Shown here one piece after another: positions 1-64,000 of a DNA stretch of 64,000 bases. The stretch lies in assembly GCA_010093605.1 (NCBI GenBank), contig MU004181.1, positions 2,294,001-2,358,000 on the forward strand, read 5' to 3'. This DNA comes from Lophium mytilinum (Eukaryota). Position numbers and translations under genes: made by a program. Position 1 is the first letter of the stretch; each line of letters opens with the position of its first letter. The notes under the pieces were generated by a model. It searched no databases and had not been told where the DNA came from. It saw only the letters and a program-made list of their open reading frames with translations.

Positions 1-466
1 GGATCACGATGACGGTCGTCGCGATCCAGAAGGGCCCGTACAGGTCCGGGTTGCCGTCGAGCACGTCGAGGAAGTTGGCGCGCGGGTATAGGGCGGCCGT
101 GCATCGGCGCAGCAGGTCGGAGGTGTCGACGTCGAAGAATTGAGAGTAGAAGGAGAGGCTCCATAGGTAGCGTTTGGAGGAGGTGGAGCTGGGGCCGCTG
201 CCGCCGCGGAGGGTGGTGGAGTCGGGGGCGATTTTGGTGCGGGAGGGTTGGTCTTCGAAGTCTGGGGTTGGGATTAGTAGTGGATTTGGGGGAGGGGAGA
301 GAGGGGTGGTACTGGAGGAGTGGAACTCGAGGTCTTCTTGGAGGTCTGTGTGGCCTAGGTCGCCCTGAGGGACGCTGTTAGCTCTTGATGATGGGAGGAT
401 GGGGTTGCGGGGAATACGTACTTCTTGGTCGACGTCTACGACGACGTCGTAGCCACGGTTTGCCAT
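1..466 (-). CDS. Yip1-domain Golgi membrane protein (YIPF1/2, Yip5-like); 3' part runs off the window
   Basis: Manual translation: MANRGYDVVVDVDQE, intron 365-421 (GTACGT..CTAAC..CAG), then GDLGHTDLQEDLEFH...FYSQFFDVDTSDLLRRC...NPDLYGPFWIATTVIVI. DLYGPFWI is a Yip1-family motif. Confidence 0.85.
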   Translation of the reverse strand, partial: MANRGYDVVVDVDQEVRIPRNPILPSSRANSVPQGDLGHTDLQEDLEFHSSSTTPLSPPPNPLLIPTPDFEDQPSRTKIAPDSTTLRGGSGPSSTSSKRYLWSLSFYSQFFDVDTSDLLRRCTAALYPRANFLDVLDGNPDLYGPFWIATTVIVI

Positions 467-898
467 AGTAAGTAAGCTGAGGTGTGGTGGTTTGGATATG
501 CGGACAGCAAGGTTGCTGCAACGTTCGCTCAGTTCCGTAGAGCTTCGGATCGGAGAAACAGGGTCCGACATGCACGTGACCATTACACGTGACATTGATT
601 AATGATATGTCTTATTCGGCTATATTGAAGCATATTTAGTGCATTAATGAGATACAGAAGTGATAGGTTATAGTCAAAGGCTCGGTATACATTGCGCTGC
701 GAATTGAAAGCGACAATTAAGACACTCTTAGCTATAGCGCTGCATCCCGCATATGCACCTTGCAATACGCTGACACTAAGACCATGGTCCATTCCTGAAT
801 CTACCTCGAAATTATGAGTCATGGAATGATGTTAAAACAGCTAATAGGGCCTCTAGTATTTGATACCAAATCCTTAGCAAACCACTGTTACTTTCATC

Positions 899-1608
899 AT
901 GCCTCCAACTACCTCTAGCGATGAAGTCAAGGTCATGGTCACCGGGTTTGGAGTCGGTCAATCCACCAAAGACCCCGAATTCTCGACTAACAATCCCATC
1001 CCTGGCAAAGCGCAACCAAAAACCCCTCCTGGGAAATCTGCAAACTCCTACCATCTAACATAGCCTCCCGCATCCGTCTCCTCGTTCACCCGGAGGCACT
1101 CAAAGTCTCCTACGCCACTATACTCCCCATTGTGCCCAAGCTCCTCGCCGAGTACAACCCTGACATTGTGGTGCACATCGGTCTCGCGGTCGGCCAACCG
1201 TACTACTCCCTCGAAAAGTCCGCGCCAAAGAGCGGCTACCACCAAAACCCCGATGTCACGCGACGCGTCTTCACGAAAGCTGAGACGAAGAAAGCCTGGG
1301 GGAAGCTACCCGAGACGCTGAGTTCGACTATTGATCTGGACGCCGTGGGGCCGAAGTGGATTGCCGGCGTGAAGATAGGAAAGTTTGGCGCTGATGTGCG
1401 GGTGACGGATGATGTTGGGGAGTTTACGTGTGGGTTTGTGTATTTCGCTACACTGGCAGAGATGTCGAAGAAAGCGGGAGAGCGGCCGGTTGTGTTTCTG
1501 CATGTGCCGGAGATGGAGTCGGAGACGGAGTTCCAGACGGGCGCTGGGGTGGTTGTGGAGTGTATTAAGACGTTGGTTGAGGTTTGGGAGGAGGTACGGG
1601 GCTCGTAG
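899..1608 (+). CDS. Pyroglutamyl-peptidase I (peptidase C15); intron 1 acceptor appears non-canonical
   Basis: VMVTGFG / NPSWEI, VVHIG, LE, DVGEFTCGFVYF (catalytic Cys) and FLHVP (His) motifs. Putative intron 953-999. Confidence 0.8.
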
Positions 1609-1928
1609 CGCTATGATAAGGAAACGGGAAGAATAGACAGGAAAGTTGAAATGCTGCATGTCTATGATGAATGGAAATAACTGGTGGAGTTTCAATAACA
1701 TCACACAAAATGCGAGAGATCATAATACGCATGCTCTACCAAGGCTCCTAAAGAGAATAAATATTGACAAACACGTATATAACTCCAGACAATGGATCCT
1801 CCGCGAATCAGTGAGCATCATCCAGTAAAGCACTGGATGTCTCATCCCCTGAGATTCAGCTCTCGAAGCGACCCAAACAGCGTCAAGACGAAACAAGAGG
1901 ACTGATAATGGAGTACCTAAATACATGC

Positions 1929-4900
1929 CTAACAAAGGCAAACCAAGCCTAAGCTAATCCCATTAACTGGTGCAGAAGCTTCACATTTAGCACCAGGCCC
2001 ATGACAATCCTCCGCGCACTCTCCTGCAGTGATATAAAAGTTGTCATTAGCAGCGCAGTGCTCGGGCGGCACTGCCGATGTCGGCACCGAATCAGGGGTG
2101 GATGTTAGAAATATCGTCGATGTTACCTGCACCGCCACCACCGTGTTGAACACAATGCTCGTTACCACCGAGGGATCTGTGTACTGCGAGGCAGGAGTCT
2201 GGCTAGTATCCAAGGAAGAAGGCGTGATTGAAGAAGGTGTTGTTATTGGAGAAGGTGTTGTTATTGGAGAAGTTGTTGTTATTGGAGAAGGTGTTGTTGG
2301 AGAAGGCGTTGCTAAGATCGTGGTCTGTGGCTGGGTCCCTATCGCAGATGCTGACGATATGAGCGAGACTAAGGTGGTCGGGCCGGTAGGGGTGTGGCTT
2401 GCGGAGAAGGATGCCCATTCTGAAGAACAGTAGCCCTATATACTCTCATCAGCACGAATAAAGATACGGCATTTACCCTGATCTCTTACATTATCGATGC
2501 TGTATCCTGAAGCCGCAGGCATCAGAGTTCCACTGATGACAAGCGGAATCTCAGTAACGTTGCTGATTGGGACGAGGCTACCATCCCGTCCTTCGAGGGG
2601 GCTATTGGTCCTTTTCCGTTGGTTCCATCCAGGCCAATTCGCGAAGCATATCCTAGAAGACCCTTATCAGCCTTCGAAGCTCAAACATAGACTGTAGACT
2701 TTGTCTTCCGACTTACCCAGCAGGGGCTCTATTGTAAGCAACTGGAACATGCGCTGGCAAGAACGAGCCATAGCTCAGATCGGTCTGTGGAAAAGTAATC
2801 ACAGGGTTTGCCCTTTGGTAAGCATGTCGCTGTAGATACTGCTTGATTGTGGCGACAGGGAGTGTTTGCGACGATCCCCAATAGGCAAGAAAATAGGCCA
2901 CTAGACCAGCCTATAAAAACTTGTTAGTGCTGCTTAAAAGGTTGGTGCTAGCAAGAATAAAACATACTACAGCTGGAGCAGCAAAGCTAGTACCCTCTTT
3001 CAACACTGTCTGGGTGTTGTCGTCATGACGCGCACATTCTACGTCAGTAGCTTGAGCGTAGACTGTCATTGACCCAGCTTGTCCGGGCTGGTGAGGGTTT
3101 GTCATAAAATACAAGCTGCCGTTTTGGTTTACGCCGCCAACCGTAATGATAGAGTTTGTGTCATCTCCATACTTCTGCGGTGAGACAGTGTGTAGTCTCT
3201 GTGGGTTCGTGGCATGGTTACCGTTATTCCCGGCTGCAACGACGAGAGGTATGTTGTACTGATTGCACAGCCTTACTGCTCTGGCTAGATATTGGTCGAT
3301 CTCGTTATACCAGTCTTGTCCAAGACTTCGCGCATCATACCCTATTGTATCATGACTATTAGCGGCGACATCGGGTCAGGGAAGTAGACCATACCGTAGG
3401 AAAAGTTGATGACGGCCTTCTTGCGGTTGCCTACTCTTATATCATCTATGGCGTAGTCGAATGCTTGTTGTATTCCCGCAGGCGTAGTCCCGGCGAGCCT
3501 GATCGGTCCGTACAGGCCTCCCGGATTAGGATTTTGATAAGCACCTCTGGACCTTATCACGACTAGGTCGGCTCTTGAAGCAACACCAAGGTTGATACCC
3601 GCAGCCACGCTCGCAACGGCGGTGCCGTGTCCATCAAAGTCATCGACGTTATCATCTGGATGTTCCCAGTCAAGTGGATGAGACGTCAATGTATAGTAAT
3701 TCGGTACACACCAACTACGAACTGGATTCGCCCGCCGGCCTCTAGCAAATTCCTACAATTTATGAGCTCCTCCGCAAATGTCCACAGTGTAGGAGGCCTT
3801 ACTTGGTGATTCAGATTCGCGCCAGTATCTATCACATAGATTGTGGAGCCAAATCCTAAAGTTCCATCAAACAGATAGTCCTGGGTCGCGTCTTGTGCTT
3901 CTGGGCGCTGAGAAATCAGTCTCAGATGACTCGCACTAGGGGTTCGGTATGATAAATTAGGGTTGAGTTCAGATTCAATGTCGGCTCTTTTGCTATAGGT
4001 GCTGTTTCCACGGCTTGGGATATTTATCGAAGCGCTCCCAAAAGCGTCGTCATAATCATCTTCATTATTCGAATATATTGGAATAGCCGTGATCCGTGAT
4101 ACAATGGGGTCCTTCCTGTACCGCGCGGCTTCGGAGAGTGTTAAATTAGCTTGATAGAAGTACCACTTTAGAGACACAGATCTTCCGCATGGTGCTGTGC
4201 CGCCGTCTGGCAGTGTTTTGATAAAGGCGTCAAACGCTTCCACCTCTACGTCATCATGGAAGGATATCAAGTAAAGTACCCGAGCTTCTGAAGACTGGCT
4301 TGCACTTGTTGTTCCTAAGCTAGACGTAGGCGTAGAGCTTACTACTGTTGTAGATGGTTGAGTTGATATAGGCGGAGAGACCGGATTCGTGAAGGGAGCA
4401 GGAAGGGACTTGCTACTAGTTGAGGGAGAGTCTGCTACGAAAGCATGCCTCATGAAAACCGCAAATGCACTGGCCGTGCCTATAGACACGAGACCAGACT
4501 TCCCTCTCGAGTGTGTCAAGAATTTGATGATGCTTCGAGCAGTAGCGACAACTTTGGGGTTTGAGTTCACAACAACTTTGACGGCCAGTCGAAGAGCTTT
4601 AAACCTGTCGTAGATCTGGCGGATATCCCCTCGGCAATCTTCGAAGATTTGCTTGTCGAGTGCTTTGAGTTTGTTGAGGTCGTTTTCTGTGAAGCCTTGT
4701 ACTCCTTGGCTGAAATCGTCGAGCTCTGTGCATTATTTAGTTTGATTTATTCGAGCAGGCTTTGTTGCGGATTGGAAGCATGAAAAGTGGATCAGTCGCA
4801 GTTTCAGGAGGGTGATTTATGGTGGGACTAGATGTTGAGGAATAGGGATAGACGTACCAATTGCCGTTTGGTCCATTATTGGGTCCAGTGCATCAAACAG

Positions 4901-5964
4901 AGTCTTGTCGGCAGCAGCAGCATCGGAAACGGCCGCATTTGTCCATTTCGCGACTTCGTCGTCAACCTTTTCTAGGTTCTTAAATGCATTCTCAGCAGCT
5001 TTCACAATATCGTTGACGGCATTGATGATTTTTTCTAGTATATTGTCCGTATGCTGCTGCTTCTTGGGCCCTGGGAGCGCCACTATCAACCTTGGACTCC
5101 GTTTTTCAATAACTCCAGGACTACCCGTGGGGGCTATAGTGGTAGTCTTTGAGATTGGTGGTATAACAAATACATCTCCGCCGATAGTGACGGTTGCGGG
5201 CCCGACAATTAGGGTCGAGCCATCCGTTATCGGCAAGGTTATTGGTTCGGATGGAAGTATCCAGGTCTCGCCATCAACGACAACGTCCGTCCGTTCCGCG
5301 AGCTTTCCTGGCATCGTGGGTATAGAAGTGAGACCAGGCTGAAGGTTGATAGTAGTTGCGCCGAAAGCAATCTGCGTAGGAGCTGTGATGCTAGCGGGGA
5401 GTGGAAGACTCTGAGAACCGATAAGAAGTCCGGAAGATCCAATAACGATCGGCGGACCCCCAAGTGGCGTGACAGTCTGTAATTCAGTACCGACGTGGTA
5501 TGTCAACGAGCCTAGAACAATCTCAGGGCCAGAGACTGCTGGAGTCGGGGTTGTAGTTGGGCTTGGGGTTGTTGGTGAAGTAAATCCTGTGCCAGAAAGC
5601 ACTGAGTTCCACGATGAAGAAGCCGGACGCGCTGATTCACCAGTGGTACCGTACCCTGCTATTCCTGTGCTAAAAGGCGCCGAGTTCCACAATGAAGAAG
5701 CTGGTCGCGGTGATAGACCAGTGATACCGTATCCTGTCGTTCCAGCTCCCGGAGCTTGGTCTCGGTGCCAATACACACCACTTGTTGAGGCAGATAGCAC
5801 AAGAGTGCTGAAAGAAGGATCTGCTTCTTCGCTTCTAGCAAAGAAAGCAAGGCCAAACCACTGAGCGGATGCAGTTGATAGACCGACACTTAGCAAGAGG
5901 ATATGGATCTATCATGAGTCAGTAAAATCGCATAACAAGTGGTTCAGCATACGTTCGCCTTCAT
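1929..5964 (-). CDS. Large secreted subtilisin-like S8 protease: signal peptide, Ser/Thr-rich and beta-rich N-terminal region, helical segment, I9-like prodomain, S8 domain, Thr/Pro linker, Cys-rich C-terminal module
   Basis: Catalytic motifs IYVIDTG, DGHGTAVAS, VVAAGN and GTSFAAPAV lie across exons that join in frame through about 7 GT-AG introns (ORF pieces 4817-5896, 3686-4570, 3342-3689, 2911-3114, 2713-2901, 1929-2213). Confidence 0.85.
2224..2310 (-). repeat. 18-bp coding tandem repeat (about 4 units) encoding TTPSPI-like linker
   Basis: gaaggtgttgttattgga repeated directly. Confidence 0.9.
5604..5742 (-). repeat. Diverged 78-bp internal duplication in the subtilisin N-terminus
   Basis: gagttccacgatgaagaagccgg (5604) versus gagttccacaatgaagaagctgg (5682); peptides GYGITGLSPRPASSLWNS and GYGTTGESARPASSSWNS. 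Confidence 0.85.
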
Positions 5965-7266
5965 GGCTATTATCTAGAAGGGTGCTAGCTCCACAGAGCT
6001 AATAGAGTATCACAACTATGATCTTGGATAGGAAAGCGACACGCTCGAGCGATGGACGCGCAAAATGACCGCGGAAATCAGGAGTTGAAAGGGACGCAGT
6101 AATCTGCAGGACTAGACACGATTGAGATACGTACTGTCTCTTATGTGACTGCTTCAAGTTGACACGTTTTTCTAGATGTGTCTGGCGCTCGAGTAGAGCT
6201 GTGAACACGTTTTGAACACCTTAGAATAGCATGAAACTCAAGAGCGCCTCTTAGGATTGTTGATCCTGTAAGTCGCTCCTGCGAGGGAATGCGTGCCCTG
6301 TGAGGCGTCGGTTCAGATGACTTCAGGTCGGTCTCTAAAGTAGCTCTTTTGACACCGTCAGTCTTCAAAAGAGCTTTGGAAGTAGATGGAAAAGATTGCA
6401 GTATGTGCTATTTAGACTGCCGAGACTGAAAAATCCATGATTTATAAAAGAGATGGTGATGTTTAGCAACAGGATGATGTCTGGCAACAGTTGCTAGGAG
6501 AGTGGCCGTGTTGTGGCAAGTTAGGGCACAGCGGCGGCTATGTCAGGAAGTGGGTTTCAGCCGAGCTACGCCGCAGACAGTGACGAGGATGAGGACGGTC
6601 ACACCGTTTACTAGCAATGGCGCCGAGATTCCATTACCACGTCATCTGGCGTAGATTAGGAAACTAGGAGAGCGGACTGCTCGCCGACATCCTCATGATA
6701 GTCGCAAAAATAGATCGGTTGCCCAGAGCGGCACGGTAAAGAGACACGACCACCACTGTGCCTCCCTTGGAGCGGCGTGGAAGGTCCTGTCGATAATGTG
6801 ACGAGGAAAAGGCGCGATGGCTAGAAAGGGGGATGCGGCGAAGCAAAGATCTGTCAAGTAGTGGGGATGCACTCCATGAGCGACCTTTGAAGCGTTGAAC
6901 TTCACGCCTTTCAAAATGTGCTCGTCGAAAGAGCTGTAGACGTTATGAAATGAGGCATTAAACTGTTCATTGATGGGTGATGGAGACTTGGGAGGCTTAG
7001 GAGGCTCTTCGAGATTAACCTCGACCTCGGGTAATCATTTCTGCGGAGGCGCTAGTCTAATCTGATTTGTTCTACGAAGTACTAACTGGACATGAAGTCG
7101 TAGCTCAGTTTTAAACCGTCGATGAAGTGATATGTTGGGCATAGCTACAAACACATCTTACAAGAGCGTCAGAAGTCTCTGTATCACCAGTTGAAGAAGA
7201 ACGCATCATCGAGTCCACAGGAAACATATGCAAAAGTCTATCCCGATCACCATCTAATTACACCCC

Positions 7267-10200
7267 CTATCTCAAAGCAGCCAGCGCCGCCTCAGCCTTC
7301 TTCTCCGCCTCCAATTCCCTCTGTCTCTCCGCTTCAGCCGCTTCCTCCTTCTTCCTGGCCTCCTCCCTTTCTAGCTGATCCTTCCTCCGGATCGCAATAT
7401 CCTTAGGCCTGTAGTCGCTAAAGGCAACCTTCAGAACCTTCTCTATGATCCAGCATCCCGCATAATCTATAACCATGACCGTGGTGAGCTTGATCTTGAA
7501 GTCGGTCGTGAAAGGCACGAGCCTCAGCTTCTCGTTGATCTCGGGAATGAACTCGGTCGCACAAGAGAAGGCGACACCGGCGACGAGGACCAGGCCCCAG
7601 TACATGCCCTTGTTCTCGCGAATGGACTCGCGGAAAGGCCTTCCTTGGTAGTTGATTGCAAAAGTGGAGATTTGCTGGATAAGCTGGAGGAGATAGATCG
7701 CACTGTTGAGGAGCGATGGTTCGAATTCGCCTTCGAGGTCAACATTGTCTTGTTTTCTGCGGAATATTAGCGAACGCTTTGGACTGGAGTAGTATCTAGA
7801 CTTACGGCTCGAGGAGTTGGACATATTGAGAAATGTAAATCAGAGTACCGATATGAATAGCGAACTGTCCCAGGACTGAACCAATGATGTAGAAGTTGAA
7901 AATATTGTGCTGAGGCCGTTCTTTCGACAACCCCTCGACAGACTGTGATAAAACTTAGCATCATGCTTGACCACACAAAGAATGGACGACTTACCCTAGC
8001 ACGAGAAATAGAAAGGAAGCAAACACTCATCATCATGCCGCTAATAGTAACTTGCCCATCCCCAAACTTAATGCCATCCAAATAGAGAACGCTCAAACTG
8101 TAAGCGCTGATGAGACAGTTCAATGCTAGAATCTTGTACATCTGAATGGTTGCAACAAGAGTGCACCTTCCTTGACGAATGATGTTCGGAATCGCTATGA
8201 CGTTTGCTAGCTTGCTTGTGAATGGTGCAGCAACAGAGGCATCTCCAAGCTTGATCGTTGGCGGTTCACTGTCATCTAGCTCTTGCTCCATCATGGATTG
8301 TGTAAACTTGTCAGCCATGCTCTGAGCTTTCTGTTGGGCGGGTGTGTTGGGCTGAACAGCTTGTGGGGTGGCCTTGGTCACCGCGCCATTGTGGTCCTTA
8401 GTATCCGTGCCGTTCGCAATGGCGGGAGGACCACCCTTCCTTAAAGCCTCTCGTTCCACAGCCTTCTCGTAGTGGGGATTTCCAGGACCAGGAGGATAGA
8501 GTTGTGCAATCATGATGGGAACAGGAGGAGCTGGTTGATTGAAGCGTGCCATGAGCTGGCATTGTTTTTCGTAGACCTCTTTCATCTTGGTATTTCTGAA
8601 ATGATCTGAGATCTTTTCTAGGTCATCTCGTGTTCCGTTCAGAAGAGCAACGCCAATGTGTGCTTGCTTGAGAGCACCGACATCGTTCGTCCCGTCGCCG
8701 CACATAAGAGTTGTATAGCCACAGTCCCTGAGTCCGATGAGAATATCCTCTTTCTGCTTGGGAGAAACACGAGCATACACCCAAGCGTGACGCATGAGCT
8801 GAAACCAAGCTGGTTGATCTGTGAATTTGGCTAACGCAAATCCAGTGACACAAATGTCCTTTGTCTTCAGGATTTCCGGGTCAAGTGGCTTCGTGGGATC
8901 GACGGCAATACTGACTTTGTCGTCAATGCTGCGCCACACAAGGTTTTGGCCAGATTCGTCATGCTCGGGCGCGTCCAAGACAAGACAGTCCCGGTCGACG
9001 ATCTCGACTTCACGAGCCACGTGTACTGCGGTGAGAGGGTTGTCGCCAGTAATCATTACGACGCGATGGCTGCTTTCGTTGAGCATCCTTACGGCATCCT
9101 TGGCGTCATCCTTGAGAGGACACTGCAAGATCAAGAATCCGGCGAAAGTCAAGTTAGATTCCACTTCTTCTCGCTTGAGATCGTTGATGCGGTTCATGCC
9201 GAGCTCTGAGTCGTGGGTAATGAACTTATACGCAAGAGCGAGTACGCGCCCACCATTCCTAGTGAAGTACTTGAACGTCTCTTCGTATTGCGGTGGTACG
9301 TTGACTAGCATCTTCCGAATCGTCTCTGGGGCACCTTTAACTCCAGCAAAAGTACTCTTGGTCTTCTTCTGCGTCTTCTTGTTTGTGAGAAGTACGGTGG
9401 CTACAGAACTTTGTCGCTTGAGAGCTGAAGAAAATTGGAAGCGTCGTCGAATCTGTACCAGATCGGCGTGAAACGGCTCCTGATTGGCTTTTGCCGAGTG
9501 CTTGGTTGTAAGTGTATCATGAGCACCAACAGTCCATCCGAGAGAAGAAATGGTTGCCTTTTCCATGGGTTCACCGACGATTTCTCCTTCATCCAGTTTG
9601 ACCAACGCATGAGCAGTGGCGAGAACCAGAGTAGTTTCGGTACCCACTTCAAGGACCGGTGTGACCTGTGTATGGGCGCCATCTACGGTCTTGATTCCGC
9701 TCTGACCCAGTGTGAGACCAGCAATGCCATCTACGACGAGATCTTCGCCAGTCAAGGTTCCAGTCTTATCAAAGCACGCAACGTCAACTCTACCAGCGAA
9801 CGGTATTCGGAAAGGCTCAGTACAGAAGATAGCATACTTGCTCAAGGCTGCCAGACTGGTGTTGACCGCGAGACTGAGCTCCATCGGTAGTTCCGGAGGC
9901 ACGACGCTGGTGATAATGAGGACACAATCCAGCATGAGCTTAGAACGCTTCCTGTCCCTGGCAACACCTTCCTTCCACACATACCAGGAGGCGGCAATCG
10001 CGAAAATCAAAAGGAACAGAATGAAGAATAGGGCTTCGACGTTATTGGCGGATACTCGCTCAGTGGAGTAGATCATAGTCCGCACAAGGCTTCCTTGGCT
10101 GGTTTCGAACCCAGTCTTGACGACAACTGCGATTGCGCCCTTGTCCGGAGGTGGAGGTACACCGGACGAGAGCCTGGGAACCACTTCGGAGCCATCTTCA

Positions 10201-11270
10201 GCAGATATCCCGTGAGTGACTTGTAGGACCTTAGTTCCTCCATAGAGGAAAGCGTTTTTGTCCAATCCTTCCGGTTCGATCAACGCGTCTGCGGGGCGTA
10301 GTTGGATTGAGTCTTTGAGCACTGGCGTACTCTCTCCTGAAAGCATGGCCTCGTTTACGATAGCAGACCCTTCGATTAGAATCATGTCGCATGCAACACC
10401 ACTATCTTCCTTCGTCCTTCCCACTGATACCAAGTCACCAGGTAGCAGTTTATCACTTTGTATTTCCTCCCATTTCTTCTTCCTGTATACGAGAAGGTCG
10501 TAAGGCTTGATGCTCATGCCACGGAACTCGTTCAAAGTACGTTGCCGCTGCCAGACTACAGTACTCTCAAAGACCACCAGCATGAATAGCGTGAACAACG
10601 AGTAGTACCAGTAGTCGTCCAGCATCCATAGTCCTACACAGAAGACCTGGAACACGAAGAACGGCGCGACAGAATGTTCCTTGAACAACTCTGTGAAGGT
10701 AGGGACGGGGATATCGAAAGAGTTGTCTCCATAGTGTTGCTGAAGGCGCTCGATATCGGCAGGGGAGGCATGACCACGCGATTGCTGGAATGTCTTCAGG
10801 GTGGGCTTCGGTTCGGCATCGATGGCGTACGCGAGAGGCGCGAAAGAGCCTTGCTCAGGGTCGTATAGAAACCGGCGTTTCTGGAACAAGAATGACAGGT
10901 TCTGCTTCCCTCCAACATTGTCCCGGTCGAGGGAACATATTTCAGCGGATCCTGCGTTCGCCACGGGAATAACCTTGATGAGTTTCGCAGATCGGACGTC
11001 GCGGGCTTTGGTGGACGTGAAGAAAGACTTCAAGTTCACATTCCAGTGTGTGCTAAGCCATACTAGCGCTTGGATCGTGAAGATGCCGCCTGACCAGACG
11101 AACGTCCATTCTTGTGACTGGAGGTGCTTTTCGTATCTTTCCGCCGAGAGATAGACGGCGAAGAATGCTGGCCAAACGACTAGGAATGGCCAAATATACG
11201 TGTGGAGGGCAAGCGGTAGAGGATCATGCAGACTCGCCGCCTTGATCTGCGGGTTGTCGACGAGCGGCAT
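7267..11270 (-). CDS. SPF1: P5A-type ATPase (ER transmembrane-helix dislocase)
   Basis: DKTGTLT phosphorylation site, PPELPMEL (P5A signature), SGES, MITGDNPLTA, GDGTNDVGALKQAHIG. Two short introns near 7.76-8.0 kb. ATG at 11270. Confidence 0.97.
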
Positions 11271-11367
11271 GGTTGAGGGTTGTCGGTGGATGGCGATGTT
11301 TAGAAATGTCACAATGTGTCCCTTGACCTCATTGCCAAGGCGGCCAACGGACAATCCCGTCCGAGAA

Positions 11368-11974
11368 ATTTGTCGAATTCAAAATAGCACAGAACGCTTG
11401 GCGCTTTTTTTTCGGCGTTCCTCATCAAAATTTGGAAGAGAATCGCGAGGAGCACCACCTAATTAAGTGTTACTCTCTTAACAGCCCTTAGATAATATAA
11501 AGGAAGGTTATATATGCGTGCTCTAGGGCCTTTTACTAATATTTTCTAGTATTAAGCATTCTAAGCCTTACGCAGGAGCTCCCCCGGGCCTATAATACTA
11601 GAATGTTGCAGTACTTAGAACTCTATCTACATCTTAAAGTCTTAGTATTATTTACTAGAGATATCTATACTCCTTCTTCTTATTATAACCTTTATACTTA
11701 GTAACTAGAGGGCTCTTCTTAGGTATAAAGAAGACGTGTTCCTAGGTAGAATAGGTAGTAGTATCTAGAATAGTTATTCTAGGGCGCTATAGTACTAAAA
11801 AGCCTGCTAAATAGCTATATATTATGCCCGAGGAGCCTTGCTTATAACTATTTAGCGGACGTTGAAAGGTTGATAGTTAATTAGGTAGTATTCCACGCAG
11901 CTCTCACACAAATTTTGGTGAGGAACGCCGAGAAAAAGCGCCAAGCGTTCTGTGCTATTTTGAATTCGACAAAT
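11368..11974. mobile_element. Non-autonomous DNA transposon/MITE relic with ~100-bp terminal inverted repeats and a RIP-like AT-rich interior
   Basis: 11368-11466 (atttgtcgaattcaaaatagcacagaacgcttggcgc...cctaattaa) is the reverse complement of 11877-11974. The interior is visibly rich in TpA and poor in CpA/TpG. Confidence 0.88.
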
Positions 11975-12519
11975 CACTGGCGTATTTTCAGGGTGGGGGT
12001 CCCTATCACGACATCAACATATCAAACACCTGTTTAGGGGCCTCACTTGCATCAAGAATTCCGTTACCCATAATTTTCCCTAGTTATGTCCTCATGGATA
12101 AGTCTGAGTTTCATCTTCACACTGGTTCGACGCAAGTCTCGCTGAAGTGCATTGCTACAGTTGACGTCCTAAAGGGAGCCGGCTAAGGAGATGAACTATC
12201 TGAAGCAACTGGTTGCAAGCTCCGTTGTTGCTGTTGTTGTCACAGGGCCTCTACATGTTTACCAAGTCACACGAGGAATTGAAGCGGCGTAAATGCTCTA
12301 GAAAAGCTTGCATGAGGCCATGACAGAGTAGGGCTTGCACAACTAAAGGATTCGTTCCCGCGGAATGTGCATTTGTAAAATATGGTAGCTCTCATATTAC
12401 CCTCTGCAGATATTTCTCCCAGGTAGTTCCCTTGTCATCGTTTTCTTCCCCCGACACAGACGTTGTCGAGCTCATTTTGCGATTGCCCACATCCCTTCTC
12501 ACTCTGAGTAGTTTTCTAC

Positions 12520-13328
12520 TCAACTCACAGCCGTCAAGTTCACCCTACCAATCCATCCCCCTTCCACTAACCTCTGAACACTCTTTTCCATTTGAAACTG
12601 CACGCCCAGTCCCACCTGACCAAACCACGGCGCGATAGGGCCAGCCAGCACCACAAAAGGTACTTGCACCTCATACACATGATACTATGTTGGTCATCAG
12701 AAATTTGCTATACTTATAGCTATCAAAGCAACGGAAAGAGATACGAACATTCCATGGAAACTCCGCACCGGGCGCCGCGTCCAAATTAGTCGGCGGCAGC
12801 GAACGCTGCGCATACGGCGCGCTAGCGGGCGACATGAAATTCCCGCGTTCACTTCCGAAGCGATCAAGAAGCGTACCGCGCGGAAGCGTCATATTTGCAG
12901 CAATGGGCATGCCGGTAGTGCTAGTTTGGAAGCCATTGAGCGACGGGTAGACGAAGAAACCGGTAGCGGGGTCCGTGTAGCGGGCGAGGAAGTCGCCGGG
13001 ACACAGGCCGCCGAATCGGTGGTAGGACGAGCTGCTGCCTGCCAGTGAGGCTAGCGGAAGGGCGGTGGGGAGGGAGACAGGGCCGAGGCGGGGGTCTCCG
13101 CAGATGTAGAGGGTCGAGTTGTCCGTGGATTTCGTGCCGGCGCAAAAGTTGGGGCAGTGGGAAGGGTCGGTATCGATCTGAGGATGTTAGGATAGGATGG
13201 GATTGGCAACTTGGTCGAAGTTTACTCACATCTCGACGATTTAGAGAATGTCGCTGATGAGTGGGAACGGGTGCAGCAGCTGAAAACAATACGAAGAGCA
13301 AAGAAATGAGAACGAGTGAACTGATCAT
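12520..13328 (-). CDS. Secreted TNT-domain (DUF4237) NAD(P)+ glycohydrolase, fungal surface NADase family
   Basis: Signal peptide [20 protein letters not shown]; after splicing two introns, reads CGDPRLGP...RFGGLCP...[26 protein letters not shown]...YHVYEV...[16 protein letters not shown]; stop at 12520. Confidence 0.88.
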
Positions 13329-15188
13329 TTTAGAAAGTGATGATCGATTGTCAAGCTACACCCTTCGTCTAGTCCGCAGAAATGAGGCAAGTGTACAAAG
13401 TTCTTAATGAGCGTGGCAGCCACTTTATATGAAGGCAATGGTCCCATCATTGCAGCAACTAAACACAAGGCGCAATGCAAGGTGATCCAAAGCTCGTACA
13501 GCTTTTGATGTTACCTCAGCTATGGGCATCCTAGCTTAGGTAACTTGGCATCTTGTAGACTACTGCATACTTCGCCGTCTATTCCACTAGCTGAGGGGCA
13601 ATTCATCCACGAACAGTGACTGGTCGGCGAGGTAAAAGGGCTGAGTTGCGGTGAGTTCAGCTCTCTACGAGGACTTGGCATGCAGAACCATAGTCTGAAT
13701 CTTACCGCTTGACATTCGATTAACGACTTCGGAAGACCTTCAACTTCTCGAATAATACAGGCAGGTTGATGCGTTATCAGAACATGGCGTGGTGAGAATT
13801 ACAGCACGACCTAATTTCTCATTTTGAGTTTCCATCGACGCTAATACTAAGAGACACACCTAGAAAGACTGAAGGACCTTACTGGACGTAACGGTGATGA
13901 CGGTGTTATCACTAGTAGAAGCCGCCGTCTAGAACTCGTCTTAGTACAGACGCTTCATGGTCGTGTGGTGTTGAACTGAAGGGAGTGGGGTCAGGTGGGG
14001 GCAGGGGTGAATTTGTGCTGCAGCACTTAAAGCTGTCGAGCTACTAAATAGAAATAACACGAGAAGACATGAGTGATCTTGGCTCATGATTCAACAATAG
14101 GTGAAGTCAATTTGTTTACTTCAGAACTCGGATCCATCACTTCTGGTAGGACATGATGTGCAGTCTCCTTCATGGCCCGATCACCTACAGGGGATTCGAT
14201 ACGCGAAAGCATCTCAGTCGATAGTCCTAATCTTGTTGAATGCAAGCTAAGCTGAGGTCAAGTATAGAAGCGTAAAATGGTGCTCAGAATATCCGTCAAT
14301 TCAGAAATGCCTATCAAAGATATAGGGAATGATCCTTCGAAATTGAAAGTATACCATTTGCGCATAAAGTCTGAAGTATTACTAGTTGCTAAAGAGTGAG
14401 CCGTTTCTGGACCCAAGAACGCTTTATCTTAGTATATTCTTGATGGAATTGATGGAGAGATGTCCCATACTCCAATTTGGGGTACCTAATTCCAAAAGTG
14501 AAGGCACAAGCGATCGGACAAAGCCGGTGCGGAATTGAGGGGATCCACAATGCTCCCAGAGCGCTAGATTCAAAATGAGTTTCGCGCTTGTCGGTCAGGT
14601 TCCGTTGAGCCTCAAAGTTGGATGCATAGGGGCATCTGGTAGGTCGGAGACGAGGAAGTGGATCAAGATGCCCTTCACCCGCCACTTGGACGCCTCAAGC
14701 GCCTCTCCCTGGGACCAGTGAAAAGCCGCGCTCCCGTCGATGCTCCAGGTCTCCGGCGACCAGATCCCATTCGCCGGAGATTTGCGGGATGAACAGCTAG
14801 GTGCTGAGGTTCGCAGCTGGCAGGGCGGGTGAACAGATGAGGATGTCTAGACAGCACAGCTGTGTCTGCGTGGGCGTTGCTACCTGAGGATGACATGAAA
14901 ATTTGACGGGCAGCAAAATACCGCGTGGGTTGCTCTACGCCTGGCTAAAAAAAAAAGCCCCGTCTCGCGGCGGCGGACATGCAAGGCCGCTGTTTATTGG
15001 GACAGAACCTGGCAGATTCCGCTTATCTCGTCGTAAAAGCAACGACAAGGGTTGCTTAAGCTCCCATTTCGTCCCCGGGCGTCATCGCAAGCAACTTTTT
15101 TACTCACCACCACCCCATCTCACCCTTCCTATATCACCATTTACTCCCCTCTGCCATCTCCAGGCCTCCTTTGCCTCGAGGACTCCCA

Positions 15189-17140
15189 ATGGCTTCTGCG
15201 ATGCGCCCCTTTGCCGCCCACTCCGCCCTGGCCCAGCTCCAGCACGCCGGCCGCCGGACCTTCACCACTGCGCGGCCCTCAATTATAGCCAACAGGGCGC
15301 GCGGAGCTTCGCGTCCAGTTTTCCATCAGATCGCGCTACGGCAGTCCATACGGCGAGCCTCGACGGAGGGCCCTGCTGCCAAAAGCGCTCCGAAAAGAAG
15401 GTTCGGCGTGCTGAGATGGATGTGGAGAGCGACCTACCTGTCCGCCGTAGGAGGTCTTGTTTACACCGGGTATGGCATTTGGGTGATGCGAAATCCCAAC
15501 GACCAGCCCGATCCTGACCCAAGCAAGAAGACGCTGGTCATTCTCGGTACGTGAGCTGAATTGCTGGCATTGATAGTCGATTGACCGCATACAGGGACTG
15601 GCTGGGGAGCTGTTTCGCTGCTCAAGAAGCTCGACACCGAGAACTACAACGTCGTAGTAGTGTCGCCGCGCAATTATTTCCTCTTCACACCCCTGCTTCC
15701 CTCATGCACAACGGGAACCATCGAACATCGTTCCATCATGGAGCCCATCCGAAATTTCCTGCGGCACAAGAAGGCGGCCGTCAAATTTTACGAAGCCGAA
15801 GCCACGAAAATCGATTACCAGAAGAAGGTTGTGTACATCAACGATGAGTCAGAGATCAAAGGGAACTCGAGTGCAACAGAGGTCCCCTTTGACATGCTCG
15901 TTGTTGGCGTTGGAGCAGAAAACGCTACTTTTGGTAATATTTCCAGAGCGCCCGCTAATAAACCTATAAGCTAACATATTTCAGGTATACCCGGTGTGCG
16001 CGAGAACGCCCTCTTTTTGAAGGAAGTTGGGGATGCCCAAGCTATCAGGAAGCGCATAATGGACTGCTGCGAAACTGCTACATTCAAGGACCAGTCACAG
16101 GACGAGATCAAGCGGCTACTACATATGGTGGTCGTTGGTGGTGGCCCAACTGGCGTCGAATTCGCTGGAGAGCTCCAAGATTTCTTCAACGACGATCTCA
16201 AGAAGTGGATACCAGACATCAAGAGCAACTTTCACGTCACCCTTGTCGAGGCTCTTCCAAACGTACGAAGACCATACAAGTTCTAATAAATTTAAGCTAA
16301 TAAACTACAGGTTCTTCCCATGTTCTCTAAGCAACTGATTGAATACACTGAGAAGACTTTCAAGGAAGAAACTATCACTATCCGGACGAAGACTATGGTA
16401 AAGAATGTCACCGACAAGTACATCGAAGCCGAGTCAGTCGGGCCCGACGGCAAGAAGGTTCTAGAGAAAATCCCCTTCGGCCTACTTGTTTGGGCAACGG
16501 GTAACGCCCTTCGCCCGGTTGTCAAGGACCTCATGATGCAAATCCCCGCTCAGAAGGACTCTCGCCGTGGCCTTGCAGTCAACGAATACCTCGTCGTCAA
16601 GGGAACCGAGAGCATCTGGGCCGTCGGCGACTGCGCTGTTGCCAACTACGCACCCACCGCGCAAGTAGCGGCTCAAGAAGGCGCTTTCCTTGCCCGCCTC
16701 TTCAACCAAATGGCCAAGACCGAGGAGATTGACGAAGAGCTAAAGAACCTTTCGGCCGCCCAGGAGTCGGCCCCAAGCAAGGAAGCCCGTGACCAGGTCT
16801 TCACCGAGATCAAAGAACTCCAGAAGCGACTGCGTAGGGTCAAACAGATGGGCCCCTTCGAGTACTCGCATCAAGGTTCCCTCGCCTACATCGGATCCGA
16901 GAAAGCCGTTGCAGATATAAGCTGGTTGACTGGTAACTTCGCGACTGGAGGAACTCTGACCTACTTCTTCTGGCAAAGCGCGTATTTGAGCATGTGCTTC
17001 AGCAGTGAGTTCCCCGTTCCCAGTTTCAAAACACTCAAGAAGACGCCATACTGACCACTAGCACAGCCCGCAACCGAATTCTCGTGATTATGGACTGGGC
17101 AAAAGCCAAGATCTTCGGCCGCGACGTGTCCCGAGAGTAG
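15189..17140 (+). CDS. NDE1: Mitochondrial external type II NADH:ubiquinone oxidoreductase
   Basis: Mitochondrial presequence; LVILGTGWG, SPRNYFLFTPLLPS, VVVGGGPTGVEFAGE, GDCA and TAQVAAQEG motifs; C-terminal FGRDVSRE; about 4 introns. Confidence 0.93.
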
Positions 17141-17904
17141 AGCGATGGTTTACAGTCCTCCCCATCTTTAACCTCCGTCCCCCTCCCCGCTGAGCCAATG
17201 GGGTTGTAGAATACCTCTATACCTTCTCAAATACCTTCTGTAATGCTATGTCTTCACCTCCTTTCCCCTCTCCTTCGTCCTAATCTGGGCGGGTTTAGGA
17301 CTGGGCAACGAAATTCTCTAGAAACACGGAGTTTGGCTTTCTTCTAGCCCATTTTTTTCTTCTCTTTCTGGATTTGGGCGATGTTATAGAACAGATTGGT
17401 GCAATTGGCTAGAAATGTGTGTAGGTTCGATCTGGCGACTGTGTATATCTCGAAAGCCGGAATCATGATTCCTGTTCGTTATTGCATGTGGTTGAACAGT
17501 GTGGTTGAACAGTGTTGAAAATGACTGATTACTGAATGTAGCTGTTTAAGCGCTCGTAGAACCGGCGAGGGACGGCTGGTGGACGCGATAAATCACTGGA
17601 TGTGCGCGGAAAGGAAGCATATATCACATACTACCCCGACTCCGTCTACGCTCTACGTACGAACGCCGTTGGGAAATCCAAAATCAATGTGACAAGTAGG
17701 AAAGGGAAGACGGCCAATAGCACCAAACCGATGCAGGAACGCTCAGATGACCTGCCTGAAACTCGAGAAGAGTAAAGAAAAACTCTGCTAGCGTTCGTCC
17801 CTATACCTCTACAAAAGCTGCAGCGCGTATTCCATTCGCAACGTTCTCCAAATGAGCTTCGATAGTAAGCTATCAGGTCCGCATGCATGGCCCACAACAC
17901 CCGT

Positions 17905-19516
17905 CTAGATGACGAACTCGCTCAGCCAGTGCCTGACCACTATCCTTCCCTCGTCGAAAGACGGCTTGTTCATGCGAACAATGATGGCAGCGTGGCTGTG
18001 TCGGTGGTTATGGATGTAGACTGGGTACTTCGTGAACCCAACATCATCCAGCGCCTGGATCATGGCAAACTGATCCGGCGTGAGCGCCAGCGTAGGGAAC
18101 TCCAGCGAACGAGCCGACTGCTGTTTCTGCTCGACAACCGAATCGTCATCGCTAGCGCTATTATCGGTGGCTTTTCCCATCGGCGAGGTGCCTGCGCGGG
18201 AGAGTGTCGGAGAGCTAGGCGCGCTGCGAGGGGACGCTAGCTCCTCGCTCCCTGGTGGGAGGTATTCCTGGCTTTGAAGATTGTTCATGTTCTCGAACAT
18301 CTCCTCGGCTTCGCGACGCACGTCGTCGAAGATCAGCGGGATGCGGTAGCCGCCAATGTCGATGCCTGCTTTTCCGGATTCGTGCATGCGGATGCGTTGG
18401 CGGCTGCGCACGGACTGGAAGGCGGAGTTGAGTAGGAACACGACTGTGCCGACGGGGATCAAGATGGCGAGCAAGGCCACGAGGGGGACTTGGCCGAGGA
18501 TGGTGCGCGTGCTGCCGGCCAGGCGTGTTGAGAAGGCTGGTAAAGCTCCGGATTCTTCTTTGGGGGAAACGGGGTTGTCCGGGTCGAGGATGACTCGTTC
18601 AGTCCCCTCTACGTAGTTGATCTTGATATTATCTGGGTCCACAAAGGGGTCGATTCGGGATATGCCAGTGGTGTAGTATACGGCGGATCTATCGTTTACG
18701 ACGTTGGCGTAAAGAGATTTGTGTTTGAATCTTGACAGTGCTCGTATGAAGATGCTGTCTGGGTCTGCCAAAACCGATAGAAGCGGTCGCCCTGTTTCTC
18801 GGAAAGAATCGATAGTGAACAGCTGTCTTCCCGACATAGATAGAGTCCTCGCTCCCAGCACATTCCAGATGTGGTTATGGTATCCAACGAGAGGGGTCCG
18901 GACTCCTAGATGGGGAGTCGCAAAGGTCGTGAAATTCTTCGTGTTGTCAGCGAGAGCGTATGAGGGCTTCGAGTCGGAAACGTACAACTGGTTCCAACTT
19001 GTCAAAGTATCCATTATGATACAGAAGTCCAATGGCGTATCTTGCTACCAGACCACCTAGAGAGCTTCGCGCGGTCAGCGGGATTCTTCTTTCCACATAG
19101 AGACCACGTACTATCCCACTATACTGAGCTTCTTAATCTCGGTCCCATTCCTGGCATGATTCTCTAGCGCCTCCTCGATCTCCTTTGTGACGCGCTCTCC
19201 GCCCAATTCGATGCCATCGTAGGTGAAGCTCCCGGCATTGCGCTTGGCCACTAGAACGTGAAGTCTGTCTTCGGGGTACTTTTCCCGGAGGCTCTTCGCG
19301 AGGTATTCAAGATGCTGAGGGTTTCCCCAAAGCCTACAGCTAGCAGTTAGCAGTGGTCAAAGGTAGGCGAGCAGCAAAAGTACAGTGATTGTGCCTAGAG
19401 GGCTGGTCGCGTGAGGCCAGATGCTCGATGATGCACGCTCGCTGCAGCTATTCTTACCCATGAACAAGGACGCATAAATGATCGGCAGCGGCGGATTGAT
19501 GACTCGCGGTGTCCAT
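17905..19516 (-). CDS. DUF676 putative lipase/serine esterase (Rog1-like)
   Basis: Spliced translation HLCVLVHGLWGNP...TYDGIELGGER...IVGYSLGGL (nucleophile elbow)...NFTTFATPHLG...YANVVNDRSA...HSHAAII; 3 introns. Confidence 0.9.
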
Positions 19517-20354
19517 TCCTTGGGCGGGGGATTTCAGAATAGTTGAGTCTATACTGCCGAGCGAGAAGGGGAGCACTGTTGCGGTTTTAATACAGCGGGT
19601 GACCTCTCGGTCTCCCGCTCTGCCCGACTACTGTGGCGTTAACAATACCGGTCGGTGCTGATAACGCCGCTTAGGTAGGTAGCCGTCAGTGACGCGGACG
19701 AAAAGATCCTAGCCACTCGGGAGCCGTCGTGGGCTTCGACAGGGGCGTCTCAACGTTGCTGGAAGAGCCGCAACCACACCTCAGGGTCCACGCCAACTGC
19801 TATCACGAAAGAGAGGGAGAGTCGTTGAAAGCGATCCTGAGTGGAAAGACAAGCGAAAGGGCCTGTTGACTGGAGCGGACGGCGTCTCCTTCTTATCTCC
19901 ACGACTGGCACGGCTGCTCCTTTGCGCATTCCAGAGTTTCGCGCCAACAATCTCGGCCTTATCGAAAACACTGGCAAACATCAATCAGTCAGACGCCGCT
20001 CCTCCAAGAGGGTTGAGAGCACGTGACCAACGCCAGTCTCAGCTTGTTGGCCGCCTTTCACCGCCAATCATACCCTCTGAGTGGACAAAGTCTTCCACCA
20101 CTAGCCATCTCTCACTTGAAGCAGCCCTGGTCCATTTCAGTTGCTCTGAACCCTGTGAGGCCTCGTGTCCAACTCCAGGAAGGCTTCGTGTCTTTCCTCC
20201 ATTTGCTAGGGGCCAGAGGCATTTCACTCCGCAGCATACTTTCACTCTGCAGCCCAAGCACCGTTTGTAGAGCGTCCCCACGGTTGGCAACGGCCGCCGA
20301 ACTTCGGCCCCTGTTTTCCGGGGCCCAGGCAGAGCATCAGCTTAGCATCCAAAG

Positions 20355-22418
20355 ATGTGGTCCACCAAATGTCTATTCCCAAACGTCCCTTGTCCGGAGA
20401 GAGACACGTGCCGGTTACCGCATTGCATCTTCAGTCACGATGCTCCCAGGACGCCTCCGACGGGACCACGCCGTTGGGGAGCCGTTGGTACCAGCTCAAA
20501 TACTCCCTATGAGCATGGAGATCTAAAACGTCGAAGACTTGATTATGGTAGCAAAGCCTCGGTTTCGGTAGATGATTCGCCTAAACAGACGAAAGCAGAG
20601 CCAGTACCGTACTTTGGGTTTGTTATACCTAAGCCAGGCAATAGCACTCCTAGAAGAACAGTGAATGCAGGGGCTACTCGAGACAATGCACTATCAACAT
20701 CCAAGACATCTCTACAGTCGGCGAGAAGAAGTATATCACCGCCACCAATCTCTACTTCGAGAAAGATGGGACATGGACCACCACCTCGATCGAGCAAAGA
20801 TGAACCCAAAGAGTCCTTAATGCCACGAGACGTACCTAAAAAGCCGGCCGAATTTACAGTTCGACGCCAACTCATTATTCTTCTTCACCAGTATCTAGTC
20901 AAGCTCAACAGCGAGGTACTCAAGGTGTCAGATGCAGATCACAAAGCCCTTCACTTGACCGAGAATGAACTCATTCGACTAGCTCTTGAAACAGAGGAGA
21001 AGATAGCTCTGGACAAGCCCTTGGTCTATTCTAACATTATGAAGATGCGTATCATGGCATACAAGAAGATGTCTGTCGTAGATTGGGTAAAAGAACGACA
21101 CGCACTTCGGGAGTCTAAGAACAAGAAAGAGGAGCCGACCAAGAAGAAATTCGAACCAGTAGTCACCGGTCTGAGCCCACACGAGGAAGTCATGATGCTT
21201 GACCGTATGGTGGCGAGGCAACATGGATTGGACGCGTATGGCTATGTCACCAAAGCACCAACAGAGGAAGAAATTGGGACGGCTCAAGCAGGCATCGACG
21301 CTTCGCACAACTGGGAGGTATGTGATCGATGTGCCTCGAGGTTTCAAGTATACCCGGACCGGCGCGAGGATGGCGCTCTTACCACGGGTGGGAAATGCAT
21401 CCATCACTGGGGACGAAAGGTATTTCCTAGGAAACAGAAGACCGACCCACTACGTCCACAGCCGCTATACTCCTGTTGCAATGAGCTTGTTGGATCTCCG
21501 GGCTGTACGGTTGGAGACACGCACGTCTTCAAGATATCAGAGCCCAAACGCCTTGCAGCCGTAATGCAGTTTGAAGGAACAAAGTTCAACGAACACGCCA
21601 AACCAAATACAGCTGTCTGTTTTGACTGCGAAATGGGCTACACATGCTACGGTCTCGAACTCATTCGCCTCACGGCGACGTCATGGCCCTCCGGTGAACC
21701 TCTCGTTGATGTCCTCGTTCGCCCCATTGGCGCCATTCTCGATCTCAATACTCGTTTTTCAGGCGTACATCCAGCACATTTCTTCGATGCCCCGGAATAT
21801 GACCCCGTGAAGGTTTCCAAGGATCCGAAGACACTTCACATTGTCCCCCACCCAGCTGCTGCTCGGGATCTCCTTTGCTCCTACCTTTCACTCAACACTC
21901 CGCTGCTTGGCCACGCTCTCGAGAACGACCTAAACGCTGTCCGCCTCATCCATCCCACTATTGTGGACACCGTGCTTCTCTACCCGCATCCTGCTGGGCT
22001 TCCTATCCGAAATGGGCTCCGCGCACTCACAAAACACTATTTGGATTGGGACATCCAGCAAGGCGGCGCCGCCGGACACGACAGTCTAGAAGACGCCAGG
22101 GCAACGGGTGAGCTAGTAAGGTTCAAGGTCATGCGAGAGTGGAAGAAGCTACTGGAAGAGGGGTGGACGGTCAGAGACGGAGCATTCTATCCGCCCCTGC
22201 CTCCTGAAGCGCCGGGAGGTCCCCCGGGAGTCGCGTCGGAGCCTGCTCCCTTACCAGAGGCCGAGGAAGTCGAGTACGCCACGCGCAAGAAGAAACGCAA
22301 GAGGAGTATGGCGCAGCTGGACGGAGCCGCCGATGCTGACGACGATAATACGGGTTATAAAGACCCGGACCAAGTGCCTGAGAAGAAGGCGGAAGAGGAT
22401 GTCGGGAGCTTGTATTGA
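20355..22418 (+). CDS. REX3: RNA exonuclease 3 (DEDDh, Rex1/Rex3 family)
   Basis: CDRC...C.HHWG zinc region; FDCEMGYT, GHALENDL, DTVLLYP and GHDSLEDARA motifs; intronless 687 aa ORF. Confidence 0.92.
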   Translation: MWSTKCLFPNVPCPERDTCRLPHCIFSHDAPRTPPTGPRRWGAVGTSSNTPYEHGDLKRRRLDYGSKASVSVDDSPKQTKAEPVPYFGFVIPKPGNSTPRRTVNAGATRDNALSTSKTSLQSARRSISPPPISTSRKMGHGPPPRSSKDEPKESLMPRDVPKKPAEFTVRRQLIILLHQYLVKLNSEVLKVSDADHKALHLTENELIRLALETEEKIALDKPLVYSNIMKMRIMAYKKMSVVDWVKERHALRESKNKKEEPTKKKFEPVVTGLSPHEEVMMLDRMVARQHGLDAYGYVTKAPTEEEIGTAQAGIDASHNWEVCDRCASRFQVYPDRREDGALTTGGKCIHHWGRKVFPRKQKTDPLRPQPLYSCCNELVGSPGCTVGDTHVFKISEPKRLAAVMQFEGTKFNEHAKPNTAVCFDCEMGYTCYGLELIRLTATSWPSGEPLVDVLVRPIGAILDLNTRFSGVHPAHFFDAPEYDPVKVSKDPKTLHIVPHPAAARDLLCSYLSLNTPLLGHALENDLNAVRLIHPTIVDTVLLYPHPAGLPIRNGLRALTKHYLDWDIQQGGAAGHDSLEDARATGELVRFKVMREWKKLLEEGWTVRDGAFYPPLPPEAPGGPPGVASEPAPLPEAEEVEYATRKKKRKRSMAQLDGAADADDDNTGYKDPDQVPEKKAEEDVGSLY

Positions 22419-22954
22419 GCTCGAGGGTATTTGGTATTCCCGTCCCAGGAGTTCATCAGTATCCATATATTGCTTTCAGAGCTTGCGTGCATTTATAATG
22501 GTAACCGGGTTAACTAATCTAATCACATGTAGGATGGCGAAAAGCAAATTGAGGAGATCATATAATTCTATTCGGGTATACTCGTTGACGAAGTGACGTC
22601 TACCGACAGGACGAAAATCACATTGGCAGCAGTCCTGTGGATGTCTTTAGCGATAATATAAATTCTTGATGGCTGCCCAACTACCTCTTTTGCTCATAAC
22701 CCAGCCCTCTGTGTAGAGATATCTTGCCGCTCGTCCTCGTTCTAGCCGCGATTGTGAAATCGTCTCATCTTAGACGGTATGGCTTCATGACATCCCTGTC
22801 AGAGCGCATATTCCGTTTTCACCCATCACGTCGAATCTTTCAGCCCCTTCTTATATCATCAATCCACCAAGTGACACTCCATAGCACCCACTCCGGACCT
22901 AGGTCCCGCAGCCTTCATCTTCAGATTTCTCATCAGGTATAGATCAACCCTCCC

Positions 22955-23359
22955 TCACACCTTCACCTGCTCTAGTCCCTGCGCCCCCTCCAGGCTCTCG
23001 CTCCCGGGCATATCCACCACGTCCACATCCAACTCCCTCATCACCCCAATGACTACCCCCACGCTCTCAAAGAACCCGTTCACCGCAACCCGCAGCATGC
23101 GATTCGTCGTCGCAGAATACGAGACTTGCAGTACATTCTTAGCTCCAGACTCGGCGGTCGTGTCTGGTGCAACGAGCGTGAATGAGCGGCGCACGAGGGG
23201 CGAGAGTTCTTGGTCTACGGAGAGCGCACGCAGAGCGGTGTCGGCGAGGGCGGGGGTGGGGAAAGGGAGGTGGAGGGTTCTATAGCGAAGTAATTAGCAA
23301 GGAGCGCTGGAGGGTTTTACGGCGGTAGCTTACAGTTTGCAGGGAAATTCGTCAGCCAT
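22955..23359 (-). CDS. PCC1: EKC/KEOPS complex subunit Pcc1
   Basis: MADEFPCKL + intron + TLHLPFPTPALADTALRALSVDQELS...LQVSYSATTNRMLRVAVNGFFES. Confidence 0.9.
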
Positions 23360-23700
23360 GTTGATGATATTGAAGTGCGCTCGGTGGGGTGGTGTTGAAC
23401 TTCTCGGTTGGACTTGCACCGTATAAACGCCAAGCCGGGTAGCTCCTCCCTCCCCGCATATCGGTGAATGTCATAGCGTCATGATGCATCATCGGTGCTG
23501 TGAGGCTCTTTCCCGAGGTCTAGAGTTTAGTGGCATCGTCATGGGTGCTCAGCCCTGTCGTACGGCAGGTTTCGTTCGGTTCATTCAATCCAATTCTCCT
23601 CCACAATTTCCAATCCTCAGCATACTCTAGCAAGACCTCAACTCTCACTCTCAAACCCATTGATCTGGCTCAATTGACTCCATCGCATCAATCACCCAAC

Positions 23701-24174
23701 ATGGCCGCTCCATCCCCCTCAGAGTTCCTCACCTTCTACCGCCGCATCGCTCTCTCACCTACCCTCCGTCGACCTCTCACAACTACCCGCCCACTCGCAA
23801 CCCGCCCATTCACGCTCTCCACACGTCTGCAGATAGACTCTTCCGCAAAGACGGACAAATTCCCTGATGATGAGCACGCGACGAGCAAGAAGGATCGGCT
23901 AGATGTGCAGTCGGATTCCGCGCATTCGGGGAAGAAGTACGTTGAGAATCCGAAACATGAGAGCTTGAAGCTCGTGTTTGCATCCGAAGGGTGGTGATAC
24001 ATGACTGATTGATGCTGATTTCTTATGTCCAGCTCCAAAGCAACCGGTGAAGGCGGAACCGCGACGGAGCAGTCGGATAGTCAAGGAGCTACTGCGAAGG
24101 CGAAGAAGGAGCACCCTGAGGCGCCCGATACGGTTATTGGGATGCAGGATGAGAGGGGTGGGAAGGGTGGCTGA
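23701..24174 (+). CDS. Small conserved fungal hydrophilic protein with mitochondrial-type presequence
   Basis: Arg/Thr-rich N-terminus; DVQSDSAHSGK, intron ~23937-24032, then AKKEHPEAPDTVIGMQDERGGKGG*. Confidence 0.7.
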
Positions 24175-25054
24175 GGGTAGAGGGCATGGAAGCCTGAAGG
24201 TCATCACCACGGCTGGCGTGAGAATGCGGGAAGAAAGTGTAAGACTGCTGTTTTCTGGCGGATATGAAGTTCTGGAAATTTGGGACTTGCCAGACTTCGC
24301 GGAAGCTCATAGTCTCCTGCCTAAAGCTAACCTAGCATGGCTTTAAGCCAGAGCTCAGTTCAAACAACTATTCTCATGTTCTAGGGTCCAGGCTTGTGAT
24401 TCTCATCTTATAAATAATCGTCAATATCCATTTTTGAAGCACATAACCCTTTCATGCGGTTAGTTATCTAGCAGTGGTAATTAGATGGCGTTGCTTACTA
24501 GCTATATCCTTCAAGTTAGGCGAGGCAACAACTCATCGGAATGATTTCGCTCGAGAAGATGTTCGTAGCCTCGAATTTGCGATATTAAGAAGTAATTCCG
24601 GTTGCTAGCTAACCCCGCATTTCAGATGTCAACGTCAAGCTTCCCCGGAATCTACTAATGGTCCTCCCCGGATTGGCGCCTTGACCCTCTCCACCATTGT
24701 CCCGGGTTCCACTCACCAAAAAACCTAGAATAACGAAACCTCAAAGCTTCTTCAGTATGAGCCAAATCAAGTTCGGCATGAAACCTCAGCCCAGTCGACT
24801 TTTCTCTTCTTTTCACTACCACGGATGCGACATTAGTCTTCAAGATGAAATCCATCAGTGTGCTTGTCGAAATTCCTGAAGGCTGAAGCCTCAAATGCCC
24901 CGGAGGCATATCATCCGGCGCTCCGTAAACCCTGGAGCACAGCTTCTGCTTCCCCGGGATTGGCAGATAATAAGTGCTTTGAGCTATGCACTTTAATGAA
25001 GTGCTGGAGTTGTGCTCTTGATCAATAAACCAGTCGTCTTTCCATTCAGGAGCC

Positions 25055-27848
25055 ATGAAAATCCACCCATCAGCTCAAGGAATATCTCTTGCGATCAGGG
25101 CGTTGGATAGCTCAATCACCCCTGCTCTTACCGATAAATCAGCTCTGGCAGCTGCTGAAGTCGTTCGTCATGTGGCAAGTTCTGATGAACACATCTCCAG
25201 CGAAGCGTTAGCTAAAGTGTTCAGCTTACCGACTTGCTCAAACGCCAAGGCCCAGCTATAAAGCTGTTACAAGATCTCATCGCGGATGGAGAAGGCCTGG
25301 AAAGAGACATCCTTGACGTGACTGGGAAGAAATCAGCAGATAATGTGCAGGCACCCCTGCCGAAAGACTTCGAGGGTCTTGCAGAGAGACATGAACAACT
25401 GAACAATCGCATCGTCGATCTCTGCTCCCATCTATCCGCCACCGACAACCGTCACGCGCCGGCTCTACTTCGACGAGCAGCGGAATGGGAGCACGCGTAC
25501 TACGCCAAGATCCCAGCCGTGCAAGCCCCATTATACGGTGAAGAAGATGGTAGTGTCGAAAAGAAAGAGTCGGCTCCGGCACTCTCCAAAGATTACATGG
25601 AGAAATTCCTCATTTCGCAAAGAGGCAACCTTAAAGTCTCTTCCTTCGCACCTATGACTGGTGGGCATGGAAAGCAGACATACGTCTGTGATGTCGAGTA
25701 CGACGGCGGGAAGACTGAGGAAATCGTGGTTCGAAAGATGGATCCGGCACCAATCGTTTTGAGGAGTATGTATTTGGTCGAGCAAGAATACTTCTTCCTC
25801 AAATGCCTCTCCAAAACCGACTATCCATGCCCTAGACCATTCGACCTGGCAAGGAAGGACGACGGCATTGACGGAAGCTTCTTCACTATGTGCCGAATGC
25901 CAGGTGCCGGGGCCTCGATGTTTCTGAAGACCGGCGAAAAGAGCTTTTCGGAGAAGATGCTGTTGCAGCTTGCGGAGTTGCTTGCCAAGCTCCACGCAAC
26001 TCCTCTGGACGTGTTCGCTGAGTATTTCGAGGTGTATGAAACGCCGGAAGCGCTCGCGGAGACTGTCGAGGAGCGGTTCCGAAGGAGTATTCAGGGCTGG
26101 GCGCAGTATCTGGTCGATGTGCAACATCTGCCATCTCCCTATATGACTTGGATATTTGACTGGTGCGTGATGCTATTTCCGTATAGAACTAGGGATATGT
26201 TGTCCTCCTATTCTTCATGTCCTTCAAATTATCATCTTCACACTAGTCACTATTGTGGTTTCAATTATATGGCTAACTGAATCAGGCTCAAACGGAACAT
26301 ACCTAAAGACACACGACGCCCCGTCCCTACGCACGGCGATTACAGTGTGCACAACGTACTAGTCGAAGGCGACAACATAACAGCAGTGCTTGACTGGGAA
26401 TGCGCAGACTTTGCCTGTCCAGAGCTCGATCTCGCATACTGTCAACCTCTCGTATCGCAAGCAATGGATTGGGAAAAGTTCGTTCACCACTATAAGAACT
26501 GCGGAGGACAAGAGATCAAAGAAGAAAACTTCGCATTCTGTCAGGCTTACTCTGTCCTGCGAGTTGAACTGGCATTCAATCGAGCAACCTGCGTAAGTAA
26601 TCCAGCATCTTTGTGGAGCACATCGCTTCTAAATCTGACAACTGGCAGAACCTTCAAAGCAGTCTCAACGAGGACATCCGCTTCCATATGGTCGAGCTCG
26701 GTTATCAGGCAGTATTCATGGGTATGGGTCTTACCTACACAGCGCCTTCGTCCGAAAAGCCGGTAGAGGGAATCGCCCAAGCTAATAGAGCTTCCAAGGG
26801 CTCCAATAGCGAAGGTTTGAAACCGAACGGCACATCGAAAGTAGATCCTCCCACAGAGCTTCAGCTAGACGGAGGGAAGACACTCAAAATCCATGGAGAC
26901 GAGGCCAACGTCCCTCAGCGTCCTGGTCCGTCCGCAAACTGGCAGGAAAGCTTTGTACTGGTGTGGTGGGACGACGAGAATAACGTTGGTGGATTCCACC
27001 GTCTCGGGCATGAACCCAACGTCGAAAGCGGGGCTGTCGCAACTTTATGGACGAACGTGATAACTCCGGATGGCATCTTCAAACGGACGCAATCGATCCT
27101 GCTGCGTGAGAAAGATCGTCTTTCCAGTGGTTTCGGTAGCGGTGATGACACTTGTACCGCAGAGTTCATCAACGGCGAGCATATCTGGACCATCAACGAC
27201 ACGGACACAACCGCTCGACTTGTCTTCAAAGACCATGGTCCCAATGTCGATTGTTTCCCGAAGAAGGGCGCGATGTCGACCGAGTTCGCGACAGCACATT
27301 TCGATGTTCCTGGGAACGTCTCTGGAACATTGACCATGAAGGGTAAAACCTACACCATCGCCGGCCTGGGTCTCCGTGACCACGCCTGGGGCCCCAGAGA
27401 TTGGGGTAATACCGTGTACTCCCACCGCTGGGTCTGCGGCACATCTGGTCCCTCTTTCTCATTCGTTGCCGTCTCCTGGCATTCTACCAACGATGCGATT
27501 GCCAATTTCGGATGGGTTGTTCGAGATGGCGAAGTTACCTTAGCTTCCTCCATTGATCTCCTCACGTACATGGAGGTGGACAGCTGTATCAACCGCGGCG
27601 GGCGTGTGAAGTTCACGTTGACCACCGGCGAAGTGTTAGACGTGGAGTGCACTGCTGTCCCGGCGAAGTGTCTAGTGTGCTATCATCACGACATCGCTTG
27701 CGTGGATCGGATTTGCAAGTTTACGTGCGCTAGCAATGGTACTAGTGGATTTGCGAACTTTGAAAGCAGTTCGAACATTCAGTTTGGGAAGAGGAAACCC
27801 GTCGCGCTGGTCGGAGGAGTGATTGAAGATGGTTTCACGCCGGCATGA
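25055..27848 (+). CDS. Fusion protein: helical N-domain + APH/choline-kinase-like phosphotransferase + C-terminal beta-rich domain (AttH/CrtC/tocopherol-cyclase-like, bacterial DUF7064/7065-type)
   Basis: GGHGKQTY, VVRK, THGDYSVHNVL and LDWE kinase motifs. Intron 26593-26648 (GTAAGT..CTGAC..CAG) joins in frame to the 26613-27848 ORF carrying WQESFVLVWWD and GLRDHAWGPRDW. Confidence 0.85.
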
Positions 27849-28146
27849 AGTTGAATGTTGTGCTGCATGCTTGGAAGGGCGATGAGGGACCTGCTGATCT
27901 TTTACAATGCCTGTACGGTGCTGTGTCTCTTTCTGGGGGCGCAAGGGGAGCATCACAATGACTGATGGCTACGTGCCCTTGTTACGATAGTTCAACTCAG
28001 TACTAAGTTGTTAGCAAAATTCCTGTCTAATATGTAAAGCCTACTACAGTGCACTAATGCAGGTGCTCTGGGGAAATTGAAATGCTGCCTTAAGCACTAC
28101 ATCGTCTCAATTTTGTACAAGTCCATCAATATATTGAGCCTCCGGA

Positions 28147-29461
28147 TCATGTGACGAGATCCGGCAGCTCCGGCAGCAGTTGATGTATCTTGACTTTATC
28201 GCGGTGGAATCGCTCGAGGTACAGACGAATTGCTTGGTTCTCCACGCGAGAGCGTTGTTCAATCCACCATAACACCTTCCCAGCCCGCACATACCACAGC
28301 GACAGCAATAATAGAGCAACAGGGTCCTTCTCCCGCAACAGGTTCTGGAATGACTGCTGTGATTGACACATGAAAATTACCATTCGAATGTCTGCTGAAT
28401 CGCTGTCTGAGAGCCTCTGTAGCCGAGCAAGGACATGAGCTGCTACGAAGTATGGGTTGTTCTCTTCGTTGCTCGAAGTACTGACATTGCATACCTCGGC
28501 CAGGGCAGGGGGAATACTCTCCGCTCCGGCAGGGGGCAATTCGAAATGAAACTGAGCATACTCATGGGCCATGGCTCGGAAGATACTCCCAGGCCGCAAA
28601 GGATTGGTCAGATTCCATATGGTCCACTTCCCGTCGCTCAGCCGAAACCATTCTAGATCCGACGGATTCGATGGTCGAAGTGGCCAGGCTTCTTCCGGGG
28701 TGGTTGCGTCAAAGGAAGCAATAGCCATGATGCCTAGCAGCGCTGCTGTGGCCCACAGAGGATCTCGGTCTGGCATGTCAATGGGTTGCGAAAGCTTTTG
28801 ATTGAAAAGAAGAACGCTTTGAAAAGCGTGATGGGTCTCAGCTCTCGTCCGGTAGGTGGTTGTGGGGATATCCTGGTAGCGCTCGTGCGCCGCTGATACC
28901 GCAAGCATGGTATGCATCAAATACGGATTCTACATAGTCAGAGGATTGGCCTAATGATTATGAACAGGAGTGAGGGAGGATGGATGGAACTAATCCTACC
29001 CTGAAGGCAATATATGGGATTCGATGTTGCCAGAGCTTCATCATTTCAGTGCTGAATGAGTCTAGAGTACGCATTCGGAATCGCTCCAACCTAGCTATAC
29101 ATTGCGCATGCATCTCGAAACTAGCGATACCATCGGAGCAGACAATGGGCAAGCTAATCGGCGGAGGGAGGGCGCTATCGAAGGCCAGCTGATTCACTCT
29201 TTCAGATCTCCGGCATTGGAGTCTTGCCACCGAAATCTGGAGGTCTGAAGCCCCTGCTGCAAAATTGCACAACACACCGTAATCCTTGCATCTTTGACAC
29301 TGGGGCTTGGCCTCGTCGCACTGGAGGTATAAGCTTGATGTCCTCGGGGCGGAATGCCAACTCACCTTGACCCTCCGGAGCTTGCAGTTTCGGCAGCCGA
29401 AGCGCGATTTGTTGTAGGACCTTCGCTTTCTTTTACCAGATACTGTCAGAGTGGATTCCAT
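28147..29461 (-). CDS. Zn(II)2Cys6 transcription factor (Upc2-like, DUF3468-type C-terminus)
   Basis: KSRFGCRNCKLRRVK|CDEAKPQCQRC..YGVLC; exon 3 PYLMHTMLAVSAAH...DPLWATAALL; 2 introns. Confidence 0.92.
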
Positions 29462-30007
29462 GGCCGAGCAAATATTGATTGTCTTCCGCTCCAAAGCGTT
29501 TAGACTCGATTGATTTTGGGGGCAGTACTATTGCGACCACCTGTCTTACTGGTATTTCCGAATGCCGTAATCGTACACTAACCGGCGCCCGTCTCGTAGA
29601 ATTTGTTGCAAGTTTATCATGTTTGATGTTTCGGTCTTGTCAATCAATGGCGGGGAGTTGTGCTTTAACAGATCTGCGGCGCTATACCGTTCGTCGCGTT
29701 GCTGACAATATCATTGGTGGAGATGTCCACTAACCCTTTTCAGCAGTGCGCTTGCGCCGAATGAAATCCAAACATGTCACCACCATTTCGATATCAAGTA
29801 ATCGCTACGCGTTCCCCCTCAGATTCTTCGGCCCTATCCCTAGGGATTGCCTGAATGGAACTGTTGCCCCTCCAGCCAAACGCATATAAGAGGGCGCGCT
29901 CCCTAGGGCGTAGAGAAGTCAACTTGACTCCAAATCATTCCCACAGATTCCTCGATCGAGTGCATTTCGTCTGCTCTTTATAGTGTTTCGAGATCCTACA
30001 AGCCATC

Positions 30008-30919
30008 ATGCGCGTCTTCGTCACTGGTGCCTCCGGCCTCATCGGGAAAGCAGTCACCAAAGAGCTTCTCGGGGGAGGACACACTGTCTTGGGGCTTGCT
30101 CGCTCCGATAAAGCAGCAGAGGAGCTGACTGCCCTTGGAGCCGACGTGCAAAGGGGCTCCCTGTATGACCTCGATGTCCTGAAGGAGGGAGCTGCTGCAT
30201 CGGATGGCGTGATCCACCTCGCATTCGATTTCGTTCACGGGTTCACCAACTTCGCTCAAAGCTGTCAAACCGACCAGGAAGCCATCCGGGCTATGGCAGA
30301 TGCCCTCGCCGGGTCGAACCGTCCTCTAATCATCACCTCTGTGACAATGGTTCTCCCTCATGGCCGTACCGGGACTGAAGACGAATCTCACGATATCTCA
30401 TCACCTACGACCGCCGTCCGTGGGGAGTCGGAGGTATTGGCTAAGGGTCTTGCTTCTAAGGGTGTACGCACGGCAGTTGTGCGGCTTGCGCCAACCAACC
30501 ACGGGGACGGGGATGACCACATGTTTATGTCCACCTTAATTTCCATTGCACGTGAGAAAGGCACCTCCGTCTATGTAGGCGACGGCCTCAACCGCTGGCC
30601 AGCAGCTCACTATCTGGATACGGCCGTTGTCTATCGACTGGCTTTGGAAAAGGCGGACGCTGGGTCGACATTCCACGCCGTGGCGGAGGAGGGTATCGAG
30701 ATGAAGAATATTGCGCAAATGATTGGGGAAAAGCTTGGCCTCCCCGTCGAATCGAAGTCTCTTGAAGAGGCCCAGAAGCACTTCGGTCCCGTTTTTGGCT
30801 CCATTGTTGGTGCTGATAATCCTGTTTCGAACAAAAAGACTCAGGAAGAACTAGGTTGGAATCCTCAGCAATGCACGCTTCTTGCCGACCTTCAAGACGG
30901 GAAATACTTCAAGTCTTAA
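30008..30919 (+). CDS. Atypical SDR / NAD-dependent epimerase-dehydratase family oxidoreductase
   Basis: MRVFVTGASGLIG Rossmann motif; DGVIHLAF; GDGLNRWPAAH; intronless; TATA-like catataag at ~29883; divergent from the Zn2Cys6 gene. Confidence 0.92.
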   Translation: MRVFVTGASGLIGKAVTKELLGGGHTVLGLARSDKAAEELTALGADVQRGSLYDLDVLKEGAAASDGVIHLAFDFVHGFTNFAQSCQTDQEAIRAMADALAGSNRPLIITSVTMVLPHGRTGTEDESHDISSPTTAVRGESEVLAKGLASKGVRTAVVRLAPTNHGDGDDHMFMSTLISIAREKGTSVYVGDGLNRWPAAHYLDTAVVYRLALEKADAGSTFHAVAEEGIEMKNIAQMIGEKLGLPVESKSLEEAQKHFGPVFGSIVGADNPVSNKKTQEELGWNPQQCTLLADLQDGKYFKS

Positions 30920-31921
30920 TCCATCTGCCACAAGAACGGGGTCTCGAAAGCAACAGTCAAGTAAAGACCAAAAAGATGAAAAGTCTTGAAGCTGTTGCCG
31001 ATTCTTTAGACGATAGAAAATCAAACTTATTATGACTCGCTGAGTCTCTAGAACATTTCAACTGATATGCTTATTTGCGCCGCTACTGGAGCCTGTGAAA
31101 AACTCGCTTTCTGTCAATACATTCATTCTACACGGCATCGCGGCTTCTTGATCGTGAGTATGACCAAGGAGGTCGAAATATTCTCGCTGCGTCCCGAGAA
31201 TCTATAGATACATGGCTGAAAATGACGGTCACTGTCCATAAGCTCATAGACTCACAGGGGTTGACTTGTGGTGCTAATCAGTGAAAGACGGTTTGGCACA
31301 GCAGTTTCTCCGCCAAGCGGCAGGGAGGGAGGCTATATCGCCCTTCATGAAAGCTGAAGCACAGCCTAGATTCGCCAATACCATATTGAATGATCGGTGA
31401 CGACGCTGCTATAAGAAGAAAGGTAGCTTCTAGCGTAGATAGTAGCTGAAGGGGAGCTTGATGGAATAGGACTAGTTCTGGTGCTCGGCTCGGAGAAATT
31501 CAGTCCGGGCTCAACTCCACATCTGAAGTGTGATAGAGTGGTTCATCATTATCTGTACAAGCTTCAATCAACACGTCTTAGCCTATAGTATTGACCCCGA
31601 ACTGGGATACTTCGCATAATGCCCTGAAGTATGGCAAGGTGTTGGTGTTCCAATGGGTTGAGGGGCGCCTGTAGAGCCTCTTTCAACTGCCGAAAGTACC
31701 ACAGAATGCACCTAATTTAACCGTCTTTAATGGCGCCGATTAGGCTCACTTTGGAGGCGACGACCGCACCAGAGGCGTCTAGAGGGGTGGGACATGGTAA
31801 GTGGCGGGTATATCCAAAATGGCTCAGCTCCTACCAGTAAGTTCTTGAGTTCTCGAGACGCTTCAAGAGACTGACGTCTTCATAGCAGTACCAACGAATG
31901 TTGCACCTCTCGCATTGCACG

Positions 31922-33287
31922 ATGTCGTCCCATATACACCGTAACCCACCCTTCAGAGCGGAGCACCTTGGTTCCTTGAAGCGCCCACAATACTTGCTCG
32001 AGAATCGCTTCGCGGTAGACAAGAATGAGGCGATTTCAGAGCATCTCACCCCTCTTGAGGACCAGGCGATCAAAGAGATCGTGGAGACTCAAGTGAAATT
32101 GGGGTTCAGGGCTATCTCAGATGGAGAGTACCGGGTAGGTATATTTATGGAGATATTGTTCTTGTGGCAGCGCTTACAAGCCGTCTTGAGCAGGAGACAT
32201 ATGTTCTGGGGAACTCTCTTCCCTGGGTTAGATGGCTTTGAAGAAATCAAAAATCCGGGTATTGAGATGTTTCGTCTTTATGTGCCTGACATTGCTGCCT
32301 TCACAGAATCGGGACATAAACCTGGAGAGACTGTAATTTGCACTGGAAAAATCAAGCATACAGGGGAGAGCACATACCTTGAACAGGTGGAATACCTAAA
32401 GACGCTGCTCCCAAAGGAAAGATGGGGGGAGATTAAACTCACCCTAGCCGCCCCGAACTGGTATCATCTTCGATACGCGGAGGGCAAAGCGTATCCAAAA
32501 GACGTGTACAGGAAGGATGCGGAATACTTCAACGATATCGCAGCAGCGTACCAGGCGGAGTTAGACATCCTCCACAAAGCAGGCCTTAGAAACGTGCAGA
32601 TAGATGACCCAATCTTGCGTGCAAGCTCAGATCCTGATGGCATCCATGATACATGCTGATACCGGTAGACTTCTGCTCAGAAAAGGTGATCGAAGGATAG
32701 AAGCACGACCAGGCCAACTCAACAACGATCGAAGAGCTATTCGATGCTTACATCAATTTCTACAACGACTGCATCCCAAAGGCGCCCGCTGAGATGCATA
32801 TCGGCATTCATCTTTGCAGAGGTTTGTGTAGACCGAATGAAAGCTTCCAGCATATCGACCTCTTCCAGGGAACTTTGTGATCTCTCGCCATTTCTCTGAG
32901 GGTGGCTACGATCGCATCGCGACGAAGTTGTTTCGAGATCTCAATGTGTCAACCTACTATCTGGAATATGACACTCCCCGCGCCGGAGGATTTGAGCCGC
33001 TTCGGAGCCTGCCAAAGAACAAGAACGTCATCTTGGGCGTCATCACCTCGAAATTCCCGGAAATGGAAGACATCGAAGAGATGAAGAAGCGGATCTACCA
33101 AGCTGCAGAGATGGTCGCGAAAGGTAGTGGGCAGACGAAGGAGGACGCGCTGAAGAGGCTCGGCGTCAGTCCGCAGTGTGGCTTTGCGAGTCACGCAGAA
33201 GGTAATCTGATTGATATAGAGGGTATGAAGAAGAAGTTGGCCCTTTTAAGGCAGATTGCGGACGAGATTTGGCCCGGCGAGCCTTGA
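31922..33287 (+). pseudogene. Cobalamin-independent methionine synthase II-like (MetE C-terminal/YxjH-like) gene with in-frame premature stop
   Basis: PPFRAEHLGSLKRP, SDGEYRR, HLCRGNF, YYLEYD and SPQCGFAS motifs. TAG at 32698-32700 in FCSEKVIEG*KHD. Probable 1-nt deletion at ~32610. Confidence 0.75.
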
Positions 33288-34128
33288 ATGTGAGCTTTGG
33301 TGGTTTTCTTTGTGGTGTTACGGAGATTCTGCAACCTAGTGTTGCGCCCCTATTCCGATATAAGGAAGGTTCAAGCTACGGTGAGGCAAGTGAAGCCCAA
33401 TTCACTGCAAACCAGTTTCCTAAACCTGCATCTCCTCTTCATTCTCTTTGTATGAGTCCATGTGCCTCTTCCGAAACCGAAACCAATGGTGTCGGCTCGT
33501 TGTCATTGCTGCCATGGCATGTACTATCCTGCGCTACCTCGAGTTCCATACAATGATCTAGTTACCTCTAGAGATATAGAGGTTGCAAGAGACACGGTTT
33601 CTCCTTGCACTATAGGGACTAGTCAATCTTGCGTACTACTCCAGGCAGGCCCGACGGTCCCTGACCACCCACCTGGGCATCTCCCTATGCAACCAGTTCC
33701 TGGGAGCAGCGGTTACCATCGACTTCTTTTTTCAAAGTCAATTATCACCCGGCCCTCCTCTTCTGCTCGTGCTGCCTGCGCTTTGGGCAGGTCACGAGGT
33801 AGTTTACTCCGTTTGCTGCGTCGTTCCTCCGGTCTTGGCGCCGTCACCTCCGGCCTCACCCAGGTGGAGAGCGAGCAACCACGGTTCAATAGGCTCGCTT
33901 GCTATTGTTCCCAGCCCCCCAAATTCCAGAGTTTTCTATTTCTCGCGACTCACCTCTGCCTTCTCTCCTTCCCTCTTACATACATCTTTCGACTTGCTTT
34001 GCTGCCCATCTATCGACTCACTCTGCTGCGCAGAACATCCAAGTGCTATCTGTACCTGTCGCACGCCGCAGACATTTCCTCCTTCACTTCACTCACCGAA
34101 ATCCACTCCGCTCTACGACATCATCAAC

Positions 34129-35971
34129 ATGCCTCTCCTCGCCTCCCGCTATGCGACCGCCACCCGCACGCAGACCTTCCGAGCTCCAGCTGGTACTGCG
34201 GCCAAAGTCACTCCCACCTACGCTCCTGGCGCTGCCCCTAATGGCTCGAAGTATACTCCTGCGAACGGAGCGCCCGTGACCAAAGAGTCTTTGCGCGCGA
34301 TCAAGCATACCTGGATGAATGAGGATGTCGTAGGGCGCCCGCTTCGGACCTGGGTCACGTCGCGATTGAAGGATCCTGGTCTCCCCGTCACTATCATGGG
34401 CGGTCTCGAAGAGGTGGTGACATACAACTGGTCTTTCGATGATTGGAAGTCCTCCCATGCCCCTGGTAAGTCTTAGATCGTAATCTCACCCGGCGACGAC
34501 GATCGCGAGCGATGTGTGCCCCTCTTTGCATCTTACTTACGATTTGGCAGGCCCGCCCCCGAAGTTCACACCCCCAGCAGAGCTGCCTAAGGAAATCCCT
34601 CGCAATTCTGGCACCCACTACGTGAACCAGGACGCCCATCTAGAGGAGCGTCATCCGTTCAAGCCGATGTTCAGCGCTCTCGAGAAGAGCAAACCGGACT
34701 ATGACATGAAGGATGTGGATATCGTGGTCGACAGCGGCACCCTCCTCACCTTGCTGGGGTTTCTTGATGGGCTCACCGAAGACGACATTCGCATCGAACT
34801 CCACCTCGTTGAGAACACCCTCATCCTCACGAGCCGAGAACAGTATACCTCGATCGAGATCGACCCAAAGCGCGGAAGTCTGCGACCATATGAGCATAGC
34901 TTTCCGAAGCACTGCTCTGGGTTTCCCGAGACGGAGAAGGGTGCCCACACCCACCATCGCGCCGTGCGCTATAAACTCGGGGGAATGAACTGGATCGTCA
35001 AGTCTCAGCCACATGTATACTGCGAGGGCGGGGACTACGTCACGGAAGGAACGTTGTCGGATGCCGATCAGAAGCACAGCGCCGAGGCGTTGAAGGCCGA
35101 GAAGGAAGCCCGACTTCGCCGCTTGCAGGGTCTGGACGACACTGGCGTAGCGACTGTTAAGGTAGATACCACCACCTACGACGAAAAGTTTCCCCCCGAG
35201 CTTGCTGATGCTAAGATGGCTGCTCAGGACATCCAAAAGGCAACCCAAGACGACGTCAGCCCCGCGACCGTCGCACTCCCAGAGTCTGATACGGCTTCAA
35301 TCAAGTCCGTCGATTCCAACGAGTCCACAAAGACCGGTACCCATTCGCGCAACGTCTCTGACGGGTCTGCAATCACGACCGCTTCTATGCCCTCCAACAA
35401 ACGGATCACAACGCCCTGCTACGCCGAAATGACAGCTCGGTTCGAAGGGAACAAATTCAAGGAAGAGCCGATCGATACGCCCTATCACTTTCCGCGCATG
35501 TACTTCGGGCGCATCCCTACCATCATCGTCGGCACCTACCGCGACGGCTCGTTCAGCTCCATTCAAGCCTTCGATTCCAAGCGCATGCTGCACGAGTGGG
35601 AGCGTGAACGACAGGAGGACCTTCGCAAGCTGGTCCATTTGCTCCGCCAGTGGAAAGATACCACCAAGCAGGCTGGTGGCAAAGCCGTGGCGCTTTGCGA
35701 TGCGCAGTTCTGGCCTCTTAAGTTCGACGTATACAAGATGCAATCTACCCGCGGTGTTTTGGAAGAGGAGATGGTAACGAGGTTCTGGAAGACGGCTCCG
35801 GCTGCGAAGACTGTTGTTTCCGGGAAGACTATGGCTAAGGTCACTGTTACTGAAGAGACCAAGACCGAGACTTCTGCAGTTGAGAAGGTCAAGGCTAATG
35901 CTGAGGAGAGCAAAGTTGAGGAGAGCAAGGCTGAGGAGATCAAGGCTAAGGATGTTATCATAAAGGAGTGA
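34129..35971 (+). CDS. Conserved fungal hypothetical protein (family often auto-annotated 'geranylgeranyl pyrophosphate synthetase'; possibly RAI1/DXO-like fold)
   Basis: YNW...PG|RPP, DVDIVVD and SHHR-like HHRAVRYKLGG motifs; intron starting 34466; strong codon bias. Confidence 0.7.
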
Positions 35972-36102
35972 GCTTCGGCTGGTCTTGGGCCTCCTTTCTA
36001 CTGGACAAAATTGCATGGCATTGTTGGTGTATCTCAGCGTGATTTTTTTCTCTTGTTTCCAAGCTACACAAATGGATAACTCAATGAGAACGTATCGAAC
36101 TA

Positions 36103-36353
36103 CAGTGCCTTGCCATAGATACCCGTACACCTGCTTACCATTGTTTGAGAGCCCCCGACGTACTATCAGAAACCGGAGACAGCGGATATACTTTCGATCT
36201 GTGTACACCATGCTGACACTGTCTGGAGGACCCGCGCAAGTTTACTAGTAGTCCAAAATGCCGCAATTTCTCTCTTATTCGGAACGCTGAAAATACACTG
36301 GGGCTCTTCAAGCAGTGGTAAACGAGTGTACGCATTTCTATGACGACTCATTG
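36103..36353 (-). mobile_element. MITE family A, copy 1 (Tc1/mariner-type, TA target duplication)
   Basis: TA|CAGTGCCTTGCCATAGATACCCGTACAC ... GTGTACGCATTTCTATGACGACTCATTG|TA; homologous to 54719-54967 and 59361-59610. Confidence 0.88.
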
Positions 36354-36388
36354 TACAGTTGATTGACTGAGAAATGAAGTGAAAGTAA

Positions 36389-39300
36389 CTACCCGTTGAT
36401 GATCTTGTGCTCTCGAAATGTGGTGATGAGCCTGGCGACGGCTCTGTGTCCCTCCTTCTTTGCTAACCCCGTCGCAATCTCGTATTGCGTGTCACCAGGC
36501 AAGCTATCCTCATCGTTATCACCATGGCATCTCCAGCCTGGATTCTTGCGTGGTTCCACGAAGGTATCCCAACATGACTCCTGAGCCGAACCATCCTGCT
36601 CTGGATTCTGATTTTCCCCCTGGCGTTCATGTTTCTTGTTCGGATATCGCAGAAGCTCTAAATCAGCACCAGCATTCAGCAACAGTTGAACCACATCGAG
36701 TCTACCATGTTCCGCAGCCAGTTCCAAAGCAGTCCTCGTTTCACGAAAGCGGTACGTCTTCTTATAGAAGCCATACGTCCATGTGCTTCTCCAGGCAAAA
36801 CCAGAAGATACAATATCGATGTCAGTTGTTACTCCTGGTTGGATCAGCATTCCGGCGATTCTGACATGCCCTCCACTGGCTGCTAGGTGCAGTGCCGTAA
36901 GTCCTCGAACACCTAAATGCCCGTGGACGTCGGCTCCAGCATTGAGAATGGTCTGAACCATCTCAGGATTACCAGTCTTCACAGCCTTCTGCAATGCAGT
37001 GAGATCTGCATTCTGTTCCTTATAATGATAGCGGCAGGGTCTGGCATTTACGTTGGCTTGGTAGCGTAGAAGGAGTCTGACTGCTTCTAAGTCTCCTCGA
37101 GAAATCGATCGTACCAAAGCTGTGATGCCGTACCCATTATCGAAGGGGATGTTTGGACTAGCGCCGCTGTCTAAGAGCATCTGGATTGCATTTGTGTGTT
37201 TGGAAGCGGCCATTTCTAGTGGCGTCGCAAAGCACTGGTACTCTTCGCTTCTTCCATCATAGTCGCAAATATGTCGGCGATTGAGAGCACCGCCAGCCTT
37301 CAAAAAAAAGTCAATCAGCTCGGTATTACAAGAGCCAATAGCCGCCAGGAGCGGTTGACCGTAAGAGTCGAACATTTCGTCGACATCCCTGCTCGTTGAA
37401 ATTGCTTGGAGAAGAATTCCCAAAGTATGCGTGTCTCGGTTGAAAACTGCAGTAGACAGAGCTCCAGGATCGATCGGCGTGGCGCCGAGCTCGAGAAGTC
37501 GGGTGATTGATGAGGTATCCATCATAAGGACTGCTTCTCTCAATGGACTACTACCTCCGGAGGATTTGTTTACGTTCGCGTTATTATTGAGGAGTAACTG
37601 AACGATATTATGACGCCCGTTTCTGATCGCGCAGATAAGGAGTGTGCTCTCACGGTTTCCACCGGCGAGATCTACATCCGTGCCCCTTTGTAGAAAGCTT
37701 TCGACCATCTCGAGGGGAACATGAATGTCTTCGTCTTGCATTGCCTCGAGGAGGCAGTGTCCGGGCGGATCTGTGATTCTTCCTAGGATGAAACGAAATA
37801 TTTCCAGCTCATCGCATTCGATTGACGTTTGGAGAGCAATTTCTTCACACTCCTCGAGTACACCAGCGTCCAAAACCCTGTCTAGTATCAATTGAACAAG
37901 CCAGAGTTTACCCGTTCTCACAGCGTCTTGCAAAAGGCTGGGATCGTCATATGCTACTCCCGAGCCGAGAAGTACTCGAATGAAGACATCATTGTCGGTG
38001 TTGATTGCCGCTTGCAGTGGTGTTCTAAAGCTATAGCCCCTTTGAACAGTAGGTTTGGTGTTGGCACCGAGACCAAGAAGGTAGACTACCATGTCCAACT
38101 CCTCGTTCTTAATGTACTTAATGAGGGCAGTCTCTTCCCGCCAATCAACAGAGTCAATATCAGCACCAGCCTTGAGAAGCTCTTCAACAAGACTTTTATT
38201 TCCTGTCTCGGCTGCCGTGGGAAGAACCCCGCGGAGAACACCGTCAAAGCCTTCAAAGTTGAGGCGTGCTCCCGCGCCCCTGAGGAGTCCGATTAGAACT
38301 GCATGATCCTTCTGAATGGCCAATTCGAGTGCACACTCTGTGGAGGCGAACTCCGTTTCGTAGTAAGAGTTGACGTCTGAGCCTGCGCGAAGAAGAATCT
38401 GGACAACTTCTAAGTTACCACATTCCACCGCAGCTTCTAAAGGAGACATCTTGTCGTAAACTCTCAAGTTGACATCGACGTTTTCTGCAACTAGCAGTTT
38501 CACCAAGCCGACCTGCCCAGTACGTATTCCCGCTCGTAGAGCATATGATAAGACCTCGGATCGCCGTTCCATATTGCTTGAAACATACATGATGAGTAAT
38601 CTGATGAGCTCATCAATGTTGCGCATCGAAACCAACTTCTCGACGTGATTAAATTTGATGAGATGTTCAATATCGAAGTCCATTCCAGCAATTAAGCATC
38701 GGATCAGTTTTACGTTCGCAGTTTTCAAAGCGGGCTCCCAAATTGCTTCAGCCAAGGCGCACATAGTAGGTTCTTTAGATCTAAGCAGCCTTTCGAAGTG
38801 CTTGAGGTTGTCTGGGACACAGCACCACCGCAAAGCTAGTTCCTCGTAGGGGTTTCTCGCACCATAAGCGAAAGGTAGAAACTTGTTGGATAGAACGTAG
38901 ACAGCTAGTTTGAGGAGATGGAAAGAGCTCGGCCTCGATTCAGTGAGGCATGATTCTCTCGACATGTAATCAGGGCCGACGTCATACTCTTCTGGCGGTT
39001 TGACAGCTGCACCGCTGTCTCGGACTTCACTTCGTTTGTGATGGTGGATGAGTTGCGAGAGTGTGTCTTCCTGGAACACCCCGGTGCAGTTGTTGTTCGA
39101 ATTTGTGGTGAATGCGGAAGAAGGAGCGAATTCGGAAATAGCAGTTAAGTTCAGCCACGTCTGAAACCTAACACAAGGTAAGACGAAGATGTTATCCGCG
39201 ATGAGTGTGTCGACGATTTCGGAATGTGGTGTACGAATCGCGACCCCAAGCGGTGTTTTGGGAGAAGGAGCTGTAAACAAGTAAGCCGAGAACATGCTAA

Positions 39301-39816
39301 TGTGACAAATTCTCGCCATATATCTGTGTACGCGCATTCGCCACTTCCCGATCTACTACTATGCCTCCTCTTGAACAACGGATTGTAGTATACAAGTTGT
39401 TGACCCAACACAGTAGGTATGTACGGATAACATACCTGATATGAATAGGTCGGTAGCAGAGACATAGGCACAGGGTCGAGTGATTGCTTTCTTGACCTTT
39501 TGCGGAGACACAAGTTCACCATCCATGTACACTTCACTCTCCTTGCCTTCTCTTTTCCGCTTTCGTAGCTTGTGGCCGATCGCTTTCCATTGATCCGACT
39601 TCTTGTATTTCTTGAGCTGCCATAATTTGAACTGGGACTCGTATTGACTCTTCCTAGGATACCGTGAGCACTTTGACCTCAGTACCGCCAAAATCTGGTA
39701 CCTTACGTTGCATTAAACTTTTTCTCTTTACTCATGAATTCCATCACCTCCTTCAGAGTATGTGATACGTAAAAGTCCTTTATGGTCTCCTTGTGGAGCT
39801 CCCAAGGAAGCGACAT
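36389..39816 (-). CDS. Clr5-domain + multi-ankyrin-repeat protein
   Basis: Exon 1 MSLPWELHKETIKDFYVSHTLKEVMEFM..KFNAT; exon 2 KSQYESQFKLWQLKKY (Clr5 signature); then APSPKTP and more than 10 ankyrin repeats (TALQKAVKTGN, TALHLAASGGH, TALELAAEHGRLDVVQLLL). Confidence 0.9.
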
Positions 39817-39993
39817 GGCGAAAGGCTGCGGGTCTGCAAAGAAGTCTTTAGGACGATAGAATAGAAAGCCAGGTAAGAAGACGCTCTTCTAAGCGAACGT
39901 CTTGCATCTCAGAGGGGCCGGTGCCCTTCTTTTGAAGTGCGGCACCACTGCAGCAAGGCTGAGGTAAATCCTTCCACGGGCGTAATGCACGAG

Positions 39994-40173
39994 GATTTGG
40001 GCTCCGACCAATGAAACCTGACCCTGGCATACTCTATGCATGCAGGGGCAGAACCGTGCACAGCAGATACGGTGAAGAGCCCCGGAAGTGGAACGAGGCG
40101 ACCCTCGCCGTGGAGGACAGGACACAGGAAAGCCCGAAAGCCTCAAAGCCTCTCATTGGGCGGAGCCCAAATC
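39994..40173. repeat. 21-bp inverted repeat (20/21 identity, CCAAT-containing) in a divergent promoter
   Basis: gatttgggctccgaccaatga (39994-40014) and tcattgggcggagcccaaatc (40153-40173). Confidence 0.85.
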
Positions 40174-40622
40174 TTTGCGAGCACGTCCAATGTTTCAGTC
40201 GCCGCAAAACTTGGCAATCTTACGTAGCTTGACGGTTTCCACCCGCTCGGGCCGCTGTCGCTTCAGCCGTGTGTATGATATTGGGTGTTGCCAAAATCTT
40301 GCATAGCGCCAATTCGTACCGCCTCAATCGTGCAAACCCTGGGCTGTTCCCATTGGGCCACCCCAGAATCTCGTTACATTCTGAAGGTCTGAGCGGAGAG
40401 CCTTAAGCAAGCTATAGTGCTAGCGAAGGCACATCTGCTTCGCCTTCGCAAGCTGAAGATGATTGGCCCATGCCAGAATCCTCATCGGGGGATATGTCTG
40501 GAGTTTCTTGAAAAGGGTTCGAATGACAAAACCTTCTCCTCATCCATTCTCAAGAGTCAACCTTCTTTCGTTCCGATCAACCTGAGCCCACGACCAGCGA
40601 CTACTCAACAGTCTCGCAGCCC

Positions 40623-40937
40623 ATGGCGTTGTCCATAGAAGCTTTGATAGGTCTCTTGACCCTGCTCGTCACTTGCCCTCCGTCTATTCTGGTTGCTTGC
40701 CGGTTCTTCCAACGTCGACGACAAAATAGCGAAACGACGGGTTAGTCTATTTCATTCCTCTGAAAGAAATAACAGCTAACACAGTTTCCACCAGCATCAG
40801 CCGGTATTCAGCAGCAGCAGCTGTACACATGCCAGACATTTGCCTACACGCGTCGTCAAACAATCACGATGGACAACATCGAGACGTATATCGAGGCGGG
40901 AACGTTGGGCCAATCGACCGGTTTGATGATCGATTAA
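40623..40937 (+). CDS. Unannotated single-pass membrane microprotein (~85 aa)
   Basis: MALSIEALIGLLTLLVTCPPSILVACRFFQRRRQ (hydrophobic helix then basic stop-transfer); intron 40741-40794 (GTTAGT..CTAAC..CAG); exon 2 ends ...TYIEAGTLGQSTGLMID*. Not in the ORF track because it is split. Confidence 0.65.
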
Positions 40938-41442
40938 GTCCGCCTGCGTATGGACGGAAGAATATACCAGAAGAAGTGCTTTCATGCTAGGCAGTGGGTA
41001 ACCCAGTCGGTTGTCGACATAGTATATCAATTTGGTTTGCCGGAGGTGGTAGACTTGTGGTGAACCTCATGTATTGTAGAGCAGCGTTAGCGGGTATTTG
41101 AGGATGCAGAGTCAACATACACGCACCTCTGCAAGATGAATAGCACCCTGTCACGATCGATCTTGTAGCTCCCTATGTCCTGAAAGTGGTACTTCTCTTA
41201 CGCATCTGGAAGCTCGAGTTAACGAGACGAGCGTGGCTTTGATGTCGATGAATCCCAGGCATAGAACGCTCGTCACACGACCATTATAGTAGACACCATG
41301 GAACTGGAAAGGATGAAGATTAATATCAACAACCGGCGACACCGTGTTGCACCCAAAACACCATACCTAGTCCGGCCACCTAGACACGCAATCATTATAG
41401 CTAAGAAGACTCTTCGTTATTCAACGTGCCCGCCCACGTACC

Positions 41443-43358
41443 TTACCTCCAGTTAGCCAGGGCCAACAATCCTTCCACACAACCTAATTCTTCGCCACTG
41501 GAGACACTGCGTACGCTAGAGGTGCCTTTACTACCCATGAACGAAGCAATCTCCTCATCATCGTCCGGACAAACACTCTCTCCCTCCACACCTTTGCTCT
41601 TCCGATTCGCCTTCAGTCTTTTTTCTCGATCCATCATTGCACCAATACTGCTGCTCTGGCTCAAAATCTCCGTGTTCTCGCCTAGGATTTGTCGTGATCG
41701 ACGTTGGAATGCGGGCTGTGTCTGAGGGCCTTTCGCAGGACTAGCATTCTGAGCCGGGTCTTCAGGCTCCCAATTTTCCTTGTCGGACTCGGTCTGGGGC
41801 ATTTCGAAGTCGTTCTCGTTGCCTTCGCCTTTTCTCTTCGACTTCGCTAATCCAGGCTCATTCGATCTTGATTGTAGCCGACCATATGTTGTGGACGCTC
41901 GGACCAGACCCTTTTTGGCAATCGTTCCATCCTGCTTCGCTCTTTTCTTCGAATTCTCTCGCGATAATAATGGGGTGTTTGTCCTATTTGGATTGGATCG
42001 GAGTGCTCCTTTGCTGTTTGCTCGAATCAAGCTGATGGCATCTGCTGCCGAGCCACTTCCTTCTTGGTCAGCCTTCTCCGTTAAGGAACTCCTAGCATCT
42101 GCATCGCACCAGAACTCCCAGGCTCGCGAGTCACGAGATCGTCCAACAGATGTTCGAGCGAATTTATTCGGTGGTCCTTGGGCACTGGCTTCTGCGAATT
42201 TATCATATAGACCAGTCGCACTGTAGCTTCGTCGGAGCCCAGCAGAGCGTCCCTCGAAGACAGCTGGAGGGAGCTGACGGGACTTCGGCGGTGATGGCGA
42301 TTCGTCGGCATCCGTGACTACACGAGCCTTCCCATCAACGGTCATGGAAAGGCGTACATACGAACGCGTGCGCTTCAAGCCACGGGTCGCATTTTGCGAC
42401 AGGTCCGGAACTGCATTCACAGGTATTGGTCCGGGCAAATCGGTTTCCTGACTCTTGATGAACGATGCGCTACGTCTATTCGCAAGATATCCTGGTCGTA
42501 GTCCTTGGGCGGACTCCTGGGATGACGGTATAGGTTGTGAACCAGGTAGATCTGTTGGCGCTGCGTCGCACGACTGCGGACCTGTTGGCTGCACGTCGGC
42601 TGCATCTGCGATTTGCGATTCTAGTTCCACAATTTGTTGTGTTTGTGAGAGCTGTAGACTTGTGTCTACACCCCCAGAGGAAGTAGTTGTGGTTGTGGGT
42701 GGGGGCAGATTCGCAGGCTCGGGAGCGGTCTGCGCACTAACCATCTCTTCAGTACTGTGTTCTTGCATGTCATCGTCACGGTCTACGGCAACTTGCAGAC
42801 TGGGCGACATGGTTGCGGGTTGAGGGCCGTCGGAACTTGGGTCTGACGAAGAGTACAGGTCATACGTCTGGGCGGGCTGGGATCTCCGGCGGTCGTTCTG
42901 GCGTTTATTCTGAAACCAGATCTAAGTGGTGGTTAGTCATGCGATATTCAAGCCCGTAGATAGTAACTGACCTGGACTTCCTTCTCTCCAAGTGCGACTC
43001 GACGGACTATATCTAGGCGCGTCGCTTTGTCTGGCTTCGGGTTCCGCTGGTATTCTGCCTTCAATATGTCCTCATCTTCTTTGCTGTGGGCGAGTATGTA
43101 AGCATTGAACGTGTGGGGTACTTCGGACGCGAGCAGCGCCAGCAACTACGCGTCGGCGAGTTGCCGACCGTCAACAATAGCAACGTACCTGGTGCGGCGA
43201 CGCTTTTGACGGGCCAGCGGTTTGTTGTCCACGTCGGGAGGAAGGTTGTTTTGCACGGTATTGGGGGAATGGACCAGGAAAGCAAGGCTGCCTGAGGACG
43301 GACTAGAGCGTCTGCCGCAATTGGAGGCAGATGAGGGGGTGGAAGAACTGTCGCTCAT
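41443..43358 (-). CDS. Homeodomain transcription factor, Yox1-like
   Basis: RQKRRRT|SKEDEDILKAEYQRNPKPDKATRLDIVRRVALGEKEVQ|IWFQNKRQNDRRR across two introns; C-terminal CVEGLLALA. Confidence 0.9.
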
Positions 43359-45784
43359 GGTAGTCGCGCAGAACAGGTAAAGATATGTTCAAACGATTGC
43401 GTTATTCTGAGCGTCTGGAGGTGGTAGAGCATGGAATGTTGTGAGGCTGGGGGTGGAGATCGATCTTGAGGCGCGTCTTTACGCGCCGCGGGACTCGCTT
43501 CGGTCCGCAACGGCGTGGGCAAGACGCAATCTGTGTGCCCGGACTCTTTTTTATGCACCGTTCATTGCGCTGCACGGAGCCAGGAATAAATAGAGTGCTG
43601 CTGCCCTTCCTCACTTCAGCACATTGAACGGCCCTCCAACTGGAGTATGGCTAGAGGGTAGATATGAAACATGTCAATTGTAATCTCAGCTGCAGCACAC
43701 AACAGTTAGCAGGCAAGTCCCGTCGCTGGACGAATACAAACCACGTACCTGACTTGTGCTGGAGCTGCCGTAGGTCACTGTTTCTTTCACGATCTCGGCA
43801 CGGTTGCACGTGATCGAGGCCTTGGCGCGCCAGAACAGCGCCCGCCCTCCTCACTTCTGCACACCCCGCCCGCTCCACCCCTCACGGTACTGCAGGTAAC
43901 TTCGGGCCTTTCGACTCACACACAGCGTTGGCAGAACAATAGACCGGCCCGGCTAGATCGGTCGAGCTGAGAGCCCGCAGTCTTGTAGGCAGCACTGGGC
44001 CCGCCTTTTCTCCTTGGCTTGGCGCCTTAGCCGTAAGATCGGGCTGAAGTTGCGCAATGAAAGCCGTTACGCTCCCTTGAAAACGACTGACTGTGCTGCT
44101 CATCTGACTTTGTACTTGCGTAAGTCCTTCAATGTTGAGTAGAACGAGTTCCTTCTTGCCCTGTTCAGGTCCTCCTGTCCCGCCGTGACCGGTAGCCTTT
44201 CGTTCACCTATCTTGTCCAGGCGGATGCCTTGTCTACTTCTCATCTTACCTTTTTCCATCTTCGGTCAGCCTGAAGCCTGTTCGTAGCTTCAATCCTCTG
44301 CCTAGCTTGCCTTCTTAGTCGCGCGTTTACTCCAAGAAACTGCCGCGAGCCATGCTCAACAGCCACTCCTACCATGCGGGGATGCTTTTACCGATGGGCG
44401 GGCACCCGGATCTCCTTGATCACAGGCCCACTAGCCGCCGCGGTCGGCTTGGGACTGCCGGAGCGGATTCCTTGGGTCCAACGAGCTTTTAGCATCTTTC
44501 TCTCTTCACCGGATGTCGGCTGGCCCCCATCTCTCTCCTTCGACTCACAGCGCCGGGCCGCGAGTCTGTTCGGGATTTTAAAGTGAACGGGCATACTGCT
44601 GAAATTGCCCCAATGTTTTCTTGTTGGTGGCTCTTGGCCCCAACCCGGCTCCTTCATCTCTATGGGCGCCACCAGATCGACTCCCTGGTATTAGACTCAT
44701 TTGGGCATCGATATGCTAGTCTCATTTCATGGAATGCGCCATTGACGGGCGAGATCAGTTGAAAGGCGAGCTGCAAGATGGAACTAGGGCTGAAACGTCC
44801 CGCATCGCGCCGCTCTCGCACACCATCTTAGCATTCCCCTGCGTTCGAATATTCGCTTTGCAAGCCTCGCGTGGGCGCTCTGAAAGCCTTATATGTGATT
44901 CGATTGGTTCAAATGACAAGCCATGTGGATACTGCGGTGGAACTGTTAAGCAACGGTCGCACTTCGTCAATAAGGCCCGAGCCGCAGTTCACGCCTAGAT
45001 CATCCTTCAGAAAGCAAAGACTAGGCATCAGGAGCACCTGTCGCTCCGTCCATAGTTGTTGCGGTCAGGAGGTCCCCACTCCACCATACATCCGTCATTC
45101 TGCACCTAGGCGACGTGATAGTGCGTTTCTCCTGCAAGTGGGGGCTGCGAATCAGAGTATAAGATTAGGGGTAGGACGGCTTCCAAGGAGCGGAAGAGGC
45201 GTTGAATCAAGGCAACCGCACGTTTTTGCACCAGGTTGTTTCTACAGTGACCGTTCTCCTGACCGTACCGGTCGAGTTTCCGACAATCCTTGGTGTTCCG
45301 AGCAGCTGCTGGCCAGTGAATTCTTCTGCTTCCACAACTTTACTAATACATCCTCAGGTTATATCATCGTACGCTATGTCAAGGCAGGCGGGCCTTGGCT
45401 TCTCGCTGCCTCGATTGGCTGCTTCTTTTTACTACTCTCATCTGTCACCCTCCCCTATCCATATCAAGGCCTGCTTCCCGGCCTTTCTGTTATCCGCAAA
45501 TGTACTAGCCCTCCTTTCCAGTGGCCCGGAGCTATCATATGCTATTCAACCCCCCTCACCGTTCACTCCAAGAACCCTGTGAGTCACGGGAAGCTGTCAC
45601 TTTGCGCAACAGTTGAAGGTGTCAGAGTGTCATCGTACCCTACCTTCGCCCTGAGGCTCATGCTGAAAAACTCTTCCCTGTCTGTACAACAGGCATAAAT
45701 GGAAGACCGTCGCAGAATCGTCGAGCATTACCTTTAAAGAGCAGACACGTTGAGCACACGGCCGCTCAATATACGGGAGCAACT

Positions 45785-46857
45785 ATGTCCACGATGCGAA
45801 TAGCAGTAGCAGGAACCTGTGGCTTAGCCAAAGTCATTTCCAGGATCATTCAGGAGCACACCAGTCATCAGCTGCTCGTTCTATCACGAACGGTAAGTCA
45901 TATTTCTGTCTAGGACTAGTCCGTGAGACGGTGCGATCAAAGCAGATTTCATTTTATCGTTACAAGTATGCTGATAGTGATAGCCTCAACCCACTCTCGC
46001 CTCACAGGGCTACCAGTGCCTAATCGTTGACTACAACGACCCATCCTCGATACATCATTCTTTGATGGGTGTAGACACTGTCATCTCCACTGTTACTGGT
46101 ACCCCTCAACTCAGGCTTATCGAAGCCGCTGTCCAAGCTCGTGTCCGTCGATTTGCTCCTGCCGAGTTCGAGGGACGTCCTTCTCTGCGCCTCGTGGGCG
46201 ACCCATTGGATCGTGGAAGGGCTGCTGCTTTAGCACTGCTCCAACACTACAGTCAGAATATCAAGTCCACGGTCTTCGTTTGCGGTGTCTTCTATGAGCG
46301 TTTTGCTGTTGGGGGTCTCGCATCCCTCGGAATTGGTATTAATTCAGGGGCCGGTGGTGAAGGAGACTACATTCTGGATGCTCGTAACATGACGGCTCAG
46401 GCTCCTGCGTACAACACTGCAGGCGGGTACACGAGCATTTCCATGACTTCAGTGTACGACGTTGGGCGATTCGTTGTAAGAGCTTTGGATATGATATTTT
46501 GGCCCGCTGAACTCACGATGTGCGGAGAAAGAGTTCTCGTATCTCAGTTGATCCAAACCGTCAGACAATGTAGAGGTACGTCTCTTGGTCGAGAAGTGAA
46601 AGCACCAGCTAATTCTATATCAAGGAAGGGACTTCGCACACGTCCAGTGGCACAATCCCGGGACACTCAACTACGAGTTGACTCTGGCACAGTTGGCTGG
46701 CGACCATGCGAGACAGAGACGCCTACAAGCACTCATCGCAACAGTAGAAGGACGATACGACTTTGCGTTGCCCGGCGCTCTCAATACCCAATTTCCCGAC
46801 ATACAGCCCGAACCCTTCCAAAACTGGTTCGCTCGGAATTGGGTTGGTGTCCCTTAG
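45785..46857 (+). CDS. NmrA-like / isoflavone-reductase family protein
   Basis: MRIAVAGTCGLAK...LLVLSR|...VDYND....LMGVDTVIST...RRFAPAEF; 2 introns. Start could be 45785 or 45794. Confidence 0.85.
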
Positions 46858-47953
46858 GACCCAAGCTGTGGGGTCTCGGCCCCTACCACATCAAAGCTCC
46901 GAGGACATGGTGGCGGAACGGCCTCGGGCATGTTGCACCCTTGTTATGGGTAAGTGTGGTAAGACGTCCACGCTGACGGCCATCGACTCCAATGTGGCTG
47001 TTCAGCTGAGTCTTACTATCTCGCCCCTACGAAGCCGCGATTGTGATATGTCTGGGGCGGCGGCATTGCTTATTCTCCCCTCTACATCGTATACTTAGAT
47101 AGTCTAGCAAGCGTTGGGCTCGATTGGGCTATGGAATTTCTATGGGTTTAATAGTTGGCATAGCAAGCGAGGAATAAGAGGCGTCTTAGGTAAAAACTAC
47201 TCTCACTTCTGTGGTCATTCTACGTTGACCAGCTTACGATCCATTATTTAATTGCGTAAATCGTGCTTCTTGCGAGACATTCGCTCGTCAGAGCGATATG
47301 TCTATTGCGAAACTTAGAGAACCTCTCGCCTCACCAGGTGTTCAGTCTACCCGTGTCTTCGAATTGGCCCCATAACCAACTATTTGATGTCGAGCTAGCA
47401 AATTAGAGGAAGGACTTCTTGTAAAAATTGAGATACTCATGGCAAGACACGCGCGATCTCGGGCATGCCAAGAAACGGGTGAGCTAACGACCATCGGGAC
47501 GATGAAAAGCCTCAACCTCTCAAACATGCCAGGATCATATCTCGGATCGCCGATTATGATCCCCCGCTGTGGCGAGAGATCCCATGTCCTTGCCATCGAA
47601 ATTTCGCGAGTGTTCCGTGCGCCACATGCGGAATGCCGATTCTCGATGTGACGTAAACGTGATCCACCATGCTCGACGTCAGGATGTTCGCATAAATACA
47701 GCTTGGAGCTTCGGAATCTGATACGAAATCAAAAACCTTTGAAAACACATTGCTTTACTTTTTGCAAACTTTTCTCCCTATCATCGTTCTTTCCAAACCT
47801 CAACTCGAAGTAAGTGTTCATTTGTTCAATCATTGAATAGTAATAACTACTTCCACGAGCTTCAACTTTTTGCCACCATTGATCTCCATATCTTACATAA
47901 TTTTCAAATCCAAACCATTGTAGCTAACCAAATAACCAGCCACAATACACACA

Positions 47954-48384
47954 ATGCCTTCCAAGCAAGAAATCATCGACGAGCGCAAGGCCAACCTTCC
48001 TCTCCCCGAGCAGCCACCTCAAGCTTCGGACTGGAACTCCTTGGACGAGCGAAACGTCAATGTCGGTTCTGGAGGTGTCTCAGCCGACATCTCAAGCTCT
48101 GATTCATTGAGGGGCCCCGCAACTGCGGACAGCGATGTCCGGGTCGATGGTGAGGAGTACAAATCCAACACTGCTGGCCGTGGTGCTGGCCGCGAGGGAC
48201 AAGATAATCTAGGAGGACTTCCGAATGATGCAGTTTCGAGAGACGCGAAGAACAAGTCGGCGACGGTGGATACGACCGGGAAAGATTACGGTAATACTCA
48301 CCAGCCGGCATTGTGGTAGATACATGTATTGACACAGAAACAGGCTACCCGCAGAAGAGCGACCCGAGCTCAGGGCTGCAGTAG
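47954..48384 (+). CDS. Small hydrophilic conserved fungal protein (stress/conidiation type)
   Basis: MPSKQEIIDERKANLPLPEQPPQASDWNS; intron 48292-48343; Gly/Asp/Ser-rich. Confidence 0.75.
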
Positions 48385-48825
48385 GCCGCCATTGAACTAC
48401 TTAGGAGCGTAAATGTTCACTCGGGAACTTCATGATGCTTGACTATCGAGACGGTTAGCAAGAGCTAGCCCTGCAAGCCTGTACATACAAATATCATTTT
48501 TTAACATTCAACTTAAAAATTTATCTCAATGACGTGATAGTGAAGCTTGTACGTGCTTGATCAGCCCTCATCAATACTGTTGATCGAACCCACCCATTCT
48601 CGGTAGTATCTCCAATTTCTAGGGGTCTTACCCGTAGCGTGTGGCGTGCTCCCGCAGTGCATTCATCAACCCAAAAAGTGGACCGGTGATGTCATGTCAA
48701 CGACACCAGCGATAGCTCTTGATAACTTCTCCTCGAACGTCGTCAACGTACAATAATTCGAAATCCTCCTCTTGAAAGTCAAATCATTCAATTCAAACCC
48801 AAACTTACCCCAGATCACAATCATC

Positions 48826-49588
48826 ATGTCTTCATATGGAACAAAGGTAGATTGACAGTCTTCATTTGCCTAGGGTCGACATCTTACCTCTGAGACAAAG
48901 CTGACACTTTCAAAAGGTCACGAATGACCCATCCGCCAGCGATATCCAAGAGGCCGTGGGAACTGTCACATCTGACTCTCTCGCCGCCGAATCGCTGAAG
49001 GGCGACGGCCACTTTGCCGAAGGCAACCCAAAAGCTGCAGCAAGCTCGCAAAAGAGCCAAGGCAGCACAGCAAACAACCGCGACACTTCTGGCGCCACTA
49101 CCCTCGATGCCGCTCCCGATGCGGAAGCTCGCGAAGCACAAGAGGAGTGGAGCGAGACTTCGCAACTGAACGCCGGCCGTGGACTCGGGAAAGAGGCAGG
49201 ACGAGGTCCTTCATACAACACTCCAGCCGATGATGCACGCAACAACAGCGGAAGCGGAACTGGAGAGTACAACACCACCACTGGTGGCAGTGGTGGGATT
49301 GATCAAGCCCCGACGGGCGGGTATGCGGGCTCGGCGGAGCTAGCTCGCGATCAGGGCGAGTTCAGGCCGCATGGCAAGAACATCACCGAGGGTGGCTTTG
49401 ATAGCGGGGCACCGAATGCGAGCTTCAATCAAGAGATTGGAGGGAGCAAGGATCCAGGACGCCTTGCGGAGGCTAAGTTCCAGAATCAGAATGCGCAGAG
49501 TGGAAATGACGGCGGCAGTGGGCCGAGACAGTCTGAAGTGACTGGCGATGGGCAGTATGATACGCTGAGTAGAGAAGAGGATGCTTAG
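48826..49588 (+). CDS. Gly-rich hydrophilin-like conserved fungal protein
   Basis: MSSYGTK + intron 48847-48916 + ...SDSLAAES...PHGKNITEGGFDSGAPNASFNQEIGGSKDPGRLAE. Confidence 0.78.
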
Positions 49589-50000
49589 AGCGACGGCTTT
49601 CAGAGTGTATGCTTGGGATTACTGTATTACTCAGTGTAAATGAAACGATTCTAACAATACCAAAAATAATGAGATGAAGTTGGTAGGAGATGTGATAGAA
49701 ATGTCAATTGTTCTACTGGTAGGGCTCATTGAGGGCCCTTGAGTGGTGTATGAATAACGAGGCTTACTATACCTTGTGACGTTCTCGCACTGAGTATTTT
49801 AGGAGTTATGTTGGTGAGGAATGAAAGGACCGTGAGCTGTCGCGAAACCCTACGCGTGGTCCGTGCAATCGATCGCAGGGCTGAAGGACACCTTTACAAT
49901 TTCGGGGATACACGCCGCCCAGTTCTGCTCCTCCCTCCACCTCCTTGCATACTTGTCGAAGAGAGCAATCGCTGGGCCCGTAGCGCCCCGAAACAGCTCC

Positions 50001-51347
50001 ATGAATGGTTTCACCGAGCATGGCCTCTCCGAGGACGCCTTTGGCGCCTCCAAGGGGGGCATCTCGTCCTTTGATGCTTTCCGTAAGTATGGCATTACAT
50101 CCAATTGCGCTGTCTAGACCAGCTTCGATTGCTTGCAATTCGAATAGTCAGAAGCAAAACAGTATGCGTCCCAGAGCTCATAGCTAACGACTTCCTATAG
50201 CTAAAACCAAACCCACCTACCTCGCCCGCACGCGCAACGGCGGCGCGTGGACACTCGTCCTCCTCGTAACATGTGCCTACCTCCTCATCACCGAGACCGT
50301 GCGTTGGTTTACAGGCACCACCTCGCACACCTTCAGCGTCGAGAAGGGCGTCTCACACGACCTCCAAATAAATCTGGACTTCGTGGTTGCAATGAAGTGC
50401 CCCGACCTCCACGTAAACGTGCAAGACGCAGCGGGCGATCGCATTCTGGCTGGAGACATGTTGCATAAAGATGCGACTTCTTGGCGGCAAGCAGGAAAGT
50501 CAAAGGGCATTCATACTCTCGGGAGTGGGCCTGACGACGGTCATGGCTGGGAGGACCTGGAGGACGTTCATGACTACCTCGGAGCTGCCAAGCGAAAGAG
50601 GAAGTTCAAGAGGACGCCGAAAATACGTGGTCCGGGAGACGCCTGTCGAATCTATGGTAGTCTGGACGGGAACAAGGTCCAAGGGGACTTTCACATTACC
50701 GCGAGAGGACACGGTTATGCGGAATTTGGGGAGCACTTAGACCATAGCAGTGAGTTGACTCTCGGACATCATAATCTGTTGAGCCTTGAACTGACCTTAC
50801 TACAGCATTCAATTTCTCCCACTACATAAACGAGCTTTCTTTCGGCCCCTTCTACCCTTCCCTTGAAAACCCTCTGGATGCGACAGTTGCTACGACACCC
50901 AATCATTTCTACAAGTTCCAATACTACCTCTCCATCGTCCCGACCATATACACTACAGATACCCGCAGTCTGAATAAGATTGCGGCCAAAGCCTCCCCCT
51001 CTGCTTCCGATGCGCTCGCCTACGCCGGTCACACCATTTGGACAAACCAATACGCGGCTACCTCACAGTCGCATCTAGTCGGCGAGAACCAGGTCCCCGG
51101 TATCTTTGTCAAGTTCGACATTGAGCCTATAACCCTTACAATTGCGGAAGAATGGGGTGGGTTCCTTGCGCTATTGGTGCGGCTGGTGAACGTCATCAGT
51201 GGTGTGATAGTTGCGGGCAGTTGGTGCTACCAGATTTTCGATTGGAGCGTTGAAACATGGGGAAGGAGAGGACGAAGGAGAGAGCCATTGGGTGTTATCA
51301 CAGGGAGAAGAAGTGGAGAGTTTGATGAGAAAAGGGCGTATGACTAG
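50001..51347 (+). CDS. ERV41: ER-Golgi vesicle protein Erv41 (ERGIC2)
   Basis: SFDAF|PKTKPTY, INLDFVVAMKC, ACRIYGSLDGNKVQGDFHITARGHGY, NFSHYINELSFG, FQYYLSIVPT, PGIFVKFDIEP; 2 introns. Confidence 0.92.
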
Positions 51348-51573
51348 ACTGTTGTTCGCTTGGGTTGCATGGCGAGGCGTTAGGGCATTGGGAATTTAAG
51401 ACTCACTGATGAGGGATTGAAGATTCCGAAAGAACCGCAATTTACAAACATCATCTCGTTAGCCGTTGGTGCGTATTGTTTCGTTGCATAAGTACTCGTC
51501 TCTTGAATTTCATACTGTACTCGAATGTCGATACAGGAGGACCGGCAGACGACTACTCTAAAACTAGCGGATT

Positions 51574-53783
51574 TCATGAGACATTGACAGAAGTACTCGC
51601 GTCCATGAACCGATGCACATCATGAGCATGACTAGGGCACCGGCAACATATCCTCGCCGCAGTCTTCGCCCCTTGAGGCTCACTAACAGACACGACGCCA
51701 TCCTCCTCCGCCTCAAGCACCGGATCCATAAGACCTTCACCACCCCCATACACCAGTCCTTTCTCCGTCAACCCCAGATCTGGTACAGCTACTAGCCCCA
51801 CAAAGCTAGCTATAAGAAACGGATGCTCCAAGATTCCCCCGAGAACCTCCATTACCTTCTTATCTAGGGCTATAGAATCATCCCTTACATCCTCCCACGG
51901 CGCGCTGGACATACACCCTGCAACATCCAGCCGCACAGCCCCCAGCACCTCTCCTTCACACACAGCAACCATACCCCCACCAAGCTCTGCGATCGCCTTC
52001 GCCGCATGAGCGATCTCGTCATCGGAAGTACCGACGATAACGAGATTCTGGTTTTCACAGTTCGTCGTGCACCCGATCGCGCCTTTCTTGAGGCCGAAAC
52101 CGCGGACGTAGCTGATACCGCGGCTTTTAGTCCCGTGATGGCGGTCGATCACAACGACTTTGAGGATGTCTTTTGCGGTATCGCAGAGGAGATGATGGGG
52201 ACTGGTTGGGGATGTGGGGAGTTTTGCGTGGAAAGCGCGCTTAAAGTAACCGTCGAACATTTCCATGCCTTGGACCCAGGCGCTGGTCTGGTCTGAGCTG
52301 CGGGGGAAGATGTGGTAGGCTGAAGGGGAGAAGAAGTAGGGGTCTAGGTGGATGGTATTGAGGGTGAAGGGGGGCACGGGGTCGGTGTTTTTGAAGGTTG
52401 GGCGGTTGTTTTGGGCGACTATGGTACCGTTTACTATGACGGTTTCGGGACTATGGTCGACGATTAGGTTCGTCAAACTTGATGAATGGTGGAACACTGA
52501 CCGAGCATCTTCCAGTTTATCAAGTATAAGTAAATCTGCAAGCTTAGCCGGTGTGACACTGCCGATCAAATGGTCAAGCCGATAATAGGAGGCAGCGTTC
52601 AAAGTCGCCATCTTGTAAGCTTTTAGCGGCGGAACTCCAAGTCGGATTGCCTCTCGGACATGGAAGTCGATATGGCCGGTAGCATCGAAGTCTTCTGCAA
52701 GCTTGTCGTCGGCACAGAAAGAAATGTAGTCTAACCCGTCCTTGTAAGAAGCGAAATCGCTGAATACGCTCTCGATGTTGGAGTTCATGCTACCGGACAT
52801 TACTGTTAGCATCATTCCAAGTCTAAGGCGCTCCAACACGTCTGCGGGCTTGTGTGCGTTGTGGTCGTCTCCGATACCGCCCTACGTGCATTGAGATCAG
52901 TCAGAGGCCTCATATTTTCACATTTGGGACTATTCTTACAGCACAGTATGCCCAAAGCGGCTCATTTTCGAGCAAGGCAGTATGACCCGTGATACGCTTC
53001 CCAGCACGTAGAGCAGCAGCCTGTTTTTGAGCGGAGGCAAGGTCTAAGGAAAAAGGATTTGATTCTCCGAGTGTAGCTGCTTCAGTGGAAGATACTCTTT
53101 CGCAAATTTCGGCAGTTGATACAGAGGTACCACCAAGCTCGATATTTGGACCACTCATTGGGATCTTGTGGGAGACTTGACGAAATATACGAAGCGGAGT
53201 CGATGTAGTCCCTGAAATGTGACGACGTGAGAAAGATTATCTTAAGCTAGGAAATGGAAGAAGCGTACCCATGAAATCCATGCCTCGACCACCAAGGACC
53301 TAGTAATGATATTAGCTACCCATTCAGTGATAGGATTGTTAGAAGATAGAGTCAGATCGACTCTCGAGTTCACCATACATTTGCAATACAATTGGCATCT
53401 GCTAAAATTGTAGTAGTCCCTCTCGGCACACTCAATCTTGCTAATTCTCCTGGCACTAATTTTGTGTATTCGACATGGATGTGAGTATCTATGAAACTCG
53501 GGGAGATAAATTTGCCTCGAGCCTCCAATTCATTATCAATCGCAGGGAAATGATCCCACGGTGTAATTGCCGCGATGTGTCGACCGGAGACGACAACATC
53601 TCGGTCTAGCAGTTCCCCAGTATGAAGAGCCAATATAGTGCCATGACGGATGATGAGAGAAGGTTTCGAGGTCCCTCGGGCTACGAGACGCAAATTGACC
53701 AATTCTTCAGCGGTGATGGAAAGATGAGCTCCTGTGGCTGAGGACGGGTGGATTTCGACGGGCCGATTCTCCGAAGATTCCAT
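51574..53783 (-). CDS. Bacterial-type (AdeC/amidohydrolase) adenine deaminase homologue with altered active-site motifs
   Basis: FIDTHIHVE, PRGTTT, ITGH, DDH, FCADD, MATLNAA, GFGLKKGAIG motifs plus C-terminal adenine-deaminase domain; about 4 introns. Start may be 53783 or 53807. Confidence 0.85.
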
Positions 53784-54401
53784 GGCTGGACCGCGAGCTG
53801 TCTCCATCTCCTCTTCATGCACCCATCATCACTTCTTCATTGTAGACCGACGGCCTCTGGACCCCATTGTGTCAATTGCATTACGATTGCACCATCGACA
53901 TATCGCCTTTTCCGCGGTCTCCGCTCCGGCACTTGCTGCGGAGCTCTTGAAAGCGATAGATCGATCGGGAGTGTTTGCCGACGGATACTGCCACCCTATG
54001 CGGACACAATAATGTGCCCAGTCTACGTTCCTTGAACGTTAAAAGGTGAATCGCAAAAGGGAGGCTTTCTTTTTGTCTATCTGCTGGCGAAGGATTCTCT
54101 GGATGCTCACGAATTTTCTCTCTTGCTTATGCTCTATTCATATGTTTTGGATGCAAAGGTAACAAAATAGAGCTCATAGTATGAGGGAAATGGACGATAA
54201 GTCTAGTAGGGGTCTCTTGATAAGGCTCCCGGCTGTATGCATCCCTATCGTATCACAGCAGATTTCGTGACACCCCCAGGGCCTCTTTGAATCATGCTAG
54301 CGCTGATAATGAAGCCTCGTCGTACTCGATATGCCTTCAAAGAGCACTGCTGGTCTACATAAACCCATGAATCGACTGTAAGCATCACAATAAACTCACA
54401 A

Positions 54402-56907
54402 TGGCGGAAGAGAAGGGCTTTACATCCTCGTACGCTCAGGACTCTGATGCTGTGGGCACGGCTGAGCCATATGGCTCTACCTGGCAAAGACTCAAGGCGC
54501 GAGCTCGAGTACCTGTCAGCGAGAGCTCATACGCCCCAGGAGACTTGAAATGGAGCAACAAAGACCTTGACCCGATACCTCTAGGTAAGTGAAGGTTCTT
54601 CAAGTCAGTATATCAGCTAATCAGTCTTCAAGAATTTCAAACTTGGCGTACGTAAGATTCCATTATTCTACAACTATTCAGGTGCTCCTGGAGATGTGTC
54701 CAAGCCTCCACTTCAGTACACTGCGTCGTCATAGATATGCGTACACTCGTTTGCCGCTGCGTGAGGAGCCTCATAGTATTTTGGGCATTCCGAATGAGAG
54801 GAAAGTTCGGCACTTTGGATGACTAGCAACTTGCGAGGCTACCCCAGACAGCGTCAGCAGGGTGTACGCAGATTAGAAGTTTATTCGCTGTCCCTGAGTT
54901 CTATTAGTACGCTGGAGTCCTCCAGACAGCGGCAGAGAAGTGTACGAATATCTATGGCAAGACACTATAGCTTTGGACACCCACTCCGGCTAAGGTGGTG
55001 CCTAAAACGCGAACTGTGTGACACTCAAGGAAATTGGCCCCCCAAGGATCTCTCCCCCCCTCCCTCACTCTCTCTTTCCGTTCCCCATCGATAAAACCTA
55101 TAGATAACGGTACTGACGCCTATAGGAACATATAATTTTGTCACCTATTGGATCTCCGATGCTTTTGCAGTGAGCAATTGGAGAATCGGGAGCTCGCTCA
55201 TCGCCATTGGTCTGTCTTGGAAGCTCGCTTTGGTAGCCGTAGTGATAGGTAACTTGGTAACTGCCTTCATTGTTACATACAATGGTGTCATCGGTGCCCG
55301 TTTGCACATTCCATTTCCTGTCCAAGCTCGATCCGCCTTTGGATTCTATTTTGCCTATGTTATGGTCATTTTCCGGGTAATCATCTCAGTATTCTGGTAT
55401 GGCATCGGGACATATACCGGCGCTGAATGCATTCAATCTATGCTCTTCGCCATCTGGCCGCGCTTCCGGAACGTTCCAAATCACCTCCCCGAGTCTGCAA
55501 ACATCACGACGGGCTTCATGATCTCCTACTTTATCTACTGGGTTGTAGTTCTACCGTTCCATTACATTCCGCACCACCAGCTTCATTGGTTCTTTACGTT
55601 CAAGGCGATCGTTTCCCCCATTGCCGGGTTCGCCATCATCGGATGGATTGTTCATTCGACCGGCGGTGGCAATGCAGTGTTTGCGTACGGCAACCAACTC
55701 CATGGCCCAAAGTTAGGATGGGCATTCATGAGCGGCGTAAACGCAATGATTGGGAACTTTGCCACACTAGGAGTGTATGTATTTGCGCGCCCTCCCTTCT
55801 ACAGTGACTGGCCATAAGTCTGTGCACACTAGTTTGTCACTGCTAGGGGTACCCCTACGGGTTTTCCGTAACCTAGGCGCAATGTCGAATCCTGCGTAGC
55901 GTACTATGAGCTGCCTCTTAACCGAGCAGCTTTGTGGCCTCGAAGCCGCCCCTGACAGTGGTATTCAGCTGCCAAAATAGCGGCGCTTCAGCAGCAGCAT
56001 ATATGTGCCCAGACTTATGGCCCAGTACTAGACTGGTCACTAATTCGGAAAACAGTAACATGAACGACTTCGCGCGGTACTCCAAGAAGCCGAATAGTCC
56101 TTATGTCCAGCTCATCATTATCCCAATCGTTTTCATCATTATGATGCTTTTCGGTATAATTGGCGCGAACGGTTCAAGGATTCTCTATGGCGAAGTCCTC
56201 TGGGATCCTCTGTACGTTCTAGTCGTTCTCGTAATATTCCTTTCGAGCATATGCTAACGTATACGACTACTTCCAGTCTCATTATCAACCACTGGACCTC
56301 ACGTGGTGGACGTGCTGCAGCATTCTTCTGCGCCCTCGCTTTTTTGATTGCTAGCATCGCCATCAATATCTCGGCCAACAGTATTTCCGTGGCCGTGGAT
56401 CTCACCACTCTTTTCCCGAAGTACCTGAATCTACGAAGGGCTCAGTATATCTGTGCTATTCTCGGCGCATGGGCAATGACACCCTGGAACATCCTCGCCT
56501 CAGCGGAATCACTCCTCACGTTCATGGACGGCTACTCCATCTGGCTAGCCCCGATCTCCGGCATCCTGATCTCAGACTACTGGATTGTGCATCGCCAGCG
56601 GGTGAGCGTACCTGAAATGTACCGACCGCACGGAATCTACGCGTACGAGAAGTATGGCACGAATTGGCGTGCCGCGGTCGCATTCGTGATCGGGTTCGTC
56701 CCACTGCTACCTGGGTTTGCAAAAGCGGTTACCAGCAGTATCAACGTCTCGGAAGGTGCGAGCAACTTGTATTCGCTGGGTTACTTCTATGGCTTCATCG
56801 TCAGCTCTGGATTGTATGTGCTTTTGAGCAAGATTTGGCCGCCGAAGAGCCAGTATACTGGGTTCACTATCGACGAGAGTCTGAATGAGGTAGCTTCTGA
56901 CTTCTGA
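54402..56907 (+). CDS. NCS1 nucleobase:cation symporter (Fur4/Dal4-like)
   Basis: WSNKDLDP, YWISDAF, NMNDFARY, NISANSIS, DLTTLFPKYLNLRR, PWNIL, ISDYW, NWRA motifs; 4 introns, including a 15-nt micro-exon at 54633-54647. Confidence 0.93.
54719..54967 (+). mobile_element. MITE family A, copy 2, inside NCS1 intron 2
   Basis: TA|CACTGCGTCGTCATAGATATGCGTACAC ... GTGTACGAATATCTATGGCAAGACACTA|TA; aligns with the other two copies. Confidence 0.87.
55802..56030 (+). mobile_element. MITE family B, copy 1, inside NCS1 intron 3
   Basis: TA|CAGTGACTGGCCATAAGTCTGTGCACAC ... GTGCCCAGACTTATGGCCCAGTACTA inverted termini; homologous to 57006-57381. Confidence 0.8.
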
Positions 56908-57005
56908 AGGAGGAAGAGTGCTCGGGCAATGGCTTGTTCAGATTCGTTCACGGCAGTGTAGAAAGCTTTTTAGTAGATGCCGCCAATCGCTTAGGAGTGA
57001 CAATA

Positions 57006-57381
57006 CATTGATGATCATTATTCTGTGCACACTTGTTTAACATTGCCCGGGGCACCCCTATAGGGTTTCAGAAATACAGGCACGATGTCAAGTTTCATTA
57101 AGTGGAATCCAGGCTACCTCTTGGCTGACCCACTTCATACTGGCGGGGGCACCCCTTGCAGTGCTGTATAGCTTTTAAATCAGCACTCGAGATTGCTAGC
57201 ATCCGTGTTGCTAGACCTGTAGCTATTCCAACCAGCGTCAAGGCGCACGTGTCAGATATCAGGCTGCCTTTTGGTTAATTTACTACTTGCTAGCGGGGGT
57301 ACCCCTTACAGTGCTATCTAGCTTCCAAAGTTGCACCAAGCAGTGGCATACCAGTGTGCCCAGACTTGTAGCCTGTCACCG
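57006..57381 (+). mobile_element. MITE family B, copy 2, with internal ~150-bp direct duplication
   Basis: TA|CATTGATGATCATTATTCTGTGCACAC ... GTGTGCCCAGACTTGTAGCCTGTCACCG|TA; gcgggggYaccccttRcagtgct block repeated at ~57143 and ~57293. Confidence 0.78.
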
Positions 57382-57682
57382 TAGGTACTGCCTTGGAAAA
57401 GCTTAGTGGAATCACGTTGCATAGAGATTCTCTAGTCATTTGTTACGAAGCCTAGAGATCCGCATTTGGATCAAGCAAATTCAATTTGGAATCATGTAAT
57501 TGCTGAAGTTTTATTCCATTTGGAAAGAGCCTGTAGACCTTCGCTCGCCAACTTCATCATGAAAGCCAGTAAATGTCCTGTGCTGCTCCTAGAGCAGCCA
57601 AAGTTGCTCGTATTGCTTTTAGTATTCATATCTCGTGGTTTTCTCCATGCCGTTTCCATTCCTGCCCACCTCATTTGCTCTC

Positions 57683-59098
57683 CTAGAGCACGAGGTTATC
57701 CAGCCAGTGAGAGATCCCCTCAAGATCATATCCGTGCGCTTCCTTGGAACCGTCTCCCCAGTCCGGGTGGATGTCATTAGAGCGACGCCAGTCCTCGAGA
57801 AGAATTCGAGAATCTTGCGATCCTCCGTCACTGGCAGTGTAGTCCCGCTCTACATACTCATCGCGGAGCCACATTGTATACATCCAAGGCTGCAGAGCGA
57901 ATTGCATCCGCTTCTGCTGGCAGATCTGCAGCTGCGCCGATCTGTCTTTCCCGTATCGTGTTCGCGGAGGTTCAGCATGACTTCTGTTCTTAGAGTCATC
58001 GTCGCATGTCACCGTAATGTATCGTAGTGAGTGGCGTCTCATTGTGGTGGTGGGTTCATAGTCCCCAGCCGGATTCAAAGCCCATACCTCCTTTGCATAG
58101 TGTGGGCGAGAAACGAAGATTTTTCGAAAACCTAATTTGTCGCCATTATTGAGCAACCGGGATCTGAGAAGCTGTACGAACGCAACCACGCGGTTGATTC
58201 CGTCTGGTCGCTCTTTAAGCCAGTCTTCAAGTACAACCTTGACGTGGAGGCGTGTGAGCTTCTTGAGTCCGAAGAGGCTGTCAATAGCTGCAGAGTACAC
58301 TCTTAGCTCCGGCTCATGGCCACCTTCAGGTCTCTGCCAATCCCAAGGACAGATTCTTACGTCTGGCGGCCAACCAAAGAATGTGAGTGATAAATTCCTC
58401 AGCTTGATGCTCGTGCTCATTAAGTGAAAGAGACTGATCTCGGGATAGAAGCCTGCTGTGCTATCGTAATAAGCAAGGCTTCCGGGTTCTCCACAGTCTC
58501 CCGAGCCGAATATAAGTGCGAGCGATTAAAGATGTGCAAGAGCCAAAGCTGGGCGGTCAGTTAGGAATAGGTAGCACGTAACAAGAGAGAGTTCTTTGTC
58601 GTTGCTCTGCGAGCCAAAGTCGAACGTATTGCCGCCATAGAAGATTCGTGATGCTTCTTCGTAGATTTGCCGGGAAACCGAGAAAATCTGGACATTGAGG
58701 TCCTGGGCAAAGTCGGATTCATAAGTGAGTTTCCGTGGTGAATAGATGACTTGTGATGGAGCATGGCGAGGTCCTCGTGGAAATCTGCGCAGTCTTTGGA
58801 AGTAATTGTGGACGGTCCGGTGCTGGACGAGAGTGCGACTAATCGGAAGCCAGCGGTGGAAGCGTTCGAGAGAGGGCGCGGCAACACGAACGGCGTGAAT
58901 GTGTATACCATCCTTGGCTACCAATGCATACTCGTAGATGAGGTCTCTCAGCTCGCGGGGTAAGTCAAGGAATGGGAAGTAGTGCCGTTGACTCGTGCCG
59001 TCAGTCTTGTAAACGGTCCTCGGCCAGATCGACGAAGGTGGGCGAGGCCCAGCGCGGAGGCGATGGATTTGCTTGGCGTATTTGCTCTCGTTCGCCAT
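57683..59098 (-). pseudogene. F-box-like/2EXR-type (LPxExR) hypothetical protein interrupted by an in-frame TAA
   Basis: FLDLPRELRDLIYEYAL and VSRQIYEEASRIFYGGNTFDF motifs. After the stop at 58526-58528, 35 open codons lead in the same frame into ORF 57683-58420. Confidence 0.7.
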
Positions 59099-59360
59099 GA
59101 CGAGTCGTGTCTCATACGAGTAGAAATTACTGTCACGTACCCGCCTCTAGAGTGGATTCTTTGTCGGTGACGATGTTGTGGTGTTGAGGAAGTGAAACGA
59201 TGGGCAAGAGCGAGCTAGGTAAAGAGGAAGGCAACGCACAGACCAACTCTACGAGATGGGCAGGCGATATAAACCCAGGTTGTGTGCCTGTTCAAATCAT
59301 TTTTAGCACTGTATTTCGAGGGAAGATTCCGTATGCTACATGAGATTCCATGGAGATATG

Positions 59361-59610
59361 CATTGACTCGTTATAGGAATCTGTACACTCGTTTACCACT
59401 GCTTGAGGAGCCCTACAGTATTTTCAGCGTCCCAAATAAGAAGAGAGTACGATATTTGGGACTACTAGTAAACTCGCGAGGCTACTCCAGACAGCGTCAA
59501 CATGGTGTACACAAGCTGAAAGCGTGGCCGCTACCCTCGGTTTCTAGTGGTACGTTGAGGCCCCTCAAGCATTGGTGGGGAAGTGTACGGATATCTAAGG
59601 CAAGGCACTG
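59361..59610 (+). mobile_element. MITE family A, copy 3
   Basis: CATTGACTCGTTATAGGAATCTGTACAC ... GTGTACGGATATCTAAGGCAAGGCACTG|TA; left TSD reads TG. Confidence 0.85.
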
Positions 59611-60125
59611 TACCTAGGTGGGATGGCAAACAAAAACGTCCGATGTAAATCAAGCTTGAGGTTGGAAATTGAGGTCGATTGGGCACGCGAGCTGCCGTCT
59701 TATAAAGAACAGGACGAATTGATACGCCCACAATATATGAAAGGGATAAAACAGTTCTTCGGAGTACATCTCCAAGCTTTATTCACCCATCACCCGCGCC
59801 CTGCAGTTTGACGGACCACCTTCACCAGCTTGCCACGACGCTAAATGTTCACTCTTCTGTGCTTGACGAGCTTACTTCTACCTTCTTTTCTTCCACCGTG
59901 CCGCAAACCACGTTCACTGTCACAGCGTCATTTGTATTACAGCGCGTTAAGACGCGACATTTACTGGCGTCTATCACAAGACAGCGTAATCAAGTAGGTC
60001 AGAGTCGTCTCTTACTATCCAGTTCACCAATTCCGCGTTGCGGTGCTGTACTTGCTTTGCTGCGAGGGCTATAATGATCCAAGACTGACTATGAAAAGAT
60101 TGCACGCGCCGCCTTTGCTGTAGTC

Positions 60126-61822
60126 ATGAAACCGAAGACGCTTTCCGCGAAACGGAAAGAGCAGAACAAGGCGAGACACGTGCGATATAAAGAGCGGCGG
60201 GCAGTTAGAAAAGGAGAAGAAGGTTATGAAGGTGGAACGGGAGAGTCCCAGGAGGGGCCTGAGGTTGGAGCAAGCGGCTCGGCTGCAACGTCAAAGAAGT
60301 TCAAGCGCGACAGCTCCTCCACGCCAGTCCACTACAACGACCACTTCTCGAGCAACATACCCCAAACCGGCGCGAACGCACTACCTGTCAGACCGAGATA
60401 CCTAGAATCGAACTACAGTCCCATATCGTCTGGAGTTAGCGAGCACGCAGGCATGGCGCCCGCGCCACCTGCTACTGACGACCATGTCGGCCCTCACCCG
60501 TCCTTCATTGAGATCGCGAAACCATATATCTTCGAACAACGGCTGCAGGAATACTTGAGTGCTATTGGGATGAACGAGACTCGGGAGGATGCTGTGAGAC
60601 TCCAGGGCGTTGCTTGGATCGACAATGTGAGGAAGTCAATGCAGCTGTATGGCCTCCCTCACCTTTCATAGCTGGGGTGCATAGCTGATATGTATAGGCC
60701 GGTTCGGACATTCAACACAGCTGTAGTGTACTATCACAAGTTTCGTCTACTACACCCGGATACGGAGTACAACTATGTTGTAGGGTATATTCTTGGTTTA
60801 AGACGCGCAGTTGCTAACGATGCGAAAGGATGCCGCTGCAGCAGCATTGTTTACAGCCTGCAAGATCGAGGACACTCTCAAGAAATCTAAAGAGATTCTA
60901 TGCGCAGCCTCCAATCTCAAGCTATCGCCATCCGAGCACCTCAGCCCCGACGATCCAGTACGTCAATATCCCAGCACATGTCCCTTCCTTTCTAATGAGT
61001 TCAAAGATCTTCGAGACCCACTCAAAGAGCATAATCGGGTTGGAACGTCTGATGCTCGAGGGCGCCGGCTTTGACTTCCGCAATCGACATCCCCAGAAAC
61101 TCGTCGTTAAGCTCGCTAGAAGCTGCGGATTTCCAAGAGAGACGATCGCGAAGACAGCATACAATGTCTGCCTCGATCTATACAGAACCTTTGCGCCGCT
61201 CAAGCAGGGAACATCGACTATGGCTATTGCCTGCGTCGAGCTTGCAGCCCGTTTGCATGAGGCCGATCTTTCCCCTCTGGTCGGCGAGCGAGGCATCAAA
61301 TACAAGAAGTGGGGTACATCAAGAGCTGAAGTAATGGGTAAGGACATTAGATACAGATACTTGTTGATTTTGCTGACAGGCCCGTCAGAAACTCTTCTGG
61401 ACCTTCTTGATCTATATACTCACCATCGCGCCTCTACCACGATCGGTCAACTGCATCCAATCGAAACCTTTATCAACATGCGCATAACTCTAAATCAAGA
61501 GTCAACTGCTAGTGATATCCCTCGGTTCACCGAATTCTCAAATACGCCTAAGCATTCACCGATAGCGACGAACGGCTTCAAAGTGAGGAATGGCATCGCT
61601 CCTACAAGCCCTGTGACCCCGATGACACCTGGCACCACCTCACCTGGACAAGGGCCGACCTCGGCAATTGGCATCCGCGGCCAGAACGGAACCGTTCGGT
61701 TTATGCTGGATGCGGCTCGTGCGCGAGAAGAGAAACGAACAGTTGAAAACTTTTACAAAGTCGAGCAGGAGGAGTATGAGGTTGAAGTTCCGGCATCACC
61801 GGAGAGGCGGAGACCACGTTGA
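60126..61822 (+). CDS. CTK2: C-type/K-type cyclin, CTD kinase I beta subunit-like
   Basis: RLQGVAWID...QL|PVRTFNTAVVYYHKFRL...AAALFTACKIEDTLKKSKEIL...LERLMLE..GFDFR cyclin box; 4 introns. Confidence 0.88.
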
Positions 61823-63533
61823 GCAATCCACTGCTATCAGGTCAAAGATTCGTGCCCGCATTATACTCGGCGCACTATCCATGCAAGTTATCACGCTAGC
61901 TATACACCGTGATTGCTGACCAGGTGATTACCTCCCACGAGTTGGCTTTGTCGGGCTGCTACCTCAGCGTAGCATGATTGCGCCTTAAAGCTCTGCTTCC
62001 AAGGGTGCCTTCATGTGGCAGTATTACGGATAAGCCAGAGTTCCAAATGAACCTGCGTATACATATCCAGCCCTGCCCACGTCTTCAAGAGCCGGAATGT
62101 ATTGCAAATTTAGCATATTAGGGGACGATACCTATGAGATAGTTTCCATCTCTGGCAACTCATTGAAGCATTCAAGATCATTAGCCATTGCCACCCTTTC
62201 CAAAGTTGATGACTGAATCTTTTGATGATACCATGTAATGCCAAATGTTTAAGCAAATTCAATTGACACGGCTTTCCATACTCCTGACCTGAGGGTTGCT
62301 GAAATTCCAAGCACAATGGGCGCCGGGCTGCTATTTGACTAGCCTGCTGAGCCACTCGTTGCAGTGCTGTCGAACGAGTATGAATAGAGCCCGAGCGATC
62401 ACATATCCGATTCTCCAAACTCACTCTTACATATGCTGTAGAGATTAGACTGCATTTTGACTGATTGGCCAGCTGCTTGTTGGGCCACCCTGACAGTTGT
62501 ATCAAGCGAGCAACGGTGAAGTCTTTTGGAGCCTAATTCGATATCTTGATGTATATAAAGCATAATGCACGATAGAGATAGAAACTCAGTCGTCGATGCC
62601 TCTACGTTCCACTAAGGTTGAGGAGGAGTCTCAAACTGTCCAAGCTTCCTCCGATGGCCTCGATACGTCAAGATTTAGCCTGTTCTAGACCTTCGGGACG
62701 GCTAATCTCCATATTTCATATTATTTCTGGGGCAAGGGTTCTGAAGCCTCCTCCAACAACCTCTTTCTCCTGTTCGACATCGCTAGTGTCACTTCGACAT
62801 CCGGTCAAGTATCTTTTTCTTTCGCGTATCCAGTTTACCCCAAACAAGCCAATAATGTCGAGGCGCCACAGAATATATAAGCGACGGAGTACACAACCGA
62901 TATTTTATCGATTATTTCTAGTATGCCAAACGTTCTCAGACTTCGGTCTCATTTTACTAACAGTAAACACTTCGATGGAACTCTGCTTCTCATCTCTTCT
63001 ATGGACCTTCTACTTTCACTGTGCTTCATTGTCACCATGTTATTATCACGCAGTCTCCTCCAGAATCCTCCGAATATGCATGGCGTTTCCCGTTGCCGAG
63101 GATGCATGGGATGCGGGACGGGCGGTGTGAGGCTAGGAGGGCCGCCCCGCCTAGAACCCGTTGCTGCCGGGCCTGTGGGACACGTTGATTATCTCTAGCT
63201 ATCTTGAACCCAGCTTAGTGAGTTCCAGGATCCAGTCACAGCTGGTGTGCCAGCAGCGAGGATGCACGAAGTAACGCAGATGGGCCTCTTGCTGCACATG
63301 CCCCGCGGCATGACTTCCTATTAGCACCTTTGTGCCACCCTGGGATAACTAAGTGCTTGGTCGAAAGACTTTCCTGTACAAAGATCGAGGGTCCAGGTGC
63401 CCCTCATCCTGTGCTGTCAATGCTTACCTTCTGTTCCCCAATTTCTTTCGTCAAGTCCCATTGAGAACCGCAGGAACGGTACAGCACTTCCAATTGGATT
63501 TTATTTCTATCATCAAAGTAACATCGAGCAACA

Positions 63534-64000
63534 ATGGCGCCCAAAGAGAGCGTCCTAGTGGACGAGAAGATGACCACAGCATCATCCGAGGACCGTGGCA
63601 TTGGAACCGAGTCCCTGGAAGCACCTCCAGTGGATCGTAGGATGATGCTCAAGCTCGATCTGAGACTTGTACCAATACTAGGCGCCTGTTATACGATCAT
63701 GTTCCTTGACAGGACCAACAGTACGTCAAAATCGTAGTCACTCATCCCTGCGCATCACTGCCGACTGACCAGCTTCACAGTTGCAAATGCACGTATCGAA
63801 GGCCTTGAGAAGGGTCTCAATTTCCCTAGTGTCGGATTTAACACCGCCTTGTGGATCTTCTATATTCCCTTCGTACTTGTCGAAATTCCTAGCAACTTGA
63901 TCATGAGTCTTCCGCGCGTGAAACCAAATTGGTTTCTGGGAATGAACGTCCTCATTCTCGGCATCGTATCCACGTGCCAAGGACTCTCTCACTCGTATTC
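63534..64000 (+). CDS. MFS transporter, anion:cation symporter (Dal5/Tna1-like); truncated by window end
   Basis: LKLDLRLVPIL...FLDRTN|IANARIEGL...FNTALWIFYIPFVLVEIPSNL; intron ~63721-63780. Confidence 0.88.

Follow-up and report, generated by a model that had tools for sequence, protein, structure and literature searches.

A head-to-head pair of an AdeC-like amidohydrolase gene of apparently bacterial ancestry and a Fur-type NCS1 permease gene in Lophium mytilinum

Two divergently oriented genes were resolved within a 64,000-nt stretch of Lophium mytilinum contig MU004181.1 (positions 2,294,001 to 2,358,000, hereafter the window), one encoding an AdeC-like amidohydrolase and the other a Fur-type NCS1 permease (Table 1). 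The gene models match database proteins P0327 (662 aa) and P0336 (544 aa), respectively, in every letter. In a 5639-nt contig from public run X1 (presumed RNA) all eight introns of the two genes are missing and each predicted exon is joined to the next precisely at the modelled border, which shows that the two genes are spliced as predicted. If run X1 is RNA, as presumed, the locus is a conserved, expressed two-gene unit. Read-through of the fourth intron of the AdeC-like gene would add 17 codons that are missing from the orthologue P0001 in the alignment, and an ATG at 53783 offers an alternative start yielding 654 aa.

Pfam searches of raw exon translations placed Adenine_deam_C (E 2.1e-42) and Amidohydro_1 (E 5.1e-12) on the minus strand, the architecture of AdeC/cog1001 proteins such as Atu4426 (PDB 3nqb) and E. 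coli Ade, with no match to A_deaminase (PF00962) on any exon of the gene. The fungal adenine deaminase Aah1/NadA belongs to the adenosine-deaminase family, a different fold family from AdeC; its nominal reaction matches the annotation of the window enzyme, which nevertheless lacks the A_deaminase domain. The initial annotation's description of a prokaryotic AdeC-type gene carrying introns in a fungus is borne out by this domain content and by the four introns skipped in the X1 contig.

Table 1 Features of the AdeC-like/NCS1 locus, in window coordinates.
Feature	Position	Strand	Remarks
AdeC-like amidohydrolase gene	51574..53807	-	5 exons, 662 aa, stop included
AdeC-like CDS exons	53807-53379, 53299-53269, 53211-52940, 52881-52502, 52450-51574	-	
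AdeC-like intron 1	53300..53378	-	79 nt, GT..AG; skipped in X1 contig
AdeC-like intron 2	53212..53268	-	57 nt, GT..AG; skipped in X1 contig
AdeC-like intron 3	52882..52939	-	58 nt, GT..AG; skipped in X1 contig
AdeC-like intron 4	52451..52501	-	51 nt, in frame, GT..AG; skipped in X1 contig
HIHVEYT	53463..53483	-	HxH metal ligands retained; EYT where canonical has ESS
DANC	53388..53399	-	stands where canonical has DPHE
TLGESNP	53054..53074	-	bridging Glu of binuclear centre retained
ITGHTA	52976..52993	-	metal-ligand His retained
DDHN	52858..52869	-	metal-ligand His retained; Asn for the following Glu of canonical DHE
MSGSMNSN	52777..52800	-	stands where canonical has REGSxxxN
FCADDK	52702..52719	-	Asp pair retained (metal ligand and general base, per excerpts of PMC12133300)
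NCENQN	52045..52062	-	stands where canonical has [AS]HD[SA]HN
CCRCPSH	51628..51648	-	start of subfamily-specific C-terminal Cys/His tail
Shared divergent intergenic region	53808..54400		593 bp; six HGATAR at 53954, 54077, 54195, 54218, 54245, 54304
Fur-type NCS1 permease gene	54401..56907	+	5 exons, 544 aa; head-to-head with AdeC-like gene
NCS1 CDS exons	54401-54584, 54633-54647, 55126-55774, 56056-56211, 56277-56907	+	
Micro-exon of permease gene	54633..54647	+	15 nt; restores conserved EFQTW block at permease N-terminus (orthologue alignment)
Repeat with inverted arms	54716..54970		within 478-nt permease intron; arms 43 nt

On the plus strand, Transp_cyt_pur was detected in raw exon translations with E-values of 6.6e-47, 1.7e-34 and 8.1e-09 (Pfam), and P0336 passes TIGR00800 (370.1 against a cut-off of 353.1), the NCS1 subfamily model; the closest known carriers are the Fur-type FurE, FurA and FurD of A. 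nidulans and the bacterial hydantoin permease Mhp1. The allantoin permease is its nearest NCBIfam equivalog, although at 195.7 bits P0336 falls below the allantoin-permease cut-offs, and the cytosine permease model gave only E 0.0043 on a single exon, placing P0336 nearer the allantoin/uracil type than the cytosine (CodB/Fcy) type. Its closest solved structure is the hydantoin permease Mhp1 (6.2e-21), and its orthologue group is confined to fungi with the AdeC-like gene and a few others. The X1 contig carries the 15 letters of the permease micro-exon between the two sides of the joint. Further copies of the repeat in the permease intron occur at 36100-36356 (77%) and 59368-59615 (72%).

The intergenic region holds six HGATAR sites, where 1.6 would be expected from the density across the window (Poisson P 0.006), a modest enrichment, and these include both GATAAG sites, at 54195 and 54218, that had already been reported for the shared promoter. 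We infer that the gene pair may be under nitrogen regulation.

Motif conservation was assessed in 54 subfamily rows, of which 22 are fungal and 32 bacterial, with 133 canonical proteins of the AdeC family as the reference. Canonical-type members are only about 29–34% identical to the window enzyme. Metal ligands were assigned from the lists in the available excerpts of PMC12133300 and PMC8643624. The HxH, bridging Glu, two His and Asp pair of AdeC/cog1001 are all shared with the window enzyme, which thereby retains all six binuclear-centre ligands; across the 54 subfamily rows HxH is retained, GE is replaced in a single row (GK), and GH, DH and the DD within CADD are present in 54/54. The signatures listed in the initial annotation change together around this core. 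The commonest canonical forms (n=133) are HxHxESS, DPHE (91/133), [ST]DHE and [VI][AS]HD[SA]HN, so all four replacements noted in the initial annotation are real, whereas the subfamily is characterised by HxHxEY[TS], D[PA]NC, DDHN, M[SA]GSMN, TNCENQN and a C-terminal CRCPxH tail that 133/133 canonical AdeC proteins lack. Relative to canonical AdeC, DHE thus becomes DHN, REGS becomes M[SA]GS, DPHE becomes D[PA]NC and HDSHN becomes NCENQN, with the tail in addition. At individual positions, the Cys of the DANC position occurs in 98% of the 54 subfamily rows and that of the NCENQN position in 96%, both against 0/133 canonical rows; the CxCxxH positions of the tail, whose core CRCPxH recurs across bacterial loci, are occupied in 91–93% of subfamily rows and in at most 2/133 canonical rows; and DDHN is found in 54/54, while the commonest listed canonical forms (133 rows) all end in HE. 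The AdeC-like gene encodes a predicted metallohydrolase of a discrete subfamily within the AdeC (cog1001) amidohydrolases.

Two of the four replaced motifs, DPHE and HDSHN, reportedly bind an accessory third metal in Atu4426 and do not contact the substrate. In the subfamily, Asn-Cys stands for the His-Glu of the former and Cys-Glu for the His-Asp of the latter; together with the tail, these cysteines may, as a conjecture, build a new accessory site for metal that is rich in Cys. Two other changes fall at positions assigned to the substrate: Glu232 of YerA, equivalent to the Glu of DHE, is modelled to contact purine N-1 (excerpts of PMC8643624), and Arg260 of Atu4426, named as an adenine contact in the available text of PMC12133300, aligns to the Ser of MSGSMNSN in the window and is Ser or Ala across the subfamily.

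A search of 1.84 billion representatives returned a top full-length match of 796 bits and 60% identity, with the next full-length class at 339 bits and 34%; P0327 itself shares 61% identity with a Rhizobium protein (locus L001) and 29% with a canonical AdeC. It scores 336.3 bits against the NCBIfam adenine-deaminase equivalog TIGR01178 (cut-off 472.5), which is a weak test because the canonical-motif AdeC of locus L022 also falls short, at 368.5. In a 62-row tree, all 22 fungal rows fall into a single clade (SH-aLRT 100), and this clade nests together with Rhizobium, Kumtagia, Flavimaribacter and Methylocapsa (SH-aLRT 99); a tree constrained to keep the bacteria together was rejected (p-AU 0.0335, for a group chosen after tree inspection). 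Named fungal matches are confined to Dothideomycetes, Leotiomycetes and Sordariomycetes, with a patchy range. The nesting of the fungal clade in Hyphomicrobiales-type Alphaproteobacteria indicates an ancient horizontal transfer from bacteria to fungi, in which the donor would have been an alphaproteobacterium of this type and the recipient an ancestor of these Pezizomycotina. After transfer, the gene would have gained four spliceosomal introns and a host-like base composition, its GC3 of 0.52 comparing with 0.78–0.82 in the bacterial relatives and 0.49–0.69 in neighbouring fungal ORFs.

This history alters the reading of the active site, which had been described as rewired in the fungus: the replacements are instead fixed throughout a bacterial subfamily that existed beforehand and was apparently acquired by horizontal transfer. 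The phylogeny recovered the anticipated DANC/NCEN clade as a discrete group with bacterial relatives, to which the Cys/His tail and a bacterial oxygenase partner, both absent from the initial annotation, can now be added. Its bacterial affinity is all that would favour explaining the gene as contaminating bacterial DNA, a pseudogene or a relic in decay. That explanation is refuted by the identity to P0327 and by the four GT..AG introns spliced in run X1, and it is further contradicted by the host-like GC3, the fungal neighbours on both sides, the intact 662-codon frame and the signature kept in 22 fungal rows.

The pairing with the Fur-type permease, the conservation of which in fungi had been left to be checked, extends well beyond the window. 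The enzyme and permease genes are adjacent (consecutive accessions or locus tags) in 15/16 fungal genome pairs spanning three fungal classes, one of the 15 being the window's own species label; in Thozetella the two are not adjacent and sit on different contigs. The permease tree is congruent with the fungal subtree of the enzyme, including the unexpected placement of the window and Mytilinidion beside Xylariales, and a duplication of the pair in Xylariales sp. PMI_506 is seen in both trees. Head-to-head neighbours are frequent in compact fungal genomes, and together with the separate Thozetella contigs this would suit an incidental adjacency of an enzyme and a permease without a common substrate, but the near-constant adjacency and the congruent trees, with their shared duplication, make such a coincidence very improbable.

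The surroundings of the bacterial subfamily genes were surveyed by tblastn at 80 loci. A DszC/SfnB-like flavin monooxygenase lies nearby in 61/80, directly downstream in 56 of the 72 loci with room for it, and is replaced in locus L017 by a 2OG oxygenase (9/80 loci overall) that, among solved structures, matches thymine dioxygenase 5c3p best (6.9e-39). Also present are an ADA-family deaminase (59/80; TIGR01430 was passed by 4/4 tested), a Bmp/PnrA-type binding protein (48/80) and Xan_ur_permease (11/80), and in 16/80 loci a canonical-motif AdeC stands directly upstream, so that both AdeC types occur in one operon. Deaminases of three folds are grouped around the gene, and by their predicted content these are purine-type uptake operons. 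Neither the oxygenase nor the ADA partner was found within the 64-kb window, and the fungal enzyme may therefore act in a different setting. Elsewhere in the family, the canonical-type member P0207 is fused to an OHCU decarboxylase.

The explanation we favour, with a probability of roughly 0.55, is that the transferred AdeC-subfamily hydrolase and the NCS1 permease constitute an import and hydrolysis unit for a purine-related heterocycle other than plain adenine. The permease, a Fur-type NCS1 proton symporter native to fungi, would fill the role that ABC or NCS2 transporters of purine type have in the bacterial operons, and would import a purine-related nitrogen heterocycle of this presumed class. 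At its binuclear metal centre, which is retained, the enzyme would then hydrolyse this compound, either as a deamination or through an equivalent displacement by water at a ring carbon, and the products would be nitrogen and a common purine passed to ordinary catabolism. The presence of an ADA-family deaminase and a canonical AdeC beside the bacterial gene argues against plain adenine as the substrate; a different substrate, as suggested in the initial annotation, is plausible on this comparative evidence, and the interpretation given there is partly supported overall. Known Fur-type substrates, including those of FurE, are uric acid, allantoin and uracil in the available text of PMC10788122; as ureides and oxo-bases, they speak against import of an amino-base. 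The fold, family and purine context would suit an adenine deaminase equally well.

Foremost among the alternatives, though unlikely, is that the fungus has gained another adenine deaminase, of bacterial type, which converts adenine to hypoxanthine and ammonia, with the motif changes limited in effect to an accessory metal site and fine tuning and the permease importing adenine. The family, the fold and all binuclear-centre ligands are retained, the adenine deaminase 3nqb is the closest relative of solved structure (E 2.1e-39), the bacterial setting is one of purine uptake and the source annotation of these proteins is adenine deaminase. Against this, the same operon can already hold a canonical-motif AdeC or an ADA-family deaminase, Asn occupies in 54/54 rows the place of the Glu for which an N-1 contact is modelled, the Arg260 position is Ser or Ala, and the score lies under the equivalog cut-off, as does that of the canonical L022 copy. 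To our knowledge, fungal adenine uptake proceeds via Fcy- and AzgA-type carriers, not Fur-type ones. Loss of the general-acid-type Glu and of the REGS Arg/Glu would rather fit an enzyme that is no longer a deaminase and instead opens a ring or hydrolyses some other C-N (or C-S, C-O) bond. Its substrate, a purine or ureide in oxidised or modified form, would be produced in bacteria by the partner oxygenase, and the fungal version would resemble permease and cyclic-amidohydrolase pairs. The adjoining nucleobase-type oxygenases (DszC/SfnB-like or 2OG), the Fur-type permease with its Mhp1 and sub-threshold allantoin-permease affinities and the P0207 fusion all point this way, but three deaminase folds surround the bacterial gene, the oxygenase does not adjoin the fungal gene, and both characterised family members are deaminases in the available text of PMC12133300; we consider this possibility doubtful and rank it behind a second adenine deaminase.

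The preferred import and hydrolysis unit has partial parallels among known systems. NCS1 carriers are paired with amidohydrolase-superfamily enzymes for an imported heterocycle, as in the window, in the ureide systems Mhp1/hydantoinase, PucI/allantoinase and yeast Dal4/Dal1; those enzymes are ring-opening members of other amidohydrolase branches, whereas the window enzyme is AdeC-like and of putative bacterial origin. Specificities besides adenine exist within the AdeC family, since YerA (Bsu06560) and Bh0637 are described in excerpts of PMC12133300 as N6-methyladenine/N6-methyladenosine deaminases without the third metal site. YerA represents another branch that, like the window subfamily, is without this site; unlike the window enzyme, it has the pair His231/Glu232, in which the metal-binding His is still followed by Glu (excerpts of PMC8643624), and its description in the available text, which mentions no Cys tail, sets it apart from the window enzyme.

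The two genes of the divergent pair (see table) are flanked in the window by an ERV41/46-type gene and a DUF7730 gene. Sequence reading and splice-site fitting gave the AdeC-like gene five exons, separated by four GT..AG introns of 79, 57, 58 and 51 nt, and the permease gene includes a 15-nt micro-exon that is easily overlooked. The products are letter-for-letter identical to the database proteins P0327 (662 aa, starting at the upstream ATG at 53807) and P0336 (544 aa), respectively. In the public sequencing run X1, whose library type is only guessed as RNA, a fraction of 0.82 of the sampled region words was present, and a 5639-nt contig skips all eight introns precisely at the predicted borders while including the 15 letters of the micro-exon, indicating that processing of the two genes follows the models. 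This spliced contig is also continuous from 53377 to 54584, across the entire intergenic region, and gives no indication regarding a common transcript; the continuity could stem from 5' ends that overlap, from unspliced or DNA traces, or from merging during assembly.

Coordinates of the enzyme and permease genes and of other features of the window.
Feature	Position	Strand	Evidence or remark
AdeC-type amidohydrolase gene	51574-53807	-	Adenine_deam_C (E 2.1e-42) and Amidohydro_1 on raw exon translations
NCS1 permease gene	54401-56907	+	Transp_cyt_pur, E 6.6e-47 and 1.7e-34
Permease micro-exon (15 nt)	54633-54647	+	encodes conserved EFQTW block of orthologues; X1 contig letters between joint sides
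Repeat inside 478-nt permease intron	54716-54970		~250 nt, 43-nt inverted arms
Further copy of intron repeat	36100-36356		77% identity
Further copy of intron repeat	59368-59615		72% identity
Match to part of 281-nt intron	57004-57089
Match to part of 281-nt intron	57302-57373
P5A-type ATPase ORF	7770-11378	-	large, unrelated to pair
TNT (tuberculosis necrotizing toxin-like) domain ORF	12674-13186	-	Pfam E 5e-14
DUF7065/DUF7064 protein ORF	26601-27845	+	large, unrelated to pair
Long ankyrin-repeat protein ORF	36392-39352	-	large, unrelated to pair

The four motif replacements described by the initial annotation are all present in the enzyme where it placed them; its view of them as a fungal rewiring of the active site is not borne out, as the signature belongs to a bacterial subfamily that was transferred to fungi. 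Comparison of 22 fungal and 32 bacterial members of this branch with 133 canonical AdeC-family proteins from the representatives search revealed that HxHxESS is replaced by HxHxEY[TS], DPHE (91/133 canonical proteins) by D[PA]NC, [ST]DHE by DDHN (54/54 branch members), REGSxxxN by M[SA]GSMN[SD]N and [VI][AS]HD[SA]HN by TNCENQN. In the branch, the binuclear centre retains its ligands (HxH, bridging Glu, two His and the Asp pair). Its members also share a C-terminal tail with the core CRCPxH, a feature absent from the earlier motif list, in which the CxCxxH positions are kept by 91–93% of the 54 branch members, as against no more than 2 of the 133 canonical proteins.

In the related enzyme YerA, metal is bound by His87/His89/Asp283 and by His210/His231/Glu232, Glu179 serves as the bridge, and Glu232 and Asp283 are modelled as bonding the purine's protonated N-1 and N-6 (PMC8643624). 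A second paper on YerA describes a third metal site, present in Atu4426 and absent from YerA, and recognition of adenine by Atu4426 via Arg260, Asp289 and His94 (PMC12133300). In an alignment with 3nqb, the Glu adjoining the metal-binding His is Asn in the window protein, Arg260 stands opposite the Ser of MSGSMN, DPHE opposite DANC and SHDSHN opposite NCENQN. We take the third-site ligands of Atu4426 to be the His-Glu of DPHE and the His-Asp of SHDSHN; two of these four positions are Cys in the window protein, and the tail adds two or three Cys/His residues. On the basis of these two Cys positions and the new tail, we infer that the enzyme may possess a Cys-rich accessory metal site rebuilt from the third site.

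A search with the large exon of the enzyme returned 27 fungal-named proteins among the best 120, with bacterial and metagenome proteins next, at up to 57% identity. With the window protein, the Rhizobium protein of locus L001 shares 61% identity and one canonical AdeC 29%; in an alignment, Hoeflea/Flavimaribacter, Rhizobium, a betaproteobacterial MAG and an Ilumatobacteraceae MAG display its signature and tail. When the representatives were searched exhaustively, the branch fell into one 50% cluster (796 bits, 60% identity) and some fragments, followed at 339 bits and 34% identity by the next class of full-length proteins. A quick IQ-TREE analysis under a mixture model, comprising 62 rows (22 fungal, 32 of the 80 bacterial loci, picked for diversity, and 8 canonical outgroups), placed all 22 fungal rows in a single clade (SH-aLRT 100), nested with Rhizobium, Kumtagia, Flavimaribacter and Methylocapsa (SH-aLRT 99). 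Forcing bacterial monophyly was 24.6 log-likelihood units worse (p-AU 0.0335) in a 37-row subset, with the group named after the tree had been seen. The GC3 of the AdeC-like gene (0.52) resembles that of its fungal neighbours (0.49–0.69) rather than that of bacterial relatives (0.78–0.82), which together with the four introns indicates that the transfer from bacteria to fungi is old.

Linkage of the enzyme with an NCS1 permease, as proposed initially, is conserved in fungi. Permease orthologues were retrieved from the same fungi (64–92% identity on the large exon) and, counting pairs for which both genes were found, carry accessions or locus tags consecutive with those of the enzyme in 15 of 16 genome pairs, such numbers denoting adjoining gene models and not their orientation. 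Adjoining pairs occur in Mytilinidion resinicola, Lophium mytilinum (the label of the proteins identical to the window's own), Lachnellula suecica, Xylariales sp. AK1849, Xylariales sp. PMI_506 (two separate pairs), Seiridium unicorne, S. cupressi (two assemblies), Xylariomycetidae sp. FL2044, Coleophoma cylindrospora, C. crateriformis, Xylariaceae sp. FL0016, Pestalotiopsis fici (PFICI_10618/10617) and Cadophora sp. M221 (IFR05_004105/004106), the exception being Thozetella sp. PMI_491. In four further species, enzyme and permease lie on equal-sized contigs, and several enzyme carriers, among them Mollisia, Venustampulla and Phialocephala, fall outside the pair count, the permease search being word-limited. 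The permease tree (26 rows) repeats the fungal subtree of the enzyme, with Leotiomycetes as the first branch, the window and Mytilinidion beside Xylariales, PMI_506b with Thozetella, FL2044 with FL0016 and FL0804, and Seiridium, Pestalotiopsis and Truncatella together. The pair has apparently been kept together and moved together across three fungal classes. More distant relatives of the permease are found in yeasts and basidiomycetes (42–56% identity), so that, as judged from these relationships, it is a native fungal Fur-type gene lying outside the transfer; an NCS1 gene was found in none of the 80 bacterial loci.

One permease orthologue, P0284 from Emmonsiellopsis sp. PD_5 (658 aa), is modelled as a fusion with a CMP/dCMP-deaminase-fold domain that shares 46% identity with a gene next to the AdeC-like operon of Rhizobium (L001:2294-2776, -). 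Genes of this Rhizobium type occur in 8/80 bacterial loci, and the lead is weak because the fungal counterpart family is widespread in Pezizomycotina.

The bacterial scan took one genome for each species and gave 177 matching stretches, of which 107 encode a relative; 80 loci were kept (45 Actinomycetota, 30 Pseudomonadota and 5 unassigned), and neighbours were called by tblastn (E <= 1e-10, at least half of the query length). The neighbours include an acyl-CoA-dehydrogenase-fold monooxygenase (61/80 loci), an ADA-family deaminase (59/80), a Bmp/PnrA-type binding protein (48/80, with its accompanying ATPase in 38 and permeases in 38 and 35), other Amidohydro_1 enzymes (29/80), a Xan_ur_permease (11/80), an NMT1-like binding protein (11/80) and a 2OG oxygenase (9/80). 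The monooxygenase lies directly downstream of the enzyme in 56 of the 72 loci having room for it, its start often overlapping the enzyme stop; among solved structures it is nearest to DszC/TdsC (2.8e-50) and to methanesulfinate monooxygenase, and it falls under the SfnB cut-off in 3/3 tested cases. The Bmp-type binding protein closely resembles PDB 4p98. The 2OG oxygenase, nearest to thymine dioxygenase (6.9e-39), occupies the place of the missing monooxygenase in locus L017. The ADA-family neighbour exceeds the TIGR01430 cut-off in 4/4 tested cases and has as its best solved relative 3rys (7.2e-45), which we take to be an ADA-type adenine deaminase. In 16/80 loci the gene immediately upstream encodes a second AdeC, and the one copy checked (L022) has the canonical motifs HVHFESS, DPHE, SDHE and HDTHN. 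Homologues of the oxygenase and of the ADA-family partner were not found within the 64-kb fungal window.

Several further readings of this context were rejected. An enzyme–oxygenase fusion was discarded, as the 1150-aa ORF of locus L040 has acyl-CoA-dehydrogenase domains only, which marks it as a long wrong-start ORF, and P0123 (1045 aa) has none. A role as a molybdenum-free substitute for xanthine dehydrogenase received no support, XdhB being over its cut-off in 3/5 host genomes tested, and for riboswitch control Rfam at gathering thresholds gave one tRNA only in 8 of the 80 bacterial loci. A sulfur theme (DszC/SfnB likeness, TauE in 1/80 loci, NMT1/SsuA-like proteins in 11/80) is a remote idea reflecting family resemblance only, and no clear link emerged between the Cys tail and the oxygenase, which is adjacent in 51/62 loci with the tail and 5/10 without it. 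Another AdeC-family paralogue (HVHTEVT, DDHE, without HDxHN) lies near the AdeC-like gene at L028:13820-15577 (+), with a glutamine-synthetase-like gene and an HMGL-like gene as neighbours. The representatives search also returned P0207 (703 aa), a canonical-type AdeC-family protein whose fusion with an OHCU decarboxylase domain ties part of the AdeC family to urate breakdown.

The purine-related context, which contains an oxygenase and already has adenine/adenosine-type deaminases, is the main argument for the AdeC-like enzyme having another role. We favour, with a probability of about 0.55, hydrolysis of a non-adenine, purine-related heterocycle brought in by the permease. Plain adenine deamination would suit an enzyme that is built like an AdeC-family hydrolase and predicted to work like one; compared with adenine deaminase proper, however, the window enzyme fails both DHE and DPHE/HDSHN, and the equivalog score of P0327 is 336.3 against a cut-off of 472.5, under which the canonical-motif AdeC of L022 (368.5) also falls. 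We consider this reaction unlikely. Hydrolysis other than deamination, acting on an oxidised or modified base, is judged quite improbable.

Beyond the favoured hydrolysis of a non-adenine heterocycle, we tentatively consider that the branch could be a new class of enzymes built on the AdeC scaffold. In such a class, the general-acid Glu would be gone and the third site would be rebuilt as a zinc or iron-sulfur site from the Cys of DANC, the Cys of NCENQN and the CRCPxH tail. The enzyme would follow an oxygenase of nucleobases (either DszC/SfnB-like or thymine-dioxygenase-like) in a pathway for modified purines that has yet to be described. Its substrate could be, for instance, an adenine derivative that is methylated, thiolated or oxidised and stems from the turnover of nucleic acids or cytokinins, and fungi would have captured the terminal hydrolase only and wired it to a Fur permease.

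If these readings are correct, they define a well-delimited and so far uncharacterised branch within a textbook family of purine enzymes; its members bear the label adenine deaminase throughout, although they are without a residue thought necessary for that reaction. The conserved bacterial operon with its oxygenase would hint at a step in the catabolism of purines or modified bases that is not yet known, and the fungal pair would provide a clean case of domestication of a bacterial catabolic gene, with introns, ameliorated codon usage and a native transporter partner. Since the permease would set what enters and the enzyme what is converted, substrate screens of the two could be cross-checked, and interest would be greater still should the Cys site and the oxygenase-coupled pathway prove real. 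The ESM Atlas returned nothing beyond generic family names, and a literature search, with subscription papers and supplements outside its reach, found nothing on the branch, its operon or its transfer into fungi, and for PF13382/Adenine_deam_C the YerA work alone.

The 593-bp intergenic region contains six HGATAR sites versus 1.6 expected, a sequence-level hint of possible nitrogen control of the pair. None of the 24 one-mismatch window matches to TCGG-N6-CCGA, presumably the UaY-type site, and none of the 13 window matches to CGG-N6-CCG lie within this region. The repeat inside the 478-nt permease intron, further copies of which occur elsewhere in the window, is possibly a miniature transposable element.
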